Source: Myxococcota bacterium
GTDB taxonomy: Bacteria; Myxococcota_A; Polyangia; Nannocystales; Nannocystaceae
Reading direction: 5' to 3'
Assembly (NCBI GenBank): GCA_039028615.1
Contig: JBCCHT010000020.1
Coordinates: 1-64,000, forward strand
DNA: 64,000 nucleotides
How positions within the stretch are numbered: position 1 is the first letter of the stretch; each line of letters opens with the position of its first letter. The notes beneath the pieces are model-generated. The model ran no database searches. It saw only the letters and a list, made by a program, of their open reading frames with translations, and was not told the DNA's origin. The position numbers and the translations under genes are program-made. Below are positions 1-64,000 of this stretch, piece after piece.

Positions 1-546
1 GGCCGTGTCGCGGAGTCGATCGATCGCCTCGGTCGCGGTCTGGACCGCAGTATTGAACCCGAAGGTGTAGTCGGTGGCGCCCAGGTCCTGGTCGATGGTC
101 TTGGGCACGCCGACGATGTTGAGGCCCTTTTCGAAGAAGCGTTGGGCGATGCGCATCGAGCCGTCGCCGCCCACGCTGACCAGCGCGTCGAGGCCCAGGG
201 TCTTGCAGTTGGCGATTACTTTGTCGGAGACGTCGGTCTCGACCTTCTCGCCATCCTTTTCGACCACGTAGCGAAAGGGATCGGAGCGATTGGAGGTGCC
301 GAGGATCGTGCCGCCCCGAGTGAGAATCTCCTCGACGTCGTCGGGGGTCAGCTCCCGGTTACCCCGCGGCGCGCGATAGTCGAGGTTGATGAGGCCCTCG
401 GTGGCGTCTTCGATCCCCAGGACCTTCCAGCCGCGCGCGTGGGCCTTGAGCACCACGGCACGAATGACCGCGTTGAGGCCGGGACAGTCGCCCCCGCCGG
501 TCATGATCCCGATACGCCCGATGGGTTGCGTGCTCACGTCGGCCAT
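1..546 (-). CDS. pfkA: ATP-dependent 6-phosphofructokinase, N-terminal part (runs off the window start)
   Basis: Manual translation from ATG at 546: IGIMTGGGDCPGLNAVIRAVV...RGGTILGTSN...VSVGGDGSM...VGVPKTIDQDL...FGFNTAV. These are PFK signatures; GGDGS indicates the ATP-dependent type. Confidence 0.93.
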   Translation of the reverse strand, partial: MADVSTQPIGRIGIMTGGGDCPGLNAVIRAVVLKAHARGWKVLGIEDATEGLINLDYRAPRGNRELTPDDVEEILTRGGTILGTSNRSDPFRYVVEKDGEKVETDVSDKVIANCKTLGLDALVSVGGDGSMRIAQRFFEKGLNIVGVPKTIDQDLGATDYTFGFNTAVQTATEAIDRLRDTA

Positions 547-633
547 GGTGGACCGCCCAGCGGCTGACGTCGAGCACCACCATGAACCCCGGGGGGATCC
601 CCCGATCGCCTCGTTTTCGGTAGCGTGGGGCGG

Positions 634-2157
634 ATGACCGCGGGCGTGATTGCAGCCGGGGACGCACGAACCGCCGAGGCCGGGGCCGAGATCCTGCGGG
701 CGGGGGGCAATGCCGTCGACGCCATCTGTGCTGCCTCGTGCATGGCGTTCGTGGCCGAGGCCCCGCTATGCGGTCCGGGCGGGAGCGGAGTGCTGCTCGC
801 GGGTGAAGCAGGACAGCTGCAGGTCCTCGACTTCTTTGCCGTCGTGCCCGGGCTCGGCCCGAAGACCCCAAAGCCCGTCGACTTCCACCACGTGGACATC
901 GACTTCGGGCCCACGACCCAGCGTTTTCACGTCGGGCGAGCCTCGGCCGCGGTCCCGGGCACGCTCTTCGGGCTGCTCGAGGCGCATCGGCGATACGGGC
1001 GGGTGCCCTGGACGACGCTGGTGCAGCCGGCCGCCGCCGCGGCACGTCGCGGGCTCGAGCCCAGCGACCAGCTCGTGTTCATCGTGGAGCTGCTGAGGCC
1101 GATCCTCGAGATGGGCGACGGCACGCGCGGGCTCTTCTTCGACGCTGAGGGTCGACCGCACTTTGCCAACCCGGCGCTGGCCGACCTGCTCGAAGCGCTG
1201 GCCCGCGAAGGCGAGCCGCTGCTGCGGGGACCCATCTGCCAGGCGCTGGTGCGGGAGTTCGGCCCCGAAAACGGCGGCCTGCTCACCACCGAAGATCTCG
1301 AGCGCTACGCCCCGGTGTGGCGGGAGCCGTTGCGGGTGGATCTGGGCGACCACGCGGTGCTCACGAACCCGCCGCCGTCCTCGGGTGGCTCACTGGTCGC
1401 GCTGGGCCTACGCCTCGCCGCGGAGCGTTCGTCCGTGCCCACGTGGTCGAGCCCCGAGCACGCCATCGAGCTCGCCGCGCTGCTGGCTGCGGTCGATCAC
1501 GGCAAGGCCAACGCCACCGAGGTGGGCCCGCTCGACGACGCCGTGCTCGCGACCGCCCGCGAGGTCTTCGCGGGTAAGCGCCGACCGGGCATCGGAGGCG
1601 GTCGTGAACTCGGCAGCACCACCCACATCAGCGTGCTCGATGCCGAGGGCCAGGTCGCCGCACTGACCATGAGCAACGGCGAAGGCTGCGGCTACTCGCT
1701 GCCGGCCTACGGCATGCACATCAACAACTTCCTCGGCGAGGAAGACATCAACCCGGCCGGCTTCCACCAGCAGACACCGGGCACCTGGATGACCACGATG
1801 ATGGCCCCCACCGCGGTGCTGCACCACGGCAAGCCCGCGCTGGTGCTGGGTACGGGGGGCTCCAACCGGATCCGCAGCGCCCTGCTGCTGACCTTGCTGC
1901 ACACGCTGACCTCCGAGCGTTCGCTCGAGCAGGCCGTGGTCGCCCCGCGCATGCACGTGGAAGGCTCGCAGCTGTGGTACGAGCGCTCCGGCCTGCCCGA
2001 GGCCAGCGAAGCCGCGCTGCGCGAAGCATGGCCCGGGGCCATCGACTTCGGCGAGCGCAACATGTTCTTCGGCGGCGTGCATGCCATCGACGGGCGCCAC
2101 GGCCTGGTCGGGGTCGGCGACGGTCGCCGCGGCGGCACCGTCATCGAGGTGCAGTAG
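634..2157 (+). CDS. ggt: gamma-glutamyltransferase family protein (Ntn hydrolase)
   Basis: AGAEILRAGGNAVDA, AVPGTLFGL, NPPPSSGG, catalytic Thr in GSTTHISVLD, LGTGGSNRIRSA, D-x-RRGG C-terminus. Confidence 0.9.
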   Translation: MTAGVIAAGDARTAEAGAEILRAGGNAVDAICAASCMAFVAEAPLCGPGGSGVLLAGEAGQLQVLDFFAVVPGLGPKTPKPVDFHHVDIDFGPTTQRFHVGRASAAVPGTLFGLLEAHRRYGRVPWTTLVQPAAAAARRGLEPSDQLVFIVELLRPILEMGDGTRGLFFDAEGRPHFANPALADLLEALAREGEPLLRGPICQALVREFGPENGGLLTTEDLERYAPVWREPLRVDLGDHAVLTNPPPSSGGSLVALGLRLAAERSSVPTWSSPEHAIELAALLAAVDHGKANATEVGPLDDAVLATAREVFAGKRRPGIGGGRELGSTTHISVLDAEGQVAALTMSNGEGCGYSLPAYGMHINNFLGEEDINPAGFHQQTPGTWMTTMMAPTAVLHHGKPALVLGTGGSNRIRSALLLTLLHTLTSERSLEQAVVAPRMHVEGSQLWYERSGLPEASEAALREAWPGAIDFGERNMFFGGVHAIDGRHGLVGVGDGRRGGTVIEVQ

Positions 2158-2166
2158 ACCCCCGAA

Positions 2167-2691
2167 TCACCTCGCCCACGGCAGCGGCTTGCCCTCCCAC
2201 GGCATGCCCATACCCGCCACCGAGGTCAGCTGGTGCTCCTTGAGCATCTTCGGCACGCGGTCGTAGTGGAAGGTCACCCCGAATCGATCGTCCGCCTTGG
2301 CCGCGGCCCGGATCACCCCGTCCTCGGTCGATTCCACGAAGCCCTCGAAGCCCTCGCGACCGCTGAGCTCGATGTAGTGCGCCGTCTCGTCGGTCGCGTT
2401 CCAAAATCCATGACTGACCCCGCGCGGCTTGATGACGTAGGACCCCGCCTTCGCCGTGAACCGGGTTCCGCCCTCGCCTCCGACCTCGAACTCCAGCTCG
2501 CCCGAGATCATGAACACGGCTTGATCTTCGTGCTCGTGGGTATGCGGCACCAACAGCTGGTGGCCTTTGACCTCCGCCTGCATCACCGAGAAGTCCCCAC
2601 CGAGGTCCTCCGAGCGGATCTTGATGGTCATGCTGTGGATGACCTGGCCCTGACCAGGATCCACCAATAGATGGCTATAGCCCTCGCTCAT
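2167..2691 (-). CDS. cupin domain protein
   Basis: Cupin motifs PHTHEHEDQ...ISGELEF and KPRGVSHGFWN. Confidence 0.85.
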   Translation of the reverse strand: MSEGYSHLLVDPGQGQVIHSMTIKIRSEDLGGDFSVMQAEVKGHQLLVPHTHEHEDQAVFMISGELEFEVGGEGGTRFTAKAGSYVIKPRGVSHGFWNATDETAHYIELSGREGFEGFVESTEDGVIRAAAKADDRFGVTFHYDRVPKMLKEHQLTSVAGMGMPWEGKPLPWAR

Positions 2692-2762
2692 CGCTGCTAC
2701 TCCCTGTTTTCAACCGGCGAACACTCGCCGAACGCACTCCCAAGCTAGGGCTACGGGCACGC

Positions 2763-2785
2763 GGCGACAAAGGACATTTGTCGCC
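2763..2785. promoter_or_regulatory. perfect 9-bp inverted repeat, candidate operator between divergent genes
   Basis: GGCGACAAA-GGACA-TTTGTCGCC in the intergenic region between the cupin gene and the RCC1-like gene. Confidence 0.4.
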
Positions 2786-2912
2786 AATTGTCCGCTCACT
2801 TCCCGTCAGCGAGGTGCGAACCGGGTGCCCGCGCATGGGTCCCGTCGTCGCGTCCCATGGGACACCCGGGCGCTCGACCCCGACAACTCCTTGCTTCCGC
2901 GCACCTGCGACC

Positions 2913-2928
2913 TGGCATGCGGCTTGAA
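2913..2928 (+). promoter_or_regulatory. possible sigma-54-type promoter (non-consensus -12)
   Basis: TGGCATG-CGGC-TTGAA keeps the GG-N10 spacing of TGGCACG-N4-TTGC but has GA at -12; it lies just upstream of ATG 2942. Confidence 0.3.
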
Positions 2929-2941
2929 CTACCGAGCGACC

Positions 2942-4087
2942 ATGCCGACGGCACGACCCCACGAACTTGGCCTCCTCCAAACCCTCGGATTGACCCTCGG
3001 CCTGGCGATGACCATCGCCAGCACGGCCGATGCTGCGCCCGTGATCGACATGGCAGTGGGCGGCGAGCACGAGTGCACCGTCAACGACTGCGGCAGCGTG
3101 CAGTGCTGGGGCGGCTACAACCAGTTCTTCGGCGAGGACGACGACATGCCCGGCTCCTTCGACGACGTCGCCGTCGGCACCGACCACACCTGCGGCCTCG
3201 AGAACCACGACGACGACCAGCCCGAGCTCGGCGGCGACGCGGTCTGCTGGGGGCGTGAGCCGGGAGACTTCGGCGATCCCGAGGACTGGAACCTGCTCGA
3301 GGTCCCGCCCGGCGACTACACGCAGATCGATGCCGGGCCCTTCCTCACCTGCGGGGTCAAAGCCAACGACCAGATCGAGTGCTGGGGCTGGGATACGGGC
3401 AACGCTGTCACCGAGACGCCGAACAACTACTACGCTCAGGTCAGCGCAGGCTATGGCTACGCGTGCGGGGTCACCAGCGGTCGTAGTGCCGTGTTCTGCT
3501 GGGGAGACGTCCCCGCGGGGCTCGAGGAAGTCTACATCCGCGACGTGCAGCGCTACGCCGACGAGAAGTGGACCAAGGTCAGCGCGGGCATCCACCATGT
3601 CTGCGCCCTGTCCGAGCGCTCCAACCTCGTCGGCGGCACCATCGGCCAGGTCTACTGCTGGGGCTCCAACGCCGCCGAGCAGGTCACCCCGCCGCATCCC
3701 AACCATCCCGAGTTCCCCGTCGCCACCGCCATCGAGGTCGAGTCCCAGAAGGGCGAAGGCATGGCCGAGGTCTGGCGCCACCCGTGGGACGGCGTCTCCG
3801 ACGTGTCCGCGGGCACCACCGCCACGTGCATCAACCACTACGACAATGGCGGCTGGCGCATCGAGTGCTGGGGCTACCCCTTCACCCCCTACGGCCTCGG
3901 CCTCACCACCTGGGGAAACCCCTCCCATCTCCCGCCGCTGCCCGCTGGCTTCACCCCCAGCCGCGTGTTCCTGGCCTTCCACCAGCTGTGCGCCACCGAT
4001 GATTCCACGGGCGATGTCGAGTGCTGGTCGCTGGACTTCCCGAACGACCTCGGGGTGGCGGATCCCGACGCCTACGTCTGCTTGTAG
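2942..4087 (+). CDS. secreted RCC1/BLIP-II-like beta-propeller repeat protein
   Basis: Signal peptide, then repeats of (V/I)xAGxxHxCx...VxCWG (AVGGEHECT..VQCWG; VAVGTDHTCG..VCWG; VSAGIHHVCA..VYCWGSN). Confidence 0.8.
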   Translation: MPTARPHELGLLQTLGLTLGLAMTIASTADAAPVIDMAVGGEHECTVNDCGSVQCWGGYNQFFGEDDDMPGSFDDVAVGTDHTCGLENHDDDQPELGGDAVCWGREPGDFGDPEDWNLLEVPPGDYTQIDAGPFLTCGVKANDQIECWGWDTGNAVTETPNNYYAQVSAGYGYACGVTSGRSAVFCWGDVPAGLEEVYIRDVQRYADEKWTKVSAGIHHVCALSERSNLVGGTIGQVYCWGSNAAEQVTPPHPNHPEFPVATAIEVESQKGEGMAEVWRHPWDGVSDVSAGTTATCINHYDNGGWRIECWGYPFTPYGLGLTTWGNPSHLPPLPAGFTPSRVFLAFHQLCATDDSTGDVECWSLDFPNDLGVADPDAYVCL

Positions 4088-4094
4088 GCCGCCT

Positions 4095-4595
4095 TCAGGG
4101 AGTGCGTCTACGTTCTTGCTCGGTGAGCAACCACTCCAAGTCGGCTTCGTCTTGCTTCGCTTTGAACGAACCGGGCGCCCGTTTTCCAGCCGAGGCCCGC
4201 TTGGCTGTAATGAGCTCGTCGAAGCCGAGCACCTGCACTTCGATACCCTCGATCGAGGCCGCGACTCGGCCTTCCCATGCCGCCGAGAAATCCACCCCAG
4301 AGATACGAGTCATGACGTCGATTCGATCTGGCTCGACCCCCATGTAGAAACCGACTCGGGGCTTGGACAATTCCTCGACGGAGACACCAAAGTACTCCAA
4401 TGAGGCGCCCGCGAACTCGCGGACCGAGGTCTCGAGGCGTTTCGCGTTGGCCTTCGTGGGCGCGACCAACACATCCAGATCGCCTGTCGCCCGCACCCGC
4501 CCGTGCGCGGCGAGGGCGTGAGCGCCCACGATCAGGAACTCAACGTCGGCCGCCGATAAGGCGGTCAGGAAGTCCCGAATGTCCTCGCTCGACAT
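4095..4595 (-). CDS. minimal nucleotidyltransferase-fold protein
   Basis: VEFLIVGAHALAAHGRVRATGDLDV (G-x-x-A ... T-x-D-x-D) and C-terminal LITAKRAS...KQDEADLE. Confidence 0.8.
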   Translation of the reverse strand: MSSEDIRDFLTALSAADVEFLIVGAHALAAHGRVRATGDLDVLVAPTKANAKRLETSVREFAGASLEYFGVSVEELSKPRVGFYMGVEPDRIDVMTRISGVDFSAAWEGRVAASIEGIEVQVLGFDELITAKRASAGKRAPGSFKAKQDEADLEWLLTEQERRRTP

Positions 4596-4767
4596 CGTTG
4601 GTGAGGAGTTTCGTCTCGAAGGCGCGTCGGCTCAATCGACGAAGAGCAGCGATGCGCTCGGTTGGAGTCATGACGCGGTACGCCGCGTCGTCGTCGGGAA
4701 AATCACCGGGGTCGTCGGCCCGGCCGCCGCGTCGGCGTCGGGCGAGTCTCTCGGAGATGGCGTCCAC
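4540..4767 (-). CDS. small hypothetical protein, putative partner of the nucleotidyltransferase
   Basis: 75-aa ORF overlapping the NTase start; MTPTERIAALRRL resembles small partners often found upstream of such NTases; start uncertain. Confidence 0.5.
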   Translation of the reverse strand: MDAISERLARRRRGGRADDPGDFPDDDAAYRVMTPTERIAALRRLSRRAFETKLLTNDVERGHSGLPDRLIGGRR

Positions 4768-4864
4768 ACCCAGAGCATAGCGCGTGTCACCGAGATCGGC
4801 AGCACGGCTCCGACCAAAGCCACCTCGAGTAGGGCCTGCCGTCGCGGGTGTTCATCTCAGTGGT

Positions 4865-5785
4865 ATGACGGGCGTGGGACGCCCGAGCGTGGTGGAGCAA
4901 CAACATCTGGCCGAAATCGTGCGCACGCTATTTCCGGGCGGCGAGTTGAAGCGTTGGGAGCCGTTGGCGGGTGGCGTGTCGGCGACGGTGATCGCTCTGG
5001 AGATCCGCACACAGACGAGCGACCTCGAGACGGTGGTGCTGCGCCAGCACGGCTCTTCGACATGGAAAGAACTCGAAGACGACGTGACCGCGGCGGAGTT
5101 CGGGGTGCTGACCGCCCTGCACCGCGCGGGGTTTCCCGTGCCGAAGCCGCTGCATCTCGACGGCTCCGGCTCGGTGCTGCCCTCCCCGTTTTTCGTGATG
5201 GAGCAGGTCGTGGGTACGACCGAGGTGCCCGAGCCACGACGCCCCGAGGCGGTGTGTCGCATGGCCGAGACCCTGGCGCAGCTGCACGGGCTCGAGACCT
5301 CGACGCTCTCGCTTCCCACTCTCCCGCCCCGCGTCGATCCCATCCCGGAGCTACTCCAGTACCTGCCCACATTTCTCGAGCTGCGGCGCGAGGAGATCGC
5401 CGCCCGGCAGTCCACCTACAAAGGCCCGACCGTGCTGCTCCACGGTGACTATTGGACCGGCAACCTGCTGTGGAGCGACGGCTCGATCGTGGCGGTCATC
5501 GACTGGGAAGACACCGCTGTCGGTGACCCGTGCTCGGAGCTGGCCCAGGCCCGCCTCGAGCTGCAATGGCGATGGGGCGAGGATGCGACGCGCCGCTTTA
5601 CCGAGCGCTATCTCGAAGCCTCGACGATCGACCTCGACCTCGCTCGGCTCCCGCTGTGGGAACTATACGTCGCGGCAACCGGCGACGCGTTCATGGAGCA
5701 CTGGGGCCTGGCCCCCGAGGTCGAGGCGAACATGCGAGCCGTGACGCAGGCCTTCATGCGCGACGCGGCAGCCCGCCTGCGCTAG
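4865..5785 (+). CDS. aminoglycoside/choline-kinase-like phosphotransferase (APH family)
   Basis: LAGGVS loop, FPVPKPL, LLHGDYWTGNLL, VIDWED. Confidence 0.88.
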   Translation: MTGVGRPSVVEQQHLAEIVRTLFPGGELKRWEPLAGGVSATVIALEIRTQTSDLETVVLRQHGSSTWKELEDDVTAAEFGVLTALHRAGFPVPKPLHLDGSGSVLPSPFFVMEQVVGTTEVPEPRRPEAVCRMAETLAQLHGLETSTLSLPTLPPRVDPIPELLQYLPTFLELRREEIAARQSTYKGPTVLLHGDYWTGNLLWSDGSIVAVIDWEDTAVGDPCSELAQARLELQWRWGEDATRRFTERYLEASTIDLDLARLPLWELYVAATGDAFMEHWGLAPEVEANMRAVTQAFMRDAAARLR

Positions 5786-7173
5786 CGCGCGGGCAGCCGG
5801 CCGCCCACGGCTCGCTCGAGCTCCGCCCAGGCGACCCAATAGTCTCGTAGCGCATGGGCCAGCTCGATCCTCGCCTCGACTACGCCGCCCTGGATCTCGA
5901 ACAACTCGTAGGCGCCGATGAGCATGGCGTTGTAGCGCTCGAGCGCCCGCGCCCCGACGCGGCGCCTTCGCGGGACGACGACGTCGCGCAAGTACTCGAC
6001 CCGCCGCCGAGCCGCGACGAGCTGCTCGCGGTGCATGCGAATGTGGGACCGAGCATCCACCGCGGTCTGCTGCAGCCGATGTTCCGCCGCCCGCAGCATC
6101 GCTCCCAGCCGAGCCAGGTCGGCGTGTCCGGGGTTGAAGATGGGGATCTCGATCGCCAGCGTCGGCCCGAGCACCCACTCGTGGCCGGCGTGGTCACCAA
6201 CCTCGTTGCGTGCTTCGATTCCAACCTCGATCTCGGGCACGATGCCCCGACGCCGCAGCTCGAGCGCGTACTGCATGGACTCGACGTCGAAGCGAGCCGC
6301 GGAGACGTCGAGCCGTCGCTGGACGCCCAACCCTTCGAGGCCGTCGAGCTCGACCCCCGGAGGTGCCAGCGAGGAGGAATCGGAGGCGAGGGTCCAGTCG
6401 ACCTGGGTGCCCCATAGCCCGAGCAAGCGATTGAGCTGCTCTCGTGTGGCCACGACCTCGAGCTGGTGCTCGGCCATCCCGAGCCGGGCTTCATCGAGTG
6501 CTGCCGCGACCTGCTCTCGTTGGAGATCGGTGAGGTTGCCGGCCTCGTGCTGACGCTGCGCGAGCTCATCGCTCACCTCGGCCGCCTGCACGAGCTTCAT
6601 GTGCAGATCCCGGGTGGAGCGAGCCGCCTGCGCCTCGGCATGGGCGACCCGCACGTCGCGAATCAGCGCGAGCGAAGCATCACCGACCCGCAGCACCGCG
6701 GCCTGAAGATTGGCTTTGGCCACCCGACGCTTGGCGGGGATCAAAAAGGCGCTGAGGATGCTCTGCGAGAGCCCCAAGTCGCCACCCGGGCTGGAGTTCA
6801 AGGTGGAGATTGCCACCCCGCCCGAGAACATGGGGTTTTTGAGCAGGCCGGCTTCGACGAGGTCGGCCTGTGCGACCCCGAGGCTCTCGAAGGTCGCGAG
6901 GAGTCCCCGGTTGTTGAGCAAGGCGATCTGCGTCGCTCGGCGCACGGTCAGCGGCTCGGCGAGCAGCTCGTCGACGCGCTCGGCCACCTGCTCGTGGCTC
7001 CACTCCTCGAGGTCACTGGTGACGACGTCGCTCGGGCCTCCCGCGCGGGCGATGACGTCGGCGACATCCTGGCGCGCTTCGGTGGGCTTGGTCGACGCGC
7101 ACCCACCACCAACCAGGGTGCCGAGCAGGGCCGCGATGCAGGTCCTTCGATGCATGGTGCTCGAGACGATCAC
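5782..7173 (-). CDS. TolC-family outer-membrane efflux lipoprotein (copper-resistance associated)
   Basis: Lipobox GGGC, ALLNNRGL, AQADLVEAGLLKNP, IPIFNPG, AELERAVGG C-terminus; in an operon with the multicopper oxidase. Confidence 0.88.
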   Translation of the reverse strand: MIVSSTMHRRTCIAALLGTLVGGGCASTKPTEARQDVADVIARAGGPSDVVTSDLEEWSHEQVAERVDELLAEPLTVRRATQIALLNNRGLLATFESLGVAQADLVEAGLLKNPMFSGGVAISTLNSSPGGDLGLSQSILSAFLIPAKRRVAKANLQAAVLRVGDASLALIRDVRVAHAEAQAARSTRDLHMKLVQAAEVSDELAQRQHEAGNLTDLQREQVAAALDEARLGMAEHQLEVVATREQLNRLLGLWGTQVDWTLASDSSSLAPPGVELDGLEGLGVQRRLDVSAARFDVESMQYALELRRRGIVPEIEVGIEARNEVGDHAGHEWVLGPTLAIEIPIFNPGHADLARLGAMLRAAEHRLQQTAVDARSHIRMHREQLVAARRRVEYLRDVVVPRRRRVGARALERYNAMLIGAYELFEIQGGVVEARIELAHALRDYWVAWAELERAVGGRLPAR

Positions 7174-7433
7174 TTGGAAGAGTGCCCCGCGTGGCCGCCA
7201 TGTCCGCCGTGGCCACCGTGTCCGGCGTGGCCACCCCCCGCGTCGAGCTTCACGCCCTCGAACGCCGAGCGCGACATCGGGTTTTGGGGCAGCTCGTACG
7301 CCGGGGTCGCGGCGTCGGGATTGGTCGCGTCCTGCTGGGGCGATTGCGAGGGCAACCCGCGGCTTCGACAGCCACCGAGCAAAGCCAGGCCGACAGCTCC
7401 GGCGAGCAACGCTGCGTCAAGTCTCGATGCCAT
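7170..7433 (-). CDS. small lipoprotein with His/Gly-rich tail
   Basis: Lipobox LLGGC; C-terminal GHAGHGGHGGHGGHAGH; overlaps the MCO stop and the TolC start. Confidence 0.75.
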   Translation of the reverse strand: MASRLDAALLAGAVGLALLGGCRSRGLPSQSPQQDATNPDAATPAYELPQNPMSRSAFEGVKLDAGGGHAGHGGHGGHGGHAGHSSK

Positions 7434-8748
7434 CGCGGGCGAGGTCCTCGGGGGTAGCGACGTCGGCCTGGGTGCCGGCGGGGATCTTGTACCACCCCGG
7501 GTCGTCGTAGCCATCGAGCTCGTCGCGGACCTTCAGGATGGTGAACATGCCCCCCATGGTGATGTAGTCGTGCGGTCCCTGACTGCCGACCATGGGGATG
7601 GAGTTGCCGGGCACGCGCATGCCCATGGTGGCCATGTCTCCCATGCCGTCTTGGCCCATGGTCATGTAACCCGGCACGACCTTGCGCGCCTTGGCGTCGA
7701 GCTTGCCCGGCTTGACCCCGATCATGTTGGGTAGCTCATGCCCCATCTGGTTCATGACGTGGTGAGACATGTGGCAGTGCATGGCCCAGTCGCCGGGGGC
7801 ATCGGCGATGAGCTCGACATCGCGAGTACTTCCGGTAGGCACGAGCACGGTGGTCTCGGGCCACTGCGCGGAGGGGGGAATCTGGCCGCCGTCGGTGGCC
7901 ACGATCTTGAAGTGGTACCCGTGCAGGTGGATCGAATGGTGATCCATCGCGCTGAGGTTGCCGAAGCGCATGCGCACCCGCTCGCCCGTCTTGGCCACCA
8001 GCGGCGGCGTGCCAGGATAGGCGTGGGCGTTCATGGTCAGGACGTTGAAGTCCGACATTTCGTTGGGGTCGGGGCGCTTGGTCCCCGGCTCCACCTTCCA
8101 CTCCCCGAGCATGATGACGAAATCGCGATCGACCTTGCGATCGGCGGCGAGCTTGCGCGGGTGCACGACGATCATGCCCATGAGGCCCATGGCCATCTGG
8201 GTCATCTCGTCGTGGTGCGAGTGGTACATGAACGTGCCGTGCTGGCGGAAGGTCCACTCGTACTTGAAGGTCTCGCCCATCGCGATGGCCTTCTGATTGA
8301 GCCCTCCGACCCCGTCCATGCCGTTGGGGAGGTAGATGCCGTGCCAGTGCACGGTGGTGGGCGCGGAGAGCTTGTTGGTCACGTAGACCCGCACCCGATC
8401 GCCTTCGACCGCCTCGATGGTGGGCCCGTGAACCTGGCCGTTGTAGCCCCAGCATCGCGCGGAGAGGCCAGGCGCGTACTCGTGGTCGACCTCTTCGGCG
8501 ACGAGGTGGAAGACCTTCACGCCGTCGACGATCTTGTACGAGAGGGTCGAGCCTCCGGGGGTGACCGTGGGGCGGTAGTCTCGACCGGGCTCACCGGGCC
8601 GTAGCGGCGGACGCTCGGGTCCACCGGAGTACGACCGCTCCCAGCGACGGCTCGCGGCCGAGGCCTCGCGGGAGCCCAGGGCCACCGCTCCCCCCGCAAC
8701 CGCCGCTCCCGCCACGAGAGCCCGACGAGAGAAGGTCTTGTCCGTCAT
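7417..8748 (-). CDS. Tat-exported multicopper oxidase
   Basis: Tat motif FSRRALV; Cu ligands VHWHG, YHSH, HSIHLHGYH, HCHMSHHVMNQM; Met-rich C-terminus. Confidence 0.93.
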   Translation of the reverse strand: MTDKTFSRRALVAGAAVAGGAVALGSREASAASRRWERSYSGGPERPPLRPGEPGRDYRPTVTPGGSTLSYKIVDGVKVFHLVAEEVDHEYAPGLSARCWGYNGQVHGPTIEAVEGDRVRVYVTNKLSAPTTVHWHGIYLPNGMDGVGGLNQKAIAMGETFKYEWTFRQHGTFMYHSHHDEMTQMAMGLMGMIVVHPRKLAADRKVDRDFVIMLGEWKVEPGTKRPDPNEMSDFNVLTMNAHAYPGTPPLVAKTGERVRMRFGNLSAMDHHSIHLHGYHFKIVATDGGQIPPSAQWPETTVLVPTGSTRDVELIADAPGDWAMHCHMSHHVMNQMGHELPNMIGVKPGKLDAKARKVVPGYMTMGQDGMGDMATMGMRVPGNSIPMVGSQGPHDYITMGGMFTILKVRDELDGYDDPGWYKIPAGTQADVATPEDLARDGIET

Positions 8749-8868
8749 CGAGTGCTCTTGTTGCATGTCCCGCTGGCGCCCGCAAACCATCCACGGCGGC
8801 ACCGACCCTTGCCCCATGCATAGGCACGAACTCGCCCCGCGTGACCCGGCCGCGCTATGGTCCGCGCC

Positions 8869-9561
8869 ATGATGCATCGGGTGATCTTGGGGGCGGTTGT
8901 GGCGCTAGCGTGCGCCTGCGGGGACGATTCGAGCACGGGGACCACCGATGCCGCCACGGGCTCCGCGGGCACGAACGGCGACGCCGGCTCCTCGGGCGCG
9001 CCCTCCAGCCCCACCAGTGGTGCGACCACCACGGCCAGCACGGGCGGAGACACGGGTACCGACCCGAGCACGGGCGCCGACGAGACCGCGGGCCAAGGCT
9101 CCACCAGCGGCGGCGTGGAGGAAGACCTCGACATGAGCCCCGAGGACTTCGTGTGCCTGCTCGACTGGGACCCGGTTCGGCGCTTCCGCATCACCAACCT
9201 GCTCGGGCACCTCGACGAGACCCTCGAGGTCGCCAACTCCCCCACGGGCGGTACCTACCCGGTCGGAACCGTGATCCAGCTGATCCCCAACGAGGCGATG
9301 GTCAAGCGTGGCGCCGGCTGGTCTCCCGAGACCAATGACTGGGAGTTCTTCTCGCTGCAGGCCTCCGCCGCGGGCACCGAGATCCTCGACCGCGGGGCGA
9401 CCAAGGTGGTCAACCAGTTCGGGGGCAACTGCTTCACCTGCCACGCCGACGCGGAGCCGCAGTGGGACTTCGTGTGCGAGCAGGACCACGGCTGCGTGCC
9501 GCTGCCCCTGAGCGCCGAGGCCATCGCGGCGCTGCAGGACAACGACCCCCGCTGCCCTTGA
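8869..9561 (+). CDS. lipoprotein with cytochrome P460-like mono-heme c domain
   Basis: Lipobox LACAC, Ser/Thr/Gly linker, YPVGTVI..MVKRG..DWEFF..CFTCH..WDFV; start could also be 8857 or 8872. Confidence 0.7.
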   Translation: MMHRVILGAVVALACACGDDSSTGTTDAATGSAGTNGDAGSSGAPSSPTSGATTTASTGGDTGTDPSTGADETAGQGSTSGGVEEDLDMSPEDFVCLLDWDPVRRFRITNLLGHLDETLEVANSPTGGTYPVGTVIQLIPNEAMVKRGAGWSPETNDWEFFSLQASAAGTEILDRGATKVVNQFGGNCFTCHADAEPQWDFVCEQDHGCVPLPLSAEAIAALQDNDPRCP

Positions 9562-9733
9562 GCGAGCGCGTCGGACTCATCGGCGATCGAGGGGAAAAAG
9601 TGCGGATCGAAAACCCGGGCTCCGGTCACTAGACCGGAGGCAGGGCCGATGACGCACGCGATCTCACGGATAACATCGTTCTCGAGCGCTTCGAGGATAG
9701 ACTCTTCGCCGTTAGCTATGTTAGGTAAGTTCT

Positions 9734-11551
9734 ATGTGGTGGCTTAGAACCCTCGTCCCAGGAGCAATGATCGCGCTCAGCGCGGCGGTCGCGATGACCC
9801 CGACGCCGGCCGAGGCCTGCGGAGGAACCTTCTGCGACGGCGTGCTGCCGGGCGACATGCCCGTCAACCAGACCGGCGAGACGATCTTGTTCGCGCTCGA
9901 CAACGGCTTCGTCGAGGCCCACGTCCAGATCGAATACGACGGCGGCGACGCGGAGCAGTTCGCCTGGCTGGTGCCCGTGCCCGAGATCCCCGAGGTCGAG
10001 GTCGGCTCGTGGCGCCTGGTCCAGAGCGCACTGGCGGCCACCGTGCCCGTGTACGGCTTCGAGAACAACTGGGTCTGCGAGGACATGGACCCGCCCCCGA
10101 GCACCACCGGAGTCGGCTTCATCAACAACCCCGACGGCGGCGGCACGAGCGAACCAGAGGTCGTGGCCGAAGACGTGGTGGGGGCGTTCCAGTACGTCGT
10201 GCTCCAGGGCGGCACCAGCGACTCGGTGACCGAGTGGCTGCTCGACAACGGCTACTCGTCGGACACCGAGGCCCCCGCGATCCTCGACGAGTACATCACC
10301 GAGGGCCACGTGTTCGTCGCGTTCCGCCTGCGCCACGGGCTCGGCGTCGAGGACATCCACCCGGTGGTCATCCGCTACCCGGGCACGGAGGCGTGCATCC
10401 CCATTCGGCTCACCGCGGTCGCGGCCGAAGAGGACATGCGGATCCGGGCGTTGTTCCTCGGCGAGGACCGGGTCGTGCCCACCAACTATCGCCACGTGCA
10501 GCTCAACCGGACGCGCCTGAACTGGCTCGGGCTCGGGTCCAACTACGACAACCTGGTCTCGATGGCGGTGGATGCCCCGGGCGCCGACGGGCGAGCGTTC
10601 GTCACCGAGTACGCGGGGGCCTCGAGCGAAGTGGACACCACCCTGCTCGATACCTCGTCGTACGACTCCAGCGTCTTCACCGACATGCCCGTCGTGGAGG
10701 TGGTCGACACGCTGGAGCAGCAAGACTTGGTCAGCTGCAGCGGCCCGACCGGCTGTATCTGGCTGCACGAGCTGGCGTCATCGCTGGTGCACGAGTTCAT
10801 CCCGGTCCCCGAGGGGCTGACCGATGGCGAGTTCTACTCGTGCCTGAGCTGCTACGCGGCGCTCATCGACGCTGAGGCCTGGGACGCCGAGGCGTTCATG
10901 GCCGCCTACGACGAGCGGATCATCGCGCCGATGCAGCACGCCAACGACCTGCTCACCACCTGGCCGTACCTCACTCGGCTGTACACCACCATCTCGCCGC
11001 ACGAGATGACCTCGGATCCCATGTTCACCGAGAACCCGGATCTCGACGACGTGCCCAACCGCCACGGAGCGCAGCGCAACCAAGCCTGCTGTGGCAACGC
11101 GATGCAGCTGCCCGGCGGGCGGATCATCGCCCTCGAGGGTACGGGCAGCGCCTGGCCCGACTGGCCCGAGGAGATGCCGTGGGCCGAGCGCGTCGAGGAG
11201 TTCACCGTCGCGGGCGGTCCTCCGATCTCGCTGGTGGACGAGACGGCGAACATCGACGCCATGATCGCCACCTGGAACGCGCCGCGGCTGTGCAGCGACG
11301 ACGACATGGGCACCGGAAGCAGCACCGAGGGTGGCGACGAGACCTCCGACGGTCCGACCCCGCCGGGCACCACCTCGGGGGTCGGCGACGGCACCTCGGG
11401 CGGCGACGGCAGCAGCGGCAGCGAGGCGGGACAAGACGACACGGCCGCGGGCTGTGCCTGCAACAGCACCTCCCGCGCGGGAGGCATGGGCTGGGCCCTG
11501 ATGCTCGCGGGCATGGGCCTCGGCGCGATGCGTCGGCGGAGACTCCGATGA
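9734..11551 (+). CDS. DUF2330-type secreted protein with MYXO-CTERM-like sorting signal
   Basis: AEACGGTFCD...PVNQTGETILF...FAWLVPVP; C-terminus GCAC-x-hydrophobic-RRRRLR. Confidence 0.85.
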   Translation: MWWLRTLVPGAMIALSAAVAMTPTPAEACGGTFCDGVLPGDMPVNQTGETILFALDNGFVEAHVQIEYDGGDAEQFAWLVPVPEIPEVEVGSWRLVQSALAATVPVYGFENNWVCEDMDPPPSTTGVGFINNPDGGGTSEPEVVAEDVVGAFQYVVLQGGTSDSVTEWLLDNGYSSDTEAPAILDEYITEGHVFVAFRLRHGLGVEDIHPVVIRYPGTEACIPIRLTAVAAEEDMRIRALFLGEDRVVPTNYRHVQLNRTRLNWLGLGSNYDNLVSMAVDAPGADGRAFVTEYAGASSEVDTTLLDTSSYDSSVFTDMPVVEVVDTLEQQDLVSCSGPTGCIWLHELASSLVHEFIPVPEGLTDGEFYSCLSCYAALIDAEAWDAEAFMAAYDERIIAPMQHANDLLTTWPYLTRLYTTISPHEMTSDPMFTENPDLDDVPNRHGAQRNQACCGNAMQLPGGRIIALEGTGSAWPDWPEEMPWAERVEEFTVAGGPPISLVDETANIDAMIATWNAPRLCSDDDMGTGSSTEGGDETSDGPTPPGTTSGVGDGTSGGDGSSGSEAGQDDTAAGCACNSTSRAGGMGWALMLAGMGLGAMRRRRLR

Positions 11552-12495
11552 GCGGCCGCTTCGGTCGCCTCGCTCTCGTTGCCCTGACCCTCGGCCTCGG
11601 CCTCGCCTGTGGCCCCGACTCCAACCTCGACGACGGGGCCGCCTCGTCCGGGGAGGGCAGCACGGCAGCGACCCCGTCCGCGGCCACCGAAGACCCGGTG
11701 GGCGACGACACCTCGACCAGCGGCAACGGAACCGGCACGGGCATCGAGCCCCCCAGCACCTACGAAGAGGACGGCGGCGGCACCGGGTGCACGTTCACCT
11801 GCCCCGATCCCCCCTCGCCTCCGACTCCGCCCGGACCCGGCAGCGGTGGATTCGAATGCGACCTCGAGGAGCAGGACTGTCCCGAGGGCGAAAAGTGCAT
11901 GCCGTGGGCCAACGACGGCGGCAACGAGTGGAACGCGACCCGCTGCACGCCGCTGGCCGACAACCCGCAAGACGCGGGCGAGCAGTGCAACGTCGAGGGC
12001 AGCGGCACCAGCGGCATCGACAATTGCGACATCGATGCACTGTGCTGGCAGGTCGACCCCGCCACGAACATCGGCACCTGCTACTCCCTGTGCGGGAGCG
12101 ATGGCATGTGCGACCAGCCCGAGCGCACCTGCGTGGGCTTCCCCGGCGACGTCCCGCTGTGCGTCGAGCCCTGCGACCCGACGGCATCGGCCTGTGAAGA
12201 CGGCCAAGGCTGCTTCCTGCTGGGCTCGCGCTTCATCTGCCAGGATCCGCTCGACCCCCCGGTCGCGCTCGGCGAGCCCTGCGAAGGCCCCACCGCCTGC
12301 GAGCCCGGCCTGCTGTGCGCCTACGACATCGAGCTGCAGTGCGGGGCCGAGGCCGGTCAGGGCTGCTGCGCCCCGGTCTGCGACGTGACGGACGAAGAGC
12401 CGTGCGGAGTGGGAGCCGTCTGCGACCCCTGGTTCCGCTTTGCACCTCCGCCCGAGCTCAGCCACGTGGGCGTGTGCATCGGCGCCTCCGGGTAG
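11548..12495 (+). CDS. Cys-rich myxobacterial lipoprotein (paralogue of 37783-38730)
   Basis: Lipobox LGLAC; FECDLEEQDCPEGEKCMPWANDGGNEWNATRC; ATGA overlap with the upstream gene. Confidence 0.85.
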   Translation: MSGRFGRLALVALTLGLGLACGPDSNLDDGAASSGEGSTAATPSAATEDPVGDDTSTSGNGTGTGIEPPSTYEEDGGGTGCTFTCPDPPSPPTPPGPGSGGFECDLEEQDCPEGEKCMPWANDGGNEWNATRCTPLADNPQDAGEQCNVEGSGTSGIDNCDIDALCWQVDPATNIGTCYSLCGSDGMCDQPERTCVGFPGDVPLCVEPCDPTASACEDGQGCFLLGSRFICQDPLDPPVALGEPCEGPTACEPGLLCAYDIELQCGAEAGQGCCAPVCDVTDEEPCGVGAVCDPWFRFAPPPELSHVGVCIGASG

Positions 12496-12567
12496 CCGAA
12501 CCCAGACGAGCGGGCCGCCCCACCCGCTCGTCCGTCTCCCGATCCTCGGCGTGCTAGCGTCACGACC

Positions 12568-14505
12568 GTGGCCACCCGCGGTGAGCAGCTCAGCTTGATC
12601 CCGCGAGCGGGGCCACGCGACGACTCGCCCCCTGCCGTGGTCCGACCGGCCAAAGCCATGGCCGACGCGGCGCGAGCCTGCCTCCGCGAGGTCTTCGGCC
12701 ACAATGCGTTTCGCGCGGGACAGGCCGACGCGGTCGATGCCGTGCTCCACGGTCGCGACGCGCTGGTCGTGCTGCCGACGGGTGGAGGCAAGTCGCTGTG
12801 CTACCAGGTCCCCGCGGTGGTCATGGCCCGCCGAGGGCAAGGCGCCACCGTGGTCATCTCGCCGCTCATCGCCTTGATGCGCGACCAAGTGGAGGCACTG
12901 GTCGACAAGGGGGTGCAGGCGGCCGCGCTCAACAGCCACCAGGAGCCCGAGCAGCGCCGCGAGATCCTCGGGCGCATGCGTCGGGGCGAGCTCGAGCTGC
13001 TGTACGTCTCCCCCGAGCGGGCGATGATGAAGCACTTCACCGACCTGCTCGGTCGGCTACCCATCGCCGCGCTGGCGATCGACGAAGCGCACTGCGTCAG
13101 CCAGTGGGGCCACGACTTTCGCCCGGAGTACCTGCGGCTCGGCGAGCTGCGCGGGGCCACGGCCGCCCCCATCATCGCGCTGACGGCCACCGCCACGCCG
13201 CGGGTGCGCACCGAGATCCAGCGCGCCCTCGGGCTGCGAAAGCCGGCCGAGGTCTTGGGGTCGTTCGCTCGGCCCAACCTCGCGCTGTCGTGCCACTCGC
13301 TCCGCACCGACGCCATGCGCATCGAGGCCACCGTCACTGCGCTGCGCGAAGCCGGCCTCGACGATCGCAAGGCCCCCGGTCGCGCCATCGTCTACTGCAG
13401 CACCCGCAAGAAGACCCAGACGGTGCACAAGGCGCTCAAGTCCGCGGGCTTCACCGCCGGCTACTACCACGCCGGTCGCACCAAGCTCGCCCGCGAGCGA
13501 GCCCAGCAGGCCTTCGACGCCGGCCGCACCAAGGTCCTGATCGCCACCAATGCGTTCGGCATGGGCATCGACTATGAAGACGTGCGCCTGCTGGTGCACT
13601 TCCAGCTGCCGGGGAGCCTCGAGGCCTACTACCAAGAAGCAGGCCGAGCCGGTCGTGATGGCAAGCCCGCCCGCTGCCTGCTGCTGCACGGCACCTCCGA
13701 CATCATGACCCAGCGGCGCCTGATGGGGCAGCCGGAGGCCGGCCGCGCTGCGCGGGCGCACCACGAGCATCGCGAGCACTCGCTGCAGCTGCTGGTCGAC
13801 TATGCCCGCGGAGCACGGTGTCGTCAGCAAGTGCTGTGCGCCCACTTCACCGGCTCGCTCGAAGCCCTGCCTACCTGCGGTCGCTGTGATGTCTGCACGG
13901 GGACCGTCACCGCTCCCGCCGAACCGCCGAAAGCCGAGCGCAAGGCCCCGGCTGCCGCCGTCCTCGATGCCGAGCAACAGCGTGACGCCCGAGCCCAGGT
14001 GCTCGCGCTGATGAACGCCATCCCCAAGCCGCTGGGCAAGATGACCCTCGTCCGCGGCCTCCGGGGCAGCAAGGCCAAGAACGTTCGCGCGGCCAAGCTC
14101 CACACGCTGGAGCAGCACGGCGCCCTGTCGCAGTACGACGAGCCCACCGTCACCGCGCTCATCGAGCAGCTTGCACGGGAGAAGGTCTTGGTGCCCCGCG
14201 GGCGCAAGTACCCCACGCTATGGCTGGCCGAGCGGGCCACGCCCACGCGCGGTGGGGCTCGTCGCAAGACCTCGGGCGGGCGGGGCACCAGCGAGCTCGC
14301 CCGCCAGCTCGAGAACTATCGCCGCCGCACCGCTCGCAAGCTCAAGTGGAAGCCCTATCACGTCTTCCATCGCAAGGTCGTGCTGGCCGTCGCGCGGGCG
14401 CAGCCCCAGAGCACGGCCGATCTGGCGCTCATCGCTGGGCTCGCCGAGGCAAAGATCGAGCGCTTCGGCGAAGACATCCTCGCGCTGGTCCGCGAGTTCG
14501 GCTGA
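12568..14505 (+). CDS. recQ: RecQ-family ATP-dependent DNA helicase with RQC and HRDC domains
   Basis: PTGGGKSLCYQ, IDEAHCVSQWGHDFRPEY, ATNAFGMGID, QEAGRAGRDG, Zn-binding C..CGRCDVC, HRDC-like C-terminus; start could be 12658. Confidence 0.93.
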   Translation: MATRGEQLSLIPRAGPRDDSPPAVVRPAKAMADAARACLREVFGHNAFRAGQADAVDAVLHGRDALVVLPTGGGKSLCYQVPAVVMARRGQGATVVISPLIALMRDQVEALVDKGVQAAALNSHQEPEQRREILGRMRRGELELLYVSPERAMMKHFTDLLGRLPIAALAIDEAHCVSQWGHDFRPEYLRLGELRGATAAPIIALTATATPRVRTEIQRALGLRKPAEVLGSFARPNLALSCHSLRTDAMRIEATVTALREAGLDDRKAPGRAIVYCSTRKKTQTVHKALKSAGFTAGYYHAGRTKLARERAQQAFDAGRTKVLIATNAFGMGIDYEDVRLLVHFQLPGSLEAYYQEAGRAGRDGKPARCLLLHGTSDIMTQRRLMGQPEAGRAARAHHEHREHSLQLLVDYARGARCRQQVLCAHFTGSLEALPTCGRCDVCTGTVTAPAEPPKAERKAPAAAVLDAEQQRDARAQVLALMNAIPKPLGKMTLVRGLRGSKAKNVRAAKLHTLEQHGALSQYDEPTVTALIEQLAREKVLVPRGRKYPTLWLAERATPTRGGARRKTSGGRGTSELARQLENYRRRTARKLKWKPYHVFHRKVVLAVARAQPQSTADLALIAGLAEAKIERFGEDILALVREFG

Positions 14506-14553
14506 CCCGGTGAGAGGCTAGCCTTCGTGCTCTCATCGACCCCTGGCCGACGT

Positions 14554-15651
14554 TCATTGAAAGACGCCGATGTCGCCCGGCTTCGCCCCGTACATCGGTA
14601 TGAAGAACTCCCCTTGCGGAACGTTGGTGCCCTTCCCCGGCGCATCACCGTGAAGGAACACTCGGGTGCGGCCGTTGCCAAGATCTTGGAGTACGACCCG
14701 CCGCGTGTATCCCACCAAGACGGGGACCTGCATTAACGACCGTGTGCGCTTCATGAACTCCACGGCCTGAGCTACGCGACACGTGACGAGCACGAAGGCA
14801 CGAATTCCCGAGTTCTTCAGGTTCCGACCCATCGTCAGGAAGCGGTCGTAGTCATCGAGTCGCCGCTGTGCGGCCGCGTTCCCTCGACGAGCCAGGTCTT
14901 CGTCGTTCTCCTTGTCGCTCTTGGCGACGATGCCAGGTCTGGTCGCAGGCCGAACGTCGTAGAACACGCTCACTTGAGCCTTGCCCGCGATGACCTGCTT
15001 GCGGGCGTGGTTGCCGACGACCCTGAATCCGCTGGGCGCGAGGTCGAACATGCCGTGGTCGGTGCCATGCGACGACACGTTCGTCGCACCATGGCCGGCG
15101 CTGAAAAAGAGGAGCCCATTGTGACCAGCCTTGGCGGCGGCGTGCTCGATCTTCGTCGCCGCGGAGTCCACCGTCTCCTTGTTGTCCATCTCCACGGTGG
15201 ACGCTTGAACATTCAGCACCGAGTTCCAGAACGACTCGACCTGATGAGCCCACGCAAGCGCCTCGGGGTGCTTCTCGGACACAGTCACGAGCTTCACCGA
15301 GGTCGGCGCGGTTCCGCCGGAGTTTCGCGTTACGTTCGAGGCCACGAAGCCCGAGACCGAACCGAGACCGAAGCCGTCGACGAGCCCGTCGTACGACTCG
15401 GGCAAACGGCCGCCGACGGTCGCCAACATGGACATCAGCCCCTGCTGGAGTTTGTCGAGGGTGCGTGGACCGACGACGCCATCGGCATGCAGCACCATGG
15501 GCGGCGCCATTTGAAACTCGCGAACACGACGATCGGTGCGTGCACCAAAGATGCCGTCGACCGTGAGCGGAGGCATCTCGCTGCCTCCCAGTGCATTGAG
15601 TTTCTCCTGTAGGGATTCGACCAGCGGGCCGTTCGAGCCAGTACGCAACAT
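14554..15651 (-). CDS. peptidoglycan-binding domain protein with putative caspase-like (clan CD/DUF4347-like) C-terminal domain
   Basis: N-terminal LRTGSNGPLVESLQEKLN..VDGIFGARTDRRVREFQ..DGVVGPRT (PG_binding_1 pattern); C-terminal LLFFSAGHG and FVLVTCRVA. Confidence 0.7.
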   Translation of the reverse strand: MLRTGSNGPLVESLQEKLNALGGSEMPPLTVDGIFGARTDRRVREFQMAPPMVLHADGVVGPRTLDKLQQGLMSMLATVGGRLPESYDGLVDGFGLGSVSGFVASNVTRNSGGTAPTSVKLVTVSEKHPEALAWAHQVESFWNSVLNVQASTVEMDNKETVDSAATKIEHAAAKAGHNGLLFFSAGHGATNVSSHGTDHGMFDLAPSGFRVVGNHARKQVIAGKAQVSVFYDVRPATRPGIVAKSDKENDEDLARRGNAAAQRRLDDYDRFLTMGRNLKNSGIRAFVLVTCRVAQAVEFMKRTRSLMQVPVLVGYTRRVVLQDLGNGRTRVFLHGDAPGKGTNVPQGEFFIPMYGAKPGDIGVFQ

Positions 15652-15801
15652 GGGGGCAGCGCTTTCGTGGAGCAGGGGGTGCAACGATCGTATCCGAGAA
15701 ATCACGCCAACTGACGGTCCGAGACCGATGTTGGCGACGAGTTCGGGTGTCGTTCCCGGCCGCGACCGGCCCACCCCGAAAATCGGGGTAGGGTCCAGGG
15801 C

Positions 15802-18954
<3,153 letters not shown>

Positions 18955-19201
18955 GGCTCTTTGCGTCGCGGCGTCGAGGCTCTTCGCCAGCAATCACGGC
19001 GGGAGCCCCTCGAGCAGGAGCACGGGGTCGGCTGCCGAAAAATCCGAACACGATGATCGGAGCCTTCAGCCGTCCGTCCATGGTTGCTGGCACAGACCTG
19101 CCCGGCGTCAGCTCACGGCTCGACCGCGCAGAATCCATCGTCCGATGTCATTTTTCCGCAATCGAAAACCCGGGATGTCGCAATAGGGAGCCCAGAGGGA
19201 C

Positions 19202-20626
19202 ATGGAAAAAACAAAGCAACTGACGTGCGCGAAATCGATTGTCGCCGCCGCGCTGACGGTGGCCTGTGGGGGCGAGGTCACGACCGAGGGGGGACCGTCG
19301 GAGGGCTTCGAGGCCGACCGCACCTACGAGGGCTGGCTGGGTTCGGATGTCGGGGAGCCGGTGGTCACGGGGACCAATGTCGGCAAGACGGACGAATTCA
19401 CGCCGGATTGTGCTCCGAGCACGACCGGCGACGTGAGCTACACCTGGACGGCGCCCGCGAGCGCGGCCTACCGCTTCGACACGTTCGGTTCGAACTTCAA
19501 CACCGTCCTGCACATTCGTTCGTTCACCGATACCACCGAGGTCCTCGCGTGCAACGACAACCATAGCGGCACCCAGCAGTCGTCGGTGGGGCTCGATCTC
19601 GCCGAGGGCACGACCGTGGTCATCGTGATCGACGGTCGGCACGACGCTACCGGCGACTTCGACCTGAACATCAGCGAGATCCCCTGCCCGGGCGGCTGCC
19701 TCGAGCCTCTCAGCCAGTGCCACGCCGAGGGCATCTGCATGGAGGACCCCTGGGGCAACTACTGCTTCTACCCGGAGCTCATCCAGGGCACGCCCTGCGA
19801 CGACGGGCTCGAGTGCACGATCTCTTCGAGCTGCGTCATGGGCTCGTGTGTACCCGACTGGGTCGGCTGCACCGAGCCGCCCAGCGACTGCCACGAGCCC
19901 TTCGGGAGCTGTGGCCCGACCGGCGAGTGCGAGTACGACCCGCTGCCAGCCGGCGACCCCTGCGACGACGACATGTCGTGCACCGAAGACGATGTCTGCG
20001 ACGGTGCGGGCAGCTGCGAAGGCGAGAGCACCTGCGAGCCCGACGAGGTCTGTGGCGAGGAGGGCTGCGAGCCCAGCCCCTGCCCCGACGGCTGCCAGGT
20101 CCCCCCGACCCAGTGCCACCTGCCCGGCGAATGCCTACAGGATCCGTTCTTCGGCGACTACTACTGCGTGTTCCCAGAGACCTTCCCCGGCACGCCGTGT
20201 GACGATGGGCTCGAGTGCACGCCATCGTCGAGCTGCTACGAGGGCTCGTGTGTGCCCGATAGCTTCGGCTGCTTCGATCCTCCCGGGGACTGCTACGAAC
20301 CGGTGGGGGGCTGCGCGGGGCCGGCCGGCGATTGCGAGTACTACCCCTTGGCCGCAGGAGAGGCCTGCGACGACGGGCTGACCTGCACCCTGGGCGACTC
20401 CTGTGACGGCGCGGGCACCTGCGATCCGGGCGTCACCGACTGCCCGCTGGGCCAGGTTTGCACCGAGAACGGTTGCGAGTCCGAGCCCAACGAGTGCGGC
20501 ATGTTCCTCGAAGACTGTGGCGAGCAGGGCTGCTGCAAGCCCGGTAGCGGCTGCACCCTGTGCTTGGAGGTCAGCGACCCGATCCAGCAGAAGCCGCAAG
20601 CGCCCGAGGCTGCGTTCCGCCCGTAG
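19202..20626 (+). CDS. Cys-rich lipoprotein with a PPC-like beta-sandwich and a duplicated disulfide-rich module
   Basis: Lipobox LTVAC; YTWTAPASAAYRFDTFGSNFNTVL..LACNDN; repeated CDDGLxCT motifs. Confidence 0.8.
   Translation: MEKTKQLTCAKSIVAAALTVACGGEVTTEGGPSEGFEADRTYEGWLGSDVGEPVVTGTNVGKTDEFTPDCAPSTTGDVSYTWTAPASAAYRFDTFGSNFNTVLHIRSFTDTTEVLACNDNHSGTQQSSVGLDLAEGTTVVIVIDGRHDATGDFDLNISEIPCPGGCLEPLSQCHAEGICMEDPWGNYCFYPELIQGTPCDDGLECTISSSCVMGSCVPDWVGCTEPPSDCHEPFGSCGPTGECEYDPLPAGDPCDDDMSCTEDDVCDGAGSCEGESTCEPDEVCGEEGCEPSPCPDGCQVPPTQCHLPGECLQDPFFGDYYCVFPETFPGTPCDDGLECTPSSSCYEGSCVPDSFGCFDPPGDCYEPVGGCAGPAGDCEYYPLAAGEACDDGLTCTLGDSCDGAGTCDPGVTDCPLGQVCTENGCESEPNECGMFLEDCGEQGCCKPGSGCTLCLEVSDPIQQKPQAPEAAFRP
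19682..20480 (+). repeat. two tandem copies of a ~132-codon Cys-rich module
   Basis: PCPGGC..GTPCDDGLECTISSSC..CDGAGSC (from 19682) and PCPDGC..GTPCDDGLECTPSSSC..CDGAGTC (from 20078); start-to-start spacing 396 nt. Confidence 0.85.
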
Positions 20627-20772
20627 CACTCGGTGCACGACGCCGGGCCACGAATCGACGCGACCAAGCGCACGAAGTGTGGCCCGGCCCGTGCTCATCG
20701 AAAAAAGACCGAGAAAGATGCCCGACAGTCGGGCCGGCGCTGCGTCTTGCCGGGTGAGAGACGCACACGCCC

Positions 20773-21093
20773 ATGAAGACCGCACTCAAGATCATCGGTG
20801 GAATCTTCGCGACCCTGGCCCTGGGCGTCGTCATCTTCTGGTTCGGCTGGCTGAGCCCGCCCTCGCCCGAGTCGGTCTGCGACAACGTGGTCGCGATCAC
20901 CAAGACCGAGGTCGAAAAGTCGGGCGCGTCCGTCTCCGACGATGACCTGGCCAAGGTGGAAAAGACCTGCGTCGCCCGGGTGAGCAAGGCGCCCGAGTTC
21001 GGTCGCGGGGTGTGGGTCAAGAAGCTCAAGTGCATGCGCGACGCCGCCGACGGAACGGCGCTGGGCAACTGCGACAAGATCAAGAGCCTGTGA
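20773..21093 (+). CDS. small membrane-anchored hypothetical protein with four Cys
   Basis: N-terminal TM helix; Cys pattern VCD..TCV..KCM..NCD; host-like codon usage. Confidence 0.75.
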   Translation: MKTALKIIGGIFATLALGVVIFWFGWLSPPSPESVCDNVVAITKTEVEKSGASVSDDDLAKVEKTCVARVSKAPEFGRGVWVKKLKCMRDAADGTALGNCDKIKSL

Positions 21094-21181
21094 TCTCGGC
21101 CCTTCGCGGCCCCTTCCACCCGGATGGCGGCGTCGTTTTCGGCGCCGCCATCATTCGGAGCATGGTACGAAGGTCTCGCCG

Positions 21182-22060
21182 ATGAGCGAGATGCTGCGAC
21201 CACGACTGCTCGGCGCACTGCCCGAGGCCGTACGCACGCGCGTCGAGGCACACGCCGACCTCGACGGCTGGCTCGCGGAGAGCCAGGGACAGATCACCGC
21301 CCTCGGCCTGCCCATCGACGAGGCCTTGCTGGTGGAGGCCTTGACCGCGGCGTTGACCGTGGTCGAGCCGACCGACCTCCACCCCGCCGACCTGTACCTC
21401 GCCGCCCAGTGTGCCCGCGGCCACCACGGCGCCTTGCGTCGGTTCCAGGCCGACTACGGCCCCGATCTCGATCGCGCCATCCGCAAGAGCCCCACGCTCG
21501 GGCTCACCGCCGACGAGTTCCGCCAGCGGGTCTTCGACCGCCTCTTCGTGCGCGAAGGTGAGGCTCCGCCGCGAATCGACAAGTACTCCGGCCGCGGCTC
21601 GCTGCGCTCGTGGGTGCGGGTCATGGCCTCGCGCTACATCATCGATCTGTCGCGGCGTCGGGATCGCAGCACCGCCTCCGACGAGGGCCTGGCCGAGAAG
21701 ATCGGCGCGGCCGAGGACACCGAGATCGACTACCTTCGCCACGCCTACGGACCCGCGCTCGACACCGCCTTCGAGCACGCCGTGGCCGCCCTGACCGTAC
21801 GCGAGCGCAACCTCCTGCGCCAACGCTACCTGCACGACGTCTCCGCCGACACGCTGGCCAAGATCTACGGGGTGCACCGCAGCACCGTCTTCGCCTGGCT
21901 CGACAAGGCCCGCCTCGCCCTGCTCGGCCACGTCCGCAGCGGCCTCGCCCAGAACCTGCCCGGCGATCAGCTCGAGAGCGTGGTGGGCATGCTCGGCAGC
22001 AAGCTCCAGCTCAGCGTCCGTCGCATGCTCGACTCGCGCCTCGAAGACGAGCCGAAGTAG
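21182..22060 (+). CDS. RNA polymerase sigma-70 factor, myxobacterial ECF-like family
   Basis: DLYLAAQCARG, YSGRGSLRSWVRV, LTVRERNLLR..LAKIYGVHRSTVFAWL (region 4 HTH). Confidence 0.88.
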   Translation: MSEMLRPRLLGALPEAVRTRVEAHADLDGWLAESQGQITALGLPIDEALLVEALTAALTVVEPTDLHPADLYLAAQCARGHHGALRRFQADYGPDLDRAIRKSPTLGLTADEFRQRVFDRLFVREGEAPPRIDKYSGRGSLRSWVRVMASRYIIDLSRRRDRSTASDEGLAEKIGAAEDTEIDYLRHAYGPALDTAFEHAVAALTVRERNLLRQRYLHDVSADTLAKIYGVHRSTVFAWLDKARLALLGHVRSGLAQNLPGDQLESVVGMLGSKLQLSVRRMLDSRLEDEPK

Positions 22061-22064
22061 CTCG

Positions 22065-24113
22065 TTACTCGGGCTCGGCGTGCCCGACGTGCACTTCGAC
22101 CGAGCGCCCGTGTCCGCCTCCGAGCTTCTCCCAGCGGGTGCGACGCTCGGAGTCGCCCAGCCGTAGGTTCTCGAGCGCGGCATCGTCGAGCGTGGCGGTG
22201 GCGCGCACGTGCACCGTCTTGCCCTCGCGACTCACATCGATCTTCGACAGCGCGGGGAGGTCGGGCACGGTGGAGACGATGGTGGCGTAGCTGTCGGCCA
22301 GCTTCTCGCCCTTGATGGCCGCCGCTTCGTCGGCAAAGGTCGCCGCCGCATCGACGCCCAGCTCGTCCCACAGCTCGACGCCGCCGTGCACCGAGATCAT
22401 GTCCAGCGGCAGCACCCCGGCCGGAGGCCGACCGTAGCCCCACACGGGCGAGCGCAGATCCAGGGTGGAGATGACCTGATCGCGGAACTCGGTGGAGGTG
22501 GCCACGCCCTGGAGCTTGGCCGCGAGCTCTCCGGTGGTGATCTCGGGGCGGAAGCTCAGCACCATGGTCTGGGCGTCGTAGGCAATGCTGAGCACGGAGA
22601 ACTCCTCATCGCCGTGCTCGTCCTCCAGCTCCACGCGATGGAAGACGGCATCGGTATCCGCCGCGCCCTCGAGGGTAGAGGTCTCGACCTTCTTCGGCCC
22701 CGCCGCGTCGAGGCAGGGCTTCAGCGCCTCGGCCGACCAGTTGCCGTGCAGCACCAGCTCGCGCACCGTCTCGGCGGAGAACGCCGCCACGAGCTTGTAC
22801 GAGTGCTCCACCATGCTCTGCACACAGGGCTCGAGGTCGTCGTTCTGATCGGCGAGCACCGTCTCGCTGATGCGGCTGACCAGCGGCGCCTGCCGTAGCT
22901 CGGCCCAGTCCACGCCGACGACCCCGACCACCTCGGGATCGAGGGCCGCGAGCTCGCGCGCGGGCCAACGATTGAGCCGCGCGGCATCCGTGGCGCCCGT
23001 ACCCGCCTCGGCGGCGTCGGGCTCGGGCTCGGGCTCGTCGGGCGCAGTGGGCTCGGCCTCGGCGACGGTGGCCGGCGTGCTGGGCTCGGTGGCGGTCTCG
23101 GGCTCGTCGGGGGACCCCGACAACAGAAACACCATGGGTACGGCCACCGCCATCGCGACGGCGAGACCCAACCACCACCAGGATCGGGAGGGCGTTTCGA
23201 TCCCGATGGTGGTCGGGTCGGACATCGAGGACAGCGCGGCTTGCAGGTCGCTGACGGCCGAGAAGCGACGCTCGCGATCGGACTCGAGCGCCCGCATGAC
23301 GATCTCGTCGAGCGCGGCGTTGCCTCGACCCATCTCGGAGGGCGCGGGGAACCGCCCTACCGGGAGCTGGCCGGTCAGCATCTCGTAGCTGACGACACCG
23401 AGGGCAAAGATGTCGCAGCGCGAGTCGACGCCGGCCGGGTCCCGCATCTGCTCGGGGGCCATGTAGTGCAGCGTGCCCATGACGCGCCGCGTTCGGGTGC
23501 GCTCGGTAGGGTTTTCTTGCTGGAGCTTGGCGAGCCCGAAATCGGCCACCCGCACCCGGCCGCGCCGGTCGAGCAGGACGTTCTCTGGCTTGATGTCGCG
23601 ATGCACCACGCCTTCGTCGTGGGCGTAGGCCAGCGCATCGCACAGCTGCCGCAGCACCTCGATGGCCTGCTCGTCCTCCATGCCCACGTCGATGAGCTCG
23701 CGCAGGTTGGGGCCGTCGACCAGCTCCATCACCAGGTAGTACACGCCCGCCGCAAATCCGAAGTCGTGCACCCCGACGATGCCGGGGTGGTCGAGCCGGG
23801 CGAGCGCCTTGGCTTCGCGTTCGAATCGCTCGGCAAACTCGGGGTCGGCGCTGAGCGTGGGGTTCATCAGCTTGACCGCCACGTCGCGATCGAGCCGGAC
23901 CTGGCGGGCCCGCATCACGATGCCCATGCCGCCGCGCCCCAGGCACCCGTACAGCTCGAGCTCGGGACAGGCGCACAAGAAGGCGCCGAGGTCGAACTCG
24001 GTCTCGAGGTCTCCGGCCTCCTCCCCGCCGCCGAGACCCAGGGAGAGGAGGTCGGCGGGGGTGGGGTTCGTCGCGGAGACGAAGGAGTGCGTGCTCGGCT
24101 GTGGCATGGGCAT
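22065..24113 (-). CDS. membrane Ser/Thr protein kinase with extracytoplasmic C-terminal domain
   Basis: LGRGGMGIV, VAVK, HRDIKPEN, DFGLAK, GTLHYMAPE; TM WWWLGLAVAMAVAVPMVFLL; start uncertain. Confidence 0.92.
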   Translation of the reverse strand: MPMPQPSTHSFVSATNPTPADLLSLGLGGGEEAGDLETEFDLGAFLCACPELELYGCLGRGGMGIVMRARQVRLDRDVAVKLMNPTLSADPEFAERFEREAKALARLDHPGIVGVHDFGFAAGVYYLVMELVDGPNLRELIDVGMEDEQAIEVLRQLCDALAYAHDEGVVHRDIKPENVLLDRRGRVRVADFGLAKLQQENPTERTRTRRVMGTLHYMAPEQMRDPAGVDSRCDIFALGVVSYEMLTGQLPVGRFPAPSEMGRGNAALDEIVMRALESDRERRFSAVSDLQAALSSMSDPTTIGIETPSRSWWWLGLAVAMAVAVPMVFLLSGSPDEPETATEPSTPATVAEAEPTAPDEPEPEPDAAEAGTGATDAARLNRWPARELAALDPEVVGVVGVDWAELRQAPLVSRISETVLADQNDDLEPCVQSMVEHSYKLVAAFSAETVRELVLHGNWSAEALKPCLDAAGPKKVETSTLEGAADTDAVFHRVELEDEHGDEEFSVLSIAYDAQTMVLSFRPEITTGELAAKLQGVATSTEFRDQVISTLDLRSPVWGYGRPPAGVLPLDMISVHGGVELWDELGVDAAATFADEAAAIKGEKLADSYATIVSTVPDLPALSKIDVSREGKTVHVRATATLDDAALENLRLGDSERRTRWEKLGGGHGRSVEVHVGHAEPE

Positions 24114-24125
24114 GGAGCGGGTGGA

Positions 24126-25025
24126 TCAGTCACCCGAGCCGATGTGGATCTCGAAGCCTTGCTTCTCGTCGCCGTCGGGCGCGTCACCGACCTGGAACTG
24201 CACGCTGCTGCCCTTACGGGCGTGGGGGTGACCGTGGTGCCCACGACGCTTCTCGCTCATGGCCTTGAACGCTTCCATCTGCTTGGGCGTGGCGTGGACC
24301 TCGGCGGTAATCGTATCGCCATCGGAGTCGAGGTCGACGACCGAGGCCAGCTCGCCCATCTCACCCGAGGCCCGCAGCGCGACCAGGCCGAGCGTCGCCT
24401 GCCCGTAAAGCTCGGCCGCCTTGGCGGGGTCCTTGAACTGGGCTTCCACGTGGGCGTCGAGGCCCTTGTCGAAGTTGGCCCACGCCTCGACGTGGGACAC
24501 GGGGCTGTCCTTCTCGTCGATGGTCGCGGTGAACCATGCGGGTTTCCCGCTGACGGGGGCCGAGCCCTCGAGCTGACGGAGGCGGGCCGTGCTGGGGGTC
24601 AGGTTGCCGCCGAACACCGCAAACACGCCGTCGGCGACGAGCGTGGCCTCGGGGGTCGGGTGGTCGTCGTGGTCACCCTTGGCGGTCTCCTCGGCCACCT
24701 TGGCGTCGATGAACTCGCTGCACGCGTTGGCGGTGTTCGCGGCAATCGGGCCCTTGATGTAGGCCTCGAAGGTGTCCTCACCGACGCCGAAGGTGACGGA
24801 CTCGGCCTGGCGCAAGACGTCGCCACAGGCCCCCAGCTCGCCCTTGTCGTCGAGTTTGGCGTCGAGCATCGCCTTCTCCATCCACGGCGCCTTTTTCACC
24901 TCGGCCAGGTCGACGTGGCCGATGGCGCGGTAGTCCACGTCGGTGGGGGTCTCGGCATCGCACGCGGACAGGGGCGCGGCGAGGACGAGCAGCGAGAGGG
25001 TGAGGGCGTGGCGCTTCGTGGTCAT
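24126..25025 (-). CDS. lipoprotein resembling the extracytoplasmic domain of the downstream kinase
   Basis: Lipobox LSAC; similar segments to the kinase C-terminal domain (see findings). Confidence 0.82.
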   Translation of the reverse strand: MTTKRHALTLSLLVLAAPLSACDAETPTDVDYRAIGHVDLAEVKKAPWMEKAMLDAKLDDKGELGACGDVLRQAESVTFGVGEDTFEAYIKGPIAANTANACSEFIDAKVAEETAKGDHDDHPTPEATLVADGVFAVFGGNLTPSTARLRQLEGSAPVSGKPAWFTATIDEKDSPVSHVEAWANFDKGLDAHVEAQFKDPAKAAELYGQATLGLVALRASGEMGELASVVDLDSDGDTITAEVHATPKQMEAFKAMSEKRRGHHGHPHARKGSSVQFQVGDAPDGDEKQGFEIHIGSGD

Positions 25026-25078
25026 GGGGGGTCCTGGGGACTCCGCGGCCGTTCGTTACAGGCCCCTCGAAAAAAAGA

Positions 25079-25789
25079 TCAGGTGCGCACCGCATCGATG
25101 ACCGCGCGCAGCTCGTCGTCGATCTCGGCCGCCGAGGACACCGTTTCGGCCACCTCGTCGCGCAGGGCGGCCCGAAATCGAGTCCGCAGGCGATGCACGG
25201 CCACGCGGGCGTTGGCCTCGGTCATCGACAGCTGCTCGGCGACCTCGCGATAGCGCGGGGCATCGGCCGCGAGCAAGAACGGGGAGAGCACCTCGAAGCG
25301 GGCCTGCTGCCCTTCTTTTTCGTAGCGCTCCTGGAGCCGACGACGGGCTCGCCCCAGGATCTCCATCGCCCACGCGTAGGCATAGGCCTGCTCCGGGGTG
25401 CGGTCGTCGGGGATCTCGAGGGTGCGCTCGGCGTCGTCGTGGTCGATGCTGAGCGAGACCGGGGCCTGGCCGCCGCCGCGCTTGAGCGCGTGGGCCCGGG
25501 TGCGCTCGGTCGACACGTAGTGACGCAAGGCCGCGAGCAGATACGACCGAAAGCGCCCTCGATCGCGATCGATGCCCGCGATGCCGCTGCCCGTGAGCAG
25601 CGACGACAAGAAGCCCTGCACCGTGTCTTCGGCGTCCTCGGGGCTCAGGCCGTCACGACGCAGGAACGCATACAGCGGCCGCCAGTAGGCATCACACAGC
25701 TCGTGCAGCGCCCGGGTCCGCGGTGAGGTCGGGCTCTTCGCCGCACCGAGCACGATGCTCCAGCGCGTGGTGGGAAAGTGGCCGCCCAT
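25079..25789 (-). CDS. ECF sigma-70 factor of the kinase-associated type
   Basis: FPTTRWSIV N-terminus, YWRPLYAFLRR, DAEDTVQGF, GRFRSYL, YREVAEQLSMTEANARVAVHRLR. Confidence 0.9.
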   Translation of the reverse strand: MGGHFPTTRWSIVLGAAKSPTSPRTRALHELCDAYWRPLYAFLRRDGLSPEDAEDTVQGFLSSLLTGSGIAGIDRDRGRFRSYLLAALRHYVSTERTRAHALKRGGGQAPVSLSIDHDDAERTLEIPDDRTPEQAYAYAWAMEILGRARRRLQERYEKEGQQARFEVLSPFLLAADAPRYREVAEQLSMTEANARVAVHRLRTRFRAALRDEVAETVSSAAEIDDELRAVIDAVRT

Positions 25790-25882
25790 GCGTCGAGGAC
25801 AAGGGTGACATGGAACCCCCCGCGGAGATTCCAAGGACGCGCCTGGCCCCGCTACGCCCCCGCTGACGGGGGATCGGACGAC

Positions 25883-26923
25883 TCAGTTCGCGGCTCGACG
25901 CCGTCGCAGAAACACCAGGAGGCCGAGCAGGGTCCAAGTCGCTTCGCCGCCTTTGTCGAAGCGACACGCGACGCAGCCCGAGCCCGTGCCCATCACCCCC
26001 GAGGCCGTCGTCCCGCTGCCGCTGCCCTCTCCCGAGCCGTTGCTCCCCCCGGTCGAGTCACCGTCGTCGCCCGGCGGGTTCGTGCCCTCGTCGTCGCCCG
26101 CCGCCGTGTCTCCGCCCATGCCTCCGCCGGTATCGGGGTCGCCGTCGTCTCCTCCGGACTCGTCATCGCCCGGCTCGGGGTCTACCTCGGCGCGCACGTC
26201 CTCGCGTGTGTCGCCCTCTACCGCATCGTCGATGAAGATCACGGGCACGTCGCCGAACTCGACCGCGGGCCGCAGCAAGCCGAGCTGAACGAAGTGTGGG
26301 TTGTCGTCGGCCAGGGTCTGCGCTCCCGCTCCTTCGACCACCGCGTTGCCATCGAACCACACGTCCACCGAGCCCTGGCTGGCGTCGGTGGACCAGGTCA
26401 CGCCCATCGCGATGCGGTGCCACTGCCCCGGGGTCACCACCCCCTCCATGCGCCACTGCTCGAGGTTGCTCGGCTGCCGGGTGTAAAACGCGATGTCCTG
26501 GCCCTGCACCTCGAAGGCCATGATCTGCTGGTAGCTCTGGTCGGACTCCCAGTAGCCGATCTGCTGCGTGGAGTCGTCGGGCAGGGCCTCGGGGAGATAG
26601 AAGCTCCAGGCGAACCACAGGGTCGAGCCCTCCGCGGTCCGGGCCGCTCCGGGGCCGTGCTGCAGCTCGACGCGCTTGAGTCCGTTGGGCCAGACCGCGT
26701 CGTTGTGCAGCTCGATGCGCCCCGCGTAGCTGCCTTCGAGCACCGTCTCTTGTTGGGCGAAGGCGTAGGTCGAGCCCTCGATCTGCTCGTTGAGCACGTA
26801 GCTCCACTCGGACAGATCACCGCCCTCGAAGGTCCCTTCCCACACCACGTCGGCATTCGCCACCGAGGAAGTCAGGCCCAGCAGGGCGCCGCAATATAGA
26901 GCTACGATGGCGTTCCGACCCAC
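25883..26923 (-). CDS. polysaccharide-lyase-like (jelly-roll) secreted protein with MYXO-CTERM-like tail
   Basis: VVWEGTFEGGDLSEW, KRVEL, WFAWSFYLP, GQWHRI..WS..GSVDVWFDG, QLGLLR; C-terminus GC..TWTLLGLLVFLRRRR; GTG start at 26923 is inferred. Confidence 0.75.
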   Translation of the reverse strand: MGRNAIVALYCGALLGLTSSVANADVVWEGTFEGGDLSEWSYVLNEQIEGSTYAFAQQETVLEGSYAGRIELHNDAVWPNGLKRVELQHGPGAARTAEGSTLWFAWSFYLPEALPDDSTQQIGYWESDQSYQQIMAFEVQGQDIAFYTRQPSNLEQWRMEGVVTPGQWHRIAMGVTWSTDASQGSVDVWFDGNAVVEGAGAQTLADDNPHFVQLGLLRPAVEFGDVPVIFIDDAVEGDTREDVRAEVDPEPGDDESGGDDGDPDTGGGMGGDTAAGDDEGTNPPGDDGDSTGGSNGSGEGSGSGTTASGVMGTGSGCVACRFDKGGEATWTLLGLLVFLRRRRAAN

Positions 26924-27043
26924 GCCGTCACGACACCGCGAGCGCCCTCGTGCTGTCAATCGAGATTCGCGTAGGCTCGACCACGCTCGGAAGGAGCGGC
27001 ATGAAACGATCCGCTGCACGCACTCACGGAGTCCACCGTCACC

Positions 27044-28459
27044 ATGCGTAGGAAGTTGCTCTGGGGAACCTTCGCGGTGCTGGTCGCGGTGGGCTTGGCG
27101 GTACTCATGCTGCCGCGCTGGCTCAGCGGTGATCTCTCCCGCGAACGCCTCGAGGCCATCCTCAGTGAAGCCCTCGACCGCACGGTCACCATCGAGTCGG
27201 TCGAGCTCGCCGAGGATGCGCCCGTGGTGGAGCTTCGTGGGGTTCGCGTCGCCCAGCCCGACGGGCTCGAGGATCCCGAGCAACGCCCCTTGCTGCACGC
27301 CGCCCGGGTTCGCCTCGAGGCCAGCGTCGAGGACCTATTGGAGGGGCACGTCATCGGCCTGGCTTCGGTCGAAGACGTCACGGTGGTCGTGCTCGAGCGC
27401 GGTGGCGAGACGAGCGTGCATGGGCTGGGTCGTCGCCGCAAACCGGCAGGGGAAACGAAGCCCAAGCGATCCGACCGTACGCTCGACCTCGAGCTCGAGC
27501 TGCAGTCCGCCTCGGTTCACTATGTCGACCTCGACCGAGAGGAAGCCGTCGCGCTCGACGAGATCGACCTGCGAGCCCACCTCGGTCAACGCAGCGGGAA
27601 CGAGGGCGTCGAGCGTGATGCCCTCGCCACCCTCAACGCCGCCTCGCTGACCCTGCACGACATCGAGTTCACCCAGCTGATGGCGCAGGTCCGCCTGCGA
27701 GACCGCGCCCTCGAGGTCGTGAGGGTCCAGGCCACCGTGGGTGAGGGCACGCTGTCCGGGCATGCCAAGCTCTTGCCCCCCGAGGACGGCAAGAGTCGCG
27801 ACTGGTCCGTGTCCCTGGACCTCGCGGATACCAACCTCGACGGCCCGCTGCGCGACATCGCGGCTCTCACCGCGCCGTGGATCGTGCGCGCCACTGGGGC
27901 CGACGGGGCCGCCACCACGGGCAAGCTCTCCGCCCACATTGAGGCCGAAGGGCACGGGCTGCGCTTGCGCTCGATCCTCCCGAGCCTGCGAGGCAGCGCA
28001 TCCCTGCGGCTGCGTGACGTGGTCGTACCTCCCGGGACCATGCTCGCCGACTTGGCCACGATGGTCGGTCGCGCCGAAGGACGGTGGGAGGTCGGGAACG
28101 TCGAAGTCGAGCTCGACGTCGCCGACAGCTGGATCTCCCCCCAGACGATCAAGCTCGGCGAGCTCGAGCCCAAGATCAAAGGCCGCATCTCCATCGAAGG
28201 AAAGCTCGACCTGAACGTCGACCTCTTCCCGCTGGTCGGCCTGTTCGGCGGCGGCGTCTACGAGACGGTCGCTCGCACCACGACGCGGCTCCCCGTTCGC
28301 ATCACCGGGACCGTGCACGAGCCACGCCTCGCGCCGCCGCGAATTCGGGACGTCGCCGCCGGGTTGCTGGGCGGTGCCGTGCGGCGGGCCTTGTCGTCGA
28401 AGTCCGAGGACCCCAAGGCGCCAGTCGAGCCGACACCCGAGCAAGCGCCCGCGCCCTGA
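27044..28459 (+). CDS. AsmA-like family protein
   Basis: N-terminal TM, LSEALDRTVTIESV, beta-rich repeats, C-terminal LPVRITGTVHEPRL. Confidence 0.72.
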   Translation: MRRKLLWGTFAVLVAVGLAVLMLPRWLSGDLSRERLEAILSEALDRTVTIESVELAEDAPVVELRGVRVAQPDGLEDPEQRPLLHAARVRLEASVEDLLEGHVIGLASVEDVTVVVLERGGETSVHGLGRRRKPAGETKPKRSDRTLDLELELQSASVHYVDLDREEAVALDEIDLRAHLGQRSGNEGVERDALATLNAASLTLHDIEFTQLMAQVRLRDRALEVVRVQATVGEGTLSGHAKLLPPEDGKSRDWSVSLDLADTNLDGPLRDIAALTAPWIVRATGADGAATTGKLSAHIEAEGHGLRLRSILPSLRGSASLRLRDVVVPPGTMLADLATMVGRAEGRWEVGNVEVELDVADSWISPQTIKLGELEPKIKGRISIEGKLDLNVDLFPLVGLFGGGVYETVARTTTRLPVRITGTVHEPRLAPPRIRDVAAGLLGGAVRRALSSKSEDPKAPVEPTPEQAPAP

Positions 28460-28682
28460 CCTCATGGTTCGGTCCGCCGCAATCGGTCGAATGACCGCAC
28501 CCTCGCTCGGTCCCAAACTGAAACGAGGCATGGCTCCGCCGCGGGGTGCTTGAACGTTTCGGTCACCGAAAGACACCGACCGTGCCAATCGACCTCGCGG
28601 CGACACGCAAAGAGGACGACCACACTCCTTTTTGGGTTCGATTGGCCTTCGGGGCCCTCGTACGGTGCAGTACGCTCGAACC

Positions 28683-29975
28683 GTGATCCTGTTGATTCCC
28701 ACGGGTCACTCGGAGTCGGCCGTACGCCGCATTCCGTGGGTGACCCTCGTCATCATGGCGATCTGCCTGTTGGTGCAGATCCAGGCTTTCGTCTCGCCCC
28801 CGCCGGACGACCCCTTCGATGCGCTCATGGATCGAGAGGCCCTCATCGAGGAGCTGCTCTACGACTACGAGATGGAAGAGGCGTCGCCCGAGGGCCAGGA
28901 GGCCTTCATCGTCGCCTTCCAGGAGGGCTTCGCGGGCGACCCCGACGACCCGCTGCGTGATGAGCTGGACGCGGCCGAGAAAGCCCTCGAGGAGGCGCAG
29001 AACCGGCCGACCTCGTTGCTCGACGGCTATCGCCCCGCCGACGGTGGCGGACTCCCCATGATCGTCAGCGCCTTCGTGCACGACGGGTGGTTCGGGCTCA
29101 TCGGCAACCTGCTGTTCCTGTATCTCGTGGGCAGCACCCTCGAGGAGCGCTGGACCAAGGGCGGCTTCGCGGTGCTGTACCTCATGGGCATCATCGTCTC
29201 CGCGGCCACCTATGGTCTGGTGAACCCCGGCACCACCGTCCCGTTGATCGGGGCCTCGGGGGCCGTCGCCGCCGCGATGGGTGCATTCGTCGTCGTGCTC
29301 GGCGGCGTCCAGGTGCGGTTCGTCTACATCGCCTGGGCGTTCATCTACGTACGCACGGGCAACTTCTCGACGCGGGCCTATGTCGCGCTCGGGGTCTGGC
29401 TGGTCATGCACATCTTCATCGCGTGGCTCGAGGGGGCGGTGGGGCCCTCGGGCACCATCTCGCACTCGGCACAGCTCGGCGGGTTCGCGTTCGGGCTGGC
29501 GGTGGGCGGCATCATGCGGTTCACCGAGTGGGACGCCAAGCTGCATGCACTGGCCAACGCCAAGACCTTCGACATCTTCGAGCACGTGCCCAACGCCGCC
29601 ATGTCGCCCGAGCTGGTGGAGCAGGTCGAGCGGTACATCCACGAGGCCTCGCGTGAAGGGAAGTCGGCCGAGATCCTCGACCTGTACGACCTGGTGAACA
29701 AGCGCGGCGACATTCCGTTGGGCGACCGCTCGTTGCTCATGGTCGGGCAAGCGGCGGGCGACCTCGGTGAGGCCACCTTGGCCGTCTCGGTCACGCACGC
29801 GTTGATGACTCGGTTCCCGAAGAGCCCGTGTATCCCCCGGGCGATGTGGGACACGGCGAAGGTGCAGCGGAGCGCGGGGCGACCCGATCTCGCCGAGAAG
29901 ACCCTGCGCAACTTGGTGCGGCACTATCCGCACGATCCCTTCGCCCAGTCGGCGCGCGAAGAGCTGACGGGATAG
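28683..29975 (+). CDS. rhomboid-family intramembrane protein with C-terminal TPR (catalytic His apparently replaced)
   Basis: IPWVTL, FVHDGWFGLIGN, IGASGAVAA (catalytic Ser), HSAQLGG in place of AHLGG; TPR-like tail. Confidence 0.85.
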   Translation: MILLIPTGHSESAVRRIPWVTLVIMAICLLVQIQAFVSPPPDDPFDALMDREALIEELLYDYEMEEASPEGQEAFIVAFQEGFAGDPDDPLRDELDAAEKALEEAQNRPTSLLDGYRPADGGGLPMIVSAFVHDGWFGLIGNLLFLYLVGSTLEERWTKGGFAVLYLMGIIVSAATYGLVNPGTTVPLIGASGAVAAAMGAFVVVLGGVQVRFVYIAWAFIYVRTGNFSTRAYVALGVWLVMHIFIAWLEGAVGPSGTISHSAQLGGFAFGLAVGGIMRFTEWDAKLHALANAKTFDIFEHVPNAAMSPELVEQVERYIHEASREGKSAEILDLYDLVNKRGDIPLGDRSLLMVGQAAGDLGEATLAVSVTHALMTRFPKSPCIPRAMWDTAKVQRSAGRPDLAEKTLRNLVRHYPHDPFAQSAREELTG

Positions 29976-30109
29976 CTCGTACCTGGTCGCAGGTCCGTAC
30001 ACACGATCGTTCACCGAGTCTGGCCCGCGCTGCCGCGTGGGTCGGTGCTCGTCGTTTGGTTTGGGGCCGATTGTGTGATCCGAGAGCCACCGCGGCGCTC
30101 TACCACCCC

Positions 30110-31702
30110 ATGATTAGTTGGAATCGATTGTGGATTGATGGCGTGCTCCTGGCCGCAGGGCTGCTCTGGGCACGACCCGGGGCGGCCCACCCGATGTACG
30201 AGGTATGGAACTCGACGCCGTACGACCTGGAGACCCGGGCTCCCCTCGGGCCTCCCCCGGCGGGTGGCAACGACTTGTTCTATCGCTGGGTGCCGTTGTG
30301 CGAAGACGGATCCGGCGATCACGAGTGGTCGGAGACCGGAGGCGCGAGCGGGCTGGCGCCCACCTGTGCCGACAGCGAGTACATTCGCTGCATCGACGGC
30401 ACGCGGCCGCTGTACTACCTCGACGCCGCACGCGATCCGGGCTCGGCGACGGCCTATGCCGACACCGACGACTGGGTGTTCTGGTTTCAAGGCGGGGGCT
30501 CGTGCTCGGACACCCCGGGAGGAAGCGCCGCCGACAACTGCTGGAGCACCTACGACACGGCGTCGGAGCGGGACGAGATGTCCTCGATGGGCAAGCACCG
30601 CGCGATGGATGTCGAAGGGATCCTCGATCCCGACGAGCCGACCAATCGCTTTCGCGAGTTCAATCGCGTCCAGATCCGCAAGTGCTCCTACGATCGGTTC
30701 ATGGGTCGCGCCGAGCTGCTCGACCAGCCGGGTATCGCCCCGGATCCCATCGACTTGTATTGGCACGGGCGTCGTCAGATCGAAGCCGTATTCGCCGACC
30801 TCGACCGGGGTGCCGACTTCACGCCCCCCAGCGGTACACGCACGCTGCCCTCGCTCAGTGACGCGGAGACCGTGCTGTTCGCGGGCCACTCCGGTGGTTC
30901 TGGTGGCGTCATCATGAACGGCGACTGGATGGCGGAGCAGGTCCAGGCCTTGAACCCCGCCGTGCGTGCGCGGCTGCTCATCGATGCCCGCTTCAAGCCC
31001 TCGCTCGAGAACGAGGCGCACTTCGACACCGCCTCCGGCTGGACCGACATCGACGGCAGCGGAGTCATCGACATCTGGGATCACATCCAGCCCTCCCCGA
31101 CCAGTCCGGGGGCGCTGCCCGACAACTCGCACTACCACCGCGGGGCCTGGCTGCCCGGAGCCACCCGCGAGCGTCAGCTCTCGCAGTGGGACGCCGACGT
31201 CGACGACTCCTGCGAAGCGGTCAATGGAGCCTGGGCCACCCGCTGCCTCGAGGAGTTCCACGTCATGGCGAACTACGTCGAGACCCCCTTCTTCTTGCGC
31301 CAGGCCCTCGTCGATCAGAGCCACGTCGACAGCTACGTCGCCCACGCCGACATGCAGAGCTTCGGGTACACCGAGCCCGAGTTCCGAGAGCGGGTGGTCT
31401 TTCAGCTCGCGAGCTTCGTCCAGGGACCACCCCCCTCACCCGTCGCGCCCGGCCCCTTCCGAAGCTGGCCTCTGGGCATCTTCGCCCCCGACGTCGCCAA
31501 ACATGCGGGCAACACCAACGAGGCCCAGTTCTTCCAGCTCGGGCTGTGCGAGCCCGGCTCGACCCCGACGTCCGTCCCCTGGACCTACCACGACGCGCTC
31601 GTCGAGTGGCTGATGCACGACACCGAGATCGTCGCGATCGAGGACCCGAGCTCACCGATGGGCGCGTACTACCGCCCCAGCGCTCTCGGTGGGCCCTGCT
31701 GA
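30110..31702 (+). CDS. pectin acetylesterase/Notum-family hydrolase, secreted
   Basis: Signal peptide; CIDGTRPLYY, WVFWFQGGGSC, KCSYDRFMG, LFAGHSGGSGG nucleophile motif. Confidence 0.8.
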   Translation: MISWNRLWIDGVLLAAGLLWARPGAAHPMYEVWNSTPYDLETRAPLGPPPAGGNDLFYRWVPLCEDGSGDHEWSETGGASGLAPTCADSEYIRCIDGTRPLYYLDAARDPGSATAYADTDDWVFWFQGGGSCSDTPGGSAADNCWSTYDTASERDEMSSMGKHRAMDVEGILDPDEPTNRFREFNRVQIRKCSYDRFMGRAELLDQPGIAPDPIDLYWHGRRQIEAVFADLDRGADFTPPSGTRTLPSLSDAETVLFAGHSGGSGGVIMNGDWMAEQVQALNPAVRARLLIDARFKPSLENEAHFDTASGWTDIDGSGVIDIWDHIQPSPTSPGALPDNSHYHRGAWLPGATRERQLSQWDADVDDSCEAVNGAWATRCLEEFHVMANYVETPFFLRQALVDQSHVDSYVAHADMQSFGYTEPEFRERVVFQLASFVQGPPPSPVAPGPFRSWPLGIFAPDVAKHAGNTNEAQFFQLGLCEPGSTPTSVPWTYHDALVEWLMHDTEIVAIEDPSSPMGAYYRPSALGGPC

Positions 31703-31751
31703 GCGTGTAGTGAAAAATCTGGGGCACCGCACGCCGCGGTGCCCCTTCGCG

Positions 31752-32354
31752 CTACAGGTCGGTCCGCGGCGCCGTCCGCAGGACCCGGTGTCGAATGCCG
31801 GTGGTTCCTCGCACCGCGCGTTCGATCGTCGCTGACACATGAGCACGACCCGCCATGATCGTCTCGCCGGTCTCGAGTGTCTTGGGCGCCCCGAGAAACT
31901 CGGTGGGCCACCCGTTGGCGGTGAAGACCTTCCGCCACAACGCGGGGGGCATCACCCCCACGAAGGTGTCGACCTCGTTCAACTTCGCCCACTCGATTTT
32001 TGCCACCAACAGGTGCTGGACGATCCGAGTTCGCAGGGCGCCGGGCGCGGCCACTCCGAGGCGCGAACTCTCCCAGATGTTCGGCGCCGAAGGGGTCGGC
32101 CCATCGATCATGTCGGGCCACAAATCACCCAACATGTACTGCTGTGTCGTGGGTGTCAGACGACTCATGCCACAGACGAGTCCCCCGATGACCCGATAGA
32201 GTAGATAGTGAGAAGAGGGGTTATCGTAGTTATCCCATGATAGTCCAGCGAACGTAGGAACGTTGTAGTTCTGCCTCAGGCGAAAGTGCCGATCTTGGAA
32301 GCGATACATCTCGAGATACCCGCGACCGAACAAGTGGGCCGTTTCGGCCGTCAT
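31752..32354 (-). CDS. luxI: LuxI-family acyl-homoserine lactone synthase-like protein (orphan, diverged)
   Basis: F-x5-Y, DNYDNPSSHYLL, GMSRLTPTT, YMLGDLWP, IWESSRLGV, GWPTEFLG; start could be ATG 32354, ACG 32366 or further upstream. Confidence 0.85.
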   Translation of the reverse strand: MTAETAHLFGRGYLEMYRFQDRHFRLRQNYNVPTFAGLSWDNYDNPSSHYLLYRVIGGLVCGMSRLTPTTQQYMLGDLWPDMIDGPTPSAPNIWESSRLGVAAPGALRTRIVQHLLVAKIEWAKLNEVDTFVGVMPPALWRKVFTANGWPTEFLGAPKTLETGETIMAGRAHVSATIERAVRGTTGIRHRVLRTAPRTDL

Positions 32355-32634
32355 GCATTCGATCGTGAGTGGTTCATCGAGACGAGGAAGGGTCCTCGCA
32401 CGGTGTGCATTGCCTCGGAAGTTGGTGTCTCGACCTGCCCGATCCCATTTGGTTCCTGTCATCTCTCTCCTTGCGGTTTTTGGGCGCATGGGTATCCCCC
32501 TCCAGCAAGCACGCGCCGTCTCGCTTCCTGGCTGGTTTGGCCTCATCGACGAGACCTCATTTCAGACAGAGCAGACCGCTACGACTCTCACGCAACGCGT
32601 CGACACGAGTGCCAACATGATGCTGCTTTGTCTC

Positions 32635-32659
32635 AGGCAGAGTCGTTACAACTCTGCCT
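32635..32659. promoter_or_regulatory. perfect 9-bp inverted repeat upstream of the luxI-like gene
   Basis: AGGCAGAGT-CGTTACA-ACTCTGCCT. Confidence 0.4.
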
Positions 32660-32827
32660 ACCGCCCTTCCTCGGGAGCGACACAGTGCCTTCGCACGTTT
32701 CACGCCCGATCCCCCGGCATCTTTGAATATACCTTCTGGCCGGATGTAGGTCAACGACAGAATCGCGTTCACGCGCTGCGGACGCCAAGATTGAGGCACT
32801 TCGTCATTCGTCCGCGCGGCTGCGACA

Positions 32828-35563
32828 CTATCGAACCATCGCGTCGAGCTCCGCCTGCAGCTTGCCCACCAGCTCGTGCTCGGCACCCAACGCCTCGCGC
32901 ACGACCTCGATCGCAACGCCCATCTCCGCACGGGCCTGGTCGATGCGCCCCTGCTCCGCCCAGATGAGCGCGCGAGACTTCCGAGCCTGCGCGGTGAGGA
33001 CATGGCCCGGCCCCACGCTGGCCAGGGTGATCGCGAGGGCTCGCTCGGCGTGCTCGGTGGCTTCGTCGAGCTTGCCCTGGCGCTGGAGGATGGTGGCGAG
33101 ATGGGTATGGGTGCGCCCAGTCTCTCGATGCTCGTCGCCCAGGGAGTCGCGCTGCAGCGACAGCGCGCGACGAGACATGGGCTCCGCGTCCTCGAAGCGG
33201 CCGAGCTTGAGGCGCATGACGGCCACGTTGTCGAGCAGCAGGGCCAACCCGACTGCGTCCTCGGGCGAGTTGCGCTCGGCGATCTCCACCAGCTCCACCA
33301 GCATGGCCTCGGCTTCGCGGTGCTTGCCCAGCTCGCCGAGGTTGAGGGCGAGGCCGTTGCGCACGCTGACGACTTGGTCGTGCTCGGGACCCAGCTCGCG
33401 GGACCACAGGTCGATCAAGAAGCGCAGGTGCTCATTGCTCTTTTCGTAGTTGCCCCGCCGCGCCTCGAGGTGGGCGAGGTTGGCCCGCGAGATGCCGGCA
33501 TCGGGGTGCTGGGGGCCGAGCGTGGAGTTGAAGATCTCATAGGCGGCCGAGGCGTTGGCGAAGGCCTCGTCGTAGTCACCCGCGACGGTCTGCGTGTCGG
33601 CGAGATCGTCGAGGATCCGTGCGCGCTGGTCGGGACGATGCCCGTGGGTTTCGCCGTGCCCTTCGAGGATCGTCAACGCGCTACGAAAGCCTTCGATGGC
33701 GCCCGGGAGATCGCCGCGCCGACTGGACAGCCAGGCCACGGCCCAGTGGAGCTCCATGGCGGCATCGGAGTCGGAGCCCGCGGACTCGACCATCGCACGC
33801 GCATGTCCATGCCACGCGTCGGCCGATCCGCTGCTGCCCAAAAACTCGTGCAGGCGCATGGCCCCAGCGGCGCAGCGCGTGGCCAGGGTGGCTTCTCCGG
33901 CTCGCTGAGCCAAGAAGAAGGCCTCTTCGTACAAGGGCAAGGCCTCGGCGTAGCGGGCGAGTTCCTGCTCCATGCGAGCCGCGCGGGCAATGAGGCGGGC
34001 GGCCAGCGTGGGATGAACCGAGGCGATCGCTCGCGCTCGTTCGAGATGCGCGGCGAGTAGCTCGGCCACCGCCTTGAAGCGACCGGCCGAGTGCATCGCC
34101 CCCGACCGCGCCAGCACGTCTGCCAATACGTCGAGCTCGGGTTGCAGCGCGGGGTCCGGCGGTGGCGACTCGACGGAGCTCAGCAGGTCGATGTCGGAGC
34201 AGCGCGCGAGCGCGGGCAAGCTCATGACCATGGCACGGACCCGAGTGCGCTGGGCGGGCTCGAAGGCTTCGAGCTGATCGACGAGCGCCGCGAGGTGCCG
34301 CCGCCGGTCGACCAGGCAGGCGTTGCGCGAGTCGAGCAGGACCGGACTCTGCACGGCGCGTACATGGGTCGCCTCGCAGTTGTCTCGATGGACACGGCTC
34401 CACTCCGACGCATAGCGATCGAGACCCTCGAGGACCCGCGCGGGCGTCTCGGCGGCGCCCGAGCTCCATGCCTCTCGATCGAGCGCCTCGGTCACGGCCG
34501 CTCGGCGGTCGTCGTCCCAGGTGCCGGTCAGCGCGGCTGGGCCCGCACAGTCGACCTCGGGGTCGCCTGGCGCCCCGACCAGGACCGCTCCCGTCACGAT
34601 CAACGCCGCGACGGCCCCGACGCTCACGACCCGGAGCCGAGACCCACGACCCGCCCGCAGCAGCGCGCGACGCATGGCGTCCATGGAAGGGAAGCGCGCG
34701 CCGGGCTCCTGCTGCAGGCCTCGCTCGATGATCTTGCTCAGCCACCGCGGGACGACGAGCGCATCCTGACCGGAGGACTCCGTCGGCGCGGCGCGGGGGA
34801 ACCGACGGTGCACGGCCACGTGCAGCGCGACGGCGAACGCATATTGGTCGCTGAAGGTGTCGGCCGGCTGCCCCTGCGCCAGCTCGGGCGCCATGTACAG
34901 CGGCGTGCCCACGATCCCCGTGTTCTGCGGCGCGGCGCCGGAGGCCACGTCCTCTTCGGTGGGAACGCGGCGCTCACTGGACCGCGCCAGGCCGAAGTCG
35001 ACCAGCCGCACGCGACCATCGAGGCCGACGCGCACGTTGTCGAGCTTGAAGTCGCGATGAACGACGCCCTGGGCATGCGCCCCGCACAGCCCGGCCGCCG
35101 CTTGGATGAAGACGTCGAGCACTTCGTCGAGGGTCCGGGCGCGGGCTTGCAACCACGCGCGGAGGTCCTGCCCCTCGACCAGCTCCATGACCACGTAGAC
35201 CTGCTCGTCGTGCTCGCCGACGTCGAGCACCTCGACGATGTTGGGATGCGACAGTCGAGCCAGCGCGCGCGCCTCGAGCCCCAAGCGACGCCGCCGCATG
35301 GCTTCGGTTCGCGGCCGACCGGGCTCCGGCCGAATGAGCTTGAGCGCGACCTTGCGACCCAGCCGAGGGTCCTCGGCGACATAGACCCGGCCCATGGCGC
35401 CGCTGCCCGCGAGGCCGACGATCTCGTAGCCGCCGACCTCCACCGGGGTGCTCACCTCGCCGAACAGCCGCCCCATGACCGAGCCCCGGGTGCGCTGCAG
35501 GTCGAGCGCATCGAAGGACGGAGTGGGAGCCTCGGCGAGCGAATCGTCGTCGATCGTGCTCAT
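32828..35563 (-). CDS. Ser/Thr protein kinase with TM segment and TPR repeats
   Basis: AGSGAMGRV, VALK, HRDFKLDN, DFGLA, GTPLYMAPE; TPR10-like repeats (LGPQHPD, LGPEHDQ, LGDEHRE). Confidence 0.93.
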   Translation of the reverse strand: MSTIDDDSLAEAPTPSFDALDLQRTRGSVMGRLFGEVSTPVEVGGYEIVGLAGSGAMGRVYVAEDPRLGRKVALKLIRPEPGRPRTEAMRRRRLGLEARALARLSHPNIVEVLDVGEHDEQVYVVMELVEGQDLRAWLQARARTLDEVLDVFIQAAAGLCGAHAQGVVHRDFKLDNVRVGLDGRVRLVDFGLARSSERRVPTEEDVASGAAPQNTGIVGTPLYMAPELAQGQPADTFSDQYAFAVALHVAVHRRFPRAAPTESSGQDALVVPRWLSKIIERGLQQEPGARFPSMDAMRRALLRAGRGSRLRVVSVGAVAALIVTGAVLVGAPGDPEVDCAGPAALTGTWDDDRRAAVTEALDREAWSSGAAETPARVLEGLDRYASEWSRVHRDNCEATHVRAVQSPVLLDSRNACLVDRRRHLAALVDQLEAFEPAQRTRVRAMVMSLPALARCSDIDLLSSVESPPPDPALQPELDVLADVLARSGAMHSAGRFKAVAELLAAHLERARAIASVHPTLAARLIARAARMEQELARYAEALPLYEEAFFLAQRAGEATLATRCAAGAMRLHEFLGSSGSADAWHGHARAMVESAGSDSDAAMELHWAVAWLSSRRGDLPGAIEGFRSALTILEGHGETHGHRPDQRARILDDLADTQTVAGDYDEAFANASAAYEIFNSTLGPQHPDAGISRANLAHLEARRGNYEKSNEHLRFLIDLWSRELGPEHDQVVSVRNGLALNLGELGKHREAEAMLVELVEIAERNSPEDAVGLALLLDNVAVMRLKLGRFEDAEPMSRRALSLQRDSLGDEHRETGRTHTHLATILQRQGKLDEATEHAERALAITLASVGPGHVLTAQARKSRALIWAEQGRIDQARAEMGVAIEVVREALGAEHELVGKLQAELDAMVR

Positions 35564-36180
35564 GACAGGTCCGCGGCCATGTAGTCGCGAATCTGCTCCG
35601 ACCATCGCTCCAGCCCGTCCAAGGTCGATTGCAGCTGCGCGGGGGAGCGCGCGAGCCGATGCAGCGCCGCCTCGAGCGATTGCCGAGCCGAGCGCAGGCG
35701 CGTGCGCACGGTGCCTTCGGGTACGCCGAGCACGGCCCCCAGCTCCCGGCCGCGCATGCGCTCCCAATAAAACAGCTCGAGCAAGACCTGCTCGTCGAGG
35801 GGAATGGAGCGCAGTGCCTCGAGCAATAGCCGCTGCTCCTGGCGCTGGGCCAGCACCGCCGTGGGCGTCGCCCCCAGCTCGGCCACCGACTGCCGACTCA
35901 GATCGAGCGCCTCGTGACCACGATGCCGCGACCGATAGTGATCGGTCAGCACGTTGCGGGCCACCGCGAACAGGTAGGCCCGGAAATTGCCCCGCTCGAC
36001 GATGGCCTCCTTGGCCTGGGAGCAGCGCAGGAAGGTGGCCTGGACGAGGTCGTCCAGCTCACCGTCGACCTTGTTGCGAAAGAAACGATAGACGGACACG
36101 AAGTAGCGCTCGACCAGCAGGTTGCCCGCCGCTCGGTCGCCGTGGCGCCAGGCAGCGAGGAGCTCCGCGTCCGTGGACAC
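35560..36180 (-). CDS. ECF sigma-70 factor translationally coupled to the kinase
   Basis: DAELLAAWRHGD, DDLVQATF, FRAYLFAVARN, LGVPEGTVRTRL; ATGA overlap with the kinase start; GTG start inferred. Confidence 0.9.
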   Translation of the reverse strand: MSTDAELLAAWRHGDRAAGNLLVERYFVSVYRFFRNKVDGELDDLVQATFLRCSQAKEAIVERGNFRAYLFAVARNVLTDHYRSRHRGHEALDLSRQSVAELGATPTAVLAQRQEQRLLLEALRSIPLDEQVLLELFYWERMRGRELGAVLGVPEGTVRTRLRSARQSLEAALHRLARSPAQLQSTLDGLERWSEQIRDYMAADLS

Positions 36181-36322
36181 GGAAGCACGGTAACACCCAT
36201 GCAGGGGGTGATGAAGGAAGCGTGGGGGCAGGACGGGGACAAGACGGACCCCCGCCAGATTCGATTGCACAAAGTCGAAAAGACCTCGCTCCTCCCCCGC
36301 GAGGGTCGAACGCGGCGCGTTT

Positions 36323-36718
36323 TCAATCGGCGCCGTCGAGCACGGCGTCCGCCTCGATCTCGATCAGCAGGTCGTCGCGGATCAAGCGACTGACCTCGAC
36401 CATCGTGGTGGCGGGGCGATGCTCGGCAAAGCGCTCGGCGTGAGCGCGGCCGAACTCTTCCCAGCGCCCGATTTCGGTCACGTACATGCGTGTCCGCACC
36501 ACGTCGGCGCAACGGGCACCGAGCTTGCCCAGGGCGTCCTCGATGATCTCGAGACAGCGTTTGGCCTGGCGATAGCCGTCGCCGGGAGCATGGGTCGCAC
36601 CGTCCGGCTCGACCGCGACCGTACCCGTCACGTAGACGTGACCGCCCGCGCGGATGGCTCGGCAGTAGCCGACCTGCTCCTCCCAAGGCGCCCCGCTCTG
36701 CACTCGCTGTCGCTGCAT
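36323..36718 (-). CDS. RidA/YjgF-family protein
   Basis: SGAPWEEQVGYCRA, VYVTGT, DVVRTRMYV, RPATTMVEV, LIEIEADA. Confidence 0.92.
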   Translation of the reverse strand: MQRQRVQSGAPWEEQVGYCRAIRAGGHVYVTGTVAVEPDGATHAPGDGYRQAKRCLEIIEDALGKLGARCADVVRTRMYVTEIGRWEEFGRAHAERFAEHRPATTMVEVSRLIRDDLLIEIEADAVLDGAD

Positions 36719-36834
36719 GCCCCAATCCTCGCCAAAGTCCCCGAAACAGGGCAAGACGGGCCCCCCGAACGGCGACCGGCCCGGGGGAAGCCGGGGGGGT
36801 TGTCGCCGGACTCCGAACGGGTACCATCGCGCCG

Positions 36835-37419
36835 ATGTCGACCGAGCGGAACGAGGAAGAGGTCTACTTCAAGCAGCTGGAGATCGAGCAACGCCGCAAG
36901 CTGCGGGAAACGCTCGAGGCTTCCGCCAAGGACCTCGCCGACAAGCAAGCCATCGCCGACTCGGTGAACACCGACGATCTGTCGCTGGCCGAGCGGATCA
37001 AGGCGCTGGGCTTCTCCGGCGACACCGCCAAGGTCTTCGACCTGCTGCCGCTCGTGCACGTGGCCTGGGCCGACGGCTCGATCCAGAAGAGCGAGCGCGC
37101 CGCCATCCTCCGCGTGCTGGAGCTTCGCAGCGTCGCGCCCGGCACCGAGGGCTTCACCCTCATCGAGTCCTTGCTCGAAGAGCGCCCCAGCGACCAGTAC
37201 ATGACCCAGAGCCTGGCCGTGCTCAAAGAGCTGCTGGCCCAGGGAGACGGCAACCAGGGCGCCGCCATCGTCGAGCTGTGCCAGGACGTGGCCACGGCAG
37301 CGGGCGGCTTCTTGGGCCTCGGCTCCAAGGTCAGCGGCGAAGAGCGGGAGCTGATCGAGCGCATCGCGGGTGAGCTCGGCGACAGCGCCCAGCAGACCTT
37401 CCGACAGTCGCTCGACTAG
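36835..37419 (+). CDS. TerB-like (tellurite resistance fold) protein
   Basis: VAWADGSIQKSER and VATAAGGFLGLGSKVSGEERELIERI motifs. Confidence 0.75.
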   Translation: MSTERNEEEVYFKQLEIEQRRKLRETLEASAKDLADKQAIADSVNTDDLSLAERIKALGFSGDTAKVFDLLPLVHVAWADGSIQKSERAAILRVLELRSVAPGTEGFTLIESLLEERPSDQYMTQSLAVLKELLAQGDGNQGAAIVELCQDVATAAGGFLGLGSKVSGEERELIERIAGELGDSAQQTFRQSLD

Positions 37420-37449
37420 TCGTCGAGCCCCCACCGAACAACCCGGACG

Positions 37450-37482
37450 AGACGTCGGCCCCGTGAAGGTCGGCGTCTTTTC
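37450..37482 (+). terminator. putative intrinsic terminator after the TerB-like gene
   Basis: AGACGTCGGCC-CCGTGAA-GGTCGGCGTCT (with G-U pairs) followed by a T run. Confidence 0.6.
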
Positions 37483-37620
37483 ATTTGGTTCATCGTCGGG
37501 CCGCGCTCGCTCGGCCCCCGTCCGCGCTTGCAGCCGATCGAAGGGCGGCGGCAGTGGTTCGAGCCGTCCAGGTCGGCGTTTGATGCGCATCGGCGTTCGA
37601 CTCGTCCCGGCGCCACCATC

Positions 37621-37720
37621 TTGAAACCAATATTCCTTACCTATTAGATTTTTTAGTTAAAACTAGTTTCGGATCTTATTTGGTTTTGTTAGCATTCCGC
37701 AGAAGTTACAAAACTACTCC
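37621..37720 (+). promoter_or_regulatory. AT-rich promoter region with sigma70-like TTGAAA-N18-TAGATT and AAACTAGTTT palindrome
   Basis: Sharply AT-rich tract upstream of the Cys-rich lipoprotein gene at 37783. Confidence 0.55.
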
Positions 37721-37782
37721 CGACTCGGGCCCCCAAACAGCTGATACGGACCCGCCGAGTCGCTCCAAACAAGGGCAAAACG

Positions 37783-38730
37783 ATGAATAGAGCAATCCTA
37801 TGGTCCGTGGTCGTATCCGCGGGACTCGCGCTGACCGCATGCGGCACCGTCGCCGATGAGCCCGCCGTGACCGGCGCGGGCGATCCTCAAGGTGGCGAGA
37901 CCGATGACCCCGATGATCCCGTCGTCACCACGACCGACGACCCCGCGGACACCGAAGATCCCGCCACGCCCCCCGGGGACACCGATGGTGCCGACGCCGA
38001 CAGCGGCGGTAGCGACGACGCCAGCTTCCTCGTGAAGCCCGATGGCATGGGTGGCATCAGCTTCGAGTGCGACATGTTCGCGCAGGACTGCCCCGACGGT
38101 GAAAAGTGCATGCCGTGGGCGAACGACGGCGGCACCGCCTGGAACGCGACCCGTTGCTCGCCCATCGCCGACAACCCGGGCCAAGCGGGCGACTCCTGCT
38201 CGGTCGAGGGCTCGGGCGTGTCCGGCCTCGACGACTGCGACATCGGCTCGATGTGCTGGGACGTCGACCCCGAGACCAACATGGGTGTCTGTGTCGCGCT
38301 GTGTACCGGCGACTCCATGAGCCCGGTCTGCGAGGACCCCGACACCGCCTGCGCCATCGTCAACGACGGCGCCATCGTCCTGTGCCTGCCTTCCTGCGAT
38401 CCCCTGATCCAGGACTGCACCGACGGCCAGGCCTGCTACGCCGTCCTCGACGACTTCCTGTGCGTGCCCGATGCCTCGGGCGAGATGGGCGTCTACGGCG
38501 ATCCCTGCGAGTTCATCAACGCCTGCGATCCGGGCCTGATGTGCCTGGGTGCCGCCGCCGTGCCCGACTGCACCGGCTCTCAGGGCTGCTGCTCCGAGGT
38601 CTGCGACACGGCCGATCCCGCGGGCGATGCCCAGTGCATGGGCGTCGATCAGGCCTGCGAGCCCTGGTACGAGGAGGGCGCAGCCCCTCCGGGATACGAG
38701 GACGTCGGCGCCTGCGCCCTTCCCGCGTAA
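37783..38730 (+). CDS. Cys-rich myxobacterial lipoprotein (paralogue of 11548-12495)
   Basis: Lipobox LTAC; FECDMFAQDCPDGEKCMPWANDGGTAWNATRC...GCCSEVCD...CEPWY. Confidence 0.88.
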   Translation: MNRAILWSVVVSAGLALTACGTVADEPAVTGAGDPQGGETDDPDDPVVTTTDDPADTEDPATPPGDTDGADADSGGSDDASFLVKPDGMGGISFECDMFAQDCPDGEKCMPWANDGGTAWNATRCSPIADNPGQAGDSCSVEGSGVSGLDDCDIGSMCWDVDPETNMGVCVALCTGDSMSPVCEDPDTACAIVNDGAIVLCLPSCDPLIQDCTDGQACYAVLDDFLCVPDASGEMGVYGDPCEFINACDPGLMCLGAAAVPDCTGSQGCCSEVCDTADPAGDAQCMGVDQACEPWYEEGAAPPGYEDVGACALPA

Positions 38731-38780
38731 CCACGACTTTCTTACCGCAATCCCAAAAAGCACACGTCCGGTTCATCGAA

Positions 38781-38820
38781 GAGGGGGCGACCTTCCCAGG
38801 GTCGTCCCCTCTCTTTATTT
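38781..38820 (+). terminator. intrinsic terminator
   Basis: GAGGGGGCGACC-loop-GGTCGTCCCCTC followed by TCTTTATTT. Confidence 0.75.
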
Positions 38821-38885
38821 CGCCGCCCCCCGTTTTCGCCGTTTTCTCGCGTAGGAGGCCGCAAACGTGCTGCTGTCGCGGCAAC

Positions 38886-40163
38886 GTGAGCGAAGCGCCG
38901 ACCGCCCCCGAAGGCATCTCCACCGAGCCCTCGTCCCCGACCCCCGAGCGTCGCGGGCGGACCTTCGTGCGCTCTCAGCCGATGGACCCCTGGCTGTTCT
39001 TCGCCGCCATCGCCTTGTCGGCCATCGGCCTGGTCATGGTCTACAGCGCGGGCGCATGGCTCGGCCACGAGATGTTCGACGACTGGGAGTACTACCTGCA
39101 TCGGCAGGCCACCTTCCTCGCCGTGGGCTTCGGCTTGATGTTCGGCCTCAGCCGCATCGACTACCGCCTGCTCCGGCGCTTCGCCCCCCAGCTCATGCTC
39201 GCTGCCCTCGGCCTGTTGGTCGTGGTGCTCTTCGTCGGCCAGGAGATCAACGGCGCCCGTCGATGGATGCGCTTCGGCCCCTTCGGCCTCCAGCCCAGCG
39301 AGATCGCCAAGCTCACGCTCGCCATCTTCCTGGCCGCCACCATCGCCCGCCAGGGCGAGCGCGTGCGGACCTTCAAGCGCGGCTTCTTGCCCGTGGTGGC
39401 CATCGCCAGCCTCACCATGCTGCTGGTCCTGCTCGAGAAGGACCTGGGCACCACCATCCTGCTGGGCTCGCTCACCCTCATCATGCTGTTTTCGGCCGGC
39501 ACCCGGCTGAGCTACGTCGTCGCGGCGGTCATGCTCGCCGCCCCCTTGGTCTGGCAGCAGATCATCGGCGTCGACTATCGCCGCGGTCGCCTCGAGGAGT
39601 TCCTCTCCGGCGACGGCTACCAGGTGCACCAGGCCCTCATCGCCATCGGCTCGGGCGGCCCCTGGGGTCGCGGCCTCGGTCACGGTCGCCAGAAGCTCGG
39701 CTTCCTTCCCGAAAACCACACCGACTTCATCCTCGCCACCGTCGGCGAGGAGCTCGGCTTCGTCGGCATTGCCATGGTGCTCGGCCTGCTCGCCCTGCTC
39801 GTGTGGCGCGGCCTCGAGATCGCCCGCAAGGCCAACGATCGCTTCGGCACCTATCTCGCCACTGGGCTCAGCGCGATGTTCGGCCTGCAGGCGGTGATCA
39901 ACATGGCCGTCGTGCTCGAGCTCATCCCCGCCAAGGGCATCACCCTGCCCTTCATGAGCTACGGAGGCTCTTCGCTGCTGGCGAGCCTGGCCTCGGTGGG
40001 GATCCTGCTCAGCATCTCCCGCCGCCCGTCGGCGTGGCGCCTCAGCGACCAGCGTGGACGCGGGCGAAGCGGGAACGCGGGGGGCAAGGACAAGCGCGGC
40101 GCCCAGCCGAACCGGCCCCGCAACGCGCGACGCAAGCCCACGGCGAGCCCGGCCCCGGCCTGA
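38886..40163 (+). CDS. ftsW: SEDS peptidoglycan polymerase FtsW
   Basis: GLVMVYSA, NGARRWM, QPSEIAKL, DLGT, LPENHTDFI, GEELGF, PAKGITLPFMSYGGSS; GTG start inferred. Confidence 0.88.
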   Translation: MSEAPTAPEGISTEPSSPTPERRGRTFVRSQPMDPWLFFAAIALSAIGLVMVYSAGAWLGHEMFDDWEYYLHRQATFLAVGFGLMFGLSRIDYRLLRRFAPQLMLAALGLLVVVLFVGQEINGARRWMRFGPFGLQPSEIAKLTLAIFLAATIARQGERVRTFKRGFLPVVAIASLTMLLVLLEKDLGTTILLGSLTLIMLFSAGTRLSYVVAAVMLAAPLVWQQIIGVDYRRGRLEEFLSGDGYQVHQALIAIGSGGPWGRGLGHGRQKLGFLPENHTDFILATVGEELGFVGIAMVLGLLALLVWRGLEIARKANDRFGTYLATGLSAMFGLQAVINMAVVLELIPAKGITLPFMSYGGSSLLASLASVGILLSISRRPSAWRLSDQRGRGRSGNAGGKDKRGAQPNRPRNARRKPTASPAPA

Positions 40164-40448
40164 GCTCGGCGCCCTCGCGTCGCGACTCTTCGGGTGCGAT
40201 TGCCGAGCGGCTGATCTCCAGTTGCGGTCGAGATCCGAACCCGTACCCGGATCTGCGTGGCGCGAACGGCAACCGCTCGCAGGCCGGGCGTAGTGGGGCC
40301 TAGCCCCCAGGTTGGCGCCGCGGTCGGCGAGGGCTCGGAGGCGTTGTGGAGCAGCGTTGAACGCTGGACCCGGCGTAGCTTGCAAAACACCGTTTCCAGG
40401 TCGTTTTTCGTGCACACCGGGCCGAGGTTGCTACCCGACTTCAGTACG

Positions 40449-42047
40449 ATGACTGTCCAAGTCATGCCGCCGCCCGTCGACCCTGCCGAGGACCTCCAAC
40501 GGCTCGTCGAACTCGCCAGTCACCCGCAAGCGATCGACGACCTGCTGGAACGAGCGCTGCACTCGTTGGGCAGCGTGATCGACTACGATCTCGCCGCTCT
40601 GTACGAGCTGCGCGATGACGCGCTGCACGTACGCGCGGCGGTGGGGTCGCTGGTCTCTCCGAAGCTCCGCGAGCACACCCTCGACCTCGAGCACTTCCCC
40701 ACCGTTCGGCGCGCCCTCGAGACGCGGCGCCCGATCCCGATGCACGAGCACGACCACGCGGGCGAGGAAGGTGACCCCTACGACGGGGTGCTCGACCTTC
40801 CGCCCGGGCACTCGTGCATGGTGGTGCCGCTGTTCGCCAACGACCAGAGCCTGGGGGTCATCACGCTCGACCGCACGATCTGCCAGCCCTACGACGAGCA
40901 GGCCATGGTGCTCGCCGGGGTCTACGGTCAGGTCGTGTCGCTGGCCATCGCGTTCGCCCGCCAGGCCGAACGTCTCGATCGCTACCGCAAGCAGCTCGAG
41001 CGACACAACCAGCTGCTCATCGAAGAAGCAGGCCCCAGCGTCGACGCCCGGCTCCGCATCGAGTCGAGCCTCAGCCCCGCCATGCGCGAGCTGACCCAGC
41101 TGGCGCGGCAGGTGTCCGACGCCGACATGCCCGTGCTGATCCGCGGCGAGACGGGCACGGGCAAAGAGGTGCTCGCCCAGGCCATCCACGCCTGGAGCCG
41201 TCGCGCCAACCGGCCCTTCATCAAGCTCAACTGCGCGGCGATCCCCGAGCACCTGGTCGAGAGCGAGCTCTTCGGTCACATCAAGGGGGCGTTCTCCGGG
41301 GCCACTCGCGACCGAGCCGGGCGCTTCGTGACCGCCAACCACGGCACGCTGCTGCTCGACGAGATCGGCGACATGCCGGCCTCCGCCCAGAGCAAGCTGC
41401 TGCGCGTGCTCCAAGAGGGCGCCTTCGAACCGGTGGGTTCGGACCAGCCGATCACCGTCGACGTCCGGGTCATCGCGGCTTCGCATGTCGACCTCGAGGC
41501 CGCGGTTCGGGCGGGGCGCTTCCGCCAAGACCTGTACTTCCGCCTCGCCGTGTTCCCGCTCGAGCTGCCGCCCCTGCGCGATCGCAGCGAAGACATCGCG
41601 CCCATCGCCGAGCAGACCCTGACCGACCTGGCCAAGCGCAGCGGTCGTGGTCCGTGGACGCTGTCCCCAACGGCGCGCGACTACCTGGCCCAGGGTTCGT
41701 GGCCCGGCAACGTGCGCGAGCTGGTCAACGCGATCGAGCGCGCGACCATCCTGCAGCCACAAGGGATGATCGAGACCCATCACCTCACGCCCACGCGGCG
41801 GCTCGAGCCCGTCCCCACCGTCGACCCCGCCCAGTCCCGGGAGCCGCTGCTGCCGCTACGCGAAGCCGAACGCCGCCACCTCGTGGCCGCCCTGCGCCGC
41901 ACCAACGGGAAGATCTACGGCACCAACGGCGCGGCCCGGCTGCTCGACCTCAAGCCGACCACGCTGCAGAGCAAGCTCAAGAAGCACGGCATCGACCGCC
42001 TCGAAGTCATCGCGATCGACGAATCCGCCGAAAGCGCCGCTCAGTAA
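40449..42047 (+). CDS. sigma-54-dependent activator, GAF-AAA+-HTH, NorR-like
   Basis: GAF with DPYDG..HSC..PLFA..GVITLD; GETGTGKE, ESELFGH, GAFSGA, LDEIGD, WPGNVREL, Fis-type HTH. Confidence 0.88.
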   Translation: MTVQVMPPPVDPAEDLQRLVELASHPQAIDDLLERALHSLGSVIDYDLAALYELRDDALHVRAAVGSLVSPKLREHTLDLEHFPTVRRALETRRPIPMHEHDHAGEEGDPYDGVLDLPPGHSCMVVPLFANDQSLGVITLDRTICQPYDEQAMVLAGVYGQVVSLAIAFARQAERLDRYRKQLERHNQLLIEEAGPSVDARLRIESSLSPAMRELTQLARQVSDADMPVLIRGETGTGKEVLAQAIHAWSRRANRPFIKLNCAAIPEHLVESELFGHIKGAFSGATRDRAGRFVTANHGTLLLDEIGDMPASAQSKLLRVLQEGAFEPVGSDQPITVDVRVIAASHVDLEAAVRAGRFRQDLYFRLAVFPLELPPLRDRSEDIAPIAEQTLTDLAKRSGRGPWTLSPTARDYLAQGSWPGNVRELVNAIERATILQPQGMIETHHLTPTRRLEPVPTVDPAQSREPLLPLREAERRHLVAALRRTNGKIYGTNGAARLLDLKPTTLQSKLKKHGIDRLEVIAIDESAESAAQ

Positions 42048-42134
42048 CCGAATTCGGGCGATAGCGATCGAATCGTCTCACTCAGATGAGACACCGACGT
42101 GGTCTGATGACCGGGCAGGATCGCCCGCCCAGCC

Positions 42135-42653
42135 ATGTCTCGATCAACCATTGCCGATGATGCGCTCGACCTCGTCGACGGCCTGCACGAACTCGTCGAC
42201 GTGGCGTTCGGGCACGACCTGGCCGTCGCCTTTGCCGACCTCGGCTCGCACGAGTCCGCGCTCATCGTGACCGACGGGATCATCGAGACGATGATCTCGA
42301 TCCACGAAGAGCTGCCGAAGATCCACAGCCTCGGGCACCTCGGTGGGTTGGTCGCTTCGCTCGAGCCGCTGGTCGTCACCTGGATCGACCTGTTGCTCGA
42401 GGCGGCCAACGTCTTCAACCCCGCCGCGATGTTCGACGTGACCCGCGTGCGTCGGGTCGTCGATCTCGCGCTCGCGCATCAGCTCGCCGCGGGCCGGCTC
42501 GGGCTGCAGACCCCGCTGGGCAACACCAAGCGCACCGTGCTTCGCTTCGCGACCGACGCCTTGCTCGTGAACCTGCACTCGATGCACGAGCTCCTGCGTG
42601 CGCTCGACCCGGTGGAGCTGCCGCCGCTGGAACTGCCCGCTGCGCCCAAGTAG
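42135..42653 (+). CDS. hypothetical helical protein
   Basis: 172-aa ORF with host-like codon usage and upstream AGGA; no recognisable motif. Confidence 0.7.
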
Positions 42654-42667
42654 GGTGCAGCGGCATC

Positions 42668-44740
42668 ATGCCCAACCGCCTCGCCGCGTCGACCAGCCCC
42701 TATCTTCGCCAGCACGCCGACAACCCGGTGGATTGGTACGAGTGGGGCCCGGAAGCGCTCGAGCGTGCCGAGCAGGAGGACAAGCCGATCCTGCTGTCGG
42801 TGGGCTACAGCTCGTGCCACTGGTGTCATGTGATGGCCCACGAATCCTTCGAGGACGAGGCCATCGCGGCGGTGATGAACGAGCACTTCATCAACATCAA
42901 GGTCGACCGCGAAGAGCGACCGGACATCGACGCGATCTACCAGCGAGTGGTGCAGCTGATGGGTCAAGGCGGAGGCTGGCCGCTGACCGTGTTCCTCACG
43001 CCCGCCCAGGAGCCCTACTACGGCGGGACCTACTTTCCGCCCGAGCCCGCCCACGGGCGACCGAGCTTCCGCCAGGTCCTGCACGCGCTGGCCGACCTCT
43101 ATCGCGACGATGCGGACAAGGTCCGGCAGCACACGCAGAGCTTTCGTGAGGGCTTCGCCGAGCTCGCGGGCTCGATGGACGACGAGGCGAAGCACGCCGA
43201 AGACGACCCCTCGCCCGACGACCCGGCGGGGCTGCGCCTCGCGGTCCAGCGACTCCTCGGGCGTATGGACGAGCAATGGGGCGGCTTCGGACGCCAGCCC
43301 AAGTTTCCCAACGCTACCGCGCTGGAGCTGCTGGCCTCGGTCGCCCGCCATCCCGACGGCGGCACCGTCGGCACTTCGGCTCGTCGCGCCCTGCACAACA
43401 CGCTCGAGAAGATGTATCGGGGCGGCATCTACGATCACCTCCGCGGCGGCTTTGCGCGCTACAGCACGGACCGAGAGTGGCTCGTGCCTCACTTCGAGAA
43501 GATGCTCTACGACAACGCGCTGTTGCTGCCGCTGTACGCCGAGAGCAGCGCACGGGCGCCCGAGCGAGCGCACCTGCTCCGCGTGGTCGAGCAGACCGTC
43601 GAGTACCTCGTGGCGGACATGCGGACCGACGACGGCACCTTCTTCGCCGCGACGGATGCCGACAGCGAAGGGGTGGAGGGCAAGTACTTTTGCTGGACGC
43701 CGACCCAGCTGCGCGAGGCCTTGGAGGACGCGTCGCTCGCCGAGCTGGTGGGCACGGTCTACGGGGTGACCGAAGAGGGGAACTTCGAGCACGGCTGGTC
43801 CATCCTCAACCTCGCGCGACCGCTCGACGAGCACGCCGCGGCGCTCGGGATGACGCGCAGCGAGCTGGATGCGAAGCTCGCGGGCGCGCTCGAGACCCTG
43901 CTGGAGCATCGCCATCGGCGGGTCCCGCCCCATCGCGACGACAAGATCTTGACCAGCTGGAACGCGCTGCTCGTCAGCGGCTTCGCCCGCAGCGCGGGGG
44001 CGATGCTGGCCGCCGGTCATCGTGCCCAGGGCGAGCGCTGCGAAGGCCTGGCCCTGGCCTGCCTGCGGCACCTGGTCGAGCACCACATCGACGACGAGGG
44101 TCGGGTGCTGCGGGCCGCGTTCGAGGGCACGGTGCATACCCGCGGGGTGCTCGATGATGTCGCCCACCTCGGCCGCGCGTGTCTCGACGTGCACGAGCTG
44201 ACCTTGGACCCACGGTGGCTCGAGCAGGCCCGGGCCCTGGCCGCGCATGCCCTGGCCGTGCACCTGCGTCCCGACGGCGACGGCTTCTACATGACGCCCA
44301 ACGACGCCGCCGCCCTGGTCGATCGCACCGAGAGCCAGCACGACGGGCCCATCCCCTCGGGGCTCGGGGTCATGCTCGAGCTGCTGCTGCGCCTGCATGC
44401 CGCCGAGCGAGCGCCCGAGGGCAGTGCGGAGGTCATCGCGGCCGTGCTGCACCGATTCCGCGGCGCCACCGTGCAGCCGCACGGATACGCGAGCCTGCTG
44501 CACGCGGCCCGCCTGCGCTCCCACGATGCCATTCACGTCACCGTGCGGGGCCCGAGCTTCGACGACGCCGAGGTCCGAGCCTTGGCCGCGTGTGCCCGAT
44601 CCCGCCGGCTACCGCTGGCCGCAGCCCTGAGCCTGAACTTCGAGACGCACGAGGTCGCCTCCGCCATCGTCTGCCGCGGCCAGACCTGTCGGCCTCCCGT
44701 CGGCGACGTCGAGGCCCTGCGCAGCATGCTGGTCGACTGA
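42668..44740 (+). CDS. thioredoxin-domain protein, YyaL/SSP411 (DUF255) family
   Basis: [69 protein letters not shown]. Confidence 0.93.
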
Positions 44741-44831
44741 GCCCGGCGACCCCTTCACGGCCCGCCGCGCCGGGTTTGCCCGCCCCGTGGTCAAGACCCC
44801 CGACGCAGCGATACACTGGCGGCCCGCCGCG

Positions 44832-45113
44832 ATGCCCTACGTCGAGTACGCCTGCGAAGGACGCCTGCTGTTTCGCACCGAGACGACCGAAGGGGCGCAG
44901 TTCGTGCCGCGGATCCACGAGATCGTGGTGATCGACGACACCCCCTACCAGGTCGTGGACGTCGAGTACTGGGCCCGCCGCATGGGGGCCACGGACCGAC
45001 GCTTCGTGTGGCCCACGATCTACGTGGTCCCCGTGCCCTCGGAGGAGTGGGAGCGACGCCTCGAGCGTCGCAACACTCGCCCCGACCCGGGTAAACCTCC
45101 CATTCGGTACTGA
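44832..45113 (+). CDS. small hypothetical protein
   Basis: Compact ORF (FVPRIHEIVVIDDTPYQVVDVEY) in an apparent operon with the acyltransferase. Confidence 0.65.
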   Translation: MPYVEYACEGRLLFRTETTEGAQFVPRIHEIVVIDDTPYQVVDVEYWARRMGATDRRFVWPTIYVVPVPSEEWERRLERRNTRPDPGKPPIRY

Positions 45114-45122
45114 GACCTGCCC

Positions 45123-45998
45123 ATGCCTTTGTTGCGGCCCAAGCGTGTGTCCATGGACTTGCTGCGCCCGCTGCTACCGGCGCGGGAGTGGGAGCGCGTG
45201 CAGTCCTACCCGGTGCAAGACGTCGGCTTTGGCACGGACGCCTTCGGCACCCGCCGCGAGTTCCTCGGCTTCGCCTACGCCATCGGCTACTGGCTGCACC
45301 GCAACTACTTCCGGGTCGTCTCCGCCGGACACGAGAACATCCCCTCCGAGGGGGGCGGCGTGGTGGTGGGCAACCATAGTGGCGTGCTGCCCTTCGACGG
45401 GGTGATGCTGGGGACGGACGTGTTCCGCAACACCGAGCCGCCCCGGCTGGTCCGCTACATGGTGGACTACTTCGTGTACCAGCTGCCCTTCGTGGGGGCG
45501 ATGTTCCGCGGCATCGGCCAGATGCCCGGCACGCGGCGCAACTTCGATGGCCTCGTCGAAGAGGGCCACCTGGTGGGCATCTTCCCCGAGGGCGCGGCCG
45601 CGCTGGGCAAGACGATGCACCAGCGCTACGAGCTTTACCCCTTCAACCACGGTCACGTGGAGCTCGCCGCCCGCCACGGGGTGCCCGTGCTTCCCTTCGG
45701 CCTGGTGGGGGCCGAAGAGCAGCAGACCATGGTCACCGACCTGCGGCCGCTGGCCAAGGCGCTGCGCCTGCCCTACTTCCCGGTCACCACCACGTTCCCG
45801 TGGTTCGGCCCGCTGGGGCTGCTGCCCCGGCCCTCGCGCTACTTCATCAACTACGGTCCGCCCATCGACATCGACCCCGACGCGCTGCGGAGCATGGAAG
45901 TGCGCCAGCGAGAGGTCGAGCGCGTCATGGATGCGGTGGCCGAACAGATCCGCGTGGGGCAAGCCGCCCGCCGGGCCCGGACAGGAGAGTCGTCATGA
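45123..45998 (+). CDS. lysophospholipid acyltransferase (PlsC-like)
   Basis: GNHSGVLPFD (HxxxxxD), IFPEG, VPVLPFGLVGAEE. Confidence 0.9.
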   Translation: MPLLRPKRVSMDLLRPLLPAREWERVQSYPVQDVGFGTDAFGTRREFLGFAYAIGYWLHRNYFRVVSAGHENIPSEGGGVVVGNHSGVLPFDGVMLGTDVFRNTEPPRLVRYMVDYFVYQLPFVGAMFRGIGQMPGTRRNFDGLVEEGHLVGIFPEGAAALGKTMHQRYELYPFNHGHVELAARHGVPVLPFGLVGAEEQQTMVTDLRPLAKALRLPYFPVTTTFPWFGPLGLLPRPSRYFINYGPPIDIDPDALRSMEVRQREVERVMDAVAEQIRVGQAARRARTGESS

Positions 45999-47041
45999 GC
46001 CGGTCACGCATGCCAGGGCCCATGGGCATCGCGAGCGACGAAGCCTACGAGCCAGGGGCGCTCCGGGCCTCGCGTCGCCGCATCTTCATCGCGGGCGCCC
46101 GGCGGCGAGTGGCCGTGCACCTCATCGAGCGCCTGCTCGCCGACCCCGACGTCGAGGTGATCTTGGCCGTCGACCGCGGCGCCTGCCCGCCCACCTTGCT
46201 GGGCTGCGACCCCGAGCGCTTCGTGTTCGCCTCGGCCGACCTCAGCCGCCGCCGCCAGGTCGACAACCTGTTCTTGCTCGATCGCTTCCGCGGTCGCCCC
46301 TTCGACACCGTGCTGCACCTGGCCTTCCAGGGCAACCCGCACGGCTACAACTTCAAGAGCCACGAATTCAACGTCAACGCGGCGCAGCACCTGCTCGAGG
46401 CCAGCCTCCGCCACGGGGTGAAGAAGTACATCTTCTTGTCGAGCGACGCGGTCTACAAGCTGGGGCCGCGCAACGACTACAAGGTTCGCGAAGACTCCGA
46501 GCTCAACCTCGACCCCACCGCGCACCCGATCCTGCGCGACACCCTCGACGCGGAGTTCATCTGTCGCGCCAAGATGGACGACCCCTCGGCGGAGGTCATG
46601 GTCATCCGTCCCAGCGGGGTGTTCGGCGGCGGCGTGATCTCGGGCATCAACCTGCTGTTCGAGAGCAACCCGCCCGTGCTGCCCGTGGGCTTCGACCCCA
46701 TGGTCAACCCCACCACCAAAGAGCGCCTGTCACGAGACCTGATGCTCGCGATCTTCTTGCATGGCAAGGGCGTCTACAACGTGGCGGGCAGCACCATCGG
46801 CCCGCTGACCAAGTTTCTCGAGGAGCGCGGCATCAAGCCCGTGCGCGTGCCCGGGCTGGCCCTCAAGGCCCTCAACCGGGCGCAGCGGATCATGGGGATG
46901 ACCCGCTACCACGCCAGTTTCCACCCCAAGCGGCTGTTTTATAGCCTGGTGCTCGACGACGGAAAGTTCGAGCGAGTGTTCCGGCAAAACGCCCACCGGG
47001 TGCTGGCCCTGGGCCGCAGCACCGACGGGCTCGGCGAGTAG
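45995..47041 (+). CDS. NAD-dependent epimerase/dehydratase-like (atypical extended SDR)
   Basis: IFIAGA, VLHLAF, FNVNAAQHLL, FLSSDAVY, IRPSGVFG, GVYNVAG; ATGA overlap with the acyltransferase. Confidence 0.8.
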   Translation: MSRSRMPGPMGIASDEAYEPGALRASRRRIFIAGARRRVAVHLIERLLADPDVEVILAVDRGACPPTLLGCDPERFVFASADLSRRRQVDNLFLLDRFRGRPFDTVLHLAFQGNPHGYNFKSHEFNVNAAQHLLEASLRHGVKKYIFLSSDAVYKLGPRNDYKVREDSELNLDPTAHPILRDTLDAEFICRAKMDDPSAEVMVIRPSGVFGGGVISGINLLFESNPPVLPVGFDPMVNPTTKERLSRDLMLAIFLHGKGVYNVAGSTIGPLTKFLEERGIKPVRVPGLALKALNRAQRIMGMTRYHASFHPKRLFYSLVLDDGKFERVFRQNAHRVLALGRSTDGLGE

Positions 47042-47044
47042 CCT

Positions 47045-48475
47045 CTAGCGCTCGATCACCACCGCGCCCGGGGCCTTCACCGTGAAGCGTCGCTCGGCGT
47101 GGCCGCCCGGCTTGATGAAGCGGGCCTCGAGCACGACCTCGTCGACGGAGGCGTCGCGCGGTCGCACCGAGAGCGTGGAGCGGGGTGCATCGGCGGTGAG
47201 CATGATCGTCGTGCGACCGTCGAGTTCGTTGGCGGCATCGGAGTAGCGCGCGTCGACTTCGACCCGGTGGTACACGCTCCAGTCGACGGCCGTGCTGAGC
47301 TCGACCGGCCACAGCGGTGCCACGGCGTCGATCATCACCATGGCGATCTCGTCGTTCATCGGGCGCCACGGTGACGCCAGCTCGCCGCGGGTGTGACCGA
47401 TCGTCTGCCCCTCGGAGCGCAGCAGCGCCCGGGTGCGCATCTCGAGCTGCGCGGCTCCCCGGAAGCGCACCGTCTTGCTCGACGGCTCGCGAAACAGCTC
47501 GGAGCGCTGCTCGTCGCCCGCCCGGACCTCGACGATCAAGGTGTGGACGGCATGGGCCTCGAAGTCGCCCATGACCTCCAGCTGCAGGTTGGTCTCGCGG
47601 AAGAATTCGTTGGCGTCGACATCGACCCGCACGGAGGGAGCATCTTCGGGGGTCTCGGGCACTGCGCCCGCGAGCGCGGCCAGGTCACCATTCACGGCCC
47701 GGCGAAGGGTAAAGGGCGCGCCTTGACCGAGGTCGTAGGTCACCGTGCCTCCCGCCTCCGCGTCCGGGGCCTTGGGACGCCACTGCCCCGTACCGACCGG
47801 GTCGAGGAACAGATCGGCGACCCAGGCTCGGGCGGCATCCGTGACCCGCTCGAAGGCATCCGCCGCTTGGAGCCGCACGATCCCCTGCTCGAGCATCTGC
47901 TGAAAGCCCGCCCGCACCGCGAGCGCATCGAGGCGGGCCTCGCCCGACGACCACAGCGCAGCCGCCCGCCCGTGGTCGACGGTCATCTGCCCTTCGACAC
48001 CGGGTCGATGGCCCGCCACCTGGAACTGCGCCCAGGCCTCGAGTCCATGCCCGGCCGCCAGCGCGGCCTCGGCTTCCGTGGCCGCCTCGGCCGAGATCGG
48101 GGTCATCGCGGCGAGGTGCCCCTGCGGGCTCACCCGGCCCCGACCCACGCTGGTGGGCGACTCGCCGCCCGTGAAGACCTCGACCTCTTCGAGCTCGACC
48201 GTCCGCACCTCCACCGCGCGCCCGGTAATGCGTCGCAGGTCGTCGGCGATGAGCGTGCGCTGCTCGGGCGAGGTCGCGACGACGAAGGTCGCGGTCAGCA
48301 TGCCCCCCGACGGTGCATTCCCGCCGCGATGCAGGATGAGCGACAGCTGGGCCTCCCCCGCGTTGTTGTTCAGCAGCTCCAGCGTGCCCGGCAGCACCCA
48401 ATAGAGATCCGGCGTCGCATGATCGCGAAACACCTCGTGGCCACGAACCTGGGCCCAGGTAGTGATGTCCAACAT
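47045..48475 (-). CDS. uncharacterised beta-rich protein
   Basis: 476-aa ORF with RBS AGGAG; N-terminal VFRDH..LYWVLP..GGMLT. Confidence 0.75.
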   Translation of the reverse strand: MLDITTWAQVRGHEVFRDHATPDLYWVLPGTLELLNNNAGEAQLSLILHRGGNAPSGGMLTATFVVATSPEQRTLIADDLRRITGRAVEVRTVELEEVEVFTGGESPTSVGRGRVSPQGHLAAMTPISAEAATEAEAALAAGHGLEAWAQFQVAGHRPGVEGQMTVDHGRAAALWSSGEARLDALAVRAGFQQMLEQGIVRLQAADAFERVTDAARAWVADLFLDPVGTGQWRPKAPDAEAGGTVTYDLGQGAPFTLRRAVNGDLAALAGAVPETPEDAPSVRVDVDANEFFRETNLQLEVMGDFEAHAVHTLIVEVRAGDEQRSELFREPSSKTVRFRGAAQLEMRTRALLRSEGQTIGHTRGELASPWRPMNDEIAMVMIDAVAPLWPVELSTAVDWSVYHRVEVDARYSDAANELDGRTTIMLTADAPRSTLSVRPRDASVDEVVLEARFIKPGGHAERRFTVKAPGAVVIER

Positions 48476-48912
48476 CTCGAAAACTCCTGATCGAGTTTCG
48501 ATCCTACCACCGCGCCCGTTGGCGTCCCCGTCGCGTGGTCAGGCCCGATGGCCTCTGACCTTGCCGGGGTTGCGGCCGGTCTTCGCGGCAGCCAACAGAT
48601 CGGGCGCGAGTCGCCCGGTGAAGCTCGTTCGCTGCGATCACTCGAGACGTCGGGCCGCACCATTGAACGTCGAGGCGATGACACGGCGCTCGGTCACGTC
48701 CGAGTTCGACCCCGGAGCCGCTGGTCGATCGAAGGCTCGCTCCGTTTCGAAACTCCGATCGACACACCCGTAGTCTCGCTGACGTCACCCGCACGCGAGC
48801 CCCGATTCGCGCGTCAGAGTGTCGCAGCGGCGCTGTGTCGCGCGTCATCGAGCCGCGTTCTCTGGCGTCGTGCCTTCGTGCAGTTTTCGCCTCGACGAGG
48901 AACGCACGAAAA

Positions 48913-50439
48913 ATGAAGCTCCTTCATACTCCGCGCAAGCTCACGATCTCGGTCCTCGGGGCCATGCTCTCGCTGCCGACCTCATGCACGTCGCAGACCG
49001 ACGACGAGCAGGCCAGCGTCGACGACCGCGGGACCCACTTCGTGATCCCCTTCACCGCCACCATCAACGGCGAGCCCGTGGAGTGCGGGCGTTCCTACGA
49101 GGGCGTGGGCAGCAGTCGAAGTAGCGTAGAGCTTCGCGACGTCCGCTTCTACGTGCACGACGTGCAGCTGGTCACCGCGGACGGCGACCGAGTCCCGCTG
49201 CAACTCGATGAAGACCACCAGTTCCAGAAGGCCTATACCCGCGCCGACGGCAGCGTCAGCGGCCTGGCCCTGCTCGACTTCACCGACACCAGCTCGGAGC
49301 TGTGCGCGGACCGAGGCACGGCCGACCTCCACACCTTCGTCAGCGGCCACGCGCCCGAGGGCGACTACACGGGCGTCGAGTTCACCGTCGGCGTGCCCGA
49401 GGAGGAAAACCACGTCAACGGAGCCGTCTCGGACGCACCGCTCAACGCGTACGGCATGCAGTGGACCTGGGCCTCGGGCTATCGGCACATGAAGCTCGAG
49501 GTCCAGGCCACCACGGGCGACAAAATCAAGGACAAGTACTACTTCCACCCCGGCTCCCAGGGCTGCGAGAGCACCAACGGCGAGGTCTCGGGGCCCTACG
49601 CCTGCTCGATGCCGCTGCTGTCCACGGTGAGCATGGACCTCGACTTCGACGGCGAGGCCATCGAGTTCGACCTGGGTCGGTTCTACGCCGCCGATGATCT
49701 CGACCGCGGCCGCGGCTGCATGTTCGTTCGCAACCTCTCCGACATGCAGGACGGCGAGGAGGTCCAGCCCAACGGATGCACCGAGATGTTCGCGGCGATC
49801 GGCATCGAGCTGCCGCAGTTCGACGAGCAAGGCGCCCCCACCACCGACGCCAGGCAGACCTCGCAGACGGCCTTTCGTGCCGTGCCCTTCGAAGGTGAGC
49901 CGGGTGAGCCCGCCGACTTCCCTGCCGTGGAGGAGCTGGACCGCACCGACCCCCGGGGCTGGCCGCACCCCGACTTCGAGCGCGACCCCGGGCTGGACCT
50001 CGAGGCCATCTCCAAGGCCGACCTCGCGTTCAGCCACGCCCCCGGCGACGCCCGCTACGGCGCCAATTGCATGAAGTGCCACCAGAGCCACGGCCCCGGC
50101 CCCGGCCAGTTCGTGATCGGCGGCACGGTCTACGACGCGAACGGTGACACCTACCGCGAGGGCGGCGTGATCGAGCTCGGCCTGGGCGAGGGCAACCGCT
50201 TCGCCGGCTCGGTCGAAGAGAAGATCACCAACTGGGAACCCAAGTTCTCGCTGCCCATCGACGCCAACGGTCAGTTTTACGCCACGTCCATTCCCGAGCT
50301 GGACTACGGCGTCGAGAACTACATGGCCAAGGTCTACGACCGGGCGGGCGAGCTGAAGCTCGCGATGTCCATTGCCCCCCACGGAGCGTGCAACCACTGC
50401 CACTCCAACGGGTTTCAGATCCGCCTGGGAGCGGAATAG
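48913..50439 (+). CDS. mbnP: MbnP-family copper-binding lipoprotein fused to a C-terminal di-heme (2x CxxCH) domain
   Basis: Lipobox-like PTSC; DVRFYVHDV, ALLDF, FTVGVP..NH, MQWTWASGY (WxW), FHPGSQGC; then CMKCH and CNHCH. Confidence 0.82.
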   Translation: MKLLHTPRKLTISVLGAMLSLPTSCTSQTDDEQASVDDRGTHFVIPFTATINGEPVECGRSYEGVGSSRSSVELRDVRFYVHDVQLVTADGDRVPLQLDEDHQFQKAYTRADGSVSGLALLDFTDTSSELCADRGTADLHTFVSGHAPEGDYTGVEFTVGVPEEENHVNGAVSDAPLNAYGMQWTWASGYRHMKLEVQATTGDKIKDKYYFHPGSQGCESTNGEVSGPYACSMPLLSTVSMDLDFDGEAIEFDLGRFYAADDLDRGRGCMFVRNLSDMQDGEEVQPNGCTEMFAAIGIELPQFDEQGAPTTDARQTSQTAFRAVPFEGEPGEPADFPAVEELDRTDPRGWPHPDFERDPGLDLEAISKADLAFSHAPGDARYGANCMKCHQSHGPGPGQFVIGGTVYDANGDTYREGGVIELGLGEGNRFAGSVEEKITNWEPKFSLPIDANGQFYATSIPELDYGVENYMAKVYDRAGELKLAMSIAPHGACNHCHSNGFQIRLGAE

Positions 50440-51639
50440 ATGGCCGCCGACACGCGCCACCGACGATGGCGGTGGGCCGCGCTCGTCATGGCCGTGTCGG
50501 CATGCTCGGGCGAGGCACCGACCCTGACGGACTGGCACTGGGCGCTGCCCGACCACGTCGCGCCCCCGCCCGTGCCGGAGTCCAACCCGATGACGGTCGA
50601 AGGCGTGGAGCTGGGGCGTCGACACTTCTTCGAACCGCGGCTGTCGGTCACGGGCGAGTTTTCGTGCTCGACCTGCCACGAGCCCGAGCTCGCCTTCGCC
50701 GTCGACGAGCCGACCCACGAGGGGGCCCTGGGGGTTCGCACGGCTCGCAACGCGCCCGCCCTCGTCAACCTCGCCTGGGCCCCGCTGCTCGACTGGGGCA
50801 ACCCCACCGCGGACAGCCTCGAGCAGCAGATGCTCACCCCGCTATTCGGCGACAACCCCGTGGAGATCGGGGCCGGGTTCGTGGACGGCTCGTCCGACCA
50901 CTACGACCCCCAGCGATTGCTCGAGCTGGTGGATTCCGATCCCGACTACCAGGATGCCTTCGACGACGTCTTTGGCGACCGACCCGCCACCGAGCGGGTG
51001 AGCTGGGACGCCGTGATCGCGGCCATCTCCAGTTTCGAACGCAGTCTCGTCTCGCTCGATGCCCCCTTCGACCGCTGGCTCGCGGGGGACCCCGATGCAC
51101 TGAGCGCAGCGGAGCAGCGGGGCCTCGCGCTGTTTCGATCCTCGCGCCTGGGCTGCGCGCAGTGTCACGCGGGCCCGCTGCAGTCGCTGGCCTTCGTGAC
51201 GGACGGCCGCGCCGTCGACGAGCGCGCGCTGTTCCGCAACACGGGCCTGTACGACCTCGTGCAGGGACCCGTCGTGTACTGGGGCGGCGCCCGGACCCGC
51301 TACCCCGAGAGCGGCCAAGGCCTGGGCGAGTTCACCCAAGACCCCGCCGACGATGGCAAGCACCGGATCCCGAGCCTGCGCAACGTGGCGGTGACCGGGC
51401 CCTACATGCACGACGGCAGCATCGAGAGCCTCGACGAAGTCCTCGACCACTACGCTCGTGGCGGACGCCTCGTCGCCGAGGGGCCTCATGCGGGAGACGG
51501 GCGGGACAACCCGAACAAGGACCCGGCCATCGGCGGCTTCGCGCTGAGCGACACCGAGCGGCGAGACCTCCTCGCCTTCCTCGGGAGCCTGACCGATCCC
51601 TCGTTCATGGACCGCGAATCGGCGCTCGCTCCCCGCTGA
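50440..51639 (+). CDS. mbnH: MbnH-family di-heme cytochrome c peroxidase-like enzyme
   Basis: NPMTVEGVELGR..FFEPRLS, CSTCH, RNAPALVN, CAQCH, IPSLRNVAVTGPYMHDGS; immediately after mbnP. Confidence 0.88.
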   Translation: MAADTRHRRWRWAALVMAVSACSGEAPTLTDWHWALPDHVAPPPVPESNPMTVEGVELGRRHFFEPRLSVTGEFSCSTCHEPELAFAVDEPTHEGALGVRTARNAPALVNLAWAPLLDWGNPTADSLEQQMLTPLFGDNPVEIGAGFVDGSSDHYDPQRLLELVDSDPDYQDAFDDVFGDRPATERVSWDAVIAAISSFERSLVSLDAPFDRWLAGDPDALSAAEQRGLALFRSSRLGCAQCHAGPLQSLAFVTDGRAVDERALFRNTGLYDLVQGPVVYWGGARTRYPESGQGLGEFTQDPADDGKHRIPSLRNVAVTGPYMHDGSIESLDEVLDHYARGGRLVAEGPHAGDGRDNPNKDPAIGGFALSDTERRDLLAFLGSLTDPSFMDRESALAPR

Positions 51640-51729
51640 ACCCGCGCCATCGGGCCGACACCGGGTATTGGCTCGAGGATGCGGCTCGGCGGCGGGTCGT
51701 CGTATGCTCGCGGGTCACAAGTCCGCGCG

Positions 51730-52716
51730 ATGGCCCTGCTGCACTACTACGTTCACGGTCGCGGTCGCGGCCACGCCAGTCGCTCGCGGGTGATCATCGC
51801 CGCGCTCCAGTCCGCCGGACACGAAGTCATCGCGTTCGCCGGCCGCGATGCGGAGGCCCTGCTACGCGACCAGACCACGACCTATGGCGTCGAGTCGGTG
51901 GTGCCGAGCATGGGCGCGCGCGGCCCCTTGCTCGTGACTCGCCGGGTCCGCGAGGCGCTGACCGCCATCCGCCGCGACGGGGCCGAGCTGGTGCTCTCGG
52001 ATGGCGACCTGCCCGGCCTGCTCGCCGCCACCGCGAGCCGACGCCCGAGCATCGCGGTGGGGCACGGCCTGGTCTTCTACTGCTGCGAGCGACCACCCGA
52101 TGTCCCCGCCGGGCCTTGGCATCGCGAGTCTCGCAAGGCCGCCGTCTCCACGGTGGGGGCCAATCGGCGGGTCGCGGTGAACTTCGTGCCCCTGCGGACG
52201 AAGCGGGGTCGCCTGGCCCGGCCCGCGCTCGAGCTCGGCACTGCGACACGGCGCACGTCCGACGGCCCGCTGCTGTGCTACTTCCGTGATGGGGCTCCCG
52301 ACGCGCTGCTGCGACGCCTGGCCGCCCTTCCCATGGATGTGGTTCTGTTTGCCGCGACCCCCCCGACCGTGCCGGGAATCCACCACGAAATGCCCTCACG
52401 CTCACGTTTCATCGAGGTTCAGCGACAGGCCCGGGCGGTCGTGGCCACCGCGGGCAGCCAGCTCATGAGCGAGTGCGTGGCCCTCGGCGTGCCGCTGCTG
52501 GCCGCGCACGCCCCCGACGACGACGAGCAGGCCCTCAACGTCGCCATGCTGCGCCGCGCGGGCCTGGGCGACGGCTGTCCTCTCCCGCAGCTCGACGACG
52601 CACGCCTCGAAGCCTTCTTTGCCCGGCCCACCCCCGAGCCCATGCAGTGGGACGCGCCCGACGTGGCGACCGTGGTCGGAGAAGAAGTCGACGCATTGCT
52701 GGGAGGCGCACGGTGA
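51730..52716 (+). CDS. GT-B glycosyltransferase (MJ1255/VC2487-like, GT1/GT28-related)
   Basis: YYVHGRGRGHASRS, VLSDGD, VVATAGSQLMSECVALGVP..EQALN. Confidence 0.82.
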   Translation: MALLHYYVHGRGRGHASRSRVIIAALQSAGHEVIAFAGRDAEALLRDQTTTYGVESVVPSMGARGPLLVTRRVREALTAIRRDGAELVLSDGDLPGLLAATASRRPSIAVGHGLVFYCCERPPDVPAGPWHRESRKAAVSTVGANRRVAVNFVPLRTKRGRLARPALELGTATRRTSDGPLLCYFRDGAPDALLRRLAALPMDVVLFAATPPTVPGIHHEMPSRSRFIEVQRQARAVVATAGSQLMSECVALGVPLLAAHAPDDDEQALNVAMLRRAGLGDGCPLPQLDDARLEAFFARPTPEPMQWDAPDVATVVGEEVDALLGGAR

Positions 52717-55679
52717 AGCTGGCCACCCATGGCACCCCACGCACCCGCCGGGTGGCCGCGTTCATCGAGCGCCGGGCCGGGTTCATCGTGCTCTTCACCG
52801 TGCTCTTCGCCATCGTGGCCGGGCTGGGGGCATCCCAGCTTCGCATCGACCAGCGCCTGCGGAAGCTGCTGCCCGATCACTTCCCCTCCGTCTCCGGCAT
52901 GGACCGGGTCGCGGCGCGGCTGGGCAACCAAAGCGACATCTACGTCGGGATCAAGAGCCCCTCGCCGGAGGCCAACATCCAGTTCGGCGACGCGCTGGCC
53001 AAGGACCTCGAGGGTCACCCCGACCTGCGCTGGTCGCTGTTTCGCCGCGACTACTCGTTCTTCGAGCGCCACGCCCTGCTCTACGCGGACATCGACGACC
53101 TCATCGATCTGCGACGTCGGGTCATCGAGCGCATCTTCGAAGAGACCCGGCAGGCAGCCTTCGGCGACCTCTCGCTGCTCGACGAAGACGAAGAGACCAA
53201 GGGCGACGGTGACGACGGCGGGCTCGGGCTCGACGAACAGCAGCTGCGCGAGCGCTACGGCCTCGACGAGGGCCGCACCGAGTTCTTCGAGGCCGACGAG
53301 GGCCGCTACATGGTGCTCAAGGCCCGCCCCGAGGGCGACAGCAGCAACGTCGAGTTCTCGCGGCGGCTGCAGGCCGACCTCCAGGGGCGCATCGATGCGC
53401 TCGACGCCAAGACCTTTCACCCGCAGATGGAGATCACCCTGCACGGCAGCTTCGTGCAGCACACCGCCCGCGTGAAGCAGCTCCAGGGCGAGGTGATCGG
53501 CGGCACGGCGGCGGCCATCTTTGCGTTGCTGCTGAGCATCGCCGTGTTCTTCCGCAGCATCCGCGCCGTGGTCTTGGTGTTGGGCCCGCTGCTGGTGGCC
53601 GGAGTCGGTGCGCTGGGCTTCGCCTGGCTCGTCTTCGACGCCCTGAACCTGGTCTCCGCCTTCATCTTCGCCGTGCTGCTGGGGCTCGGCATCGACTTCG
53701 GGATCCACGTGCTCGCGCGCTACCGCGACGAGCGAGCCCGGGGTCATCGTCGCCCCACCGCGTGGGCCATCACGCTGGCCACCACCGGGCGCTCCACCCT
53801 GGCCGGAGGCATCGGTACCGGGCTGGCGTTCTCCGCGTTGATCGCCGCCGACTTCCAGGGCTTCGCGCAGTTCGGGGTGGTCGCCACCTTCGGCTTGGCC
53901 TTGTCGCTCGTCGCCGCGCTCATCGTCATGCCCGCCGGGGTGGTGCTGATGGAGCGGCGCAAGCCCTGGCCCGCCCCCAAGCGGGCGCGGGACGAGCACA
54001 CGAGCCCCGCGCCCGAGGCCGGGCGCGGCCTGCTGCTGGTCATGGGCGTGCTCGCGGTGCTCGGGGTCGGCGTGGCCGTCTACGGCGCGACCCATGCCAC
54101 CAACCTCGAGTTCGAGTACGACTTCAACAAGCTCGGCTCGAAGAAGCCGCCCGCCAAGAAGAACCCGGGCAAGAAGCCGCCCTCGTATCGCGATGCCATC
54201 GGCCAGGCGCTGACGGTGGCCCCCGCCATCGTGCTCACCGACAGCCGCGAGCAGGCCCAAGCCGTGCACCGCCAGCTCACCGCCCTGCGGGTGATGCTGC
54301 CCGAGGAAGCCGAGGCGCTCATCCCCATCGCGGCCAGTCGCGAGCCCAGCCTCGCCGAGGTCGTGGCGCCCCAGGGCATGGAGAAACGGCCTCCGAAGCC
54401 GCCCGCGGCCACGCCCGACGATTGGGACGACGAGCCCGATACCCACCACAAACGCAAGGCCGTCGAGGCCGGGGACGACTGGGACGCCGACCCCGAAGAC
54501 TGGGACGACGCGCACGCGGACGATGACGATGACGCCCGCAAGGCCGTCGAAGCCGGAGACGACTGGGACGCCGACCCCGAGGACTGGGACACCGACGAGG
54601 CCGACGACGGCGGGGACGAAGACGACTGGGACGCCGACCCCGAGGACTGGGACACCGACGAGACCGACGACGACTCCCAGCGCCCCTCGGGCCTCGACGA
54701 CCCGCGCTTCGCCGAGATCGCCAAGGCGGAGGCGACCCGCACGATGCCCGATGCCACCACCCTCGAGCAACTGGCCGCCTACGACCCGGCGCGCCGGGCC
54801 GACATGTCCGATCGCCTCGGGGCGGTGACCTCGATCGACGCGTTCATCCCCTCGGAACAGGCGGCCAAGCTCGAGATCATCGCGGACATTCGCGCCCGCA
54901 TCGACGACAAGCGCGACGCGATGTCGGCCAAGTCTCGGCGCGACATCGACGAATCCTACGACCGCCTCACCGTCGGCGCGATCACGGTGGACGACCTGCC
55001 GCAGTGGGTGCAGCAGCAGTTCGTCGACACCGACGGCAACGTCGGCCGCCACGTGATCGCCTGGACCCGCGGCAGCAAGGCTAACTACGAGAACGCGCGG
55101 CGCATCTACGACGCGCTGGGCACCCTGCAGACCCCCGAGGGCGAGATCGAGGTCGCGGCCGAGTTCTTCGTGCTGCCCGAGGTCTTCGAGGCCATCGAGG
55201 CCGACGGCCCCCGCGTGCTCGGCCTGGCCGCCATCGCCATGCTGCTCACCGCCGTCGTCGCCTTCCGCGGCGCAGCGGGCCCCGCCGTGGTCTCCCTGGT
55301 GGTGGGCACGACCCTTTTGTGGCTCGTCGCCCTGATGCTGGTGCTCGGCTGGAAGCTCAACTTCTTCAACGTGATCGTGCTGCCCCTGCTCATCGGCATG
55401 GCCCAGGACGACGCCCTGCACATCTACCAGCGCTGGCGCGAGACGGGGCAGCTGGGCCTGGTGCTGCGCGAGACCGGGGGCGCGGTGTGCCTGACCACCT
55501 TGACCACCGTGTGCGGCTTCTCGGGCATCTTGTTCGCCAACCACCAGGGGCTCCAGTCCATGGCCTGGGCCGCGGTGAGCGGGATGATCTTGGCGCTGCT
55601 GTCCTCGCTCGTGCTGCTGCCGACCGCGCTGTGGATCGCCGCTCGCTTCGGTCGCGGGCACACGACCACCAACGACTGA
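52713..55679 (+). CDS. MMPL/RND-family lipid transporter (HpnN-like) with an acidic repeat insertion
   Basis: LLGLGIDFGIH and LIGMAQDDALH TM4/TM10 motifs, two TM bundles, GTGA overlap with the GT gene. Confidence 0.9.
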   Translation: MKLATHGTPRTRRVAAFIERRAGFIVLFTVLFAIVAGLGASQLRIDQRLRKLLPDHFPSVSGMDRVAARLGNQSDIYVGIKSPSPEANIQFGDALAKDLEGHPDLRWSLFRRDYSFFERHALLYADIDDLIDLRRRVIERIFEETRQAAFGDLSLLDEDEETKGDGDDGGLGLDEQQLRERYGLDEGRTEFFEADEGRYMVLKARPEGDSSNVEFSRRLQADLQGRIDALDAKTFHPQMEITLHGSFVQHTARVKQLQGEVIGGTAAAIFALLLSIAVFFRSIRAVVLVLGPLLVAGVGALGFAWLVFDALNLVSAFIFAVLLGLGIDFGIHVLARYRDERARGHRRPTAWAITLATTGRSTLAGGIGTGLAFSALIAADFQGFAQFGVVATFGLALSLVAALIVMPAGVVLMERRKPWPAPKRARDEHTSPAPEAGRGLLLVMGVLAVLGVGVAVYGATHATNLEFEYDFNKLGSKKPPAKKNPGKKPPSYRDAIGQALTVAPAIVLTDSREQAQAVHRQLTALRVMLPEEAEALIPIAASREPSLAEVVAPQGMEKRPPKPPAATPDDWDDEPDTHHKRKAVEAGDDWDADPEDWDDAHADDDDDARKAVEAGDDWDADPEDWDTDEADDGGDEDDWDADPEDWDTDETDDDSQRPSGLDDPRFAEIAKAEATRTMPDATTLEQLAAYDPARRADMSDRLGAVTSIDAFIPSEQAAKLEIIADIRARIDDKRDAMSAKSRRDIDESYDRLTVGAITVDDLPQWVQQQFVDTDGNVGRHVIAWTRGSKANYENARRIYDALGTLQTPEGEIEVAAEFFVLPEVFEAIEADGPRVLGLAAIAMLLTAVVAFRGAAGPAVVSLVVGTTLLWLVALMLVLGWKLNFFNVIVLPLLIGMAQDDALHIYQRWRETGQLGLVLRETGGAVCLTTLTTVCGFSGILFANHQGLQSMAWAAVSGMILALLSSLVLLPTALWIAARFGRGHTTTND
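54453..54672 (+). repeat. in-frame imperfect tandem repeat encoding DDWDADPEDWD x3
   Basis: GACGACTGGGACGCCGACCCCGA(A/G)GACTGGGAC occurs three times; the first two copies are preceded by CGCAAGGCCGTCGA. Confidence 0.9.
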
Positions 55680-55685
55680 GGGCGG

Positions 55686-56981
55686 TCAGTCCGTGACCGC
55701 CCGCTCGAGCACGCCGGCCAGCGTCTCGGCCACCGAGGGCGCGGCATAGGCCCGCACCGCCCGTCGATCTCGCGGACCAAACTCCCCCGTCAGTAATCGT
55801 CGCAGGGCCTCGGCGGTGGTGTGCGGGTCTTCGCCGGTCACCGCCAGGCCGCTGCCCGTGCCCTCGACGATCGCCCCCACCTGCGCCGCATGACCCAACG
55901 CCAGGATCGGCGCGCCGCTGAGCAAGTAGTCGAAGAGCTTGGCGGGGATGAACATCGACTCGTCGCCGAACCCCACCAGCACCTGGACGTCGGCCGACGC
56001 GAGCAACGCGAGCCCCTCCTCGAGCGGAGCGAAGGGCTCGACCTCCATGCGCACCCCGATGCGCTCGGCGAGGGCCAGGTCGTCGGCGTCGGGCTTGCCC
56101 AGGTTGAGCAGCCGAAGCTCGTCGAGGTCGACCTCCCCCCGATCGCGCAGCGCCGCCAAGCCATACAAGACGTTGTCGAGGCGACGGGTGCCATCACAGG
56201 CGCCGAAGTGCACCAGCAGGCGGTCGGCTCCGCGCGCGGCGGCCTCGGTCGGCAGCTGAGCCGGGTCGAAGGCGTTGGTGATGGTGGTGAACCGATCGGC
56301 CAGGCTGGGATAGAGCGCCTGGTAGGCCGCGGTGGTGGCCGGAGCGGTAAAGACCACGGAGTTCGCGGCGGTCAGGCAGTGGCGCTCGGTGGCGGCCTCG
56401 GCCCGCTGCACCCAGCCAGCCTTTTGCCCCTGCAGGAAGTTGTTCGTCCACGGGTCACGCAGGTCGAGCACGAGCGGCAACCCGAAGCGCCGCGCCGCTC
56501 GGGCGCCGAGCACCAGCGTCCAGTAGGGGCTCGCCGTGGCCATGATCGCGTCGGGGCGATAAAGCTCGATCAGCGTCGACAGCCGCCGCAATTGTTGGGG
56601 CAACAGCAGCACAGGAGCGCCGACCGGAAGCGACACCTGTCGCCGCAATCGCTGCAAGGGCCCCGGACGTTGCAGGGGGCGCCCCGGCGTGATGTCGGCT
56701 CCGGTCGCTCGTGCTCGCTTCGGTTCCGGCCACCAGCGAGGGATCAAAGTGCGATCGACCACGGCCTCGGGCGGCAGCTCCACGGGCGTGGGGTCGTGCG
56801 GAACCCCGTCGTCGAGGAACCCCGTCCACACGATGGGCCGCCAGCCGTGCTCGGGCAGGTATCGGGCAAAGCGATACGCACGCTTCCCCCCGATCTGAAA
56901 GGCCGGGGGGAACCATCGCGAAATGAACAGGACGGTCCGCGAAGACGAGTCGCGGGCGCGGGGCGGAGCGCCAGCCGACAT
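55686..56981 (-). CDS. glycosyltransferase family 4
   Basis: VLFISRWFPP..GGKR..FARYL, LVLDLRDPW, ITNAFD, IPAKLFDYL..GAPIL. Confidence 0.88.
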   Translation of the reverse strand: MSAGAPPRARDSSSRTVLFISRWFPPAFQIGGKRAYRFARYLPEHGWRPIVWTGFLDDGVPHDPTPVELPPEAVVDRTLIPRWWPEPKRARATGADITPGRPLQRPGPLQRLRRQVSLPVGAPVLLLPQQLRRLSTLIELYRPDAIMATASPYWTLVLGARAARRFGLPLVLDLRDPWTNNFLQGQKAGWVQRAEAATERHCLTAANSVVFTAPATTAAYQALYPSLADRFTTITNAFDPAQLPTEAAARGADRLLVHFGACDGTRRLDNVLYGLAALRDRGEVDLDELRLLNLGKPDADDLALAERIGVRMEVEPFAPLEEGLALLASADVQVLVGFGDESMFIPAKLFDYLLSGAPILALGHAAQVGAIVEGTGSGLAVTGEDPHTTAEALRRLLTGEFGPRDRRAVRAYAAPSVAETLAGVLERAVTD

Positions 56982-57006
56982 GGCGAGCTTGGTGTAGTCG
57001 CCCACG

Positions 57007-57768
57007 GTGCCCAGAGCAAACCTGCGCGTGCCGCACCACGGCCTCGAAACGGAACGGCTTGACCGACCCGGGACCGTCGCGAACAATGCCGCCGCCTTGG
57101 ACGACGACGACGGACGGTACCGGACCTACCGCGGCAACCTGTTGCAGCGCGTTGGATTGCAGCGACCTTCGCCCGAGCTGGCCGGTCCGCCCGACAGTCC
57201 CGTGTGGATGCACCCCATCGAGTACTCACAGATCTGTGCGGTGCTCCACAGTGTGAATCCGACCAACATGGTCGAGTGGGGCAGCGGCGGCAGCAGCAAA
57301 GCCTGGCTTCGTGAGCTGCCCGACCTGAAGCTGTTGTTCTCCGTCGAGCACCACACCGAGTGGGCCGAGCGCGTGCGCGAGTCGATCGACGATCCTCGCT
57401 TCCACCTCGAGCTCCAGGCTCCGCCCGCCGACCTGCCCGAGCCGGTCATCGTGCCGCGCGACAAGGCCTCGAAGACCGCCCACGCCCAGTGGTGCCAGCG
57501 CCTCGAAGACGAACCCGAGCTGATGCGGCACTACATCGATGCCCCGGCCGAGGCCGGGGTGGCCTTCGACGTGGCGCTCGTCGACGGGCGTGCCCGCACC
57601 GCCTGCGCACGCAAGGCCATGGAACTCGTCCGCCCCGGCGGCGTGGTCCTGCTGCACGACGCCCAGCGCCCGGGCTACCGCAGCACCATGCTCGAACTCG
57701 GCAACCCGAAGTGGCTCGACCCCTGGGTGCACGGGCAGATCTGCATGCTCCGCCGCCCCGACGCTTGA
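57007..57768 (+). CDS. class I SAM-dependent methyltransferase-like protein
   Basis: MVEWGSGGSS, SVEHHTEW, FDVALVDGRAR, VRPGGVVLLHD; start uncertain. Confidence 0.8.
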   Translation: MPRANLRVPHHGLETERLDRPGTVANNAAALDDDDGRYRTYRGNLLQRVGLQRPSPELAGPPDSPVWMHPIEYSQICAVLHSVNPTNMVEWGSGGSSKAWLRELPDLKLLFSVEHHTEWAERVRESIDDPRFHLELQAPPADLPEPVIVPRDKASKTAHAQWCQRLEDEPELMRHYIDAPAEAGVAFDVALVDGRARTACARKAMELVRPGGVVLLHDAQRPGYRSTMLELGNPKWLDPWVHGQICMLRRPDA

Positions 57769-57841
57769 AGCCCAGCCAGTACTCAGGAGGGCCAACGGTT
57801 TCCGGCTCAAGGCGGACCTCGTTGCCGCGCAACAAGCAAGG

Positions 57842-58855
57842 CTAGTCTTCAGCGAAGGGCCAGTCGACTTCGATCGCCGGATCGTCAAAACTCGTGGCAG
57901 GCAAGCTGGCACCCATTTTGCTGCGATCGACTGGTCCCTCTCGCTTCTGGTACTCCCGCCAATCACCTGCCTCGACACGGTCGCCAGCCTTGATCGCAGA
58001 GATCACGCGAGGTACGACCGTAACCATTTCAGGTCTGCTTCTGCCCTTTCGTGGGCAGGGGAAAAACAGCGTTGGAGGGTCTGTCGTGCGATCCACGCGA
58101 GGGGAAGTGCATCCGCTGCGATTGTTCTGAATCCCAACCAGCGCTCCGGTCGTCGACGAGAACACGGGGCTCCCCGAGGAGAACTCCGCCACGTAGGCAG
58201 TGTGGCGGCGGGCCTTGAACGCGTCGAATCGACCTCGCTGCAGTGCTCCATGTGTGTACACACCAGGAATTCCCAGGGGACTACCTACGAGGTACGCGCC
58301 TCCCCTCGTGGGCACTTTGGATCGAACGTCGGCGACGACCCCTCCAAGCGGCTCCGCAAGTTCTAGTAGGGCCAGGGGGACCTTTCCTCCCCCCACATTT
58401 CTACGGTAGCGGAAGGCAGTCACCTTGACCCACTTTCGGCCCGCAACACTTTGAACGCGGGCATCTTCCAAATCGAGACACGTGCGACAATCGAAACAGT
58501 GTGTGGCAGTGAGCACTAGGCTAGGGGAAACCAAAACTCCTGAGCAACGCGCGATGGAAGGCTCATCTCGCCAACGCACACGTCCAGACCATTCGCAGCG
58601 TTTCGCACCACACGGATCGTCCGGGCGTCTGACCACCTCGCGCAGCTTCCGCGGTCTCGCCGTTAGGGCAACGTGAGCGATGGTCACTGCTGCGCGAACG
58701 TTTCGGTTGAAGCCCACTGGCTTCGGAAACGCCTCAGTGACCTTCTTCATCGGGGGCTCATGGGTCCTCGAGCAAGTAGCCGAGGGGCCATTGTGGCTAC
58801 AGCTCGAGGCCCCAATCACAACCATTAGTAACGGTCCGGCCCATCGTAGGAGCAT
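57842..58855 (-). CDS. trypsin-like (S1) serine protease lipoprotein, very basic, catalytic Asp apparently absent
   Basis: Lipobox-like ASSC; CSGVLVSPSLVLTATHC; VPLALLEL; FSSGSPVF..GALVGI. Confidence 0.75.
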   Translation of the reverse strand: MLLRWAGPLLMVVIGASSCSHNGPSATCSRTHEPPMKKVTEAFPKPVGFNRNVRAAVTIAHVALTARPRKLREVVRRPDDPCGAKRCEWSGRVRWRDEPSIARCSGVLVSPSLVLTATHCFDCRTCLDLEDARVQSVAGRKWVKVTAFRYRRNVGGGKVPLALLELAEPLGGVVADVRSKVPTRGGAYLVGSPLGIPGVYTHGALQRGRFDAFKARRHTAYVAEFSSGSPVFSSTTGALVGIQNNRSGCTSPRVDRTTDPPTLFFPCPRKGRSRPEMVTVVPRVISAIKAGDRVEAGDWREYQKREGPVDRSKMGASLPATSFDDPAIEVDWPFAED

Positions 58856-58858
58856 GCG

Positions 58859-59266
58859 CTATTTCCGCTTGACGACAACCCGAAGGGCGATCCCGGGAGT
58901 TCCGTCGGGGATCTCCCAGCAAAAGTAGGGGTCACGATTTCCGGGCACATCGAACTCATAGATCGTGGTCGAGCTTCCAGCCTGGGCTGGCGTGACCCCC
59001 GAACTCGGCTCGAACGTCGGGGACGAACCACTCTGATGGAGGATGGTTAGCCGCACGTTGGCCACCGAAGCATCCCCCACGAAATACTCAATCGTATGGA
59101 GGTTCGCACCGAGAGAAACCCCCGTGGGCGAAAAGTATGGAATGCCGTTCGCATCGACTCCACTCTTGATCTCAGTGGAAAGCACACCGTCGATCTCGGC
59201 TTCGTCTTGCTCGCAGGTCCCCTGGTTATCGAAGCAATTGGAAATCAGGTTGACGCTGTTAGCCAT
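58859..59266 (-). CDS. small acidic hypothetical protein
   Basis: Strong RBS (AAAGGAGAAAATAGAC-ATG); ends 3 nt before the protease start; C-terminus LRVVVKRK. Confidence 0.75.
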   Translation of the reverse strand: MANSVNLISNCFDNQGTCEQDEAEIDGVLSTEIKSGVDANGIPYFSPTGVSLGANLHTIEYFVGDASVANVRLTILHQSGSSPTFEPSSGVTPAQAGSSTTIYEFDVPGNRDPYFCWEIPDGTPGIALRVVVKRK

Positions 59267-59594
59267 GTCTATTTTCTCCTTTGTTGTGCCCTGAGGCAGT
59301 GTTGAGCGACGATATCCCGACCGGATGGCCGCCGAATCTATAGTGATCGCCGGACTCTATTCCGTTGCAAGTTATCCTGCTGTCTTGGAACTTCGAGTCC
59401 CATAACGGCCCACTACCCCACACATCGCCCCTGCTTACGAACACAGGATGTGCAGAGATCTTTTCGAGAGGGGGGACGCTTGAGTTCGCGCAGCAAAATC
59501 TCTCCACGGCTTCGACACGTGCCTTGAAAGTGCTTCCAGGCGCCATGCCCCCAACGTTCAATCTACCTTGACCCTGCCGACGCCTGAAGGCGGC

Positions 59595-60320
59595 TCACAG
59601 CGTGGCGATCACCGCCTGCAGGTAGGGCACGGGCTCGGTGAGCACCGCGGGGTGACCGTGCGCGACGATCACTCGCCGCAGGTCCCCACGCTCGGCGAAG
59701 CGTGACAGCTGGGCCCGAAACTGCGCACGGTCGGTGATCCACTCCCGGCCCAGACCGCGGTGCACGGTGGGCTTGCCCACCCCGATTCGAAAGCGGCCGT
59801 ACAGATACCCCATGACGCCGGGCAAGCGCTCGAGGATGTTGTGGAGGATGTCGTTGAACACCAGCGTCACCCCGTCGGCCGAGCGAACCTCGAGCACGCC
59901 CTCGGCCGGCTTCATCCCCGGCAAGTAGCTCAGGCTCGCGGTGCCATTGGAGGCATGGTCTTCGTAGGTCCCATCGACCTGCACCACCGTGGCCACGTGC
60001 TCTCGCGCTCCCGTGGGGCACAGTAGCTGCGCCTTCGGGTAGCGCCGCTTGAAGTTGGCCGCATCGAGGCGATGGGCCGGGCCGGGCACGACGAGGGTCC
60101 GCGGCTCCCCCAGCGCTTCGAGCTCGGCCATCGCGGCGGAGTCGAGCGCGACCGGGTTGTGGAGGAGTAAGCCGCCGTGCTCGTCGCGAACGACGGTCAT
60201 GCCCCGACGCCCGCTGGCCAGCGGTGGCGGCAGTGCCCCTCGCACGTGCCACTGGTTGTCGGCCAGCGACTCGATCGGCCCGTGCTCGAGCACGACCCAC
60301 TCCTCGAACACCCCACGCAT
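59595..60320 (-). CDS. DUF4336/metallo-beta-lactamase-like protein
   Basis: RGMTVVR..GGLLLHNPV, VVPGPAHRLD, LVFNDIL, RVIVAHG. Confidence 0.8.
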   Translation of the reverse strand: MRGVFEEWVVLEHGPIESLADNQWHVRGALPPPLASGRRGMTVVRDEHGGLLLHNPVALDSAAMAELEALGEPRTLVVPGPAHRLDAANFKRRYPKAQLLCPTGAREHVATVVQVDGTYEDHASNGTASLSYLPGMKPAEGVLEVRSADGVTLVFNDILHNILERLPGVMGYLYGRFRIGVGKPTVHRGLGREWITDRAQFRAQLSRFAERGDLRRVIVAHGHPAVLTEPVPYLQAVIATL

Positions 60321-60532
60321 CGACACCATATCCGCGCAGGCTAGCACTCGACGCGGAAAGTCCAACGGTCGTTTTCCGGCACGTAGCGGGCCTCTTGCGG
60401 CACTTTACGTACACTGGTACTATCGAAATCGGTCGGTGGGTCGAAGGTCGAAGGTCGATGGGCGCCAGACGTCACCCCTTTGTCGCCCTACGCCCCTGGT
60501 CAGTCTCGGCGGCAGTCCTACGCTAAAAATCG

Positions 60533-61138
60533 ATGAGCCTGACTGCTCCCACGACGCTCCGTCAGGCACGCGATCGCTACCTCGGCGAGGCGGGCCTGAG
60601 CACCGCAACCTATACCGACGACTGGGTCGACATCCGTCTCGGGCCCCTGCCCTTGCGGCTGCCGAACACCACCGCCCGCAAGAAGGTGCTGCCGCTGCAC
60701 GACCTGCACCACGCCCTCACCGGGTACAAGGCGGACATCCGAGGCGAGGCGGAGATCGGGGCGTGGGAGCTGGCCGGAGGCATCGGCACGCACACCGTCG
60801 GCTACGTGCTCGACCTGCTCACCTTCGCGTGGGCACCGTGGGTCCTGCCGCGTCGCACGTGGCGAGCGTTCGTCCGCGGTCGCCACAGCAAGAACTTCTA
60901 CCGCGAGCCCCTGCCGCTGGACCCGGCGCTCCTCGAAGAAAACCTCGAGGACGTGCAGCGTCGGCTGAAGCTGGACGTCGAGCATCGTGCCACCGCGGCC
61001 GACGTCACCGCCTTCATCGGTTGGTACCTGGTGGCGCTGCTCATGAGTGTGTTCGGCCTGCTCGGGCTCCCGCTGATGGTGGCGCTCGGGCTCTGGGGAC
61101 AGCGGCAAGCCCGCCAAACCGTCGCCGCCAACCCCTGA
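60533..61138 (+). CDS. Coq4-like hypothetical membrane protein
   Basis: PLHDLHHALTGY..GEAEIGAWEL (HDxxH..E metal motif); C-terminal TM helices. Confidence 0.7.
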   Translation: MSLTAPTTLRQARDRYLGEAGLSTATYTDDWVDIRLGPLPLRLPNTTARKKVLPLHDLHHALTGYKADIRGEAEIGAWELAGGIGTHTVGYVLDLLTFAWAPWVLPRRTWRAFVRGRHSKNFYREPLPLDPALLEENLEDVQRRLKLDVEHRATAADVTAFIGWYLVALLMSVFGLLGLPLMVALGLWGQRQARQTVAANP

Positions 61139-61287
61139 GTCACCCCAAAGTGTCATGAGTGGATCCGGTACGGTCGTTCAGTAGGACCGTCCCCTCCCGC
61201 CCCAGCGTGACATTTTTCAACGAAACAACGTCTGCCTAGGTGCATCCGGGAGCGGGGGTCGAGCGACCACCGCTCCGGGACCGATCC

Positions 61288-63729
61288 ATGACTTCGCATG
61301 ACGTACAGAGAATCGACCTCCACGTGCACTCCAAGTACGCGGGGAAATTCAATCCGGCTGTGCTCAAACAGCTGGAGGTCGACGAGTCTTATACGGAGCC
61401 GCTCGTGCTGTACGAGCGCATGCTGGAGCGAGGCATGTCGTTGGTCACGATCACCGACCACGACGCCATCCAGGGCTGCCTGGAGATCGCCCACCTGCCC
61501 TACACCTTCATCTCCGAGGAGGTCTCGGCCCGCTTCCCGGAAAACGGTGCGATCGTTCACGTTCTGACCTACGGCATCACGGAGGCGCAGCACGACGAGC
61601 TGCAGCGCCTTCGACGCAACGTCTACGAGCTGGTCCCCTACATGCGAGAGGCAGGGATCCTCCACTCGCTGGCGCATCCCTTTTCCTCGGTCAACCACCG
61701 GCTAACCCCCGACCAACTGCGCAAATGTTTGCTCATGTTCGACACCCTCGAGGTGTTCAACGGGGAGAAGGACGAGCACCACGCGAGGTTCGTGGAGGAG
61801 GTCATCGCCAAGGTCGATGACCGCATGCTCGAGCGCTGGGCCGAGCAGTACGACATGCCCGTGCCGCCTCGCCGCAGCTGGGGCCGGACCGCGGGCTCCG
61901 ACGACCACGTCGGCTGGGGCATGACCCGCGCCTTCACCTCGTTCAAGGGGCCGCGCACCTTCGAGGGCCTGCGCGCCGCGATCGTCGGTCGCAACACCGA
62001 GGTGCAGGGGATCCCCAAGACCCCCGAGGCCTACGGCCACACCGTCTACACGGGCACCATCGGCCACTTCCAGCGTCGCTTCGGCAAGGACAAGAAGGAC
62101 TCGCCCGAGTACGTCGACGTGCCCAACCGGCCGACGTTCAGCCACCTGCTCGACCTGGCTGTCGATCGCAAGATCCCGGCCGACCTCGAGGACCTGCCGC
62201 CCTTCCTGCAGCGCCTGGTGCCGGCCGCCTTCGAGGCGATGGCCGAGGTCGAGGAAATCCCCGGCATGGCCGAGCTGCTCGATCGGGCCCAGGGCCACGA
62301 GCTGCACCGCGAGGTCTACGAGCTGGTCCACGGCGCCTTGCTCCGCGCCTTCCGAACCTGCGCCAAGAAGATGGCGGCGAGCAGCCGCAAGATGGACTTC
62401 GAGATGGTGGTCGACGAGATCCCCACGCTCATCCGTCTCGCGCTGTTCAACATGCCCTACTACTTCGGGTTCCGGTTCTTCAACGGCGAGCGTCGCCGTG
62501 GCTGGGCGCTGTACGAGAGCCTCGAGCTCGAGCAGCCGCTTCAGCGAGCCGAGCGGGCCGCCCTGTTCTGCGACGCGCTCGACAACGTCGACGGCGTCTC
62601 CATCGGCCTGCGCCGCATCGTGCACGAGATGCGCGAGGACGGCCGCGAGGTCTACCTGTGCGGGGCCCATGGCGACGACAGCACCTCGACCACGCTCGAG
62701 GGCACGGAGATGGTCCGCTTCCCCACGCTGGGGCACTTCCCGCTGCCCGGCTACACCGAGTACGAGCTGGGCTGGCCGAGCTTCGTCGAGGTGATCCGCT
62801 GGCTCACCGAAAAAGAAATCGACGTCGTCGTCAGCACCACGCCCGGCCCGGTCGGCGTCATCGCGGTCATGGCCGCCAAGATGCTCGATATCCCGGTCAT
62901 CGGGCAGTACCACACCAACGTCGGCGACTTCGCGGCGCGGATCCTCGGTGACCCCACCATCGGGCGGATGGTCAACGGTGTCACCGGATGGTTCTACAAC
63001 AACATGGGCGAGGTCGCGGTGCCCAGCCGCGCCACCGCGGGCAAGCTCGTCGAGCAGCTCGACCTCCGCAACGATCGCGTTCGCGTGGTCCGACGTGGCG
63101 TCGACACCCAGCGCTTCCACCCCGGCCACGCCGACCCCTCGTTCTGGCGCAGCCACGGACTGCGCGGGCACAACACCCTGCTGTACGTCGGGCGCGTCTC
63201 CCAGGAGAAGAACCTCGAGTTCCTCGCCGATGTGTTCCGCGACCTGGTCGACCACGGCGCCGACCTCGAGCTGGCCGTCGTGGGTGACGGCCCCTACCGC
63301 GAAGAGCTCCAGGGGCTGCTCTCCGAGTACCCCGTGTCCTTCACCGGGTACCTCAGCGGCGTGCACCTGGCCCGGGCTTACGCGTCGGCCGATCTGTTCG
63401 TCTTCCCGTCCACGACCGACACCTTCGGCAACGTGGTGATGGAGGCCCTGGCTTCGGGGACCCCCGCGCTGGTCAGCGACCAAGGAGGCCCGGCGGAGCT
63501 GGTGCATCATCGCGAGGCGGGGCTGGTGCTCACGGCCGGCGATCACGGGCAGTGGCGCGATGCGATCGAGTCGCTGGTGCTCGACACCCAGCAGCGCGAC
63601 ACCATGGGCAACTGCGCCCGTGGGCTCGCCGAGCAGTCGACCTTCGACCTCGCGCGGCAGGCCCAGTGGTCGTTCTACTCCGACAACATCAAGCGCTTCC
63701 GGCAGGACGTCCGCAACCGGATCCGCTGA
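61288..63729 (+). CDS. PHP-domain/glycosyltransferase family 4 fusion
   Basis: IDLHVHSKY, TITDHD, LAHPF, AGSDDH; then GVDTQRFHP, LYVGRVSQEKN, FVFPSTTDTFGNVVMEALASGTP. Confidence 0.9.
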   Translation: MTSHDVQRIDLHVHSKYAGKFNPAVLKQLEVDESYTEPLVLYERMLERGMSLVTITDHDAIQGCLEIAHLPYTFISEEVSARFPENGAIVHVLTYGITEAQHDELQRLRRNVYELVPYMREAGILHSLAHPFSSVNHRLTPDQLRKCLLMFDTLEVFNGEKDEHHARFVEEVIAKVDDRMLERWAEQYDMPVPPRRSWGRTAGSDDHVGWGMTRAFTSFKGPRTFEGLRAAIVGRNTEVQGIPKTPEAYGHTVYTGTIGHFQRRFGKDKKDSPEYVDVPNRPTFSHLLDLAVDRKIPADLEDLPPFLQRLVPAAFEAMAEVEEIPGMAELLDRAQGHELHREVYELVHGALLRAFRTCAKKMAASSRKMDFEMVVDEIPTLIRLALFNMPYYFGFRFFNGERRRGWALYESLELEQPLQRAERAALFCDALDNVDGVSIGLRRIVHEMREDGREVYLCGAHGDDSTSTTLEGTEMVRFPTLGHFPLPGYTEYELGWPSFVEVIRWLTEKEIDVVVSTTPGPVGVIAVMAAKMLDIPVIGQYHTNVGDFAARILGDPTIGRMVNGVTGWFYNNMGEVAVPSRATAGKLVEQLDLRNDRVRVVRRGVDTQRFHPGHADPSFWRSHGLRGHNTLLYVGRVSQEKNLEFLADVFRDLVDHGADLELAVVGDGPYREELQGLLSEYPVSFTGYLSGVHLARAYASADLFVFPSTTDTFGNVVMEALASGTPALVSDQGGPAELVHHREAGLVLTAGDHGQWRDAIESLVLDTQQRDTMGNCARGLAEQSTFDLARQAQWSFYSDNIKRFRQDVRNRIR

Positions 63730-63750
63730 GGCCTCGGAGCACCGAGCACG

Positions 63751-63786
63751 AAAAAACGTCGCCTCCGAACGGGGGCGACGTTTTTT
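63751..63786. terminator. bidirectional intrinsic terminator
   Basis: AAAAAACGTCGCCTCC-GAAC-GGGGGCGACGTTTTTT between convergent genes. Confidence 0.9.
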
Positions 63787-63800
63787 GATTCCGACGTCCG

Positions 63801-64000
63801 CTACTGCGTGACGATGAAGATGCCGAGGGCCGCGACCGCGACGGTCAGCACCCCGACCATGAGGTACAGCTTGGAGCTGTTGCCCGCGGGCTTCAGGTCG
63901 AGGTCGTCGTCGAGCTCGGTCATCGCCGGAGCGGAGGTCGACTCGTTGGCGAGGGCCGCTCCGCTCAGCGAGGCCGAGGCCGCAGCCAGGCCGGACACAC
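63801..64000 (-). CDS. C-terminal end of a membrane-anchored protein (truncated by the window)
   Basis: Open frame ending in a hydrophobic helix LYLMVGVLTVAVAALGIFIV; stop at 63801. Confidence 0.6.
   Translation of the reverse strand, partial: VSGLAAASASLSGAALANESTSAPAMTELDDDLDLKPAGNSSKLYLMVGVLTVAVAALGIFIVTQ

Follow-up and report, generated by a model that had tools for sequence, protein, structure and literature searches.

The window, the whole 64,000-nucleotide stretch of a Nannocystaceae (Myxococcota) genome analysed here, contains on its minus strand a LuxI-type open reading frame (ORF; 31752-32546) of 264 aa counted from the first ATG, which has no internal stops and lies in a frame that is open over 269 codons, free of any stop, frameshift or truncation. 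The features of the locus are as follows, core residues being numbered from the ACG codon at 32366.

31752..32546, minus strand: ORF for a putative variant LuxI-type acyl-homoserine lactone (AHL) synthase (PF00765 55 bits, PDB matches, AF2 pLDDT 93.5, VIA Z 25-26 to RpaI, MesI and BjaI)
31755-32366, minus strand: family core of the ORF, 204 aa
32295..32297, minus strand: Gln codon CAA for the invariant Arg (LasI Arg23; Arg in 162/162 subfamily rows)
32235..32240, minus strand: Ser-Trp for Glu-Tyr/Phe of ExDxxD (Glu in 161/162 rows; Ser codon TCA at 32238-32240)
32364..32366, minus strand: Thr codon ACG where the family has its start codon (ATG or GTG exactly there in 41 of 48 related loci)
32367..32546, minus strand: in-frame extension at the N-terminus, its three ATGs (32546, 32489 and 32462) being candidate starts, each with a 5-6 nt Shine-Dalgarno match upstream
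32726..32754, minus strand: sigma-70-type promoter-like site facing the gene, TTGACC-17-TATATT (0.6% of 1000 shuffles)
32634..32709, minus strand: structured leader with two predicted hairpins (fold z -3.76), of which the second (32635-32659) is formed by a near-perfect palindrome of 25 nt
32434..32451, minus strand: possible weak, eroded remnant of the donor module's 18-bp lux-box-like palindrome, spaced from the family start as in the modules and now within the extension (position-limited P 0.012)
31721..31745, minus strand: intrinsic-terminator-like hairpin and T tail, 6 nt past the stop, possibly shared with the convergent esterase gene

The first-pass annotation had read a LuxI-type signal synthase from three motifs, DNYDNPSSHYLL, SRLTPTT and WESSRL, all of which were found in the ORF. 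This assignment is borne out by the profile search named there as a check, in which PF00765 matched with 55.2 bits (E 8.7e-15, curated cut-off 24) as the sole Pfam family at E ≤ 0.01, by a PDB sequence search in which 7 of 7 matches were AHL synthases, and by the predicted fold. The AF2 model built from 57 sequences reached pLDDT 93.5 (76.5 from 3 sequences); it draws on canonical relatives and thus says nothing on the folding of the altered N-terminal segment. When the model was submitted to VIA, ranks 1-11 were all AHL synthases (Z 17.4-26.2; next match 14.7), among them RpaI (26.2), MesI (25.5) and BjaI (25.4), and AHL synthases likewise took ranks 1-12 in Foldseek. The N-acyl amino acid synthases FeeM and TyzA have, like the query, a GNAT fold related to LuxI, but membership in such another GNAT family was rejected by profile (no FeeM or Acetyltransf_5 Pfam match at E ≤ 0.01) and by structure (FeeM Z 13.6 versus 17-26 for AHL synthases), Foldseek agreeing. 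Profile and model evidence together confirm the ORF as a full-length LuxI-fold protein of the PF00765 family, with an enzymatic product that is a prediction.

The best structural matches, the CoA-dependent synthases BjaI, RpaI and MesI of solved structure, align at Z 25-26 over 193-199 residues, but are only 19-22% identical to the query and carry a two-Trp indole platform, a feature of CoA-dependent synthases according to the available text of PMC8188788. In a PDB sequence alignment the query has L143/W144 where these have W142/W143, and because one platform Trp of two is present the acyl donor is left open.

The family core has a GC content of 61.3% against 68.3% for the genome, and its GC3 of 0.76 compares with 0.83-0.91 in five neighbouring genes. 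Equally GC-poor values occur in 0.9% of 4698 long ORF ends, the GC3 lies in the lowest 3.5%, and a 58.2% GC segment falls among the lowest 0.8% of 24,488 genome windows, so the A/T-richer patch described earlier is real but modest. A second low-GC patch (55-61%) lies at 57842-59561, with a trypsin-like peptidase (57842-58855, minus strand) and an uncharacterised 135-aa ORF (58859-59266, minus strand). A Logan contig of the same depth spans 29500-34911 with 0 differences, although it was probably built from the reads behind the assembly and is then no independent evidence; because it spans this interval without differences, the gene is physically joined to its myxobacterial neighbours, and an assembly chimera was rejected. 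The S7 protein marks the host as a myxobacterium, grouping at 90% with Nannocystaceae-named proteins, and the DNA was located in a single run, a marine metagenome, with no RNA run listed. By Pfam the neighbours are a convergent esterase-like gene, a Ser/Thr kinase and an ECF sigma factor, none of them biosynthetic. Two ECF sigma/Ser-Thr kinase pairs flank the region (22065-25834 and 32828-36270), and no synteny was seen in the examined congener stretches for the block that the pairs enclose. No empty site was found by synteny in three congener stretches, where ridA-terB-ftsW is kept and the adjoining block is not; the esterase orthologue in genome G003 sits among other neighbours.

The absence of a LuxR-type regulator, noted at first for the 64 kb only, extends genome-wide: the genome (96.7% complete) gave 0 matches to PF03472, the LuxR ligand domain, and a profile derived from the 33 luxR ORFs in related loci matched only HTH domains in it. 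The query is thus supported as an orphan at the genome level with respect to a LuxR with an autoinducer-binding domain. Its distribution is equally narrow. None of 60 relatives had a PF00765 match, and the query protein was found in 0 of 72 other genomes of the family, apart from one match at E 0.0099. Searching 400 genomes of the phylum gave three matches, one above the cut-off and the other two Acetyltransf_5 proteins, while 400 genomes of the class, searched with the sister protein P0141 described below, yielded two others (31% and 27% identical to the query) and no genome that hosts P0141. These two, L117 (G717) and L118 (G640), are LuxI-like candidates with canonical Arg and Glu in stretches of 55-56% GC, and PF03472 has no match in either genome. 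A LuxI/FeeM-like gene of 73% GC (L100:1333-2115) was also seen in G361, another genome of the phylum, which has no PF03472 match. No close orthologue was found in JGI metagenome contigs, which gave one 19-residue match, or in viral contigs, which gave one match of 23% identity. The record of Pseudomonas phage Y5 (OQ572407.1) holds an unannotated LuxI-like frame (27% identity, E 3e-9).

The named nearest kin of the protein, up to 45% identical, come mostly from alphaproteobacterial MAGs and isolates (Rhodospirillales, Magnetospirillum, Micavibrio-like, Rickettsiales), and in the tree the query nests among alphaproteobacterial proteins within an unresolved polytomy, so that the exact donor is not singled out. 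LuxR was present in all 46 genomes tested (from 80 loci returned), and luxR was adjacent in 46 of 48 related loci. The usual order of the module is luxR, a CCTAC-N8-GTAGG-like palindrome, luxI and a small ORF. The 18-bp palindrome CCTAC-N8-GTAGG lies 45-110 nt before the luxI start in 27 of the 48 loci (L002-L049) and is likely the lux box of the subfamily. The small ORF (about 55-120 aa, with LxYLxxEA) stands 3' of luxI in many modules and often overlaps the luxI stop, as at L002:5625-5981; the L002 copy has no Pfam match, and possibly represents an undescribed third quorum-sensing gene. MAGs that bear the labels Actinomycetota, Anaerolineaceae, Isosphaeraceae and Patescibacteria (L002, L009, L025 and L028) carry the same luxR-luxI module too, through either transfer or mis-binning. 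Alphaproteobacterial nesting, low GC and the 0 of 72 family genomes together lend support to the horizontal origin suggested at first pass, and the gene was likely acquired from this alphaproteobacterial subfamily. Searches of the flanking DNA by blastx, hmmsearch and nhmmer recovered nothing of luxR, of the small third ORF or of the donor leader, and a retained donor module was rejected but for, at most, a faint remnant of the box. That candidate scores 3.3 with a weight matrix whose 26 training sites score 3-28 (median near 20), and the scan upstream of the gene gave a second weak match of 8.7 at 290 nt.

To place the substitutions, the query was aligned with LasI. Of the eight-residue LuxI set (R, F, W, D, D, R, E, R) six are identical in the query, the Trp being Tyr and the Arg being Gln, and a near-invariant Glu beyond this set is Ser. 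LasI Arg23 thus corresponds to Gln24, Trp33 to Tyr34 (TAC, 32265-32267) and the Glu of ExDxxD to Ser43; the codon list and this alignment agree with the first-pass reading of these substitutions and of the ACG. On its residues the query is filed as a solo-LuxI-like variant that departs from the invariant set, and as a putative AHL synthase. Arg23, Phe27 and Trp33 are described as the putative S-adenosylmethionine (SAM) pocket of LasI in the accessible text of PMC1282579 and PMC4655403, and that of PMC3907830 counts the Arg among eight residues termed invariable.

Comparison with relatives gave these changes a different meaning. The 162 subfamily rows, from which duplicates, 32 rows of greater distance and the frameshifted P0005, L038, L040 and L050 had been removed, have Tyr at position 34 in 132 cases and Trp in the remaining 30; Tyr is the norm of the subfamily, and Trp→Tyr, first taken as a sign of divergence, was dismissed as such and as a lesion. 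An exhaustive search identified the nearest relatives, P0141 (54% identical) and P0145 (40%). The tree unites the query with P0141 at support 98/90 and both with P0145 at 96/92 (bootstrap not fully settled), with path lengths from the query of 0.83 and 1.57 changes per site to the two sister proteins. At positions 24, 43 and 44, P0141 reads R, S, W and P0145 reads Q, C, W, each triple occurring in one of 148 further representatives. The Glu of ExDxxD is therefore lost in all three clade members, and Gln replaces the N-terminal Arg in the query and P0145. Among the 148 representatives Arg24 is kept in 138, and Gln appears only in P0145, where it coincides with loss of the Glu; one row has Trp for Arg, apparently in a damaged stretch, and a few carry Asp or Gln for the Glu. 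The start position follows the same pattern: ATG or GTG stands within one codon of the ACG position in 47 of 48 related loci, and P0145 has Thr there as well, behind a 21-aa extension (P0141 is called from residue 7). The view of these substitutions and the ACG as damage private to the query genome, arising from the first-pass annotation, was thereby overturned. Compensation by the nearby Arg22 or Arg26 was likewise rejected, most relatives having Arg or Lys at those positions already.

Because they are shared with P0141 and/or P0145, the Arg, Glu and start changes are likely inherited, and the apparent lesions would mostly be traits of a long-lived variant lineage, not recent decay. As P0141 keeps Arg, Arg→Gln may have had one origin followed by reversion or two origins. 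All three proteins have open frames and keep Phe28, Tyr34, Asp45, Asp48, Arg69, Met78, Glu99 and Arg102.

The losses are unevenly placed. Four of 22 near-invariant columns are lost in the query, all of them among the first seven, with the remaining 15 intact (scan-corrected P 0.046, Fisher 0.005). Of the 15 conserved columns within residues 22-52 it retains 8, a lower count than in every one of the 162 relatives, and the GC3 of this segment is 0.56 (permutation P 0.014); beyond it, 28 of 35 well-conserved columns are kept, inside the range of the relatives. At the 80% conservation level, the N-terminal part and the remainder differ only at P 0.085. This pattern could reflect decay of the query copy, the Arg loss, eroded box and A/T drift stemming from relaxed selection after loss of luxR. 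Consistent with decay are the local drop in GC3, the marginal contrast at the 80% level, the occurrence of the gene as a singleton among 73 family genomes, and the end branch of 0.50 for the query against 0.33 for its sister, on which Arg→Gln may have arisen since P0141 retains Arg. In a neutral simulation with three relatives' genes and no indels, moreover, 13-34% of runs still had an open frame after 0.06-0.1 changes per base. However, three of the four near-invariant losses (L23F, E43S/C and R24Q) recur in the sister proteins, neither stop nor frameshift has appeared, and the gene is framed by a strong promoter-like site, three Shine-Dalgarno-led in-frame ATGs and a terminator. Decay of this copy appears distinctly unlikely to us, and a dead or decaying gene, taken as one rival to our preferred reading, somewhat unlikely. 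Of the three options first offered (a signal acting on prey, altered chemistry, decay) the first two stay hypotheses, and decay is the weakest, most changes being shared with P0141/P0145 and so likely inherited.

The expression signals, namely promoter, leader, Shine-Dalgarno sequences and terminator, are pattern matches picked after inspection. At least two Shine-Dalgarno-led in-frame starts arose in 0.2% of 3000 shuffles, and the promoter-like site is one of 34 in the genome (24.5 million strand-bases), many of the others lying, by eye, just 5' of plausible starts. Judged from these matches, a housekeeping-type promoter of its own likely drives transcription of the gene. The promoter-like site might also yield a short RNA ending at the leader hairpin. 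The N-terminal extension found no homologue except itself among proteins of 145-462 aa. The leader palindrome has no other copy in the genome and no Rfam match, so a repeat family or an Rfam RNA was rejected; leader homologues sought in 72 family genomes amounted to chance-level matches of 25-31 nt, and antisense pairing of the leader with the coding region was also at chance level (290 of 500 shuffles equally good).

We favour, at a probability of roughly 45%, a LuxR-independent variant synthase that probably still makes an AHL for other species. This reading is favoured because of the clade support, the shared triple, the kept active-site residues, the conservation after residue 52, the full-length model and the expression signals. 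In such a scheme, a stand-alone luxI would derive from an alphaproteobacterial luxR-luxI module whose luxR and third gene were lost, and translation would begin at one of the upstream ATGs. The enzyme is predicted to acylate and lactonise SAM to an AHL that would act on neighbour or prey bacteria and not on its owner, perhaps at a low turnover rate. Judging from three proteins, Arg and Glu may form a working pair, such that loss of the Glu freed the Arg; the remaining active-site set (the eight residues from Phe28 to Arg102 listed above) would be kept by selection and still bind SAM. The solo, low-GC synthase AgpI, which made C8/C9-AHL in E. coli according to the accessible text of PMC7862692, is a precedent in favour of this reading. 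Counting against an AHL-making synthase are the place of the Arg in the putative SAM pocket and in the invariable set, all eight residues of which AgpI and VitI keep in that account (PMC7862692), together with the poor conservation and low GC3 of residues 22-52 and the singleton status in the family. The leader hairpin, which could end transcription before the ORF, also counts against it, as does the loss of activity reported for single Arg or Glu mutants of RhlI and LuxI.

The clustering of losses on the N-terminal, SAM-facing side and the [SC]W motif common to all three clade members would also suit altered chemistry, in which acyl transfer is kept and another amine acceptor, or the lack of lactonisation, leads to a non-AHL amide for which LuxR is needless; the related GNAT folds FeeM and TyzA make other amides, as the available part of PMC10404671 has it. 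Yet Tyr34, Asp45, Met78, Arg69, Glu99 and Arg102 are all kept, Acetyltransf_5 relatives also keep Arg and ExDxYD, so that the loss is no pointer to an amino-acid acceptor, and none of the neighbouring genes is biosynthetic; we consider such chemistry unlikely. Positions Tyr34, Asp45 and Met78 presumably correspond to adenine contacts in BjaI. Retention of the fold and of most pocket residues over long branches, combined with loss of two canonical charged residues, could instead point to a pseudo-enzyme, conserved in the clade as a non-catalytic binder of SAM, MTA, acyl-thioesters or a partner protein, but the locus offers no partner gene, and the acylation-side Glu99 and Arg102 persist in all three members, which makes this highly improbable. 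A bolder proposal, which we hold to be unlikely too, is that the query, P0141 and P0145 form an undescribed LuxI sub-lineage lacking the Arg-Glu pair and the family start, a scaffold making a non-canonical small molecule from its own strong promoter in a receptor-less marine predatory myxobacterium. The clade is also a natural experiment on supposedly invariant LuxI residues, with Arg in one of three members and Glu in none, which bears on whether Arg and Glu are dispensable as a pair or the LuxI family has a new product.

So far a single lineage, Archangium/Vitiosangium, has prompted the question of why predators that lack a receptor keep AHL synthases, and the query is likely an independent case from another myxobacterial class; the two further LuxR-less candidates in the same class suggest repeated capture. 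Solo myxobacterial synthases are already known, and the motif variant without Arg and Glu appears new in the literature searched, where we found no description of the query clade or of the degenerate motif variant; most subscription papers and the supplements of PMC7862692 and PMC13293253 lie outside this coverage and may bear on novelty. In the accessible text of PMC7862692, AgpI (Archangium gephyra) and VitI (Vitiosangium) are solo AHL synthases active in E. coli, AgpI is silent in culture, and two other myxobacterial homologues without some of the eight residues are mentioned. The Archangium WIMLSP homologues are linked to Microvirga (PMC13293253), and AgpI and VitI are tied to synthases of the Microvirga/Chelatococcus type in what is available of PMC7862692 and PMC13293253.

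Among known systems, the alphaproteobacterial modules (Magnetospirillum, Phaeospirillum, Asticcacaulis, Micavibrio-like and Rhodospirillales MAGs) share with the query Tyr for Trp, the WPD and GVMP motifs and the same C-terminus; those modules, however, have their own luxR adjacent, often a box, the small ORF, and the retained Arg and Glu, whereas the query locus has the synthase alone. AgpI and VitI, as far as the published text describes them, likewise are LuxI proteins of predatory myxobacteria with GC below that of the host, no adjacent luxR (for AgpI, none genome-wide) and a likely alphaproteobacterial origin, but keep all the conserved residues, where the query lacks the Arg and the Glu. 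The query further differs from them in belonging to a marine Nannocystaceae genome and in nesting within a Rhodospirillales/Micavibrio-type subfamily, which makes an acquisition independent of the AgpI lineage likely, as judged from the separate placements and not from a direct alignment to AgpI.
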